A stretch of 64,000 nucleotides of DNA from Phoronis australis (Eukaryota; Animalia; Phoronida). The position numbers and the translations under genes were made by a program. The DNA lies in the NCBI GenBank assembly GCA_002633005.1, contig NMRA01000081.1:819501-883500 (forward strand). Reading direction: 5' to 3'. A model generated the notes under the pieces. The model was not told the origin of the DNA. It did not search any database and saw nothing but the letters and a program-made list of their open reading frames with translations. Shown here piece by piece: positions 1-64,000 of this stretch (its first letter is position 1; each line of letters opens with the position of its first letter).

Positions 1-889
1 TGGACCAGGAGGAAGTCAGAGAGCATTGTTTTGTTTTGAAGATTTAAGATGCCTTGTCCCAGATGTCTGATACACTCGTACAGAGTTCAGGAGCATGAAT
101 GAGGGTCTTTGTGTGCAACAGAGAAATTTGACTGACTCGGAATTTTCGGATGCAATGGAATGGATTAGTACAGTGAGGGCTTAGCATATTTTTAAAGCTG
201 AGCTTTCACAACTTAACGTCCTGATTTTGGCATCAACATGACACTAACAAGAGACGTGTAACAAAAAGGAATCAAAACATTTTGGAAATCACAGCTGATA
301 TCATCTGACTTATTTAAACAATGTGAGGAGTTAACACAATTGTTCTAAAACAATGACACCTAAAGGCGCAAAGCTTTATTTTATACAAAACTCAGTAGAA
401 GTCAAGAGCACAAGAACATATTACTCAACACACAACAGTCCAGTGCCTTTGGTCTCTCTCGTGCCATAAAACACCAAATGCTGAATTCAAATACTAGGTG
501 TATTAAAGCTGTGGAGTCCAGAGTAATAAGATCATACTCTTAATCGTGCTCATCAAATCCTTTACATGGCTAAAACAGGACATTTTATGCAAAGTTGTCC
601 AAACAAGACATGATGGGAATTCTCCAGTAACATATTGTACAATGCTTCATAGAACAGCTAACAAAACAACAGGTGTGCAATTAACATAGCCAAGCACAGA
701 CATAGAATGGCTGGTGGCAATGTAAATGGTCCCCACTGTTATCGTTCTCACAGAGACAATGGCTAAATCCATTGAAATTTTGACTGCATGTCATTGTCTT
801 AATGTCAAAGTGCCCATGGATACCATTTTTCTGCGTCACTCTATCAATTGTACAATTACACCTGTAATTATTGCCCCACTGACACATAC

Positions 890-3800
890 CTGCAGTCTGC
901 GGCACCACGTCAGATCTGAGTAATATGGTTAACCTGCCCACAGCCTTGCTCCCTATCTTGATATCCATGTACACCTGTGGGTTGCCTTTCCTCCTTTTTG
1001 GTTTGGACTCTTCCTGCAATAGCAAGGAGAGCTTGGTCAAATCACTGCACAATTCATAACAACTCTCTGGTGAAAATACATACAGATTCAACAGATTGGC
1101 AAACTACATTACTCTCTAATCAATATCTGAGCTTGGGCTCAACTAAGTACTTTAAGTTAGTCAAAATATATCCCTTTCTTTAAAACTTCAGTTTTCAACT
1201 ACAAATATTTAAAAATTATGAGTTTCGACTACATGTCAAACAACATATCAAACTGAATTTTTAAGTCACAATTTTGAAATTTCACTTGATAAAGAGACAA
1301 ATTATTTCACTGCAAAATGACTGACGATACCCACATGTTTTACAAAGTTAAGGGGAACTGAACACCAGGCAGCACATACCAGGCAGCACATACCTGGCAG
1401 CACATACCAGGCAGCACATACCAGGCAGCACATACCTGGCAGCACATACCTGGCAGATTCTTGGTATTTATGTCCCACTAACCACTTACCACAACAGTAA
1501 AAAGGTCACACCAAGCTTAGTTTTCAGAATGTAAAATCTGTTCTAAAAATTTGATTTAACGAGCTGGGATGGGCAACAATATGCAACTTTGGCCAAAAAT
1601 GGTTCAAATGTTACACCGCCCATGGCTTCTTAATCAGATTTTAAAAATGCCTATCATGTTTACTCCATTTCCATTCTGTTTGAAACCAAACAGTGAGAAG
1701 TGAGAACTACTTTCATTGGTGGAAGCATGCTGCACAAAATGAAAACAGTATCAAGCCTGCTTGTTCAAATTACGTTGTAAATAATGAATGGGTTCAGACA
1801 ACAAAAAAAGATGAAGCCTAGATGATAGATGGCGTGACAAGACAACTCAACTCGATTGTGTAATATTTTGTTGCAGGGAATGTGACTTAATGATATTCGC
1901 GAGTTCAAGCATGTATAATTGCCAATGCCTAAGCACTATTTCATGTCAAAAGTGTCTAAAAGGATGGCAGTGGTAATAGCCAATTCGGTTTTAATAGTCT
2001 CTAGTTTATGCTGAAGCAGTGTAAGGATTTCTAATTATGATAGCTTGTCTGGTGTGCTATTGTAAACCCCTTATTACACCCAATTATACAGGTGTCAGTG
2101 TCTGACATACCTCTGGACATCACCTACTGCACCCTGACATACAAGTGTCGCTGTCTGACATACCTCTGGACACCACCTACTGCACCATCTCATACAAGTG
2201 TCACTGTCTGACATACCTCTGGACACCACCTACTGCACCCTGTCATACAAGTGTCGCTGTCTGACATACCTCTGGACACCACCTACTGCACCCTGTCATG
2301 CAAGTTTCACTGTCTGACATACCTCTGGACACCCCCTACTGCACCATCTCATACAAGTGTTGCTGCCTGACATACCTCTGGACACCACCTACTGCACCTT
2401 CTCGTACAGGTGCTGTTGCCTGACATATCACTACAAACCCTCTATTGGTACCTCTCATACTGGTGTCATCATATTTCCCAATGCCTTATAAACGAACAAT
2501 TACTGACAAAGTGACTAACACCTCCCAACTCAATAGTATCGACTCTGGATGGACAGTTGAATCTAACCTCATGCTCCGTCTCAAGGAGGCGCTTGTTCAA
2601 CAATTCAGGATCCTCCTCCATTTCCTTCTCCTTCTCCAGAGTCTCCCCAGCATGTTCCTGAAGCCAGTTGTCTTCGGCCCACACTGCGCACAGAAAATAA
2701 TACATGGAATTTCACTGTATAAAGTTAAGGAATCACAGGCTGACATTGGATTGTTGCTAATAGTTACAGAGGCAACCACCTGTCTTGAGTGAGGTTTGAA
2801 AGGTATGCTGTACATATTGCATGATCAAAAGATACAAAATCTGAAGCCCAAGCATTTTCACAATGGGCGCAATTCATCCCGCACGCAAGTGAAATCTTGA
2901 AAACCAAGTTCAGTTTGACAACTATAGGGACATCCAAACAGAGGTCTTAAAACATGTTCTAACTCTATGAGAGTTACGACATCACCACTCACCAACAGGT
3001 GGTGCATATAGTCCAAATTAAAATTTTCACACATGAGAAGTTCCAGCAACATTTCTGATTTTAATGAATGTCCGTCGAATTAACAAGTAAAAAACGATAA
3101 GGTATTTCGTCACCCAAGTGATGAAAAGATATTGATATGACAAGACAGATATAAACAGACACCAACAAGACTTTAGTATGTAATACCTGCACGACTTGCA
3201 CCCTCCTTCATTTTCATTGCTTTTGCCAGATTGACTCGAATTGTGCGACCAAACAGCTCTGACTCATGCTGAAACAAGTAAAACATCAGTCTAATTTCAC
3301 AACTGGTTGGTATTGGCAGTTACTGTATCAATCACGGCATTGGCAAACATGCCCTAACACACGAGTTGCACTGTCTATAGTCATGCCAAAACTAAGAGTT
3401 ACTCTAGAACAACTAACCCAAACGCAACTAGCCTCCGGTAGCTAAGTATCCACACTACACACCCTACGCCTTGCAACAAATATGGCGCAAACAGAGTTAC
3501 ACACCCATGTAAGTGAGCTAGTGCAAAGCTGGCACTTACTGATACCTTGTCTGCAGGCTTGCGTCCATACTACGGCTTGCACTGAGACAAGCTGCCCTAG
3601 AATAAGTTACCCTACCTCGACAAGATGGAGCAAGTTGCCACATGTGTGTCACCTTGTCCCAGCACAAACTGCATCCATATTAACCCTAGCAGCAGCTGGT
3701 TTCAGCGTAGACGAAACTTTTGTGAGTATGCTGCATGCTGAATTTGCACTACACTCATTTTGAACAGAAAATAAGCATACCCACGGATGTAATTTGCATA

Positions 3801-6614
3801 TATCCATGTTTAGCTGTGTTAGCCGTGTTTGCGCAAATTATGTCACTTGAATTTATAAGCCCAGGGATATACTGTCAGAAATTCCTGGTTAATAAAAAAT
3901 GGTTAGCATTAAAACCGTTTACCTGCAGATGAGAATCTTACCATATTGTCAATAGATGCAGCAGCGTCCTCTGCTACTTCAAATTCAACAAATGCAAACC
4001 CTCGGTGCTTCTCTGCAAGTACAGGCCACCTCATTACAACAATAGTTTAACATCTCATTCTAATGACCACATCAACAAACTTAGTGCAAGACACAAGGTT
4101 ATTATATAATGGTATTAATGAAATTACTAAACTGTATTACAAGTAGCCAGCCAACGTATGAAGACAAGTACAAGTAAGGGCCTAGACCTCTCGATAAAGA
4201 CGTGCACAAACAGGAACTAAAAAATGAACAAACGATAACTTGGTCAAAACAAACCGATCAATGTTATTTCATCTTCATTTGGATAACCCATTTTAGTGGC
4301 AAATGCAAAACCATGTAAGCAATCATTCCACAATTACCAGATGCATATGTCACTTTTTAAAAAATATAAACATGCACTTGTACCTGTTTCATAATCTAGT
4401 GGTATATTAATATCACTGATATCACCAAATGGAATAAATGCGGCATGAAGTACCTTCTCGTCAACTTCTTCAGCTAAACCACCTGAAGACAGAGAAAGAA
4501 CACAATTATCACTTCCTTTGGATGTCAGTAGCGTTAACTTGACTTAAAGAACACAATTATCACTTCCTTTGGATGTCAGTACGTTAACTTGACTTAAAGA
4601 ACACAATTATCACTTCCTTTGGATGTCAGTAGCGTTAACTTGAAGAACACAATTATCAACTACCAGACAAATTGGATTTTGGCCGAATGGCTTGAGTCCA
4701 GGCACATGGGTCACACAATGGAAGTTCAATACTAAGTAATAGCAATATTCATTACATCTCGACGTCACAAGTACATGTTCAAGCCTGTGAGCTGCAATGC
4801 CTGCCTGGCCAAAACTTAAATGCATGAGCTATATCAATGGAGATTATCAACCATCCAGTGAAGAAGTAGATACAAAAATATATATCTTTACTGGACTTAC
4901 TTATTTCACAATTTTGAGAAAAGTTTTATTGGCCTTTGCTGATACAAACTGGCCTTTGTCAATCTTGATACAAACATCAGGAAGACTGGACTGCTATTTG
5001 TGCCAACAAGAGTCACAGAAGCTTGAAAAGTTGGCAGTTCCTGATGAAATGTTGCTCAAAATTCTCAAGTAAATCCAATAAAGATTTATATTTTTTCATC
5101 TTTGCAAGAGCTGTTTAAAATCCTCCTGTCACCAAAGTGCACAAACTTAGTACAGTAATTACCCTGCATGTGGCTGTGGTCCCCATAAATTAATGCTTTG
5201 TCCCTAAACCTCATGCAGTCCAGTTGTTCCCCATCCTAATGTTTCCCCCGCTAGATTTTCCCATGTTCCATTTTCTCCAAAACCGATGATCATGTGTATT
5301 GAGGGTAACATGTTTGTAAACAATAGGCACACAAGTCCAGTCACATTAACCCAAATGTCCCAAACAATACCATCTCCATTTAAAACACTTGTGCTATGCT
5401 ACAGGCAGGCCACTTATGAATGCACAAGACAAGACAAGACATGACTGCAGGGTTCAAGAGGAAGCGGATGTGTAATTCCTGAGACTAGGCTGATTTATAG
5501 TATTGTCCAAACTTGTAGACCAAGTGAACCCTGTGCTGGAGTTGTAACCTACCGTTGGGCACTAATGTAGTGAAAAATCACCTAGTCCAAGTTTCGAACC
5601 CGGTGTCTCTTGCTTCAGTCCTAGTTGACAAAAGAGCAATTGCCCTTAGGCGAGCGATTAAGAGAGGCCTTTACATTACTAAACTCACTGCAGAGTCACC
5701 ACACTCTTCCCCATAAAAGGATTAGGGGTAACGCTACCTAGCACTCAACATAAGATCAGCCCCCTCTGCATCTGCCTTCTCCACACTAGACCACAGCCAA
5801 TATGACACTATCAAACTCAGGAGGCCGTGTGGTCCCTTTCTGTCGTCGTGAGTACGTACCATTATTAGGCACCAATGATAAGAAAAATCACATACCCGGT
5901 ACCTCTTGCTTCAATGCCTGGCATCCTAACCAGTCGACCAAAGAGTTGCTGCAGGGGAGTGATTACGAGAGGCTTCATTATTATAATAACACTCACTGCA
6001 GATTCCCCACAGGAATCAGCAGTCGAGTTTCAGTGAAATGAAAGTGAATAAGCAAGCTTTGATTGCTGTTTTTTAACCACGTGAAAACAGCTAGTGCCTT
6101 CTAGTTGTGTTTCATTCAGTCATATACATTGTCTATCAGTGTCCAGCAACATCAGTAGAGACTAGTCTGTCACCTAACCCGTCTGTAAATAATTATTTAC
6201 AGTCGAGACTGGCTTCTGAAATCTTGGCCGACTGGCTAAGCAGGTCAACTCACGAGCATTTAGCGAGTGACTGGCCCGGCCTGACTTTTTGTAGCTAGCC
6301 AGCAAGCCGTATGAAGACTATCGCCAAAATGTATTAAGTACTAGTAGTCTAGTAGGCCTAGTATAGGCCTACAGCTTTGCACCGATCCAAAAATTAGGAC
6401 TGAGTTGAGTCTGACTGAGGTTCTGGGTCCGAAGCTTGGTTTTCAATATCAGGGACCGCTATATCTAACCAGTGCCGAATTCCGGTTACACCAACGTCAT
6501 TTAATCATAGTAGCATCAAGCCTAGAATAAATGGCACAGATTTTGTAATGAATCGGAAAATTTGAGTTGCTTACCAACGTAAACCATGCGTTTGTTGGTT
6601 GTGGAAGCCGACAT
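890..6614 (-). CDS. PPIE: Peptidyl-prolyl cis-trans isomerase E (cyclophilin E / Cyp33), RRM plus start of cyclophilin domain; 5' part only, continues left of the window
   Basis: GT-AG exons 6614-6575, 4482-4384, 4012-3942, 3268-3187, 2683-2568, 1013-890 join in phase: [86 protein letters not shown]...AVWAEDNWL...[31 protein letters not shown], recognisably PPIE. Confidence 0.95.
1364..1456. repeat. 14-bp tandem repeat (accaggcagcacat) x~6.5
   Basis: Directly visible in a PPIE intron. Confidence 0.9.
2087..2430. repeat. 53-bp tandem repeat x~6.5
   Basis: tctgacatacctctggaca recurs with a 53-bp period starting at 2101, 2154, 2207. Confidence 0.9.
4497..4658. repeat. ~51-bp tandem repeat x3 next to the PPIE exon 2 acceptor
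   Basis: agaacacaattatcacttcctttggatgtcagt repeated. Confidence 0.85.
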
Positions 6615-8260
6615 TTTTGACGAAATACTCGAGAGGGCGCTGCAAATACCATGATAGGTGGCGCTCTTTATTTTCTTCTTAACCCGCCATTTTTAGAACT
6701 GGATATTTTTAGTTCATGTTTTAGCTCCTTTTCCTGAGACACCAGTTGGTTTTGTAAGAATATTTACGTTGTATCTTTTTAATGTTTGTGTATGAAATCT
6801 AAAATAGTATCTTAAGCATGATCAGTTAAGCTGTTTTGCCTTTTTAATGGTTCTCAAAATGGGTTATTTTTATGCTGGAAACGTGGTGTGCGCTGTGATG
6901 ATGGTGTTGCAGCCCGATGCCTGCGCCAACATGATTTGGCGCACTTCAATTTGGCGCGGGTTGGTGAACTAAAATGATGCCTGCGCCAGACTAAAGCTAC
7001 TGTAAGTCCCCAAATTACTGCCAATGACCTATATGTTTTTTTAATGGTTATTAAACTGACAACAATGAGTGTGGCGTGTTGCGAAATGTTTTCGTATGAT
7101 ACGGTAATAAATCATATGACACTTCCCCCATGTGATTAATACATATGACCTGCTTATGTGAGTACTCATATGTGTCAATTTTTGGTTCTGATAAGCACAA
7201 AAAATCCATAAACCAACTGCAATAATTTGGGAACTTCAGTTGGGCGTAGGCATTAGTTTGGGCTTTTGCTCCCCAACTCAGGTCAAATTGAAGTGCGCCA
7301 AATCGGTTTGGCGCAGGCATCAGTTTGGACTGCAGCAACGGCGTGACGATGGCACTTCTAGGTAGTGCTGGATAGTGAGTTGCAATAGCTGTCTCGCGGC
7401 TAGAAATATCTAGCCAAAGTCACGTACTCTCTTTAAAAATACACGGCAACATCTTGCAAAGTCTTGCTTTTCTAGCAAGGTCCTAGAGTAATCGAACTCT
7501 ACCCTGGCCTAGTAAATTTGCTAATTCCCTGCCAAGTCTCTGTCCTTGGCAATGGTGATACTTGGTCCTCCAGTCCTACTAGTTTAGGCCAGGTGGAGTT
7601 GGTAATCCTCATGGGTAAATTAGCAACGGATGGAGGTGGTTATCGCCTGGCAATTGCTTGCAATAATTTTTTAGTATAAAGCTGGAAATCAGAAGGAAAG
7701 CGTAGACAGTTTAACCCATAGTGACCAGTCAGATGTAGTGGTTGCTGATTTAAAGAATCTGTTTCACCCACTGAATTACGAGCTCATTATTCAGTAATTG
7801 CCTGGTTTTCTAAATTAGGGACCACCTCTCTCTGATGTGTTAAAAATCTGTTGACACAGAGACTTGAACCAGGGTACCCTGATGAGAGTCCAGTGTCCAA
7901 ACTGTTTGGCTAAGAAGGTATTGGCATGTGGTTTTGAAAGGCTCTATTATACTATGGTGTCCGGAAGTCACGTGTTACAACATTCTTTCCCCGTCCGCGA
8001 CCAAAGCGAGCCGCCTGGCTACAGTAGTAACAGATCTGTGCAACAACCTAAAATTTGCCCTCAACAATATTCACAAGTGCTTGTAAATAACTCTTGAGTT
8101 GTGCGTCGGACCTAATTAAGAATCGGAGATACCTGGGAACTGTTCGCTGTACCATGAAAATGATCAATTCGTTGCTCATGAACAAATAGGGATAAAGTTA
8201 TTTATTGTGATAAATTATTTTTTAAAACCTCTTGATTCCGTTGGAGTCAATCGCTAAGTA
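6615..8260. promoter_or_regulatory. Divergent PPIE/SMC6 promoter region, including probable non-coding SMC6 exon 1
   Basis: Head-to-head genes; YY1-like CCGCCATTTT at 6684-6693; ETS CCGGAAGT overlapping E-box TCACGTG at ~7961-7975; donor-like gtaaga near 8258 and an acceptor at 8558-8559 upstream of the SMC6 ATG. Confidence 0.55.
6906..7339. mobile_element. MITE/foldback element with ~90-bp imperfect terminal inverted repeats
   Basis: gatgcctgcgccaacatgatttggcgcacttcaattt (~6916) is mirrored by aaattgaagtgcgccaaatcggtttggcgcaggcatc (~7285-7321). Confidence 0.75.
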
Positions 8261-8571
8261 AGATTTAAGTTGAAAATTTTAGAACTTAATGATTAGGAAC
8301 CACTGTATTCTCCAATAGCATGGATAACTACTTGAATCATTGCAACTTTCTGTCGTTCACTGGCCATTCTAGATTAGCGGTTCTGAAAATCCAGTAAGAT
8401 CTCTCCAGTGTTGAGTTATCTTAGGTTTTTTTTTTCGCGATCACAGTATAAACACCAATTTTTTGTCATGTTTCTAAGTTACCTAAAATCCTGTGGAACT
8501 ACTGTCGGCCTCTGTGAATCTAAATCAACTTTTAAAGATGATTCCAATTTTTACTACAGAACAGTGGTGTG

Positions 8572-11500
8572 ATGGCTAGTCGTAAACGTGGTCATGGTGA
8601 TGACCAGACATCATCAGCGAAGAAAGTAAGAAGAACTGAGTGCGAAGAGGGGGAGGATGGTGATCAGGAAATGGTTCTTTATCAACGTCCGACAGAACTG
8701 GATGGTAGTCAGAGTAAAGACATTGACAGTGCCATGTACAAGGTACAACAGTTTAGGTGTCATTGTTGTAATATTCTTGTGAATTACAGGTTACTGGACC
8801 TGATCACATTTTAATGTTTGTAGCGCCATGTGCTTTAGACCTTTAAATATCATTCACCAAAAGTAATGGTAGTATGATGATTAAAACTGCACAATTTTGG
8901 TTCTGTCTAGCAGGAACTGAATCTCGGAAGTAAAGACATAACTCACATGACTTTAAGAGTATCCTACGATCAAATGAATATGATAATCTCAAATCTCTTA
9001 CGATTTTTAACCAACCCAATTTTGTGACATTGGTGCATTTTATACCGTTATGTTTAACGAGAACTGTTTTCCTGGCATATAAGATTTGTTTTACTGGTGA
9101 CAAGTTTTGCACAAGGCATTGCTGTAAAGAGGACTCTTTCTTCATGAGTGCCACCTGGTGCATAGTGTGTCAGTTGTTGAGTTTTCACATTTTCTTCAGG
9201 ATGCTGGCATCATTGAACGAATCACCTTGAAGAATTTTATGAACCACACACGACTGGACTTCAAGTTTGGCTCCCAGATCAACTTCGTGATTGGTCGAAA
9301 TGGGAGTGGCAAGAGCGCCGTTGTGGCAGCCCTGGTGGTGGGATTAGGCGGAAAGGCTGCTGTAACAAACCGCGGCAGCTCTGTGAAAGGATTTATCAAG
9401 ACTGGAAAACAGTAAGTTGTGGTCATTTGCTTCTTACCTTGGACATGAAAAAAAAATTTAAAATTTAGGAGCACGTCCTATATTGACTCAAAAATAATTT
9501 CATTGATGCATTGTGATTTCTTAATGCGGGCCAACGGAAAGCGAAAAAGGTAAAAAACTTAACTTTCTTCAGTGATCTAGTTCCATAAGGACATGTTTAA
9601 GTCGCAATCGCATGTTGCATTCATTGGGAAATGTGTTTAGAAGTCACCAAGAACCTGAATTGAGAACTAGAAGAAAAGAAAACGCAAAGAATAGTATTCT
9701 ATTTCAGTGTTGCCGAAATATCCATTAAGCTACGAAACAGAGGTACTGATGCATATGAACATAGCAAGTATGGAGATAACATCATTATTGAACGGAAGAT
9801 TACAAGAGAGGGGGCTAGTGATTACCGATTGAAGAACTGCAAGGGTATGTTTGAAAGCTTGTGAAGGTTTATGTAGAAGTTAATCACATGTGAGCAGAAC
9901 AGTTTGGTAGTTATGTATGGTTGATTGAAGTATTGTGCAGTGGTGTGCTAGTGCTTGAATGTATCTGCATGTATTCACAACACTGTAAAGGTACATTAAG
10001 TTGTTATGCCCTATGGCTGGCCTCGACGTTAGTAAAGTCCTCAGAGACAAGGAAGAAACTTTTATGCAGTATACTGTTTTGACTGTTGTGGCTGTAACAG
10101 GTGATGTATTTGTGTTACAAGGTACAAACAATTTGAAGCAAGTTGGCCCAGCGCTTTGTGTTGTTGAACTATGAACTTATGCTATGCGTAATTGTATGGC
10201 TACCCTTTGTATTTAGATAAACTTGTGTCCAACAAGAAAGAGGAGCTAGACCGTATCCTTGACCAGTTCAATATTCAAGTGGATAACCCCATCGCTATCC
10301 TCAACCAGGAAACTAGCAAGAATTTCCTGCATTCAAAGAACCCTAAAGACAGATACAAGGTAACATTGACAATTGCTGCAGTTGGATTATGACATTATGA
10401 TATTCCAATCCATAAAACTTTCTAACGATCTTGACTGCAAGATTGCATTGATTTGTCCACTGGGTATCTTCAGTGAAAAGTGTTTTACCTTCCAACCTAT
10501 CCATCTCGGAGTAGTGAGGGTAAACAAATTCTTAATTTAAATGACAACCTTTGAGTATATTGCGCTCTGTCAAGGGGTCCTTGCCCACTAAACTACATCC
10601 TTGTAAGAGCAAGTTGGGTTTATAGTTAATCAGCTTGTTAGTAGAATGTTATTTCCTTAAGTGTTATTGAACTCCAGATTAGTGTCTCTGATAATGTGAT
10701 TGAGTGCAGTTTGGTTTACTCACGAGAGTGTATAATCTTGAGCCACAATTGACATGTTGTTCATTGAAGCTGTAATTTTGATTTTGAACTTGAGTTTGAT
10801 TTGTAAAGGTCAAATATCATAAATGTACTCAAGCACACAATCACATTATATCTAGGGTTCGTACTAAAGTAGTGCTGAAAATATCAAAACTCATTTTGAG
10901 TTCAGAGATTTGAGTTTCAGCTCTTGATTTTACTGACTACTTGCAGCACATTCAAGGTGTGACGATCTTCAACTGTTTTACCGTGTGTGTGTGTGTGTGT
11001 TTCAGTTCTTCCTTAAAGCCACCCAACTAGAGCAGATGAAACATGATTATGCCACAGCCAATGAGCACAAACTGGTAACGGAGGATACTATACAACGCAA
11101 GAATAAGGTTAGTGTAGTCTACAGGGTTACCTACATACGCTATTTATCGGTATGTCTAGATGAATGCGTCCATGGTTTTGGTTGATATCGTCCCAGTTTT
11201 GTTACTGCACTTTTGCTGACAATGTGTCATCACATTTCATGTTCGATTCATTTTATCTACTGGTGGTAGATTTTTGCAAAATTGGTATTTGTGTGTGATT
11301 TTGCTTCGATTTTGTGTTGATGTTTCGCCATCTTTGTTTGAATAGTTTCAGTTAGATCTGCCCTCTGGTGACATATTTTGTGTTGTGAAAGTTTATTTAT
11401 TTAATTTATTAATGTAATATTTACAGTGAGGGCAGCTCCATCAGTTCACACTGGGGACCCTCAGTGTTGTAGTTGTTTGAAAATCTTGTTTTTTTGTGTG

Positions 11501-14500
11501 AAAGATCAATTTGTAAGCAGCGTATATTTTCACTTTGCTCTATCTACAGGACTTAGTCCATATGCAGAAGGAGGTTGAAGAGTGGGAACACAAGTTTAAA
11601 AACATGAATGCACTGGATGGTCTGAAGGAGCAAGTGAAGGAGTTGAAAAAGAATGCTGCCTGGGCCATCGTGATGGGCAAGGAGAAGGTGAGGGGTGGAT
11701 GAGGGGGTCACTGGCTGCTTGGGCCATCGTGGTGGGCAAGAAGAAGGTGAGGGGAGGGGGAGGGGTCACTGGCTGCCTGGGNGGTTATCGTGGTGGGCAA
11801 GGAGAAGTAGAGGGTGTGTGGTGTGTAAGATGACTGCTTGGTCACATGAGGCTGGGAAAGGGTTAAAGAGAAGATGGGCATTCCTGATGTTGGAGAGCAA
11901 GATAGTGGAAGTGGTGTTTGAGAAGATGGTGGGTGCCTTGTTGTATATATATGGGGTAAAAAGAATTTCAATTTCTTTGAGTACTGAAGATGCCACCAGG
12001 GAATGACAGGAAGTCGTAATACATTTAATGTGTTTTCCTTTGGATATTGCTCTCATTCACTAGGTGACACGACCAGTACAGCAAGTTCTTGATGAGAATG
12101 GAGAAGTGACTATGACCACATTTTCCTGAGCCACTGTGCTATGTGTGTTAATCTATAATGATATCTTGGTCATTTTCAGGATAGCTGGATCTTATTGACT
12201 TGAAATTAAATACTTTTTACTGTAGTTGGTATGTCTTTAAATTCCATTCCAGGAACTAGAGTCCCACGAGAAGGGTCTTCGCAGTGAAACTGCCAAGTTA
12301 CCACAGCTTGTTAGTAAAGTGGAGCGGGCAAAGGTGAGGGGACATGTTGCAGCTTGAAGAGATAAAGAATTAGGCAAAAAAACAGCAAAGTTGGTTCTGG
12401 TGTCCTCCCAGACTCATTTAGACACCTGCACTCACAGGACTAAAAACAAGTAGAAAAGCAACTGCCCGCATGAATTTCATCCAAGGTCTTGCGTTTCTTT
12501 TTTTTGAAAAACTGCACAAAGGCATGTAGACAGGGATTAGCAAGGTTTGAAATGCCACGATTTGTCAAATGGTGAGTGCAAGAGAAAACAAAATTTCACA
12601 TCATTTTTGCTTGTCTCAGGTGGAGATTCTTTTTTGAATAGTTAATCTATTGTCAGCTAACTACAGTATAAATAGTTATTCTAATGTCAGCTAACTACAG
12701 TATAAATAGTTATTCTAATGTCAGCTAACTACAGTATAAATAGTTAATCTATTGTCAGCTAACTACAGTATAAATAGTTATTCTAATGTCAGCTAACTAC
12801 AGTATAAATAGTTATTCTCCTGATATCTATATCACAATATTACTTCGAAATCGCTCAAAATTTGACAGCTTATTAACATACATTATGTGGCTGTGATTAA
12901 TTATTGTTGTCTGAGTCGTTTTGCTAGTCCATTGTTTTCTCGTGCACGTCAAGACTCATTGGTCCATGGTCTGTAGATTAGAAATGGCAGCTACACATTC
13001 ACATGACGTTGAGATCTTAACGTCCACTAGAGGGTGTTTTCAAAGCATGGTACCACTTATTTTCAACACACCAGTGGCATCCATTGCAATAGAAACTATG
13101 CAATTACTTCTGGCTATAAATGCACATCTCATGTTGTGATGTTGTCTTTGTCATTTCAGAGTGAATTGTCAGTCTTTTACTTAAATACGCCTTAGTTCTC
13201 AAAGTATTGCCTTGTATGAGCACGCAAGATATGATGATGTTTAATTTTCTTTTCATTATAATGCATGGCCTTCCACCAGGGGGAGGAAGACAAATACACA
13301 CAAGAGCATAAAAAGATTCAGTGCCAGCTACAGGAGATAAACGAGGGTGCAAAGACTTTGCAGGTGGACTATGAGAGGACGAAGAAATTGATGAGAGACA
13401 AGAAATTGTTAGTTCGTCAAACTGAGGTGAGTGAACAATTAGTAGATTATACATGATACCATTAAGACTGGAGACAGTTTTTGCAGATTTGGCACTATAT
13501 GGGCAATATTTTATCATCAAAGAATGTGCATCAGTGAGTTTCCTGTTGTGCATTTCTTAGGTCAAAGGTTATCGTCTTCGTCTGCCTGAGTAACATTGTG
13601 ACTAGAGATTGAAGGTCAGAATACAGTAAAAAAAGTAAACAGATTGAATAAATATTGGGAATGCTGACTTCAAATGGAGTGTTAAGGTTTGATTACTGTG
13701 GATAAGAATGTACTTACAGGGCTTTATTGGTTCCAAAAGAGCTGTAGCAATCCCCATTGAATTTCAGAGCCAAGTGCGAAGAGCTAAAAGTGAAGTGGGC
13801 AACCACAAAAAAGATGAAGGCGACATCTTGCAGCGAATTAAAGAACTGAAGACCAGGTAAATCGGAGCTGCTCAGCTTTCCTTAAGTTGCTTGACTTCCT
13901 GGTGGACATGATATTTTGAGGCTTGAAACATAATGATTCAATGTCATCAAGTTTTTCAGAATCTGTTGTACCGTTACTGTCACATGTTATTGTAAGTGAA
14001 AAGGAAATGTCATGCTGTCTAATAGCGTCAAAAAAAAAAACTGCTGCAAGCTCTGTCTTACTTTTCTCTAGACACATTTGTTTCTTATGTTTTTGCCATT
14101 TAATTGGATAGGACATTATTGTTTGGACTGCTGAATCATTGGTGTGGTTGAAATCTGAAGTTTTTGACTTACTGTAAACGTCATATATCTCGAATCATTT
14201 TTTTTTACCTCTCGGTGCTCATTCTTAGGATTTGAGCGTGTGAGGGGGTGAACGCATTTGTGGAAAGCAGCTACTCTCACTAAAAATGAACTGTTAATTA
14301 CTGTCTTCATCCGTAGTGCTAGTCATGATTATGATGCGGAGCGTCGAGAGCGAGAAAGACAAATTGGAGAATGGGAGGAGAAGCTCAAAGCACTGAGTGC
14401 TCAGAAAGAGACAACGGCTCATCAGCAGGAGCAGTTTCATGCCAGTGAAAACAGAGCCAAAGAGGAGCTGTACACCGCAAGGTATGTGATCCATTGTCTT

Positions 14501-17500
14501 GGTGATTTTCATGAAATGACAAACATCCTGAATTATTGCAGTCATCAACTCATTCAGTTGAAGTTGGACAAAAACATCTAAACCTTGGGAGCACTAGTTG
14601 AAAATTTTGCCCTGATATTTTATCATGATTGTTGATAAGAAGAGTTTGTGCTTTTTTGATGAAAACTTTGAAGAAACTGCGCGGTATTCCTTTGTGAAAA
14701 GTTACAGAGCACATGGAAATTAGGCAAAATTCTGTTTCCTGTTATGATGGACAGTGACCCATTAGGACTCTTCATTCCAACTGCACTGATGGTGAATGGG
14801 TAGTGACCCGGTGTGGCTTTTCATTCTAACTGCACTGGACAGTGAATGGCCTTATTACCGTGAGTTGTGGTTAGACTCTGCTAGCCCATGGTGACTATAT
14901 GTCATGACATTAGCATTTTATATATTAGATATATTGCTAATTACTCATAACATGTGACACCTTTATGAATGCATACTGGCCTGCCTTCTGATCACACATT
15001 CTATTTGTCTTCCTACCAAAGTTCCACGTCTGAATGCGGCATACGTTGAAATATGTAGAATTTGTTCAAAAACTAATGTATGTCATAAAATCTTTTCTGC
15101 CATTGGATTAAATGCTGTAATATTGATCATCCAGATTGAGTTATCATAAAAATCTCTTCACAGAGGCAAGGCAGTGTGGCTTAGTGGTTGATCTGAAGCT
15201 TTCCTATCTTAAGCTCAGAAGTTCAAATCCCACTAGACTTCACTACTAGACCATTGTGCAAGGTCTCCTACTCCATAATTCACTTTGCATAATTATGTTT
15301 TATCATTGGTTACAATTTAAAAACTTGTATTGCGTGCTTTTTATTAATAGTTTGTTCTGCAGATCACCACTGTTGGGCATGCACTAATAAGTTACCAATT
15401 TTTAAATAACCTGTAGCACATTTCTCTTGGTCTTAGAATTTGAAATTATAGCATGCCGTAGATATTGAACTTATTACTCGCCTATCAGCCATTGTTGCAG
15501 AAGTTCAGTCGAACAAAGGGAGAAATACACATCATCGTTTGTTAGTCTCCACAACTCATCATGCCTTGAAACCAAGAGAATACATCAGTCCAATCCAAAC
15601 ATTTTCAGTAAAATTACAGGACTTCTCTGTGCACGCATTTTGACAGCATTAAGTGTGACAGCAACTATGACTGTTCTCAACATTAAAAATTTTCTTGCTT
15701 TTTCCGTAGGGGTGAGTTGAAGGAAGCACAGAAAAAGCTGCGCGATGTCGGTCAGCATTTGTCAAACCTAGAGGCGTCACGCTCAAACCGTCTTCAGAGA
15801 TTTGGCAACCATGTCCCCCTAACTATTGCAGACATAGAGGATGCCCATCGTCAAGGAAGGTTTCATAAGAAGCCCATAGGTCCCATTGGTATGTTTGCAC
15901 TTATTGCTTTCCAGCTCTTCTTTTTTATGCGCCCACATATATGTGGACGCATTATACCATCATCTCCGTCTGGCGTCCGTCCAGCATCCGTCCGTCCGGG
16001 TTCGGCTGCTATATCTCCAATGCCCGTTGACGTACGTTCATGAAATATTGCACGTATGTTTCTTTCATGTCTGGGACAGCATGAGCAAACTTTCGGATTC
16101 ATCCGACTACCGATCTGCCCCCTAGTGGCAATTTTTTTTTTACGCTTACATCCATATCTTCAAAGGTCCTCTAAGTATTTTCATAAAATTTGGAGGATAG
16201 GCATCTTTTAGTGAGATGATGCTATCCTCCCGTTTTCAGATAGATTCGACGTAGTTTGCGCCCCCTAGTGGCCATTTTTTCTGTTTTCGAGTCTGTTTTT
16301 TGGCGTCCACCCCTCTATTAACCAACCTGCTCAAAGGATGATTGTGAAAATTGGCATGTATGTTCTTACTATGAAGAGGACGGCTGACGATGACTTTCCG
16401 AGGATTTTGATTACTGTGGCGCCTCCTAGTGGCAGTTTTGTTTTTTTTGCGCCCATGGCTGTATCTCTAATACTGTTGGCAGGATCTTTACTAAATTTAG
16501 CTAGTGTTTATATGATGTTGACAATGGATGACGACTTTCGGACGGCTCTGACTACCGGTGTGCCCCCTAATGGCAATTTTAGCCTTTTACGTTTACATCT
16601 GTATCTTCAAAGGTCCTTAACGTATTTTCATAAAATCTAACATATAGGTATCTATTAGTGAGATGACGCTATCCTCCCGTTTTCGGTTGGATTTGACGTA
16701 GTTTGCGCAACCTACTGGACTTTTTGCTGTTTTTTAATCTGTTCTTGGCGTCCACGCCTCCATCAACCGAAACGCTCTAAGGATGATTGTGAAAATTGGC
16801 ATGTATGTTCTTGCTACGAAGCTGACCATGATTTTCCGACGACTTCGACTAATGTGGTGCCTCCTAGTGGCAGTTTTGTTTTTTTTGCGCCCATGGCTGT
16901 ATCTTCTAAACCGTTTGCAGGATCTATGCTAAATTTAGCAAGTATATTAATATGATGTTGACAACGGACGACAACAACTTTTGGATGGACCTGACTACCA
17001 GTGTCTAACCTAGTGGCAATTTTAGGTTTAACTCTGTATCTTCAAAGATCTTCAACGGGTTTTCTGAAAATTTGGAATATAGGCATCTATTGGTGAGATG
17101 ACGATATCCTCTTATTTTCGGATGGATTTGTCGAGGTATGTTGCGCCACCTATTGGCCATTTTTACTCTTTTTTAGTCTGTTTTTTTGGCGTACACCCCT
17201 CTATCAACAAAACCGCTCTAACAGTGATTGTGAAAACTGGCATGTATGTTCTTACTATGATGAAGACAGCTGACGATGGTTTTCAGACGACTTCGACTAC
17301 TGTGGCGACTCCTAGTGGCAGTTTTGTTTTTTTGCACCATGGCTGTGTTTCCTAAACCCACTGCAGGATCTTCATTGAATTTAGTAAATGTATTTATATG
17401 AACCTAACAACAGGTGATGACGACAACTTTCAGGCATATTCAACGAATGCTCTGCCTCCTATTGGCAATTTCATTTTTTTCCATTAAAATATTTGAAATG

Positions 17501-20500
17501 AACAAAATACAACATAAGACATAAAAAATCCTCGTTATTAATTAACAACCAATTAACGATTTATTTAAACTTTTAAGTGCTACAAAAACTTTTCCCAGAA
17601 GATAGTATAGTATCCTTGAACACCATATCCACATCTGAATATGCAATTTTTTCTTGGGGTTAGTAGATAAAATAGGTGTTTGTACTGCGAGGGACCCTGT
17701 TGGAGGAAGGAGCTTGTTATAGAAGAATCTGAACAGAAAGAGACTCAAACTTCACGAATCAATTTGAGAGGTAGTCGTTCAAACGAGAGCTATCCGTCTT
17801 TCTCGCCAAGGATTGGACTAGCAACTTCTACAGTCCACTTCTAGATGGAAGGGAAGTGTATTTGGGGGTGAGGGGAGAGGGCACTCGGTACTTCGTTGAA
17901 GGTGGAGAAGTATGCACAGAATCAGTTCCTGCTCTAAATTGTAATCGCACGGAAGCCGACACCAGAGTCATCCTTCATGTGATTGAGGCGGATAAGTCCA
18001 CACCTGGCGACATGGTCATAAGGGGTTCTGATACCAACATTCTAGTTCTGCTCCTGTACCATGTCCACTGAGTTACATCCAATATGCGGATGGAGGTTGG
18101 GACTATAATACAAGTCGATCTGCATTATTTGAACGTAACTAAGATTGCTACTGTGATAGGCTAAGCGATGTGTGCTGCACTCCTTGTCCTACACACGTTC
18201 AGTGGATGTCACTATACCTGGGCATTTGTAAGGAAAAGAAAGAACAGACCACATGCAATCGTCGTAATAAGTGATAAGTTCCAGATAGCTTTTGATTCAA
18301 TGAGCCGCGATGTCTTAACAGAAGGTGTAATCAAAATCTTGCAAGATGACTGGTTCTGCTGACCTTAAAATCAGCTGCTGTCTTCAAAGAAATCTTCCAG
18401 CCTCAGCTGATGTAATAGCTCTCTGGAAATTAATTTGGGTAATCAGGTACAAAGTTGTCCTTCGTAAACATGGTTCTAAACAATGAGAGTGACTGTAGCA
18501 TTGTTTAAATTTACATTTTATTTTCTATGTTAAGTTAACTTAACATGATATATGTAGGTAACAGACTGCAAGACTTATATGTAGAAAGTAGTCTAACGTC
18601 AGTACTTCATTAGTTCTGCTATAATTCTACTAGACTCCCAACATAATGGTGCAATTACCAAGAAAACAGTCATTATACAATCATTAGCTGAATTTCAAAA
18701 TAACCACACCATGTTGAAATTCACCATCCCACGAGACGACGATCACTGGTCTTTAGTAGACAGGCATTCAGCACCACCTACAGATCTCATGTAATGCAGA
18801 CAGGAGCTACTTTGCTAGTGGTACAAACAACATTTAACATCTTTCCTGTTGTCATAATGCTGGCAAATTTCTACTGCTGTTTGATGAGAAGGAGCAAACC
18901 TTTTAAAATATCAATGGATGAATTAGGACATCATTACATTTCCCATTGTGGAAAAGAATACGCGACTAAGCCATTGGCTGCGTATGATTAAGCAGATGAT
19001 TTCGTTCGGTGTCAAAAAGCTAAAATAATGAAACTAATCAAACAGTGGGAAGGTCTGATGGTGGAATTTGTTACTCTGTTTTTGAATTAATGAACCATTA
19101 TATAGTAATTGAATTTCTATTCACCAAACCCGAGTCGGTATCAAGGGGAATTCACTTTCATGTTCTCATTACCCTAGAGAACGCCAGTGTGAAAAGTCGT
19201 CTATTCTGGGGATAGTTGACTCGTCGCAGCATGTAATTTCCTGCGTGGAGCACGTTCCTGGGTAATTATCTAATAACGAACTGTCAATTCTTTTCAAGAC
19301 AAAATCACTTCTCATCTAACAAGTTTAAACCAATTTTGTAACAGTGATGGTCTACATCAAAAGATTTCTTGATGGAATGTTGGCTCAGTGCCAATATATA
19401 TTTTTTTTTGTAAAGATGGTTCTTCCTGTTATGGGTGAATACCTGTGAAGGACTAATTCTGCTTTTGGGTTTATCAGTACCATATTTAAACGTCAAGGGC
19501 AAAGGAACAGATTGAACTGGACAAGAAAAAAGTTATTACCATAAAGGCCAGAGTTTATGATTCTTTGTCCTGATTTGAACATATTAATCTGGTGGGAACA
19601 AAAATTGCGCAAACTTTTGGCATGCTCAATAAACTCTCGAAATATCATTATTTATTCACACTCACAATTTATTTCTCTTTGATCCACACACACTAAACTT
19701 TTGGCATCACAGCATGAGGATTGTTAAGCAGATTTCCATTTATTCAGAAACGAGTTTACGAATAACCACAACACTGTTCACTCATACATTTTTATATTAT
19801 TAATAAACACATTATTCCTCCATCTCTCTATCTCTCTTTCTCTCTCTGTCTCTCCTAGGCTTTGGCATCATGTACTTTAATTTCTTTGTGAATTGTTTGC
19901 TTGCTATGTCAGTGAAACAACCCACGTGCATGTACTGGGAATGTAAAACATTTGATTTTGTAAGCAAAGCACTGTCTATGTAGTCATTTCTATAGATTTG
20001 GCTGTACTTGACTATCACCAGGTAGCGACCTTTCCTGTTGCTGTTCTTCTCATGTGCTAGTTGAAACACGCCCATACAAGTTTTACTCTTGATAAATTGC
20101 CTTGAAACGATCAGTATACAACGACGACTTTTCTTAATTGCTACGTTGATGTTTTCTTGAAAGGAAATCCCTAGCTCAAAATCTCTGTCGGGAATGATTA
20201 GTTTATAATGCATTGTGCCATTCTCAAGATCTGCGCAAAGTTTCTCTCTGACAAATTTACGTTGGTCATCGATATCTGAGTGATAGAACACGAACGCGTC
20301 ATAGTTTTCGTATTTATGCACTTGCTCTAGCATGTGACCAAAATGAACACCAATGTGATTATACAGCACAATTGTTATTTGTTGTCGGTATCTGCACCCG
20401 ACAAACAGCAGGACGCCAACAACAGCAATAGCACACGCAGTTCCAATGAGAATTCCTTTGAAATTTATAATGCAGTCATAATCCATCAGACTTTGTAAAC

Positions 20501-23500
20501 CAGTGAAGCCACAAGTAACATTAGCAAAGTATGTTTTTGAAAATTTCAGATTTTTCAACCATCTTTGAAGACTGCAATCACACTGTAGTGGATTTTCATG
20601 TATTTGGATCGTGATCAGTGTTTTCTCCAATTTCCGTTCTTGCAAAACGTCTCGAATTTCCTTGCCAATTTCTTTTATTTTGTTGTTGTGCAGGTACAGT
20701 TCTCTCAAGTTTGTCATATCCCTGAAGACAGAATGACTCATTTGGCTGATATTGTTAAATGATACATCCAGAACAATAACTTGCTTCCAGTACTTTCTAC
20801 TTTGTTTAAGTTCTTCTATCTCGTTTTTATTCAAGTATAATTTTAGATTTCCTGAAGGCATTTGATGAGGTAGATCAGTCAAGTGTTGACCAGTGCAGTT
20901 CACACTGGTGATTGATGTATTTGTATAATCTTTAATACACGAGCAGCCATCTGGACAATTTTGCCTCACGGTACATGTGGCGTAAAGTTCCGATTTATTC
21001 AGATTCATCAAACGTTTGCCTGTAAATTGTTCGCATGCGATGGAGGTCACATAATGCACTAAACATTTTAACAAGTCGGGTCCTTTTTTTTCAGAATGTT
21101 TTTGACATAGAACATCGCTTTGACACTTTTCACTGAATGACTGAGTTATTCGTTCATTTCCCCACTGACAAACACTCGCTTCATTTAGTATTCCGATTAG
21201 ATAGTTGCACGTTGTTTCCCAAAATGAGTGGTAAAAAAGGTACACGTCGCAGTCACATTTCCATTTATGTCCTGTAAATAATGTCTGTATACTGTTTCCA
21301 AATGTTGCATCAATGTCAAAGAGGTCGATATATGTCACAGTGCGGTAAAGTGTAGTAAAAAGATCTTGGATCTTAAAGAGCAGTATTGTTTCATAGTTGA
21401 TTTGACTTACGTTATTGTAAGACAAGTCGAGACATAACTTCGGTTGTTTCCCTTTGGAGCGCGCTGAATGTTTAATATCCCACTTGTAGGAATTGGAAAA
21501 TGTCTTAATATTGTTGTAGGACACATTTAAATACCTAAATGTGTTCTTGTTGAGCATTAGGTACCACGAGTCCAGCTCTGTCAATTTATTGTGTGCCAAA
21601 TTGATGCTTTCCAATTTTTGTAGATTTTGCCATGGAAATGCCTCTAGCGAAATACGCTTAATCTTGTTCCAAGCTAGGTCGACAGTTTTCAGTTCCCTAA
21701 ACTCTCTAAAATCGCCACTGTGTAAGCTCTCTATCTTGTTCCTGGATAAATTTATATGTTGGACTCTTACGAAGCATTTGATATCCATAATGTTGCGAAA
21801 GCTGTTGTTTGATACATCTATGATGGTGATGTTTGCCAAGCTGGTGCACAATAGCCTTGTGCTTAACCCATCAAGACCAAGACTCGTGGCCTGAAAGCAT
21901 TTCACGAGAGGCCGTATACTAGTCAATCCTTTCCATTCACTCTTGTCATTGCTTCGTATAACCACACAGTTGCAGCTTACTTCTGTGATAAGACACAGTA
22001 GTATCACAAAGATGTGCAAACACTCCATGTTGTTATCAGACTTCCAGTTGCGAGTAGCTAATGATTACACTCTGCTGGTGTCCAGTTCAGGTACTGCCTG
22101 TGCAATCAATGTTGATGTTACTTATCATGATAGTGCGATGTTTGAAAACCTAGATTAAGAATTTCAGTATTAAGTGTTTTCTGATAGCTAGTGCCCAATA
22201 GAATTCTGTCATTTTTTGCAAGATATGTCTCAAAATGGAGTAGGAGCAGCGAGCATTATGTCTGCACCTTCCTGCTACTTATAATCTCTACACCTTCCTG
22301 TTCCTTATAACCTCTACACCTTCCTGTTCCTTATAACCTCTACACTTTCCTGTCCATTATAATCTCTACACCTTCTTGTTCATTAAAGTCTTTATAACAC
22401 TTGACAGATTTTCGTGTGGTGCTCTCAGCATGACATATTTTTTCAAAAAAGTGGCAAAAGCTTCAACAGAATTTTCCAGTTTGGTGTTTGAATTTTTAGA
22501 ATCGTTTTAAATGTAATTTGTCCATTATGTCTCAGCTCGCTGATATGATGTTTTTGGTTTCTTGCTTACCTTGAGTTTCTCTAGCAATAGACAGCCTTTG
22601 TGAATTCGTTTCACTTTTCACCAAAAAAAAATTTTAGTCCTTCATTTTCAAGCAGTTATGGTCTACATTCCTGAATTTTCAACTGTAGGCTTTCAAACAT
22701 CGCACAATCACATATCATCATGTGATTGATATTTTTGTGAAAATTGCCATTTTTGTTAAACATGAATTTCTAAAAAAGGGAAAATGCGGATGTGTTCAAG
22801 TTTTCTCTGAGCATTTTTGCTGTCAATTCACAAAGTGCCTAGTCTCATCAAAGGCTCTTTTTAAAACAACTCCCTTTGTTGTCACAAAACTTTTTTGAGA
22901 CATGGTTCTCTGAGGGATAAACCATAAAAAGCCAGAAGTTCAGTGTTTTCTCTTAATAGTTCGTGTACTATTAGTTCGTGCGAGGCCCTTGAAACATGAC
23001 GTTTGTCTCTAATAGTTCGTACAGTAGGAGTCCGAGGGAAAAATAGGTTGTACACATATTTGGGTCAGAAAAAATAATTCATTCATGTTTTTGGATAGAT
23101 GAAATGGAAATTTGTATGCTTATAAAAGAACAGGAACGTAGTGGATTGCATACAGAAACAATGTGTGGCAGATGGCATCGCTGAAAACTGAGGTACTGAA
23201 GCTGGCGTTGTGTTTGAAGTTAGCGAACATGGGAAGAAAATAAAGTGACAAAGTGTTCAAGTTTATATTATATCAGTTTGGGCGTCCGCTGTATCTCCTA
23301 AACGTTCACAGGATTTTGATGAGGTTTGACCAATGTATTCCTATAAAGCTGACGACAGTTGACGACGAAACGACTTTCGGACATATCGGACTACCGGTGT
23401 GCCTCCTAGATTTACTGTGTCTTCAAAGGTTCTCAACGGATGTCCATAAAAATTGGCAGATAGGCATCTATTAGTGAGGTGACTCGAGCCATTTATTTCC

Positions 23501-26500
23501 GGATTCATTCAAGGTGTTTTGTGCCACCTATTGGCCATTTTTGTTGTTTTTAAGTTAGTTTTTGGCATCCGTTCCTCTGTCGACCAAATCACTCTAAAGA
23601 TGATTGTGAAAATTAGCATGTAAGGGGACGGTTGACGATAACTTTCCGACAACTTTGGTTACTATGGCGCTTCCTGGTGACAGTTTTCTTGTGCCCCTGT
23701 CTGAATCTCCTAAGCCCTCTGCAGGATCTTTATTAAATATAGCATGTGTATTTATATGAAGGTAACAACGAAAGACGACTTTCTGACGAATCCGACGAAC
23801 ACTGTGCCCCTAGTGGCAATTTGAATTTTTCCGTTTTCCTGTTTCTGTGAAGTTCCTTGACAGATTTTTGTGAAATTAGGTAAGTGGCTTTCTTTTACAG
23901 AATCTATGACATTTTCTAGTTTTCAGACCGATTCAACGTATTTTGTGCCATCTAGTGGACTTTTTTACTGTTTTTTAGTCTGTTTTTGGCATACGCCCTC
24001 TGTCAACCAAATCACTTGTAGGATGATAGTGAACATTGGCATGTAATGTTCCTAATGTGAAGAGGAGGGCTGACGATTTTCCGTCGTCCTTGACAGCTGT
24101 GGTGCCTCCTAGCGGCAGTTTTTATGCTCATGGCTGTATCTCCTAAACCCTCCGGAGGATTTTATTAAATTTAGCAAGTGTATTTATATGAACTTGACAA
24201 CAAACAATAACTTTCGGATGGATTCGACTTCCGATATGCCCCTAGTGGCAATTTTAGTTTTTTTTTAATCTTACCTCTGTATGTTCAAAGGTCCTCAACA
24301 GATTTTCATAAAATGTGGCAGATACGCATCTATTAGTGAGCTGACGCTATCCTCTGGATTTCCGTTTTATTCGTGGCATTTTGCACCACCTATTGGCCAT
24401 TTTTACAACAAATACAAACTGGATGCAAATTTCTAGTTGAGTTCAATATTAGTCATCCTCTTTTCTCTAGTCCTAAGGTCTTCACTGGAGTTATTTACAT
24501 TGTGTTTCAAAAATGTACACTGAACTTGTGTTACCTACCTTTTGACACTTCTAAGAATGGCTTTCCTACCAGTGTATGACATGAGTCCTCCAAGGCATTC
24601 ATGACAGACCCAGAGCAGCAAGCAAAAGGTTATAAGTTCCTTTAATAATACCAATACATATTCTTTAATCAATTAAATGCAAAATGTTAAAGTTACAATG
24701 ACAAAGTAAATTTATTAGTCATTCATTCTAGCAAGCTAGTTGTCCCCATGAAATTTTGTCAGATTTTTTTTAGTAATGTGTTATTAGTTGACCGTCTACC
24801 TCCCAACGCTAAGGAAAGAAATAACTATGCAGGAGTTGTGGCACAGCTTGTGGACGTCGTTGGACATCGAGGACTTTAGTTGCCCACACTGTAATAGTCT
24901 CAGTGGCCAGCTCACATGGTCATTAGTAAAACCGCCAAAATACCTTTGTATTCATATCTTACGAACCGCGACTAATGGTGAAAAAATCAACACAAAGATT
25001 TCCTCGTATGACCTCTCCGGCTACAAAATAAAAGCAGTCATTGAACACCATGGAAGAAACACGACGGGTGGTCATTACACATGCTGTGTTAAATCGTCAG
25101 CATGGGAATGGATAAATTTTGACGACTCTACAGTCACAAGTACATCCAAGCCTCCCCTGGATGCCTACATTGCAATATATGAATTATAAACCAACAAAGG
25201 AAATCAACATAAAAAATATGGCGCAATTTCAACATCAACGTCGCATATCACATCTGACGCAGCCAAGTCAAGTTATTTTTGAAATTCATCCTGGTACGGG
25301 AATTGGGGATAGTTAGGCCTATAAAAGATCTTTAACCCAGCCGCAGAGCGTCTAAAGCCGCGCACCGTACCAGTGACTGCTGGCAACTCATCGGAGACTC
25401 AACTTTAACATCCTTCGCCACAGAGATAACAACTCTTGGGCTGTCTCCGGTGAGTCCATTCTTTGTTGAATGATGTTTAGGTAAATTTAACTGCATCAAG
25501 ACAAGCTAATGGTGTTTGATGTTGGTAAAATCAGGCTCTGTTTTAAAGTACCAAGTCAGTCCCAAAGTTTAAATCCTGACACAGCAATTTTTAAACTTGA
25601 CTCATTGTGGCAAAATTCAAACTCATTACTGCGATGAGTCAAAACAGCCTCCTGTTCAGTAATCCTAAATAGCTTTGAAGACATATACCAGTTTTCAGAT
25701 GGATTCGAAGTGTTTTGTGCCATCTAATGGCCATTTTTATGTTCCAAATAAACACCCATAGAAGCTCACCATTTGCGGTGCATTGTGGGCGCATTTCAAT
25801 ATTCCGCGTTGCTTTTGTCACTGTTTTTATCTCTAAGATATCTTCCAGATAAGTGCAATACTCGTGACGATACAAAAGATGCACTAAGGTTATAATTATG
25901 ACCAGATAAAAACTAGTTATAATTATGGCTAGCTAAAAACTAGTTATAATTATGGCCAGCTAAAAGCTAGTTATAATTATGGCCAGCTAAAAGCTAGTTA
26001 TAATTATGGCCAATTAAAAGTTAGTTATAATTATGGCCAGCTAACTGCTAAACATGTTTATTGTCCTCTTGGCACCAACTATGTGCTGCACTGATTTTTT
26101 TTACTTCAGATATTTCTGTTCCTAGGCATCACAAGAAAGGTGGTAATTACTCGCAGACAGCACAAAGCTTCATCATTGCATTCTAGTAGTTTCTAAACGG
26201 GTCATACGTATTTTTAGACAATCGTAATGTCGGCATTACATTCTGATGTAGCGAGTCTATCTAATTGCAATGTATGGAAAACATTTGTGCAATATCACGT
26301 GACCCTCTGTGCCTGTCTCTTACTTTGGACTGGGGATTCTCATTACTGTGACAAAAGAGGGATGCTTTTGAAATATAAACTTGTTATGGCTCTGAATGGA
26401 AGTCCTTGGCTGACTATGATCCTTGTAAGTGCCAGTTCCATCAACGTGACTGCACTGAAAAGTCATTTATAGTTATGGGATGCGATGTCACTGGTTGGGA

Positions 26501-29500
26501 TGTAGCAACGAGCTAGATTCAAAATTATTTAGGTGCCATTTTTGAAAGGGTGGATTCTAGATTTTGGAAATAAACTGAAACAAGGTTGTTTCAGAGCACA
26601 CTTCAGGAATGTACTTGATGTCTGTTTGCATTGAGGCTCATGTCCAAGTTTATGGATATGATGTCAAGCGATGTGGAGGTATATGGAGTCTTTGTTGTGG
26701 TGGTCTGTGACGCCACTTCTGGCAATGGCATTGAATAAATAATAGAAATGAAAAGTACTGTCCAAGCTTCTAGATGATGTTTGTTTTTAACCTGGGTCCA
26801 TTTGCATAAAAGTTATACACTGGGTAGCAGTTATGATGTATTATCATAACTTATATTGCATTGCCATTGTTCAACAATGCATTTGGCACCATGCATAAAC
26901 CCCAAGTTATGTAGAGGGTAAATTTTAAAATTTTATGCAACTTAGTCCTGTACTATTTAGACTTTAGTTTACAATGTGAAATTTGTTTTAACCAACAAAT
27001 ATAACCATAATGCAATTATTGATAATTTGCATGTGCATAGTTGTTATAACTTGTCCTGTACCAACAGTTTGAAATTATAATCTGCCGGTGTCCCTGCAGG
27101 GGCCTTTATTGAAGTGAAGAAGGAGGAGTGGGCTCTGGGAATAGAGAGCTGTCTCAAGTCCCTCATCCACTCTTACTGTTGCCATGACTACCATGATGAG
27201 CGCGCCCTACAGGAGATTCTGAGGAGACAGTACCCGGCCACCTTTAAACCGTCCATTATCGTTAACAATTTCAGGGTGAGAACTTTGAAATTCCTGTTTT
27301 GCCTGTCTTTGAGATGCTTTACTGATTAACAGTCCTAATGAGATTCCAACCACTTGCAATAAACTGATACTTGATGTTTTGTTAGTGAACCTAAACACAT
27401 GCCCGTGTATCACATTACTGTCAAGGTGTTGTCTGTTGTTCTTTGTGCACTAAAGGTGTTCAGTAATTCATTTTATGATAGTGCAAAACTTCATTTTAAG
27501 AGAGGCAAATTTGATACCAGCTTGTTCATTAGGAAAATACTCTCTGCCACATTTTTGGAACACCTGTACTTAAAGCATGTTGAAGGTAATATGTTCAGGT
27601 AATATGACTATTACCTTAGGACATCCCTTTTCACACGATACCACGAGTCAAATGTTTCGATTTAGTTTTGTGAAGGCCTCAAAAATAGAGTCATGAAATA
27701 AGGCGTGTTAACACCTCTTGTTTATACTTTAGTCAGATTAGAGCTCATAAATCTTGGCTTAAAACACTGTTTCATTCTTATTTTATCTTACTTTGAAGTT
27801 GATTATTATTGACTGCTTGTGCTGAGTGTGAATTATTATCTCAACTTATAACTATGATAATTACAGAATGTAGAAACGGGTAAAACACTCCTCTAGTACA
27901 CTGATGAACAGTCACACCCATGGAGAGTCACACCCATGAAGAGTCACACCCATGAAGAGTCGCACCCATTAAAGCTTGAAAGCTTCCAGATTTTGAAGTG
28001 CTTTTACCTGTTTCTACATTACGTAATTTTATCTGGTCTCAATATGTATCATTTATACAGAAATCATAGAAAGAATGATTGTATGGCTTGATGTGGTTTA
28101 AACTTTGTGAAACTGATCTTCAGATTTTAACTTGGTTTATTTTTTGTGATTTGTTTTTCAGACTGAAGTGTATGATGTTTCCAGATATGTAAGTTGGGTT
28201 TTGTATTTTGTTTTACATTCATTTGTTCACTAGCAGTAATTACATTTTGTGACAGATTTGTTTCTTTATGATAACAATTTAACTGATTTTAGTGGAAACT
28301 TTCATGACTATTTCTGTCTTGTCGGAACAATTCTGATTGCTAAAGACTCGTATTATAACCATTTTATCGCGTGTTTGTATTAAGTCAGTGCGAAATTTAT
28401 TACACGCTTTTACTTGTAAAAGAAACTTTGTTATTTTCCTGAGCTTGTCTGTAACATTAATCTTTTGTGAAATTCTCAATGAAATGTTCTACTTTCAGAA
28501 AGCCCAGTCGAGATATCCCACAGTCTTTGACATGCTGAGTGTCCAAGAACCAGTTGTGATGAACACTCTGGTCAATGAGGTATGTATCCTTAACAAGGTG
28601 TACCTTGATGGATTTCTAAATCTTTGTTTCCTATGAAAATTTTATTGTGTTCCAAATGCTAGAATAAGAAACATGACTAAATATGCTGCTACTGTGTTTT
28701 GGTTCTGCTANGGTCTCGATATGTATCATTTATACAGAAATCGTAGAAAGGAATGATTGTATGGCTTGATGTGGTTTAAACTTTGTGAAACTGATCTTCA
28801 GATTTTAACTTGGTTTATTTTTTGTGATTTGTTTTTCAGACTGAAGTGTATGATGTTTCCCGATATGTAAGTTGGGTTTTGTATTTTGTTTTACATTCAT
28901 TTGTTCACTAGCAGTAATTTGTATACATTTTGTGACACATTTGTTCCTTTAAGATAACAATTTAACTGATTTTAGTCGAAACTTTCATGACTATTTCTGT
29001 CTTGTCGGAACAATTCTGATTGCTAAAGACTCATATTATAACCATTTTAATGCATGTTTGTATTAAGTCAGTGCGAAATTTATTACATGCTTTTACTTGT
29101 AAAAGAAACTTTGTTATTTTCCTGAGCTTGTCTGTAACATTAACCTTTTGTGAAATTCTCAATGAAATGTTCTACTTTCAGAAAGCCCAGTCGAGATATC
29201 CCACAGTCTTTGACATGCTGAGTGTCCAAGAACCAGTTGTGATGAACACTCTGGTCAATGAGGTATGTATCCTTAACAAGGTGTACCTTGATGGATTTCT
29301 AAATCTTTGTTTCCTATGAAAATTTTATTGTGTTCCAAATGCTAGAATAAGAAACATGACTAAATATGCTGCTACTGTGTTTTGGTTCTGCTAATGACTA
29401 CCCTGTATTTATTCACCTTTAACCTATACCCTGGAGGATAATTTCCTAAACTGGCATTTCATTTAATATTTTCATAAATATCGGCCTGTTTCTGTGATTT

Positions 29501-32500
29501 CTGAAATAAAACTACATGACCATGAAGGAACACTAATATGTGGTGTCTTTGTCATGAAAATGCTTTGACTTGTGAAGGAATTCATTCTGAGATCAATGAC
29601 TACATCTGTTTAACCTTTTGTCAAGTTTCAATTGACCTACTTGCAACATGACAGTTAAGTCACATGATCCTCAGTTAATAACCTTGTCATAGTTTGACAT
29701 GTTTTGACAAGTAACCACCTAGTCACTATCCTTAGAACATCCTTCCGAACAGCTCTGCTGGTCATTATCATGAACTTATTTTAACAAATACAAGAAAATG
29801 AAACACGGAGGATTCTCACTGCCATGCACGCGAACATTTAGGCCCATGTGCCTGTTTTTGAAGCTGCAGCTATATATACACATAGGCACATATATGTGAG
29901 ATACTCGAGCATAACAAAAAGGGAGTTAATGAGTGGAGATAGACTTGTTTGTTACAAAGTTGTAAATGCTGATACGTATTCGATTTAACTATGAATCTTA
30001 AAGGTAAAATTCTCAAAACGAACAAATGTCAGAAAAATATGACATTCACAGCCTTTTTGGTGTTGATTGAAAATTGCTTCTAGTTTGATTTTGTTCTGGG
30101 ATGTTGTTTATTTCTAGTCTAGGGTCCGTTTCTGTGGTCTACTGTAAATTTTGGGTTAAGGTGGCGTTTACTGTTTCTAATGGACTGCTATTTAGTTTCA
30201 AGTTATATAATAGTTATTGTGAATGTGTTGAGAGATATTTCGTCAACTTTTAAATTACTTTTTCAGAGAAGCATTGAAAGTATTGTTCTTATTGAGGAAA
30301 ACGCTAACGCAAGAAATGTTATGAAAAATAACACACCACGCAACTGTACTCAGGTCAGTATTTAATGGTAAATTACTTCTGAAGCAATCAACTTTTCTCT
30401 CATATTACCATGTTTGTGGAATACTGGGCCACATTAAGGCTAATCACATGTAAGGCAATAGCAGGAATACATCTTGGTCTGTGCCAAGAATGCAGGTGCA
30501 CTTTGGTTTTTGTAAGAAGACATCGGGGTCTATGCTAGGAGCGGATGTGGGCTGTGGTTCTTGTGTCATTTTCTTGCAACTGTGACTCAGCATCTGAAGT
30601 AACTGGTAGCCATTTTGTTATTGTTTGGCTTGTAAGGTCCTCTGCTTATTCAAGAAACATTTACCTAAACGTTGTTCAACACCGATGACACTTTCTGGGG
30701 CTTGAAAATTTTAAATAATAGGAAGTAATCCTGGATTTGAAAAGAAAAAAGACTACTAATAGATGACATCATCAATGATAGGTTAAAACTTGACTTTGTT
30801 GTGAGGTGGAGCACCCAAGCATCCCTTTGGGTTATCAAATGGGAACAAATAGGGACGTTGACTGACTGGAATTTGTGACGATCATTGCATACTGTATCCG
30901 TGGCTTTGCTGCTTTCTTTATAGGCATTCACCTTAACTGGGGACCAGATTATCAAGGAGCCGACATTCCGTTCTTACGCGTGCTACATGGATAAGGCAAA
31001 ATACTTGGGCAAGAATCTGGATGGTCAGATGAGGTGATTCAAACAGTCTGTGTCAGGCTGTCAAGTTTGATGTCATTTATTTTCCCTACTTTACTGGTCT
31101 ACTCTCAATAGTTCTTACGGTTTTCTTTTTTTTTAATTTATTGTTATTTTCCTTCATTTGAGAAATTACCTACTTTTTTCATTTTAGATATTAGTGCTTA
31201 GTGCTTAAAAACTTTAATACAGCCAAAGTAAAACGTTTGTTTCCACATCATGACAAGCAATTCCGCCCTTAGATTCATTTCCGCTTTGTAGCTGAAAATG
31301 GTGGATCGTGATGTGTCATAACAGCTTTGGGGTGATGGTTGAATGCTTAGTCAAACAATTCTGTTTTATAAGTTGTAGAAATGTCAAAATCCCAAGCTTA
31401 CTTTCTGCTGACAAGATTGTACAATGAACATTCAGAGTGCTTTCTTGGTTTAATTCATAAAAGTGTTATATGTACTTTTAGGGCATGGATACTGTTTGGG
31501 GTGAATTTAGCATATTTTTCTTCAATGCTAATTGCTAAGTTTTTATTTTTCATCGAGTTATTACATCATTACAAGTTTTCAACTGTTTCCATATATAGTT
31601 AAGTTGAACTTTCGTCACATGCGTTTTGTCATCCTTTTGACAAAAAAGAAATCGCATTCTTCACTCATATATTGTTGAAAGTTGAATAAACTTGACTTCA
31701 CTTATATTTGTTACACACGCGCTGAAATCATCTGATAATTGGCGTACTAACTTCTTGAACATCATTCTGAAAGGTCTTCATTTGATGATAGATTTTCGAG
31801 CAAAATTTTAATGGCACACCAACAGATTAACTTCTGCCATAGTCTTAACAGTTTGCACTGTTTATTCACTGATATTAATGTATACCAGGACGAAGGTAAA
31901 ATTGGAAACCGTTCTGCTCACAACACTTGAATCGAGTGTAAACGTCGCAAGCTTATATGTTAAAATAACACGAGATATTGTCTGAAATTTTGTCGTTAAA
32001 CTCTTCTGGTGTTGAAGCATAGACCCATTTCTTGTGGACGTGTATCATTTCTGAGTAAATAAGACTAAAAGCGTATCTTGTGTTGCCAGAGAACTTAAAG
32101 CAGAGAAAGCACGTGTGACGTCCCAAGTGTCACAACTGCAAAAAACGGCAAAAGAGGCGGAAGATACGGCAAGAAATAACCAGTTGCAAGGGAAGAAGTG
32201 TGTGGCACAAGTGATGAAGATTTCTGAACAAGAAAGTACACTGCAGGGGGTCAGTGGTCATTTGTTCACTAAAGTTGACAATAAGAAACATTTTTGAGGG
32301 TGATGCCCATGTATGGCTACTTCAAGTGCTGGTGAAACAAGTTCAAACTTCACTGAGTCTACTGTCTGTAAACACCAGTACAAAACCAATGGATGATTGC
32401 CTGAGTTGGCAACACCAAAAACTTGTTACTTGTTTGCGTACTGTGGTTCTCATTTTAGTTAAATCACACGATGTGGTGCTTTTCAACATACCCGACTGTG

Positions 32501-35500
32501 AGTTCAATTTGCCTGTATGATGTTATGTAATTACAGAAAATTATGGAACTGAAGACTATAGAAGACCCTGCCCCAGTAGATGTCTCCACTTTGGTAAGTG
32601 ACTCACTAGAAACATTTAGCTTGTATTGATCATTCTTGGGTCTTGTGGAACATTCTGTTTGTGGTGCAGAAGTGCTTTTTTCAGGAGTTGTAATGATTTC
32701 TTTAGGAGTAGAAATGCCCTTTTCTCGAGTATAATGCCTTTTTTGCAAGGCGAAATTTTTTGCTTTTTTTCACGAGTATAAATGCCTTTTCACTAGTAGA
32801 ATTGACTTTCGGGAGTAGAAGTGCCTGTGATATTCTCTACTTGGTCATTTATCCACGTTAACATCTTTATCGTTAGGAAGATGAACTGGAAGAGCTAAGA
32901 CGTCAGATCCAAGCTGGTGAGGATAAGGTGAAACAACTGATGGAGATGCTGGGCCAACAGAGGGAGCAGTTCTCAGAGTCGGAACACATGTATGCAGAGG
33001 TTGACGAGAAGATAAAGGGCGTGGCTAGCAGTGTTGATCCTTTGAAGGTAATTACTTTCTGGCAGAGTATGATGGGCTGTCGCAGTTGGGGGTACTCAAG
33101 TCTGTAAGCGTAAAGTTAAACACTAACTTTTGTATGCTAAGACTATACAGCCACTGCATGATAGACTGGGTTCAAATGAACTGTCCTGTGAAGATGATAT
33201 GTTACGAAAATGGATTTTTGTTGCTTCGCAATTTTTCACTATCACATCCACACATTGCATATCTCTTCATTCTTGTGGAGTCCGAACTGATGCGTGTGTA
33301 TGCGAGGTTACATGTTATAAAACAGTTTTTATTGTCTGTGCGTTTTCGTGGCAGATAACGACTGATAAAGTAGCTTACAAAATGAGCTAATATATAGGAT
33401 TGCTTTATTTGACTGTGTGACTGCAATTCTCATTGTTTAACCTTGTGTACATGTCTTAACATGATCCAGGAGTTTTTCTATTCTAGGAGGAACTTAATGC
33501 AGTCGAAGACAAGTTGGAAAATGTTAAGGCAACCAAGAAACATTATTCAGACAAGGTCAAAGAACAAGAAAAAAAAGTCAGCGCAGCCACTTCGTCTTAT
33601 GAGAAATGCAGAGCTGATGTAGAGGTAAGTATTGACCGGACACTTGTAATGGCAACTTTACCCAGAAGAGTTAGCTACTGCAATCTTGTCTTTCACCGAC
33701 TACTGGACCTAGTGTTCAAGGCTGTAATGATATTCACTATGAAAGTCATGGGACAGCTCCTGATGAAACAAAATAGTTTGACAATGAGAATCAAGAATGC
33801 TGTCGAGCGTGGATACTCGTGCACGTTATGCTTAGAAACAAGAAGACACCACATTTTTTCCCAGAGTATATATTGTATGAATGGAATTGAATTTTGAGGT
33901 TGTAGGTTACCTTGGTTATATTAATAAAAACAACCACGGTTTTAAATCGACTTGACATGTTACCAAGGACTGAATTTCTTGAATATTATTTTAAACATTC
34001 ATACACCCATCAAACTAAATTTTTGAAATACTTGATGGTCCCAGTATCTTATTATTTGAACACATACGTGTGTTGGTCAACACATATGCGTGTTGGTCAA
34101 CACATATGCATGTTGGTCAACATATACGTGTGTTGGTCAACACATACCTGTGTTGGTCAACACCAATGTGGTGTGCTTGTAAAACTCTAAGTTGTTCTGC
34201 ATTTAGGACTCCACCAATAAAGTGATAGAAAAATTTGGTGATATGACGACTGATAAGCCTCGTCTGAAGCCTCTGCAGTACTACGAGAGTAAAATTCACC
34301 AGATTGGCAAACAGATAACGGCCAAGGAGCAAGAGTACGTTTACTTGTATTTTTAATCTACTGGTAATTTACTTGTCTTATAGACCAGAAATTTGTATCC
34401 AGTTGTATTAGTATAAAGTCTTGAAAATAGATGGAATCAGTTGTTAATAAAGTTGTGATGCTCAAGTTGTTATCGACATTATGTTGACAGTTGTCAATCA
34501 CTCAGTTCGTTGTCGTCACTGGTGAAACAAGTGACTTTCATTTCCATTTGCTTTGAATTTGGCGCATTTTAGTCACTTAATCCTTTGTATGTTGGATGAT
34601 ACAAAACTGCCTCTCTCCCTGTTGTCTTCTGATTGCAGGATGTTCTTGACGTCACGGACTTTCACCTTCCCAACAGGGTTGTTGTATTTTGCGTAAATGA
34701 TAACAGCATATGAAAAATGTCTCCTTTTAGGACGGGAAGTTCTGAAGAGATCACTAGGACGTACAATGAAAAAAGGGACGCATTCATTGAAGTGAAAAAA
34801 GAAATAAGCAAGTTCCAGAACTTCATTAAGGTAAGCATGTTGCAGTGTGTTACAAGGTGGCGTCACTGTGGATCACCTTTGAACTCTTGCCCTCTCTCAG
34901 GTATTTGTATCCCTTTACATGAGGTTGCTTCTTCAGTTTAGTGGTATGCTCCAATGTGTCTGATTGGTTGGCGTTCAACTTTTGTCAAATACCTGCAAAC
35001 ATTTCTAGATTTGGGACTGTTCCTTTACTTAAGGACTCAAAAATGTAACATAAGAAGCAGGGCTTGGAATTTTCCGCGGAAACGCGGATTTCTGCTTTTT
35101 TCAAATGTTCCGTCCGCGCATTTTATTATATTTCAGCGTAAAAAAAATCGGATTTGATATAAAATTTCCGCGGCAAATTCCTTTCTTACCGCGGCGTTGC
35201 CGACGACGTTCACCTCGAAAAGCGGAAGTTGCTCTTTATGTTTCGGAGGAACGTAAATTGTCAACATTGCCGGGGCATCTGGGATAGCGTGGTGGGATTT
35301 TCAATGGCGTCTCGTGTGATTGTAAACCGCGTTGACAAATACTACGGCTCTGCAGCCAAAAATGTGTGGGGGCTGGAGTGGAGGAGTGGATGGACGAGAT
35401 AAAAAGACGCACAGACGCATGCTACTGATGGTGGTAACGTTTTTTTTTTTTTAGTCCTACCGATTTTTGTCGGTGAAAGGTTCACATCGACTATGACTAT

Positions 35501-38500
35501 TTCAAGGCTGGGCCGTAAAAGTTTCCACGTTTTTTGTCATTGGTCATTCCAAGCCCTGAAGAAGATGACATTTTTCCTCTCGGTTAATTAAGAAAGCTTG
35601 AATCCATGGCCGTGTGCATTTCCAAACACACACGGGCATGTTGTTGAATTTCCCAGAATAATGTGAGAACTATTTTAATATCTGAAGTACACGAATTTTT
35701 ATCATTGAATTGTTCATGGATTTAGGCAGAATGTTTCTAGAAATAACAGGTTATTTGATCAAAATGGAGCATTATATTGAACATGTTATGCCAAGATGCG
35801 TGTTGGCAGTAAAGAGTCTTCAATTTGGAATAAGAATAGTATTGCATTTCCTCAATACAAGTTTTTAGAAAACTTCTCATTAGCTTTGTAAAAGTCTACA
35901 TTTTTTGATGTAGACTTATTTAAACCTTTATACCAATCTGTCATTTATTGGTGTCGTGTGGCCATGTCTTTCAATAAGATTATGCAAAAACGAAAGGCAC
36001 ATTCATATCAAAACATCGCATCAGTAACGTGGCCAACATTTCATTTGATAAAATATTGAAGATGAAATCTCAAAAATGGTTTATTTTTCATAAAAGCAAT
36101 AAACGCCTTATCAATTGATATCCGCTTATGCAAAAGCAGGACGTTTTAAAAGCTATAATTCCTATCAGCATCTTGGAGAACAGTGCTTAAGACATAATGC
36201 GTGAAAGTTTCAAATGAATCCGTTCCGTCGTTCATTGTTCACATTTTTTTTACATTGCAAATATGTTCAAATAATCACTCGTGTTTGAAAACAGATGTCA
36301 ACAGTGAAGTTGGTAATGGTCGGATATAATGCACCTAAAGTTTGAGGACCAGTTTTCTCCTCTGAATAATGGGCATCAAACTGGTTGTCAATATATGTGA
36401 TCATGTTATATCCGATTATTGCCATGAAGTCAGCTGATCTGAATAGTTACACCCATTTTGTTTTTTTACTCATTTAGGTGACACCTTTCTACCAGTACCT
36501 CATTCTATCATAAATTTAATGACTTTAATTTACTTGTTGTTTATTTGACCACGATTTATGCTGCTTAGAAGTTTGCAAAGGACTACACAGTGATTGTATA
36601 CATTTATTTGTATGTATGTATATATTGTTCATTTCTGTCCTTAGAAACTTAGTGACATCATGAAAGATCGCCAAAAGCAGTACTTTGATCTGCGACAGAT
36701 TCTTGCTGTGCGGGCACGCTGGTTTTTCATAACCATGTTGAACAACCGGGGCTACACAGGGAAGATGTCTTTTGACCATCGCAAAGAAATCTTAGAACTC
36801 CAAGTAATGACGGGCATTGTGTTCAGTTTGTATGTGTGTTGGCTGGCTTTTGTTAACCACTAGAAGTGACCTGCAGCCACTGTGCACTTTATGCCAGAAC
36901 AATTCTTCATTATGAACTGTTGCCACTTATTTTGGATGCACGTGATTTAGAGGATGCAAACTTAAAAGGAAACAAAATGGAATTTGTGAGTTTGAGCACA
37001 GTGTCGAGCTTAGAGTTAAATAGTTGAAGACTAAAATTTGGAGCTGCTATGAACTCTGCTTCGTCTGTAAAAAACTGTCTTCACCAGTCTTCACCTGAAA
37101 ACATCCCTTATTAGTTCTTTGCTCAGATAAGAAGTGATTTCCATTCTTGTAAGAATTGGCAGACCAGACTCAATCACTCCTTTGATGTGGCAAGTCATTT
37201 TATGCCCTGCCTCAAGACACAATGAACTGTCAGTTCCTTCCAAGTCTACTAACTGCTACTTATCTGGCTAAGTTGAGATCAGTGTTACTAAGTGAAAAGC
37301 TAGTCTTCCGGTTGAGGGATCTTCATTTGGACGTGAATTCATAGCAGATTTAAGAAGAAATTTACTGCGCTCCTGCATAACGCACATGGGGCTGTGCAGT
37401 GTCACCTGTGGTTAACAAAAGCTTTATACGGGCTAACTCAGGTCTGTTTCTCCAATGTCTGTCGGTTGCCTAAGCACTCTTTTTCTGCAGAAATTGAATT
37501 GTGTCGAAGTGGAGTTGGAGGAAAAAATTCGCCAATTGCGTCGCTCCTTATGCAACCGTGTCAACCTGCACTTTGTGCCGAGGCTGCAAGAACTCAATTA
37601 CTCTGGCTATCTCACCTTTGATCATGCAAGACAGGAACTTGACATACAAGTAATTAGCAGGGACTGCATGTTGCCCGCTCATGTTTTCAGGTGTTCTCAA
37701 TTTGAGGCTCCTTTTGTTCCGCTGTTTGGTTCACAGAATCGTGAATCTTTTTGCGAAAGACCGTAAAAATGCTAGGCTCTTTTTGATTTGTACATTTCTT
37801 ATCTTTATTTATGTCCTAATTTACTTCTTGTCTAATCTTTGAAAGCTAATTGTGAATGTATTTTTAACTTGTCTATCTTCACGATGTGCTAACCTCTGTC
37901 CCTGCATTTCTTAGTTTAATGTTTTGAACTCTTCACTCAAACTGTGGCTTTTCTGTGGGGATGCTCTACCTAAATTTGGTATAAATACCCCACCATGATA
38001 GTTAAGCAATAAAAAGCCCTGGTGTAAAGCCTTGTGGCCGATAATGTACCCTCTGGGCCAAAAATGTACCCTTTATAGCGACACATGCCCTTTTATCCAA
38101 GCAGCAAAAGTACCCCCAATCTTTTCTTATGACTTCGGTATGTTACTTCTGTACATTAATCATATACCCCTGTTATGTAGGTTCTCTGTACATTAATCAT
38201 ATACCCCTGTTATGTAGGTTCTCTGTACATTAATCATATACCCCTGTTATGTAGGTTCTCTGTACATTAATCAGATACCCCTGTTATGTAGGTTCTCTGT
38301 ACATTAATCATATACCCCTGTTATGTAGGTTCTCTGTGCATTAATCATATACCCCTTTTATGTAGGTTCTCTGTACATTAATCATATACCCCTGTTATGT
38401 AGGTTCTCTGTGCATTAATCATATACCCCTGTTATGTAGGTTCTCTGTGCATTAATCATATACCCCTTTTATGTAGGTTCTCTGTACATTAATCATATGC

Positions 38501-41500
38501 CCCTTTTATGTAGGTTATCTGTGCATTAATCATATACCCTTGTTGTGTAGGTTCAGCCAACGTCTGGTCATGTTCAAGCAACCAATGACATGAGGTCACT
38601 GTCTGGCGGGGAACGTTCTTTTTCCACCGTGTGTTTTATCCTGTCACTATGGGAAGCCATGGAGTCACCCTTCAGATGCCTGGACGAGTTTGATGTCTAT
38701 ATGGTATGCACAGTTGAATAAATAAAGTTGAACCATGTTACAATGTATCTCCTGGGACTTACCTGGTGCAACCCAAGTTAGCTGTTTTCAGTAGATGAAC
38801 TTGTGGAATAAAACATCTTAGCTGAGTGTTACGTGGTTTTACTGCATTGCTGAATGCATTCCAGTCAATTTAACCATCCATACTTGAAAATTGTATGCTT
38901 TTTAAGTGCCACGTGTGAGCGTGCGCATGTTTGCATGTATAGGTGTGTATATGGGGGTGGGCTACATTATGCCATCTTTCATGTCCGTCTGGTATCTGCT
39001 TTTGTTTCTCCAAAACGTACTGGATGGATGTTCGTGAAATTTTGCAGATGGTACATTCAAGTGAATTTTTGGATGGATCCAAGTACCGCTGTGACTGCTA
39101 CTGGCGGTTTTATTTTGTTATTTTTGCCTCTTGCCCCTGTATCTTCAGAGTTCGTTGGCGGGTGTTCATGAAATTTGGCAAATCAGTACCTATTAAAGAG
39201 ATAACAACTCTGTATCCTTTTTTGGATTTTGTGAACATGGGCCCTTTTGTTCACATTGCAAAGAGTGGAGCTGATGATGATTTCAGACAGCTTTGACTAC
39301 TGCGGTGCCCCCTAGTTGCACTTTTGTTGTTTCTCCTAAACCTTTTGCAGGAAGTTTGCAATGATGGTGGCAACGTATGATGAGGACATTCAGACTGGTC
39401 TAACTACCGTTGTGCCCCTTTTGGCAATTTTAATTTTTTACATTAATCTTCGAAGTTTGTTGACAGATTTTCATAAAATTTGGCAAACGTGTTTCTATTA
39501 AAGAGATGATATCGTCTCCCCATTTTCGGATGGATTGGACATATAGTATGCCACCTAGTGGACATTTGTATTTTATTAGAGTTCACTTGATTTTTGGCGT
39601 CTGCCTTTCTATTGACATGTGTGATCCTACTGGAAGTGCTTGGCTGATGATGAGGTTTGGACAGGTTTGACATTTGTGGTGCCCTCTAGTGGCAATTTTT
39701 TAAGCTTTTACCTTAAATTCTGCCAAGATTCTTGATGGATCTTCGTTAACTTTATACGTGCTTCTATTGAGGAGAGTACTAGTGACATAGATTTTGGGAC
39801 AAATTCGACTTCTAATAAAGTCCCTTTGTGACAATTTTTTTTTCTTTGCATTCGTTTTCATATCTGTCAAGGTCCTTAATGAATATTCATGAATTTTGGC
39901 AGATAAGTTACTTTCACATAGACGGTAGCTCCTGCTTTAAGTTATTTCACATGGATTTGACTTTTGTTGTGACCTCTAGTGGTGTTGTTATCGTTTTTGT
40001 TATTGTGTCTATATTCTTTGTGTCTTTGTCGCCCGCCTCCCTATACTCCAAACTTCTTGAAGAATCATGATGAAAGTTGTCGGTTGTGATCCTGTTCAAG
40101 AGAGCATTGCTGTTGTGCTTTTTTACGTTTACTGGCATTGCTCTCTATAGTGGGCATGAACACCATCAACCGTGATTTATCGATAACTGTGTGCCAATAT
40201 ATTAGTGCTTGCAGCTTGACAACAGCTAATTGGCGATTTGTTGTCACTTGTATGTAATGGTTCTGTTTCTGCAGGATATGGTGAATCGTCGTGTTTCCAT
40301 GGAGATGATGTTGGAGGAGGCCCGTTCACAGCTCAACAGGCAGTTCATCTTCTTGACCCCTCTTGATATGACGTAAGTGCCGGGGACTTCCCGTGTTAAA
40401 TTAGCGACATTCCAATCTCCAAATTTTCCACTATGCCTCAGTATCTGCCGAGCTCTTTTGTGTCCTTGTTTTCGCATAATTGGAGTTCCACTTGTTATTT
40501 GTTGGTGTCATAATCTTTACAAGTTTTTCTCAGCTGCATTATGTAGTTTGTCCTTCCAGTGCCAACAAAGTATTACTGCTGTGTTATTCACTGCAAACTC
40601 CAATGGGAGAAAATTGGATAAACTTGACAAATATACAAGGATGCCTAATGTTAAGTTGTTTGTCTTCCCGGCTTAAATCAACACGATCAACGACTAGGAA
40701 ATGCAGAAAAAGTGGATTGAAAAAAGAAGTTCATCAGGCGGATTGTGAACTGAATAGAATCCCCTTTCTTGAAGATACCCTTTCGGTTTCCGAAATTACC
40801 AATTTGCTAAAAGGGCTACTTATAAGTTAAGATGTCTTCTCATAAGATATTGAAATCCAGTCACCTTCTTTAACATTGAATTCCAAGCTTGGACAATTGT
40901 ATGATGCATTTTTTGTACATATTGCTGTGCGAGCTTGAATGAGATTGCTGGTCAGTGATATGATTCAAGGTGCTGTTCTTAAGTGAATTCTGTCGTGCAA
41001 AACTTATTTTCTTACCAAATAGTGATCAAAATTAAAAGTATTCCATGGTCTTTTGGCACATAACAATGTAGCTTGTGTAGTAGTCTCAACTGTACTAAAC
41101 TAGCAAAGTGATGCAAATGTGTGAAACCTTGATTGTGGTTGGCCCAAAAAGGTTAAATAATGTTCAGGCTTGAATGATATTGGCCAAGCTTGAATAATAT
41201 TGATCATACTTGAATAATGTTGTTTGGTTAATCTTGTTGATATTAATATTCAAGCTTGTTGACATATTCTAGGCTGTATTAAAGGGGATTTCACCCTAAA
41301 ATGCTAGTCAGACCGTTACTGACACTCTCACTCAGGGTTGTAAACGATTCTGAGGTTGATCCTCTTAATTCCAAATTCGATCCCTTTAATGGTACAAATT
41401 CCATGCATGCGCCCCTTAACTCCACACATGCCAACAATCCGACATTTCCATAGGCCAAACTCCAGACCCAAACCTTGAGTGCGAGAGACTGTAGTTAAGG

Positions 41501-41909
41501 GGATAAAAGCTGGAATTTATAAGTGTGACCATGGAATTGTTTACACTGTCTGTAAATGGAATGACGGAATGCGCTATGTAAACGTTTTATTTGAATTACA
41601 TTGCCATGTGATGTATACCATTCAGCAATTTGTTAATTGTTAGTGGAATTTTCATATCCTCTCACATTTTTGTATTGCAGTAAGATATTCATCATAACTG
41701 TGTGATGGTTTCATTGATAACATCATGTGATAGTGCAGGCAACTGCCAGTCTTACCTGCAATAAAATATTCACCATCACTGTTTGTGATCCTTCCATTGA
41801 TAACGTGATATGATATTGCAGGCAACTACCAGTCTCACCAGCAATAAGAATCTTCAAGATGCCTGATCCTGACAGAGGACAAAGTGTCTTGACAAATGAA
41901 CCGCAGTGA
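8572..41909 (+). CDS. SMC6: Structural maintenance of chromosomes protein 6 (26 exons, ~1098 aa)
   Basis: Exons 8572-8742, 9200-9411, 9708-9844, 10217-10359, 11006-11107, 11550-11687, 12253-12333, 13280-13426, 13768-13856, 14317-14481, 15710-15888, 27100-27275, 28162-28188, 28499-28579, 30267-30353, 30924-31033, 32090-32249, 32537-32593, 32877-33047, 33487-33624, 34207-34334, 34731-34830, 36645-36803, 38551-38703, 40275-40372, 41822-41909 sum to 3297 nt in frame. Walker [10 protein letters not shown]-loop ILNQE, hinge PIGPIG, signature [18 protein letters not shown], Walker [12 protein letters not shown]-terminal QFIFLTP...MPDPDRGQ. Confidence 0.96.
11655..11815 (+). repeat. ~58-bp tandem triplication of the 3' end and donor of SMC6 exon 6
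   Basis: gctgcctgggccatcgtgatgggcaaggagaaggtgagggg repeated at ~11655, 11713, 11772; single N at 11782. Confidence 0.75.
12638..12816. repeat. 34-bp tandem repeat x5
   Basis: gtcagctaactacagtataaatagtt recurs every 34 bp. Confidence 0.9.
15165..15240 (+). mobile_element. tRNA-derived SINE head (degenerate)
   Basis: Pol III A-box TGGCTTAGTGG and B-box GTTCAAATCC, no cloverleaf. Confidence 0.4.
16010..17480 (+). repeat. Core satellite array: ~148-bp monomers in a ~445-bp trimeric higher-order unit
   Basis: CC(C/T)CCTAGTGG-like motif about every 148 bp (10 copies); gattgtgaaaa(t/c)tggcatgtatgttctt at ~16340, 16785, 17226. Confidence 0.85.
17856..18362 (+). pseudogene. Degenerate PIN/XPG(FEN1)-like nuclease fragment, probably transposon-derived
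   Basis: Motifs [22 protein letters not shown] and [17 protein letters not shown] resemble E-E-A-D-T / S-x-D-T-D / LH-x3-GCD of this fold; interrupted by stops and frame changes. Confidence 0.6.
19812..22028 (-). CDS. Toll-like receptor, intronless, multiple-cysteine-cluster (protostome) type, 738 aa; nested antisense in SMC6 intron 11
   Basis: Signal peptide; LRRs (LSRNKI, LAWNKI, LAHNKL, VSYNNI); WKCDC cap; LRRNT CPDGCSC; further LRRs; LRRCT NPLQCDC; TM ([20 protein letters not shown]); TIR ([25 protein letters not shown]); AATAAA downstream near 19650-19675 on - strand. Confidence 0.93.
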   Translation of the reverse strand: MECLHIFVILLCLITEVSCNCVVIRSNDKSEWKGLTSIRPLVKCFQATSLGLDGLSTRLLCTSLANITIIDVSNNSFRNIMDIKCFVRVQHINLSRNKIESLHSGDFREFRELKTVDLAWNKIKRISLEAFPWQNLQKLESINLAHNKLTELDSWYLMLNKNTFRYLNVSYNNIKTFSNSYKWDIKHSARSKGKQPKLCLDLSYNNVSQINYETILLFKIQDLFTTLYRTVTYIDLFDIDATFGNSIQTLFTGHKWKCDCDVYLFYHSFWETTCNYLIGILNEASVCQWGNERITQSFSEKCQSDVLCQKHSEKKGPDLLKCLVHYVTSIACEQFTGKRLMNLNKSELYATCTVRQNCPDGCSCIKDYTNTSITSVNCTGQHLTDLPHQMPSGNLKLYLNKNEIEELKQSRKYWKQVIVLDVSFNNISQMSHSVFRDMTNLRELYLHNNKIKEIGKEIRDVLQERKLEKTLITIQIHENPLQCDCSLQRWLKNLKFSKTYFANVTCGFTGLQSLMDYDCIINFKGILIGTACAIAVVGVLLFVGCRYRQQITIVLYNHIGVHFGHMLEQVHKYENYDAFVFYHSDIDDQRKFVREKLCADLENGTMHYKLIIPDRDFELGISFQENINVAIKKSRRCILIVSRQFIKSKTCMGVFQLAHEKNSNRKGRYLVIVKYSQIYRNDYIDSALLTKSNVLHSQYMHVGCFTDIASKQFTKKLKYMMPKPRRDRERKRDREMEE
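22260..22385. repeat. ~27-bp tandem repeat x4-5 upstream of the TLR
   Basis: ctacaccttcctgttccttataa repeated. Confidence 0.8.
23270..24405 (+). repeat. Second core satellite array, same family and orientation as 16010-17480
   Basis: Same ~145-bp monomers with CCTAGTGG/CCTATTGG motifs and gattgtgaaaatt.gcatgt. Confidence 0.85.
24788..25189 (+). pseudogene. C-terminal fragment of a ubiquitin-specific protease (peptidase C19) domain, intronless, no ATG and no Cys box
   Basis: [15 protein letters not shown], His box [11 protein letters not shown]...GGHYTCCVK...WINFDDSTV...AYIAIYE. Confidence 0.7.
25889..26044. repeat. 27-bp tandem repeat x~6
   Basis: ttataattatggccagctaaaagctag repeated. Confidence 0.9.
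27910..27970. repeat. 16-bp tandem repeat x4
   Basis: gagtcacacccatgaa. Confidence 0.8.
28035..29393 (+). repeat. ~680-bp near-identical tandem duplication containing SMC6 exons 13-14 (second copies 28840-28866 and 29182-29262), joined at a single N (28711); probably a haplotype/assembly duplication
   Basis: 28035-28710 matches 28712-29393 with scattered SNPs and small indels. Confidence 0.85.
34070..34163. repeat. 20-bp tandem repeat x~4.5
   Basis: cacatacgtgtgttggtcaa. Confidence 0.85.
35058..35558. mobile_element. hAT-like MITE
   Basis: Perfect 13-bp TIRs CAGGGCTTGGAAT / ATTCCAAGCCCTG; flanks share aagaag, but a clean 8-bp TSD is not evident. Confidence 0.7.
37491..37649 (+). CDS. SMC6: Alternative (putative mutually exclusive) SMC6 exon 23B, paralogous to 36645-36803
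   Basis: ttttctgcag acceptor, CAA|gtaat donor, 159 nt, phase 0/0, no stops; [53 protein letters not shown] aligns without gaps to exon 23A. Confidence 0.8.
38144..38550 (+). repeat. 37-bp tandem repeat x~11, each unit a copy of the SMC6 exon 24 acceptor region
   Basis: gttctctgtacattaatcatatacccctgttatgtag; the last unit supplies the real AG at 38549-38550. Confidence 0.9.
38900..40100 (+). mobile_element. Older, decayed copy of the same HINE-type core-repeat family in SMC6 intron 24
   Basis: GTCCGTC-like start, then monomers with GCCCCCTAGTTG, GCCACCTAGTGG and GCCCTCTAGTGG and ttcatgaaatttggca. Confidence 0.6.
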
Positions 41910-44900
41910 GAAGAATGGCAGCTTCTGATTGGCAATCTTACTGGTCACGTGATCAACGATTTATTAGCAGTTCTGTAGTTTATAACTTGGTTTGCATTGC
42001 ATGGTCCACTAAGTATATCTGATGTAATGTAAAGGACTCGTTATGGTTTAAGTGAAACAAAACTTTATGTTGGAGTTGCTCAATCTAAAGGTGCTATGTT
42101 TATCCTGATATGATACCGAAGGGAGATCAGTGATATTGCGCTTGTAGCAGTTGAAGATGTGCAATTATAAAAGTGTCGTCCTCATTCGGAACGAAGAGAA
42201 TAGCATGTTAAGATAATCTGTGTTTGAAAGGACAGTTGGCCCGAGTTTAGTGAAGACCAGTTAGTATACAGTGTCATATTCTTGTGCATTTTGAGCAGTC
42301 ACTTAATTTTCTACACATTTGTCTACTTTTTAAAAAAAGATCTCAAATTATGTGCTTGCTTATAAAATGTATGCTGTGCTAACCAGCAGTGGTAGCAATG
42401 TAGGTTAATCCACCGTGTCTTTTTTGTCACATGAAAGCTTTGTTTTTCACAAAGAAAGTGGGTCTTGTAAATCTCTGTTTGCTCATACATTTTACTTGCA
42501 TATTTTACTTGTTAATTTGCTATCATTGGTGTGTTTGGAATCTTTGTCTACTTTAATTATTAACCATTTCCTTATTAAAGGATGATAACTGGTATTTGGA
42601 AGCCAGGTTTACAACAAGGTCTTTCCTGGCGATTCTGAGCACCACCTGGCTGCAAGTAGTTGTTTTTCAAATGAACTTTTTAGACTTCAAACTTTGATGC
42701 ATGTCATGCTTAAACTATTTATAGCTGTGAAATAGGTTTTTCCACATAGTAAAATGTTACTGCTGCCGAAGACCTTTAGACAAGTGTTATTGTGGCTTAA
42801 TTATCTTATGGTGGGTAGTCGGGCATAATTTCTGCATAGAGATTATTACGAAATTAAGCCCAAATCATAACACTGGTGCCACAATGAAATTGATAATCAG
42901 CCACATCTTTTGTGTATCTAAGTTTGCCAAATTTGACATGTTCCAGTTTGGTGTGACATCTCTTCTGGGTGGCGTTGTATATATACACTTCGTGAAAAGC
43001 ACATTTAAAGTGAATGTAGCCAGTTTTCAAAAGGGAAATAACCCTTTTTTCCAGGGTGAAATGGGGCATGTGATATCCAAACTATTTGAAGTTCGCAGTT
43101 TTTGTTACTTAGCAAGTGAACTTGGATTATTCTCCTTTTTAAAATGCATTTTACAGATATCCTTGGCACTGCGTGGCATTGTGAAAATAAGTGCACTGTT
43201 CATTATAATACATTTATTTTAGTAACAGCAAGTTTATCCATTTATTTTGTGCACCAATCAATGATTAGAAAACATCCGATTAAGTAACACAACCCTAACA
43301 ACTGTCAATTACCTGCGAGTCACCCATGCCACCATCTCCTGTACCCAGGCACAATAAGCACATTATTTTTGTTTTGTTTTTTTCCTAAACATATCAGCTG
43401 CTTGCTCAACGAGATGCCCTGTACTTAGCTGTTGGATTTATACGACAAACACACTTCTCATGGTACTCCACACTTCTAATGGTACCCCATTCTGTTTCGT
43501 AACGTGGATACAACACCACGCAGAAGCAAGGACACAAATGAAGATAACCACATTGGTTTGGGATTTTAAACGTACAAAAGCGGCAAAGTGCATGAAACCT
43601 TTATTTCAATGCATCAGTACAAATAATTTACAACATAAATACTAAACGTATGATGAGATACAGAACCTTTTGAACAATGTGATCATAAATAAATTATGAA
43701 TAGCACCGAGACATGAATAGAATTTCCCCTGTAATATTGATGAAAGGTTAGGGGAAGGTTGAACGAACCGGTAAAAGAGGAGTAGATTACAGGAGTTGGG
43801 TACATCAGATTGTTATGGCCTCTGGCAGTATTGTTCTCCCTCGGTTCAAATATGACCAAATATTGCCCTCTGTATAGGTCCATATTTGTACAGTATTGCT
43901 CTGGTAACCTGACAAATGCATGATATAGGTGATGGAAACGATGACAACTGGGTAGAGCTCTCTAGAAAAGCAAGACTTTGCAAGATATTGCCATGTATTT
44001 TCAATGAGAGCATGTGATCTTGGTTAGATTTTTCTTGACACAAGACAGCTATTGAACTCTACCTTGGTGTCTTGTTTAGTTTCTTTCCACTGACTAGTGA
44101 TCAAAACAGTCTCAACAACATCTCTAGCAACATTAGACTGGGGTCACACCAGAATCATTCCGTTCAATGAGAGTAACACCAAAATCATGAATATCCACTG
44201 TTACAAACAGAAAATATACACTCACGCATAAGTTGGATCTAACCACACCAGCAGATTTCATCAAGTATGGAAAAATTAGACTTATCTGAAGAGTCGAGTG
44301 CACAAACTAGCATAACGGCCATACTGGATTTAATTAAAAATCTGACGTACATATACGACTCGTGCGAGATTTAAAGAAGTCAGAAACACCTAAGTGGGCA
44401 AGTCTTAACAATTATAAAAGACCATACTTTTCTACAACCTTCCAAGTGACACATTTAATACTGTAAGCTCTAAACACCTGAGCAAACAGACCTGCCAGGT
44501 TTCACAAAAAGATCTAATTGTAGACTTAATAATTATTCATATTAACATAATAAATACAAATCATAACTGACACAGATAAAAATATTTTCAAATGTACAAA
44601 AGTATTTTAATACAACATGATAGATTGTAAGCAAATTCATCAGGTGCCATCTTATAATTGCAAAAATAAAGAGAGACTGCAACTGAGAGACAGAGGCACC
44701 AATCTTGAAACAAAGATTTTAACTCTTCACAGCCAACTGTTGAGAAGTGCAGTTCCCTGTACTTATTAAATATTGACAAAACAAGGGTGGAACTACTATA
44801 ACAATTAAACATGATGAATAAAGAAACAGAAATAAGATTTGGGTAATGAGATACATAGGCCTACCTCGTCTGACATTTCGAATTCTGTTCCCAAATCAGA

Positions 44901-46068
44901 CTCATTTTGAATTTGAGTCAAAACTTCAGTACCAGACAGAATAGAAGTCATTGTGCCAATTCTAGAAAACTCAAATTTCGTTCGGATTTATTTTTATTCA
45001 GAACTTGGCTAAGCATACACGAAGACAGATATCGCATATACATTCATGCAAAGACATCCGGGGCTATATAGTAACAACTTGAAACATAAGAACCATAGAG
45101 GCTTATCTGTCCTCAAGTCTGGTGTAGTCGCAGCTTCTACAGAAAATATTTTTCCAGCTTATAATCTTCAAAAATTTTTGAAGATTTCAAGACTTAGTAG
45201 ACATTTAGCTAGTCTCTGAAAGTATATGGTATTTACCCAAAACTACAATCAAGTTCAATTTCCTAGGTTCTGATAATTTTGCAAACTACTGCACTTGTAA
45301 AATTCAAAGAAATAAATACATGATAATGCAATGCGACAGTGGCGACTATAAATGACGGTTGACTTCTGGTTGTTGTCCACAAAATGAGCATAGTTGAGAA
45401 CTATTGACAGAAATGCATTAGTACCTAAAAGTCTATGAATTCAACGCATTTGAAACCATTTTAACTGACGTGTACCAAGTGAAAAAATTACAGAACAACT
45501 ATGGTCTTCTCATCCCCATTCATCAGAAAGATTGGCATTAAGGACCTACTCCCATTCTGTCTAAAATTTTGGTTTTACCCACAACTAATTGACTAAATGC
45601 AGTGTAGACAAAATTGTCTTGCTTGTCGGAATATTTGGCAAAGTAAACACAAGTCTCATGCTTGCTACCATGGAGATATGCACATAATCTTTTTCTCAAA
45701 CCATAAATTCTGCACATGGAAAAAAAGCCCTGCAGCTCAACAAAACTTTCATGAAACTTTGATTTGATGGCACATCAATCTGCTTTAGATATGGTTGTTT
45801 GTGGTATACAAACAAGTGATTCATATTATCTTTTTCACATATATCTACCGACTGTGTAATAAAGACAATAACACAGAATAATTATTGAGATCAACCAACA
45901 TCCTATCTGTTTTACCTTACTCACCTGAAGCTGCTTCATAGCCAATGAAGCGAAAAGTCATGTTAACGCTAGGATGGCCACACACTGATATCGTAACTGC
46001 AAGTTTCTCATCTAATTTCAGTGGCTGCGAACATAAGTACTGTGTAAATCCATACAGATCTACCGATA

Positions 46069-49000
46069 CTATACAGATTTTTCTTTATCTTCCGCTTTGA
46101 CACCGTTGGCAGTCACTTTGTCATGAGGTTGCCCAGACAACGCTTTAATTGCTTCATTCACAGCAGCTACTTCCACTGCAAATGCCAGAGACTCCTGTTG
46201 GGCATCATCATAGTCTGAAGACACAGCTTCCAACTCAGTCTTGACTGTCACCCCCTCTGCTGGATGATCAGCCATTTTGTCACTGTTCTTTTCTCCCCCA
46301 CCTTTCTGTAACTGATCACTCATTGAATTCGACGATGATAAACTTTTTAATAATGGGCGACGACCTCGGCTGGTTTCTATGACAATGCCCTCTAGAAACA
46401 AAAAATGAAGGACAACAGTAAAAGAGTGTTTTCAACAATATACATCCATAGAGAGCATTTAGGGGATTTCATGTGTGGCGCCGCTGTCGTTTTCAAATGC
46501 ATTGTGGGGTGGAGGTCATTTCGAAAACATTTGGTGACATTACAGCCAACTTTTAAGATGATGCCTAAATCGCATTTTGCCATTACGAGATTTGACTTCA
46601 TTGTAATCTGATGGTATGAAACTAGAGAATTTTTATGCAAAAGACTTGCTAATCCATGTATTTGATTTGATGCATTTTGAGGTTGGCTTTCAATCATTTA
46701 TTTTCTATGATGGCTACCTTGACATATTCTCACTGTAATGTTGCAGTGGATCAGTGCTTCCAATTCTCGAGCATGTACGTGACAAGTGTTACTACCCATC
46801 ATATTGTTTACATATCACCACCTTACCTATGAGCACCACCTTACCTATGAGCACCACCTTACCTATGAGCACCACCTTACCTATGATGTCACCATATATT
46901 CATCAGGTGACGACCACGGAGATGAATTCGTCCCACAACGCATTTTTGACAAACAGCAGCAGCATTGGAGATGAAATCAAACAAAGTGACCACTAACATC
47001 TGACAGCTGTTTTTACTGGACCCACACTGTTACATATTATCTTGCAATTCAACAATATGAGGGCCAAATATTTTTCATTGTACTTCTTTTAAAAGTTTGC
47101 AGAAAATGTTGACTCTTATACAAACAGACTGCAATTTTTGTAATTCCAAACCAGTTTTACGAGTACGAAAACCACATTTTGGGAGAAAGGTGTTATTCAT
47201 TTTGATCCTGGCACCCTAAGAAAAATTGTGATTCAACTTGGTGCATATAAAACTTTCCAGAATAATCATAACACTAGTCACATTGTGTAGGTGAACCAAG
47301 GAACGGGAGAAGGCCAAACATTGACTGCGCAAACAGGGTAAGGCAGATATTTTGAATCTCCAGAGCAGAGTGGAATGTCCCCTCAAGACTGAAGCGTACC
47401 TTTCAAAGCGAGCTTTTTGATTTCTTTTCTCTTGTTAGAAAACCAGTTGGCGATAACATCAGCACACATTCTTCGGCCAGCTGAAAGTGATTTTCAGACA
47501 CTTTAAAATCTTGAAACACATGGTGTATAAAGCTGAATATAGATAAAATTCTTACCACCTGCAATTTTAGCAGAAAATTGTTCAATGCCCCACTGGAGGC
47601 ACCAAAGCACTCATACTCAGCTTCTGTAATGTCACGTCAACCGTGGGCAATAAAACTGTTTAACAACTTGGGATCTGGTGCAGTCATAATCTTACAAGAA
47701 TAATCACAACAGCAGCGTCAATGAAGTAAGTTAGTCAAGAACCCGTAATCAGGGATAATCAAACATGTGCTCAGATTTAACTCCCAAATTTGATCTCCAG
47801 GTACCCGTTTCATGAAAACTGGTCTTAAGATTTTAAGACCAAAATCTTGTCTAAGATCAAGTTAAAACCGAGGATGAAATTTCAGACGACCATTTCACGA
47901 ACACAAAGTCGGATTTTGGTCTTTGGTCTTAATTTAGACAGATAAGTTAGTTTTTGACAGAGGTGAGCACAAAATCTACATTTTTGGCACCTGTGACGAA
48001 TTCACAAAATGAAGTGAGGCAGTGTGTAAATTAGGTTTCACGAATAATCTTGGTCTTGAAACTCTAAATGGGCAATGATTTACAACTGAGATCTCCTTTG
48101 CTTGAGAAGACTTTGATATGGCAGGAAGATATCATTTCACATGTTTCACTGCACTGAGTCTACGACCTATGCCGGTTCTCAAATTGATAGCAGACAATCT
48201 TCAATTAAGGACATTAGATTGCAAAAAATATCAACGAAATTTGTTCCTCTACAGTACTTACTATAGTACTTAATTTTGGTCATTTAGGTCATAAGTCCAA
48301 ATGTTCAGCCTACTACGTAGCAGGCTAAGTTTTGGTTTTAGCTTAGACCGATTTTGGTCTTAACCTTGGTTTCAAGAAATTTTATGGAACGGGCAAAGAC
48401 ATTTTGGTCTTAACTTAGTCCGATTTCGATCTCAGTTAAGACAGAAACTGTCTCATGAAATGAGCCCTAGTTGTCTCTTGTTGCTTGGTATTCAAGTACT
48501 TCCTAGCACGATTCATTGTAACGGTACGAAACAATTCAATGAGCAACTCAAAATTAACATGGTGTCGCTAGTGAAATAACAATGAGGCTCGTAGCTATGC
48601 ATGCACTGAAGTCACATGGGGCACTTATCTCTCCAACTTCCACCTGGTAGCGTGCATTTTCCCTTTTCAGTTTCCGTATACTGCAATTTTAGATAGTTTG
48701 AAATCATTGAATCTATGTTTTGACTACATATGTTGAAGACCTTTAACCAAAACACCTGCCTTGAATAGAGCTGCACTCTTTATTACACAGTTCTGCGAGC
48801 TGTTCCCGTCGCTCCGTGCTGGGGTAATTGTCCATAAGGAATTCATTTTCCAAGATGGCTACTTGAGATGAATTGAATGTGAAGCGTTCTCGTCTGCGAT
48901 CTCTGTCATCCATCAGACTTGTACTTAAGTCTGGCACAACATGACAGCGATCCTTGGCCTGACCCAGCATGGTGTATGTGTACGGGTTTGTGGCTGCCTC

Positions 49001-52000
49001 TGAAGAACAAGACAAAACCTTGAAACTAAAGCTACACAATACAATCATGGGACTTTCAGGAAGCAATGACGACTGATCACGTGGGGCCTGTGACTCATAT
49101 CGCCACCTAGATGTACCAGCAGTTACTTAGTCTTCGCAGTGGGTGGCACAGGGGAACAGTTTGACTTCGTGAAAAGATCTTTTTACATTGTATGTGATTA
49201 GACATTACGTGTTTTAAACAAAAGTTATAAAGTGCCTCCTCCTCGTCTAGAGGTCACTGGTACCACATGACCAGCCACCATGTTGCCATTTGAAATTCTC
49301 TCATAATTTAGAATCTACACTGAACTGCGTGTAACACCTATCTTATTGAACCAAAGTATTACATTGACAACCAGAATCAACTGCCATATCAACCAGCACT
49401 TACAGCTACACAATAAAGCTATATGAGTATGCTGAACATTATACCCAATTAGGTTTCACTCACAAGAGTATAACATTATCAACTGCTGCCCTGGAATCTC
49501 ATTAAATATAGATTTAAGTAAACACCATCTGTGTATTCCCCTTTTACCTGGATTTTTCTGACACCACAGGTACCACTTGTAAACTCTGTTTCTACTAGAC
49601 TCTGACATCTCGAAAAAGTCTCCACGGAAAAAACGACTGACATATGACTGACTAATACCTGAAAAAATACAAAACAGTTTATAATAGCATACTTAAAATA
49701 GTAACAGGAAAAAGTATTTTGATAATCTACAAATAAAATGTTTTAACGGCCATACATATTCATTGTGCACATGTCAACACACGCTTGGGTCTAATCTTTT
49801 TTTCCAGAAATCGAAAATATTTTTGGCATTTTCCATTCTACTTGAATATGAAATCAAAATAATTGTCTATAATTGTGTGCTCGAGTATATTTTGCACTTG
49901 ATGCCCCCAGCATTAATGCTGAATCCGACTTTATATCTCGAATCTTTGGGTCATCAAGTACAAATATGTACTGGATACCCATCTGTGTAAACCATAATAT
50001 ACTCAAGAACAGAATAATGGATAATTATCTTGAGATAGTACTAAAGAAGAACAGAAAATGCAAAAAAAATTTTTCGAATTTGATTTCGAGTAAAAAGATT
50101 AGATCCTGGGCCTAGATTATCACACATGTATACCAATACTACAACATCCTATTGAGAAATCATTTCATCAGGGAATGTCACAAGACCGAAGGATATTGTA
50201 GAAGTATCTGCATGTGTGTGTGTGTGTGTGTGTGCATGTGTGTGTGTGCGTGTGTGTGTGTGCGTGTGTGCGTGCGTGCATGCGCGCGCGTGTGTGCTTG
50301 ATACCCTATTAATCCCACATAAACGAACTCCTCTGTGTCACAGTGATGTCTTGTGGTCGTGTCTTTTGGTGTGTTGCTATATGATGTCATATCTATGTTA
50401 AGCGTACCCGTGCTATGCTAACGAGAGAAGACAGTTAAGAAATGCTGACAGCAAATCGTTTCGGTAAAAAATAACCACTACTTTGTTTTACTTTTCTAGA
50501 GACATCTTAGTTCTCAGCATAAATATATTTTATGGAATCATTATAAACTCGTTTTGTTTGACTTGAAATGGACTTGGACCAGATTATGTTGGGGCCCTAT
50601 CCACTAATTGACTTGTTTCTGATGACCCAGATTAAAAATGGTAGCGCATTGATCACCATGTGTCAAAATTTTCATTGGCAAATGTTGGTTGTTTTTAGGG
50701 GAGTTAAACTATTTCTAGGAATTATCCCCCCATACTGTTGTGTTATTTATTGTTCGCATCGACCACAGTCTGCTTCAGTCACTCAGCAGTCTATAGATGG
50801 TTACATGCTGATGCAGTGTTTTGTCTCAATTCACATTAGAACACTGTTAAGTCAGCTGTTTTAGTCTCATTACTGAAATTAGTGGTTTAAGACTTGACTT
50901 ACTTAAATCAATTCAAAGTATGCAAAACTTGCCCATTTCAGAAATTACTGTAGTTAGAAAACTGAGATGAGAAAGCACAAAGTGGGAAAAATATCGTTAC
51001 TGCTATGAACTAAATTTAATTTGGCCTGCAACATTTGCAGTGTTTTATCATCGAAGATACATTTCCAAGAAAAGACTTCATTGTTATAGTTGCATTAAAT
51101 GTAATTACCACTGAGAAGCAGAGACATCTGTTGATAGAAACATAAACCAGAGTACCTGCAGCAGACGCAATATGATGCTGACGTATGGAATGCTTGGCGG
51201 CAAACTCACGGATATCTTCCACCAAGTTCTCCTCGGGTTTTGTGCTGCGAACAACAAACGCATCAAGGTAAACAAATAGTAACACAAAGACTCCAAACTT
51301 ATTCTGGGCTTGCTGGGCAAAACTAAAAACATAAATAACAATGAAAGTCTCAACAACATGAGAGAGCTGAAGCATGTTGGGGAGTGCACAGTGCCAATGA
51401 CAAGGCCCTCACCTGCTGGAGCTAGTGCTACCAATGAAAATATATGTAGGATCATTCTCTACACCCACCAACCAACATAACAGTAGATGCGATACTTTGT
51501 GAAGAAAAGTCAACACCTATCTAAATCAAGTTCAGGGTCTTGTTCCATAAAACTTTTCTGCCTTAACTTTGACCAAAATCATGCTACCTTAAGACCAAAC
51601 TGACTTAGCCCAGTTTCACAAAATTTTTTTAAAACCAAACGCAAAGAGTTATGCGTACGAAGATAGTACAACTATCAAACAATCCACATGGGCCGTGTCG
51701 AAAAATGTGTCAGGTGGCGTGAAACCCAAAAGCGGGTAGGCCAGAAAATACGATGAGGCAAATGGAGAGCCATAATGCTCAGCGCCGGTGAAACCGGGCA
51801 ACGTGTGGCCTGCCGAGTCACACAGAGTCGGTGAGCTCGGTCGTCCAAAACTTCCAAGATGATATAAGGATAAGAAGAATATGCTCAGTAGCAAAGAGTT
51901 ATGCAACTGAGCGTGGTCGCGGTGTAACTTGCGCGAATAAAACCTCCCAAAGGAAAAAACACGTCTTCCTCTAGAAGGTAAGTGCGTGGAATGGTCCGCT

Positions 52001-53465
52001 TTGCGCATGTCCGTATCTCATGGTAGTACTCGGGGGAATTCTGGGAGGAATAAAATTAAGATCCAAAATCGGTCTAAGCTAACACCGAAAGTTAGCCTGC
52101 TACAGAGTACAGGCTTAAGATTGGACTTTTGATCTAAATGGCCAAAATTTATGACTACCATCATTGTAAACTGTTGAGGAAAAAATTTCGTTGATACTTT
52201 TCACAATCTAAAGTCTCTAAACAGTGTCAAATTGAATATCGTCTGCTTTTGATACAAGAACCGGCAAAGGCCACAGAGACAATGCATTACAACTTACTGG
52301 CACACATGAAATGATATTTTCACTCGTACTAGGGTATTCTTATTGTAAATAAATCCCCACTTTCAAGGCCAAGATCATTTTTGAAACCATACCTTGCTCA
52401 GTTTTTGAATTCACAACAGGTGGTGAAAGTGTAGTTTATATGCTCATGCACCTACGTCAAAATTTGACTTAATTTCTGTCAAAGTGCAGACCAAAACAGT
52501 CTTTTGAATTTTTGTCTTTAATCTTAACTCAACCCCATTTTCGGTCTTAACATACACTAATGTTTGGTCTTAAGTCATAAGTCTTAATTCAGTTTCCATG
52601 AAACTGTCCCCTGCTTCTTATACTAAAAAGGCTATCATCTCACTCGACTCTCCACCAATAAAACCAATTTTTCATTTAGACCACTTACCGATATTAAATA
52701 GTTCTTAATTATTCCTTGATCAAATTGGAAGTGATTTCAAGGCATTGAAAGAACTGGCGGTTTATTATTACTCAAGACCAGGCTCTGAAATTAGGCTCAT
52801 GGCAGTGAATGTCTTCTGAAGGATTAACTACCAGTTCTTTGAAAATCTAGAAATTACTTCCCATCTGAAAAAGACGAGACCAATTTCAAAAATTCACTTC
52901 TTGGCAGGAAAGTGGACTTACTGTTGCTTTAAAATTAATAATGAAAATCTGTTACTGATTTTATCAGTTTCGACATTAATTCCTAAAATACAGTGTTATT
53001 AAGAAAAGCATTAAGGGGTGAAACATGGTTATAAGTCAAAACACGGTGTATGGTATTCCAGACACTTTGAATGCAAGATATCACAATTTACCTTAAATAT
53101 GTCAACAGTTCTTCATTAGACACAATCTCAATATTCACATCACTTGTACTGCCATTTGACTCCTCTGCAAAGGCAGTACTGTGCGACCTCTTTGGAGTGG
53201 AAGACTTTCGAAAGCAAAGATCCATCGGAGCCGTTGATTGTGAACTGTGGCCATTAGTGATGATGGCCTCATCTGATTCAGGCTGACACGAGCCATTCGC
53301 AATAGGAAATCTGTTGACGGGAATGGAGTAGACGGGTCCTAGTTCCACATCCAGCCGCTGGAGGGAGTCGAAGGCATGAATCAGCTGTTGCCGAGTGATG
53401 CCACTATTTTTGAGACGGCGGATGAGTTCTATCTGTTCAACAGTGAACACAGGCAGCGATGTCAT
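46069..53465 (-). CDS. HMBOX1: HMBOX1-like HNF-class homeobox transcription factor (~405 aa, 6 coding exons)
   Basis: Exons 53465-53092, 51244-51156, 49658-49548, 48999-48760, 47480-47400, 46391-46069. N-terminal FTVEQIELIRRLKNSGITRQQLIHAFDSLQRLD, POU-like IREFAAKHSIRQHHIASAAGISQSYVS...VYKWY, extended homeodomain RRERFTF...YPSTERREQLAELCN...VIANWFSNKRKEIKK. Orthology versus paralogy not established. Confidence 0.82.
46815..46885. repeat. 18-bp tandem repeat x4
   Basis: caccaccttacctatgag. Confidence 0.85.
47800..48467. mobile_element. PIF/Harbinger-like MITE, copy 1
   Basis: Ends ggtacccgtttcatgaaa / tctcatgaaatgagccc, cag/tag flanks, internal ggtcttaa subrepeats. Confidence 0.6.
50211..50296. 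repeat. (GT)n/(GC)n alternating purine-pyrimidine microsatellite
   Basis: Directly visible. Confidence 0.9.
51535..52611. mobile_element. PIF/Harbinger-like MITE, copy 2, inverted relative to copy 1, with a ~420-bp GC-richer insert (~51630-52050)
   Basis: ccaaaatcggtctaagct...ttagcctgctac (52063-52104) is the reverse complement of 48317-48358; ends gggtcttgttccataaaa / tttccatgaaactgtcccc. Confidence 0.6.
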
Positions 53466-55644
53466 TCTTCCGAATTTCTGAAACAAATAATGCACTAATT
53501 TTTGAAACACAAGAATGGAAAGAGGAAAAAATACCCTAAACACATGCCTTCAACTGTATGAAAGTGTCGTTAAAAATCTTAATTGTAGCAACTAAATTTT
53601 AAATGCCACTCTCAGAGAGTCGGTAAAGTTTAATCATCAGTTGAAAAATAAAATAAACTTGACCGGTCACTATCAAAGTTGTTGGAAGTAAGGGCAAATT
53701 TGACCTCACTCTTTTGTCTGAAAAATACCTGAGACCCATTTTATTATTGTAATTCTAGTCATAGCTTACACAGTTACAAGCACGTACAGTCAGCGTCCCA
53801 CCATCCGACTCATTTTAGTTCGGAATCACTTTGCAGATAATTTATTACATATTCGAACAACTTTGAAGGAATAAGTAAAATTATCTCACAGTTATCAACG
53901 GTTGTTCTTGGTTTATCCATAAAATTCTAGAAATGGAATGTTAACTTGAATCACGGATGGCGGAGGTTGTGCCATACATGCGCGGGAGTTCTTTGTATTC
54001 GTTTGTTCTGATATTTCTTGCTATGGAATATAGCAGTGTTCTCCACAACAGAAAATTCAAACTCCACTGGAGCTACTATCACCAAAAATTTCTTTAGAAC
54101 AAATTCTGTCTATATTTTTGGAATATCTTGTAGTCCAATGACCTCAAACATTGTCAAACAAAGGATCATCTACTTGCGATTCAGTGATTCAGGAAGCCAT
54201 CCGTGGGCACTACCACTGCCTAGCAGGTAGGCATAACGATAAGCCATCTAGACATACCACAATAATTTTGTAAGTTTAAAATTTCTTTCAAACATGTCCT
54301 ATGATCAAGCACCAATACAATACCAAAATCATAGAGCTAGGACAAATGATAAAAATATATATTTTAACACCAGGCCAATGGGAAAAGTGTTGCTTTCCTT
54401 AAGGTTTCCTAAATGTTTTCGCAACTCTGCCATTTTTCAACCAAACTGCATAAAAGTTGTATGATTAGAAAGTGTTTCATCATTTCTTGATGGTGTATGA
54501 TTATATCAAAAGCAAAAGACAAATGACTTACTTCATAAATAATTATCATTTTGTACATCAGACAGATTTAAAAAATGTTTAAATTCTAAAAACCAAGGGT
54601 ATTACAAAAGTGCAAAAAATAAGACGGTAATAATGAAACCCTTCATGTACTAATTGGCTGACTAATTTACTAATTAGTCAACTAATTTACTTGTAATGTC
54701 AATTAACTTTGGGTGTAAAAGTTACATCACAAGAAAATGAACCAGATGTTATATAAATAAAGTAAATAAACAAGTGGGGGATAGTTTCAATCATTCAAAA
54801 GATCACTTTCCGATAGAGACAAACATTTTAGAATATGGATCCCTCACAGCTGCGTGAAAAGTTTAGCCTGGCATTCATCCAAAATTATACGTCTTTATAT
54901 ATTATAATTAATTGGACCTTTGGTGCTGTTTGATACTATTACATTCTTCAGTAAAAATTCAGGATGCACGTGACATTTAGAAAACCAATTACTCAACCTA
55001 TCCGAAATATGCAGATAAGGGTTTTCTGTTGGATCAGAAATGGTCAAACATCGTGTAGCTCTGAAACATACCGTGGATAGCTCAGTACATTGGAAAGTAA
55101 ACTTAGTGACATTGATACGTGTCATGCGTTACTGTAAACAAAGAGAAATTAGTACAAAGTGGACTGGAAAATAACAATATTCATATAATTATGATACGTC
55201 AAAAAGTGGGACATTTTAAGGCTGTGACAGGATGCCAGTAAAAAATTCAAAAAGTGGAACAGTTCGCCAAGAGTGAAACAATCAGCAAATGGAATGTACG
55301 CTATCAGTAACACAAAGTCTTGGATTGGATTCTTTTACAAGGTAAACTATTCACTTTTTAATTTTATTTCATGGGTATGAGTAAGTACCACGAATTAACA
55401 TTATATCTGGGCAATAGGTAAATATTGCACAAATTATTATAGAAACAATAGAAAACAGCAATAACATATACATGCACATATACACATACCACATTATAAC
55501 TACGCCAATAAATACATAAGTAGCTTTTTGAAAGTTACCTAAACGCACCCGTTACTTGGGCTTAAACTTTTATTTGTAATTGCATAACAAACACTAACAA
55601 AAATATGTCACATATTTTCGTAAAGTAATGTAACGTCATTTTAA

Positions 55645-56554
55645 AGGCAAAGGCAACCTATTTTTCATGTCATTGCTACCAAAAATAATGTTCGTTGATT
55701 ATCCCACACATATTTTTCAGTTAATTACAGCTTCTTAGTAATTTAAGCAATTACTCGCCCTCTACTCCGGAAGTGACGTTTTGGGGGGCAAGAATTTCGC
55801 GCCAATTTATTTTCATATAGCCTGACTGTCAGAACTGTTGAGTTAGTCATTGTTCTATCTCGATTGTGATAAGTTCGGTCGTCATTTTCTTTTGTTTACG
55901 AATCAGTCAACATGCCACACTGTTGCTGCGTACCGGGACGTACTCATTATCATCTCACAGACACAGGAACAACTGTCCCACTTGCCCGAGAGTCCTGCGA
56001 CACACTCCCACTGAATAGTGACCTGAGCACACAAAGTGCTTACATCCCGCCGTGTGACTCCCCTGCCACACACCTGGCACCTTCTTAATAGCTCCAATAC
56101 TTAAGACCAGTCCACAATAAACTTATCAAAGTTTGGCTCACCGATCTGTTCATTGAATGACCAACTGGCCTGTTCACTGGGTATCAAAATGGGCCTGTAT
56201 TCACACCCACTACTCAACATCGCAGCAGGGCTGCTTATAGGCTCTGAGCAATAATGAGTACATCCCGGTACGCAGCAACAGCGTGGCATATTGACTGACT
56301 TGTAAACAACACCAAACAACGACCGAACTTATCACCATCGAGGTAGAGCAATGACTGACTCGACAGCTCTCATAGTCAGACTATATGAAAAGAAATTAGT
56401 GCGAAATTCTTGCCTCCCAAAAATGTCACTTCCAGAGTAGAAAACGAATAATTAATTAGATAACAAAAAGCTGTAATTAAGTAAAAAATATGTCTGGGAT
56501 AATCAACGAACCTTATTTTTGGAAATAATTCCATGAAAAAGGTTGCCTTCGCCT
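55645..56554 (-). mobile_element. Kolobok-like DNA transposon deletion derivative
   Basis: ~240-bp imperfect TIRs starting TTAA|AGGCAAAGGCAACC and ending GGTTGCCTTCGCCT|TAAA; internal - strand relics MPRCCCVPGC (THAP-like start) and ELLRRCQVC...VTIQWECVAG...KWDS (zinc-finger-like). Confidence 0.72.
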
Positions 56555-56770
56555 TAAACATCCTGTAGTTTGATAGGCTATTGAAAGTGGCTTGCAGACT
56601 GGAGCTGCAAAATATCAGAGGCCAGAATATTCCCAGCATCTAGCCAGGCGCACGGGTCAGTGCATTAGAAGAATGACCAGTATTATTGACAGGTTTGTTG
56701 ACTAATTTTGCCGGGAAATCGCGTCTTGTCTAGAACCGCACAAGAGTCTTGCTTAATGAGTCCAAATTAA

Positions 56771-56825
56771 ACAACAAGAGCAACGCGGAGCGTTGAAATG
56801 CGCCCACAATTGCACCGCATACGGT
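56771..56825 (-). mobile_element. 3' terminus of another copy of the HINE/Helentron-like family
   Basis: Reverse complement gcggtgcaattgtgggcgcatttcaacgctccgcgttgctcttgtt matches 25775-25818; intact hairpin CAACGC-tcc-GCGTTG. Confidence 0.7.
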
Positions 56826-57041
56826 ATCCTTCTAGGGTTGTTTATTGGTACCATAAAGTGGCCAGTAGAGGGCATACTTTGCAAAATGGAAAGGCATGGT
56901 CATTGTCTCCTCAATAGGCTAGGGGCAAAATGTGAGTAATCTTCATAATACAAGCACATCCTATACACCAGTTGCTTAAAGCACCACAGAAACATAGAAT
57001 TAAAAACAAATTTACCAACATACGAGATTAGCACAGCATTA

Positions 57042-57121
57042 NNNNNNNNNNNNNNNNNNNNNNNNNNNNNNNNNNNNNNNNNNNNNNNNNNNNNNNNNNN
57101 NNNNNNNNNNNNNNNNNNNNN
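57042..57121. other. Assembly gap (N run)
   Basis: Ns in sequence. Confidence 0.99.
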
Positions 57122-57669
57122 ATATAGCAATTGTTAAGTCAACCATACTGTCACCTAGGTCAATTATTGCTTTCAGAAGTGCAAGCCAATATACCAAAAT
57201 TATCACATTTTGCAGCTTTACTCAAAAAACACCTCTAAACGGCTGGTAGTGTTTAACACAAGGCAAACACAAAATGTTGTATTACCAATATGGTACAAGT
57301 AATTTCACAAAAAAAACAATTTAGATTCATAATAATGGAAGTGTTTACTACAGTCTAATGCCCGTAATTGAATAATTCCCTGAGAAGAATAATTATTCAC
57401 AAGTTTTTACAGCTGCTTGTGTCCTCCCACCCAACTTCATATTACCACAGTTATGGTGAAGAGTAGTACACTTTTCCAAGCTGTTACTCTCCAATTTTAT
57501 CAAATATGCAGACCGTCAGAAAGAAAAGGCAATTTTGCACCAGGATAGTATGTACTGTAGACTATTTGGATGTTGTCAATGATGTTTAAAAAGCTCATAA
57601 TTTTTATATATGCAGACTTATATGACAAGCGCTAATCCCGTGCCACGTTTGATGAACTGTCTTTAAGGA

Positions 57670-57740
57670 GCAGCTAGTGTGGCCTAGTGGTTTGTGGTCC
57701 TGACTCTCGTTTGGGAGACCAGGGTTCAAATCCTGGCTTC
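57670..57740 (+). mobile_element. tRNA-derived SINE head
   Basis: A-box TGGCCTAGTGG and B-box GGTTCAAATCC; no complete cloverleaf. Confidence 0.5.
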
Positions 57741-59543
57741 ATGGCAGCTAGGCAACACCTAGTCCCTCGGTTGGCCGGTTACGGGCTACAAGACTTCCCA
57801 TCGCTTCCTGTACGAATTTCGTCCCCTATATTTTAAACAGGCGGTAGGCCAAATCCTGCCACCGATTAGGAATTTTCACTTCGTCAAAAATACATTCTAC
57901 ACTCAAAACTATCACTTAAAATGAGCTTACTTTCTTCAGTGATAATTTCTGCTTCTACACATATCTTCGATGAAGCATAGCTATGAGAATTAAGGTGACT
58001 TTGGATAAGAATTCCAATTCCACTTTTTGGTCACCATTAACTTTTTCACTGCGCGCGATAACCCGGCCCAAAATATTTCAACTGAGTCGCGTGAGTTAGG
58101 CGAAGGCTAGCGCGAGACAGCAAAGCACATGACACTTGCAAAATAGCATTGGAAGATATCAGGTGGAATTTGAGTTTTTGTGTCCCTTGGACTTTTTGTT
58201 CGTTAACAGGCATGATTTCTCGTAACTTCCTCAAAATGGCACCCGGTGAGAGAAACTCAAGCAAAACGCCACAGATTTTCATGGATATATTTGTTCAAGT
58301 ACACTAAATTGTATTCAGTCATGGTATGTGTTAATTATAACTCAATCATGTGCACATGTTTCATTCGATTTTATTTACTAGGCTGCATTTTGAAATGCGT
58401 AACTTTTTATGGGGAAGTACTATCACCCCTGTATGCCTGTGGCATCCAGGATGATGTAATTGCAAGGCAGTTAGACCGGCAATAGTCATAGAGCAATTAA
58501 TTTCACGAAGTGTTTCCCACTCCTCTGCCTCTGGGCTCAGTCTTAGTACGTAGGCTAAGGGGTGCATGGGAACCTGGTTAATGCAAAAGTGAATTCTGGG
58601 GGTCTGCTAAAATGCGTGTAAATAATTCGGACTGCCTTAGCCTAGACCGACTTTACAATCACAATGGTGTACTGAAGTGTACAAGCGGCAGTGTACACTC
58701 TTAAATCCCCTAGAAATCAGCACAACAGTCTTGGTCTTCAACTTGTAGGCTAAATGCTAAGTCAAAATCGACAGACGACACCAAATTTGCATCTAGAATT
58801 TAACATGTTCAGAAGGACTAATACCATAACAGAGTAACTAGAGAGAGCTGAAAAGATCATTTTAATTAAGTTAGTAAAAATCAGCAACAAAGGTCCGCCA
58901 TTTTGGTTATAAATTAGTAAATGACTAGGTTAAACAAGTTAACAAATTAAGCGAATAACAAAGACAGTGCAATGCTCACTTCAGTAGAAGTTTGTTAGTA
59001 ATTAGGTAAGTAATCTTCAGTAAGACTTAACAAAACTGTTACCACTTTACGGAACAAGACACTTAAAAGTAAAAAAATTATTTTTTCTTCTGCAACGTGA
59101 ACTTACCGCAACGCGTGCCGCTAAAGTTAATGTTTATCCCAATGCATTATGGGAAGCCTTTCCTTCAGAGGGAGTGAGCACAACAGCAAAAAGGTGTTGA
59201 TGAATGTGTATAGTTTATCAGTTCAGTTAGAGTGATTGAAAATAAAATCAGTTTAGAGGTAAGAAATAGGTCAATTCTAAGATTTTTAAAATATGACAAA
59301 ACATTATTTTCTTGTATATGTTGCCAACAGTAGGTTTTACAGTCTACGCTGGGAGGGTATTTCCACGGCAAGTCAATGCTTGTTTGTTTAGCCATTGATA
59401 TCTTTTTATTGACTGTGTTTGGTTTCCATGCACAGAGCCGTTGTGCCTTGTTCAACTACCGTTGATTGATAAGTGCAACAACTGAACCTGGCCAAACGAC
59501 CTGCCGATAACCAGCATGGTGTCTTGTCAGTCCTAAAGATATT

Positions 59544-62052
59544 ATGACCATCATGAGCCAAAATGAAGTGGGAACCGGCTCAGAGACACCTGGAGGGGAC
59601 CAGAACGTGAATTATAAAGTGGCTGGTGAACAGGTGACTGGGATTAAGCAGGAGTCAGATGAGAGAGGCCAAGGGGATCACTTGCCTGGGGAGAAGATGG
59701 ATAATGAGAAGGCAGTTGAGATGGATAAATCAGACGGTGTCGAGGCCGAGAATGTCAAGAATCAACAGTCGAACATCATAAATGTAGACATTAAAGAAAA
59801 GAGTCTGATGGAGAAATCGCATAACGACATTAACCACATGGATTCAGTTTCTAATGCCAAAGATGAATTGCAGCATAATGATCAGCTGGTTACAGCTGTG
59901 GAGAATGAGGTGAACAACTCGGAGAACAACAATAAGTTGGCTCCTGTCGCCAAGCAGAAAAAGATAAAAAAGGGAATATTTGTTTCCTATTCACCGGACG
60001 CAGGGTTTCTGGAAAGGAAATTTGTGGTTGAAACCGTTCGGCAGTTGAAGGAGAATAACCTTGCTGAGGACATCTGGTTTGACAAGGATGAAAAGTGTAC
60101 AGACAGTTCTGTTTGGTTTTCAATGCGAATGGAAGCAATGGAAAGATGCCGTGCTGCCATTATTGTAGCGTCTGATAGTTATTTCATGTGCCCAGTCTCT
60201 GTATATGAAGGGAAAGCTTTACTGGAACGACAGCTCACCGACAGAAACTCTGCCCGAGTATTTCTGGTTCTGTTCAGTAAACTTGAAGAAACTGAGATTC
60301 CCAAACATTTTGAACATTTAACAGAGAGTATGGTCGACTTAAGTGGACCATTGCATTGTAGGAAAAGTCTTGCTGAAAAAACCTCTGTTGTGGTTGGCTC
60401 TCTGATGGAAGAGTTGGACAAATACGCATCAATACACATACCACCAGCACCTTCTAACCCACCTGATACTGAGTTCACTGGTGAATACAAAAAGAAAAAA
60501 ATATGCCAGTGGAATGCCAATGATCTTCAAGAATGGCTGTTTAAATTAGGAATCAAAGAGTTTTATCGGCAAAGTTTAGCGGAAAACATGGTGGATGGGT
60601 TTCTGTTGATGTCCATGACTGACCAAGACATGAACCATCACCTGGGTGTTGATAGCCGGGTTGTACGGAAGAAAATTATGCAGCAGATACTGACGACTCT
60701 TGACAAGGAGCACAAGGTGGCTGACAACTGGCATTTGCGAGCTCGTACACAGCGAGCGCGACCAAATTCTGTTTACTTGATCTATGATCCAGCTGATGTG
60801 AGACTTGCTCAAAATCTGAAGGTTGACTTGCAGAGAAAAGGCCTCCAGGTAATACCTCCATGACATTTAAGGTGCTTTTTGTAAATACAAAATTATGCAC
60901 TACAATGTATTTCGTTAAAGGTCAGTTTTACACATACATGCAAGATTTGCAATAGAATTTCCCTTAAAAAATTCAAAAATGATTTTGAAATCCATTGTCA
61001 CAAATTATACATTTTTCTTTGGGTACTGTGAGAAATTTAAATATTCTTTACATACATTCCCAAGAAACTTTGCCTGGTTGTGACAGTTGTCCTGAAACCA
61101 GAGCTGTGAAATGCTTTGTTTAACATAATTTTGTGTGACTTTAATGCTAAGTTCTACCTTTAATTATAGTTACCTACTGCAAACTACAGATGGCTCTCTC
61201 AGTCTGTGGTTATAAAAGTGTCTGCCTGTGCTTTCCATGCGCGCTGGGTACATTCCATCTGGATGTGTTGCTCAACATGGGACTTTGTCACAACAAATTT
61301 TTGACAAACATGCGCTTATTTCTTCCTCTTTCGGTCTCATTTATGGGATTAGGAATCCTAGAAAATGCCTTTCTGTAAACTGTTCTGAAGGACATAATTG
61401 ACAAGGATTTTCTGTTGGTTGCTTCCTTGAAATCGGGGAATGAAATGAAATTTAGATATCAGATGTAACTTTTTATAGAAGTAGATAATTTACTTGCGAA
61501 AATTGGAACAGTTGTATTTCAAAGGGTTCATTGCATACAGAGAAATTACAGCCTTTGTGTTTATTGATAAGTATAAATTATTTTTTAATTTTAATAAACA
61601 GATGGTAAAGGTAAAGTTAGTGACATTCCAGCTGTTGCATAGTCATTTTTGTTGCATCCTCAATTTCAAATATTAAACTAAAAATATAGTTAATTTTTAA
61701 AAAAATGACGCAACAGCTAAGCTTGTTTGTATATAAAGATTGATCAAAATGCATGAGTTATGAAGCACAAGATTGATCAAAGTTATCCCTGGGTTAGTAT
61801 TTAGCCATTTTCTTTTCTTGCAGGTGTTGCATCATCAAAAATTAGGTCAATCGAAGGAAGAATTCTTACATCTCAATGGCTCCCACATGGCGTCATGCAC
61901 TTACATCCTGGTCCTTTTGACGGAGGCGGCCACTGCATCCCCGTTTGTTTTTCATGAAGTTCTATTTGGTGATTGGCTGGGCAAGAAATTAGTTACAGCC
62001 ATGTTCAAGAACGTGTGGGTCAAGTTACGTGCATCACTCAAAGCTGTGTTGG
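59544..62052 (+). CDS. Uncharacterised TIR-SAM-TIR protein; 5' part, continues right of the window
   Basis: Exons 59544-60848 and 61824-62052. Acidic disordered N-terminus; TIR-1 (IFVSYS, IWFDKD, CRAAIIVASDSYF...SVYE); SAM (WNANDLQEWLFKLGI...MVDGFLLMSMTDQDMNHHLGV...RKKIMQQI); TIR-2 (VYLIYD...LAQNLKVDLQRKGLQV...CTYILVLLT...SPFVFHEV...GKKLV). Confidence 0.85.
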
Positions 62053-64000
62053 GTAAGAGTTTGCGTAAGACTTTACTCTGTTATGGGTTTGTATTTTCCT
62101 TTCAAACTACCAGAACTCATTATGTCAGCCTTTAGACTATATTTTGTGACAGCAAGTCGTTCTACATTCTTGAAAAGCCATTTCTTCAAAACAATGGTTA
62201 GTAACTATATTATTTGAAAATCAACTTTTAGAATTTTTCATGTGCCACCCGGGAGGTCTCTTATGATCAGCTTTCACTCTGTTACATCTGACTTTGTGGA
62301 TACCACCATTACAAAAATTATGTTTGCCCTTGTTGTAAAGTAACTATTTGCACTATGTTGAATTGTTGATCAAAATCCATTAGAAAACAAAGCAGTGCAA
62401 TAGATTGTTTCTACGGCTACAAAAATTGTTGGAGGCGTAACACTTTGATTAAATATTGACTCAAGTTCAATTGTCACTAGTACGCTAATGCATTGGACCA
62501 ACCCTCGTGTATTGTCTGCTACCTAGATGTTTAAATACATGTGTTGACAAGTGGTTTTTGATCCAAATTTCAATCATGGAAAGGATAGCATTTACATGAT
62601 TTCATGATTTGTGGAATATTAAAAGCTTAGATTTTTACATTTATTCGTGATTTCGTGATTTGCGGGATATTGCAAGCTTAAATTTATACATTTAAAATGT
62701 AAAACACCGGTTTTTGGTTATTGCTTTTGTCAAAAAGAATAATTTGTAGTAATTGATTCACCTAATAATTCATAAGCTTCAAAACTGGTCTCAATTTGTT
62801 CCTTCATTTTTCATGGTTACTTCCAGATATAATGCCTCATGGATTTCACCTTTCTGGGATTGTTTTCATAATTACAATATTAAAATGAACACCATAATGT
62901 TCGCTTGCCGAGACCCATGCCCCAAATTATATCCAAAATAAGTTATGTTTGTCAGCTTAGTTTGTCACATTTCTGGACTCATATCAGTCTGGCTGTAGTA
63001 GATGCTTAGGGAACAGACTGGTTCCATGATCGAACACTAGGTGGTGTTACTGCATAATTTGATGGATGCGTGAGCCTTAAGCACCTTTATCTGTTGCCTC
63101 AGTGAAATTCACTTTGAAAATTTTGTAGCATATAACTAGTATTTTGTATTCATTTCTTTGCAACTATTGGCAATTGTTATGATCATATTACTGGCAATCG
63201 TTCGAGGCCTATATAGTACATGCTTGCCAACTGTCCCATGTTTTGAAGCTTTTTCCTGCCTCCTGCCATAATATTCCACTTAAAGGCACAACTTAAAAAT
63301 GTCGGGCATTGCGGCGTACATTTACTCCTTGTGGTGTGGCATATGGCAAGATGTCCCGTGTCCTGCTTTTCGTGTTTGTGTGTTGACAACGTGTGGCATG
63401 TGGCCGGTTATCCCCTGTCCCGCTTTTTAATTTTTGTATGTTGTCAACTATACTATATACCATAAAAAGCTGTTACATTTTTTTGAACTTTCAAATTTAA
63501 TAAACATTGCCGATTACCTTGTCAATTGTTGGAATTCACGGTCAAATTCCAAAATTGAGAGATGGCTAATGTTTCAGTAGCAACATCAATCTGTTAAATT
63601 ATTTTCTTTAAAACCACAATCATGGATAAGGATGCTGTAATGATCAAGTGTAGTTTTAAATTTTTGAGATGCTATCTGAACACAAAAACAATTTTAAATT
63701 TTTTGTGAGAACTTGCCACTAAGTGTATACTAGAAGCAACTATGAACCTGTGATGTCATAAAAGAAATAAACTTTTGATTCTGACCAGTTACCATTATGA
63801 AAGTGGCCTCAACTTTTTTACTTAGATGAAAATGGGTACTAACAATGACCCACCTTGACGAGCCAACATGTTGAGCCTGGTTTCAGTTCCAGTAGTATTG
63901 AATTTGCCAGTCTTTTCCTGCAAACTGTAGATTAAGTAAGACAAATTCCACTAGTGTTTTAACACTTATAGGTGATCTAAAGTTAGATTACTGATGGTAG

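Follow-up and report, generated by a model that had tools for sequence, protein, structure and literature searches.

Alternative use of a tandem exon pair encoding the neck and head entry of SMC6 in Phoronis australis, with a predicted hairpin in the intervening intron

Results

The SMC6 locus and its exon pair

The SMC6 gene lies on the + strand and spans approximately 8.5 to 41.9 kb of the window, i.e. the whole stretch of 64,000 nucleotides of Phoronis australis DNA analysed here. The best scores of twelve of its exons were obtained against molluscs (701-738 bits), followed by amphioxus (660) and vertebrates (631-648), in a reference set that left out annelids, nemerteans and brachiopods. 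Towards the 3' end of the gene, two exons on the + strand, A (36645..36803, canonical) and B (37491..37649, diverged), lie between a shared upstream exon (34731..34830, +), which ends in phase 0 and is joined to the preceding part of the gene in the reads (34334>34731), and a shared downstream exon (38551..38703, +), which carries the ABC signature (matching human SMC6 972-1021) and the Walker B motif. The 3' end of the upstream exon corresponds to the consensus of the loose read ends preceding both A and B, and the start of the downstream exon to the consensus of those behind A.

Both exons are 159 nt long, in phase 0/0 and with open frames, and have AG acceptors and identical CAA/GTAAT donors. 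In a gapless alignment they share 15 of 53 residues and 63 of 159 bases, with a BLOSUM62 score of 74 (the maximum over 10,000 shuffles of B was 21). The coordinates, length, phase, splice sites and residue identity that a previous sequence-only reading had assigned to this pair were all reproduced. Judged from these sequences, A and B are tandem-duplicated paralogues of one SMC6 exon. Exon A matches human SMC6 919-969 (E 1.8e-7) and B weakly matches 930-969 (E 0.12); Pfam gave 0 hits for either exon, and searching the three introns that flank them revealed no third copy. An assembly artefact, in which A and B would represent two haplotypes, was ruled out, given the 40% base identity between the exons and the reads that match each of them at 99% identity or more.

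Several other features of the gene deserve mention. The signature exon takes its acceptor from the final unit of a minisatellite (38148..38554, +, 37 nt x 11) in which each unit repeats the acceptor word TAG/GTT, so that ten decoy acceptors precede the exon and only the last copy opens a coding exon. The intron before A contains abundant interspersed repeats at 35058-35558 (MITE-like, with 13-bp terminal inverted repeats) and approximately 36340-36391. Further upstream, a tandem duplication with a unit of about 680 bp (28035-29393, 97% identical) contains identical copies of a hinge-region exon, at approximately 28508 and 29191, reflecting either a recent duplication of the exon or an error of assembly. 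A single 750-codon frame on the opposite strand (19815-22064, -), with leucine-rich repeats and a TIR domain, by its domain content encodes a Toll-like receptor and lies antisense within an SMC6 intron. Additionally, a 133-codon frame within an SMC6 intron (24788-25186, +) presumably resembles a C-terminal fragment of a ubiquitin-specific protease.

RNA reads and the choice between A and B

The Phoronis australis RNA comprised three raw runs and one contig set (X1 to X4), with about 19% of each raw run read. Junctions were deduced from loose read ends, with a listing threshold of 3 reads; behind the upstream exon, these loose ends were dominated by repeat reads. The reads at A and B are stranded, sense and at least 99% identical on both exons. 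The upstream exon is joined to A (34830>36645) by 5 reads in X1 and 10 in X2, and to B, with A skipped (34830>37491), by 3 reads in X2 alone, while A is joined to the downstream exon (36803>38551) by 3 reads in X1, all at the last TAG/GTT copy of the minisatellite. These three junctions had been proposed from the sequence, and all are present in the reads. From a common upstream exon, splicing leads alternatively to A or to B, with A included in most transcripts and a minority skipping A and using B. The ratios of the upstream-junction reads (5:0 in X1 and 10:3 in X2) rest on too few reads to show specificity for a tissue, the germline or infection, and SMC6 exon coverage was absent from X3 and X4.

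The joint from B to the downstream exon (37649>38551) falls under the 3-read threshold, and the depth at the last bin of B (0.96 x 51 = 49 letters) fits a single read stopping at the donor. At the first bin of B, the depth (0.71 x 51 = 36 letters) equals that of the three upstream-junction reads (3 x 12 letters) and thus leaves no room for reads joining A to B. No such joint is listed in the reads, at the same threshold, at low depth and with few reads leaving A's donor. Skipping of both exons was likewise absent among the reads, with repeat reads dominating the loose ends behind the upstream exon. The intron between A and B has a read depth of up to 2.6 in X1 and X2, and the intron behind B a depth of zero; read-through into the A-B intron, in which no polyadenylation word was found, would stop after 19 codons.

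If A and B were independent cassette exons, they would sometimes be included together, which would preserve the frame (159 + 159 nt), and a rare A-to-B joint could be missed with so few reads leaving A's donor. We nevertheless regard this as very improbable: neither the listed joints nor the depth arithmetic provide for such reads, inclusion of both exons would give the protein a second head-entry helix and set of strands, and swap isoforms occur in seven mollusc species with both copies in none of the members listed. Either-or use of the two exons is therefore the reading in which we have high confidence. The mutual exclusivity proposed in the sequence-only reading stands insofar as A and B are each joined to the upstream exon; strict exclusivity goes beyond these few reads.

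Residues and partners of the encoded segment

The exon corresponds, without gaps, to human SMC6 918-970, S. cerevisiae Smc6 952-1004 and S. pombe Smc6 967-1019 (the S. pombe numbering was taken via the peptide table in the supplement of PMC7297730, and that of S. cerevisiae was checked against 11 residues named in PMC10636319). It encodes the C-terminal neck helix, with which Nse4, Nse5 and Nse6 make contact in yeasts, and about half of it codes for the head helix and beta-strands; the earlier description of the exon as an SMC6 neck segment is accordingly right for the helix but not for the head half. In S. pombe, the available text of PMC7297730 reports that L965A, L972A and R975A weaken Smc6-Nse4 complexes only. 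The equivalent of L965 is an I encoded in the shared upstream exon, and L972 and R975 fall at exon positions 6 and 9, which are M and R in A and E and L in B. The A form (I, M, R) has all three Nse4-specific positions of the kleisin gate in place, and the B form (I, E, L) keeps only the first.

Conservation was evaluated on 81 distinct rows, drawn from 103 protein records (selected by a G39/H45 anchor) and 31 hand-picked locus rows. Position 9 is R in 76 of the 81 rows, all 76 correctly registered; the other five comprise abalone alternatives that are shifted by one position and skip forms from mammals. Position 35, R or K in 77 of 81 rows, has also lost this residue in B, and B has P at helix position 30, where P occurs in 0 of 81 rows. 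Over the first 13 residues, the net charge is +2 in A and -2 in B. In AlphaFold runs on oyster stand-ins, the head region was modelled with low confidence (block pLDDT over residues 941-980 of 50-63 for A and 33-49 for B) and only 7 of 28 alignment rows were of B type, so that no weight is placed on the difference.

In yeast, contacts with Nse6 correspond to exon positions 12, 15 and 23, and contacts with Nse5 to positions 18, 25, 29 and 33 (PMC10636319, PMC9191643, in the portions available). Nse4 and Nse6 compete for the neck, and its occupancy sets the ATPase rate (available text of PMC10636319). By analogy, a second SMC5/6 whose latch is loose may arise through splicing; that B yields a stable protein with weakened Nse4 binding is a tentative proposal, to which we give slightly less than even odds.

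The exposed surface of this segment offers another explanation, in which the swap was selected to alter the head-neck surface seen by a viral antagonist or some other partner, Nse4 binding being incidental. According to the accessible part of a preprint (bioRxiv 10.1101/2025.11.11.685253), the viral protein HBx grips F933, L939, L943 and Y944 of human SMC6; all four fall in the exon, at positions 16, 22, 26 and 27, and B alters three of them (V>N, W>L, F>H). The faster evolution of the alternative than of the canonical exons in oysters, and the differences of the alternatives between lineages, would also suit such a surface. Yet HBx arose in mammalian hepadnaviruses, and the key motif in birds and mammals (same source), and a search of the literature by title found no invertebrate SMC5/6 antagonist; we consider this explanation unlikely.

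Divergence of exon B and evidence for selection

In an exon tree, the branch of B (1.8) is considerably longer than that of A (0.49). The A-B identities are unevenly distributed over codon positions 1, 2 and 3 (18, 32 and 13 of 53; position 2 vs 1, p=0.011; position 2 vs 3, p=0.0004). When A was mutated neutrally to the observed or to half the observed distance, in a simulation without indels and without A's own evolution, an open frame with AG/GT ends survived in 0.25% and 1.3% of 20,000 runs, respectively, and the codon-position pattern arose in about 0.4% of the neutral runs. B keeps the core of the segment (L2, L16, R17, L20, R23, F28, L32, Y37, G39, F43-H45 and L50), including buried residues of the helix and strands. 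In view of the intact frame, the codon-position pattern and the simulation, exon B looks to be under selection, and the earlier suggestion of selection rather than decay is supported.

B might alternatively have been functional once and now be a relaxed, weakly used exon, or an off-switch giving an inactive SMC6, its losses then being decay. Such a history would account for the absence of R9 and R35, both kept almost everywhere, for the P at position 30, and for the long branch, low inclusion and lack of a detected orthologue, but it sits poorly with intact frame and splice sites, retained core residues, the codon-position pattern and two improbable stems around B, and we think it improbable.

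A predicted duplex between the ends of the A-B intron

Two perfect inverted repeats occur at the exon pair, one of 15 bp within the A-B intron (687 nt) and one of 13 bp bracketing B. Among 1000 shuffles of 36640-38140, a single one had a stem of at least 15 bp and none had two of at least 13 bp; in a test of the 13-bp stem by itself, 15 of 1000 shuffles reached that length. The 15-bp core (36846-36860 with 37408-37422) extends to a predicted duplex of 75 bp, pairing 36804..36897 with 37373..37469 (+ strand) at -87.3 kcal/mol. Shuffled sequences gave a mean of -51.5 kcal/mol, with 0 of 500 as strong, the duplex was the best of 624 slid window positions (runner-up -58.6), and four other SMC6 introns gave -31 to -39. 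The folding z-score of the whole region is -0.31, so the signal is a specific duplex and not general stability.

The 5' arm starts at A's donor and the 3' arm covers a branch-point-like CTAAC (37433-37437). Directly 3' of the duplex lies a second branch-like word, CTAAG (37470-37474), the putative branch point of B, which is followed by the pyrimidine tract and B's acceptor (37470..37490 in all, +). In the ensemble, the pair probability is at least 0.97 from donor position +6 onward; positions +1 to +5 are paired only in part, and the duplex buries the CTAAC at 37433. Folding would leave about 15 unpaired nucleotides between A's donor and the word at 37470, as compared with 630-670 nt along the linear sequence; for donor and branch point, the spliceosome requires a spacing of roughly 50 nt (PMC5740500, in its available part).

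The second stem pairs 37092..37104, upstream of B, with 37681..37693 (both +), which begins 32 nt past B's donor, in a perfect 13-bp helix whose formation would loop out B. Its predicted pair probability is about 0.98 when the first arm of the duplex is blocked and 0 otherwise. The 36846/37422 pairing crosses the 37092/37693 pairing, and because ViennaRNA cannot fold crossing helices, this exclusivity of the stems is partly built into the model. No perfect stem of more than 11 bp brackets exon A.

The duplex might instead be what is left of a fold-back transposon that inserted into an intron once short, with exclusivity achieved by proteins or by effective shortness and the hairpin tolerated rather than selected. 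Inverted-repeat elements are common in the SMC6 gene (e.g. the one at 35058-35558), and the spacers between tandem copies at two loci of other origin (L003 and L007, see below) are only 70-71 nt. Nevertheless, the outer ends of the arms coincide with the donor and with the branch-point region, a target-site duplication is absent at the four boundaries tested, and the arms are single-copy in the window, with no pile-up of repeat reads, whereas real repeats nearby reach hundreds-fold depth. We hold this origin to be unlikely, and conclude from the folding models that the intron duplex probably contributes to the exclusivity of A and B.

The exon swap in other animals

A search with the signature exon found 1232 proteins, and 10 clusters were examined among the 120 matches listed (for the largest cluster, 15 of 39 members listed). 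Five oyster and two abalone species possess RefSeq isoforms in which a diverged version replaces the exon; the probable origin of these isoforms from tandem exons is deduced from the proteins. Two unionids, a scallop and amphioxus have the canonical exon alone among the members listed, and no mollusc isoform among them contains both copies.

In metagenome DNA, two tandem copies with AG/GT ends in phase 0 were found in 3 of 80 loci (tblastn detail was obtained for 11 of the 80): the diverged copy comes first in L001 (spacer of 161 nt) and L003 (70 nt), and the canonical one in L007 (71 nt). At another four loci (L014, L015, L041 and L060), a single copy accompanies the two flanking exons. A 12-bp perfect stem brackets the diverged exon of L001 (reached in 15 of 500 shuffles), and none of the three spacers folds better than shuffled sequence does (z of 0.61, 0.49 and -0.42 for L001, L003 and L007). 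In the spacer of L007 (3747-3817), a branch-like CTAAC follows the donor after approximately 44 nt, a distance that falls inside the steric limit, and a short donor-complementary word is present. Strongly diverged neck segments of SMC6-like genes, within about 50 bases of the signature match, were also seen at L020, L022, L024, L026, L028, L029, L032, L045, L051-L054, L058, L059, L062, L066, L072, L074, L075, L078 and L080; these fall into two sequence groups and are possibly intron-poor paralogues or retrocopies.

The same exon is thus swapped in molluscs and metagenome loci, but no direct orthologue of B was found: searches with B alone gave 0 of 55 candidates and 0 hits in 1.84 billion, with a query of 53 residues that is weak in itself, as a search with A alone was also blank (0 of 8). 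The mollusc alternatives are 1-2 residues longer than B, share 5-7 of its first 28 residues and are no closer to it than canonical exons are. Among oysters, identity is 38-50 of 55 for the alternative exon vs 47-52 of 53 for the canonical one. The diverged copies formed one clade in 0 of 200 bootstrap trees (32 rows, 53 columns), and an AU test did not reject such a clade (p 0.233). R9 is retained in the alternative exon of five other lineages (oysters, abalones, L001, L003 and L007), which speaks against a single conserved neck switch; loss of the latch does not generally accompany the swap and could represent decay. The exon swap thus appears widespread in the sequences compared, with the latch loss seen only in B of Phoronis australis.

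Discussion

Our preferred reading, to which we assign a probability of roughly 0.55, is that A and B are alternatively spliced, with an exclusivity that is likely enforced by the intron hairpin, and that the minor B form likely binds the N-terminal helix of Nse4 weakly. In the proposed mechanism, the ends of the A-B intron would pair over 75 bp and place A's donor beside the likely branch point of B, at a distance (about 15 unpaired nt) below the requirement of the spliceosome, so that A could not join B and its donor would have to reach the downstream exon or wait. A waiting donor would explain the reads retained in the A-B intron. The crossing 13-bp stem, by looping out B, would favour A; given that the duplex is far stronger than this stem and A is nevertheless the major form, kinetics or proteins must also decide.

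At the protein level, and by analogy with the yeast mutagenesis, B would keep the core of the coiled coil and head, with E and L sitting at the place where Nse4 docks, and a complex containing it would rest neck-open and with low ATPase activity, similarly to Nse6-bound yeast Smc5/6. A more far-reaching version, in which invertebrates obtain two SMC5/6 motors from one gene and an RNA zipper in this lineage selects a latch-less SMC6 unable to dock the Nse4 N-terminus, fixing through splicing the open-gate, low-ATPase state to which Nse6 brings the yeast complex, with the surface attacked by a viral antagonist in humans being replaced as well, is speculative and in our opinion rather doubtful.

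The gate between kleisin and neck is central to DNA loading and ATP timing in SMC complexes, and the work of SMC5/6 is split between repair, loop extrusion and the silencing of foreign DNA. Two SMC6 forms that differ solely in a 53-residue segment, one of them without mapped Nse4 contacts, would constitute a natural separation-of-function test, and the hairpin would be a compact, testable mechanism of exclusivity outside insects and vertebrates. No published account of SMC6 exon swapping was found in the literature, as judged from titles and the starts of abstracts and with subscription papers outside the scope; the swap was found only as database isoforms, the RefSeq mollusc entries being unremarked, and the class of mechanism is already known. 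What is new here is the intron hairpin and the loss of Nse4 contacts in B.

As in the tandem-duplicated mutually exclusive exons described in the available parts of PMC5740500 and PMC6071210, A and B are of equal length and phase and encode one protein segment. In contrast with steric exclusion of the type covered in the first of these sources, the linear distance from donor to branch point exceeds 600 nt here, and the frame does not enforce exclusivity. Competition between a docking site and selectors (the Dscam type) does not fit either, since the stems have no arm in common and pairing across them is weak and dispersed (-22 to -26 kcal/mol). The closest parallel is the bidirectional pairing at exon 4 of Drosophila srp, which, in the portion of PMC6071210 available, involves two complementary pairs with no shared docking site and a joint pairing that needs a pseudoknot; the same holds at A/B, where two crossing pairs with near-perfect cores of at least 12 bases are present. 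In srp, however, each pair surrounds an exon, whereas here the first stem lies wholly in the intervening intron and stem 2 alone brackets an exon. In another two-exon cluster, RNA structure and steric hindrance act together, to judge from the title of the paper; the helix tabulated for that cluster (PMC6027157) is about 15 bp over 1000 nt, compared with the 75 bp predicted here.

Among the relatives, the RefSeq SMC6 isoforms X1/X2 of oysters and abalones have the same exon replaced by a diverged copy, and the order of the copies differs among the tandem-copy DNA loci. Regarding the protein, the yeast Smc5/6 neck gate involving Nse4 and Nse6 (PMC10636319 and PMC7297730, in their available parts) concerns the same surface, with neck occupancy setting the ATPase rate; in yeast, the partners switch on one Smc6, whereas in Phoronis australis the neck itself would be swapped by splicing.
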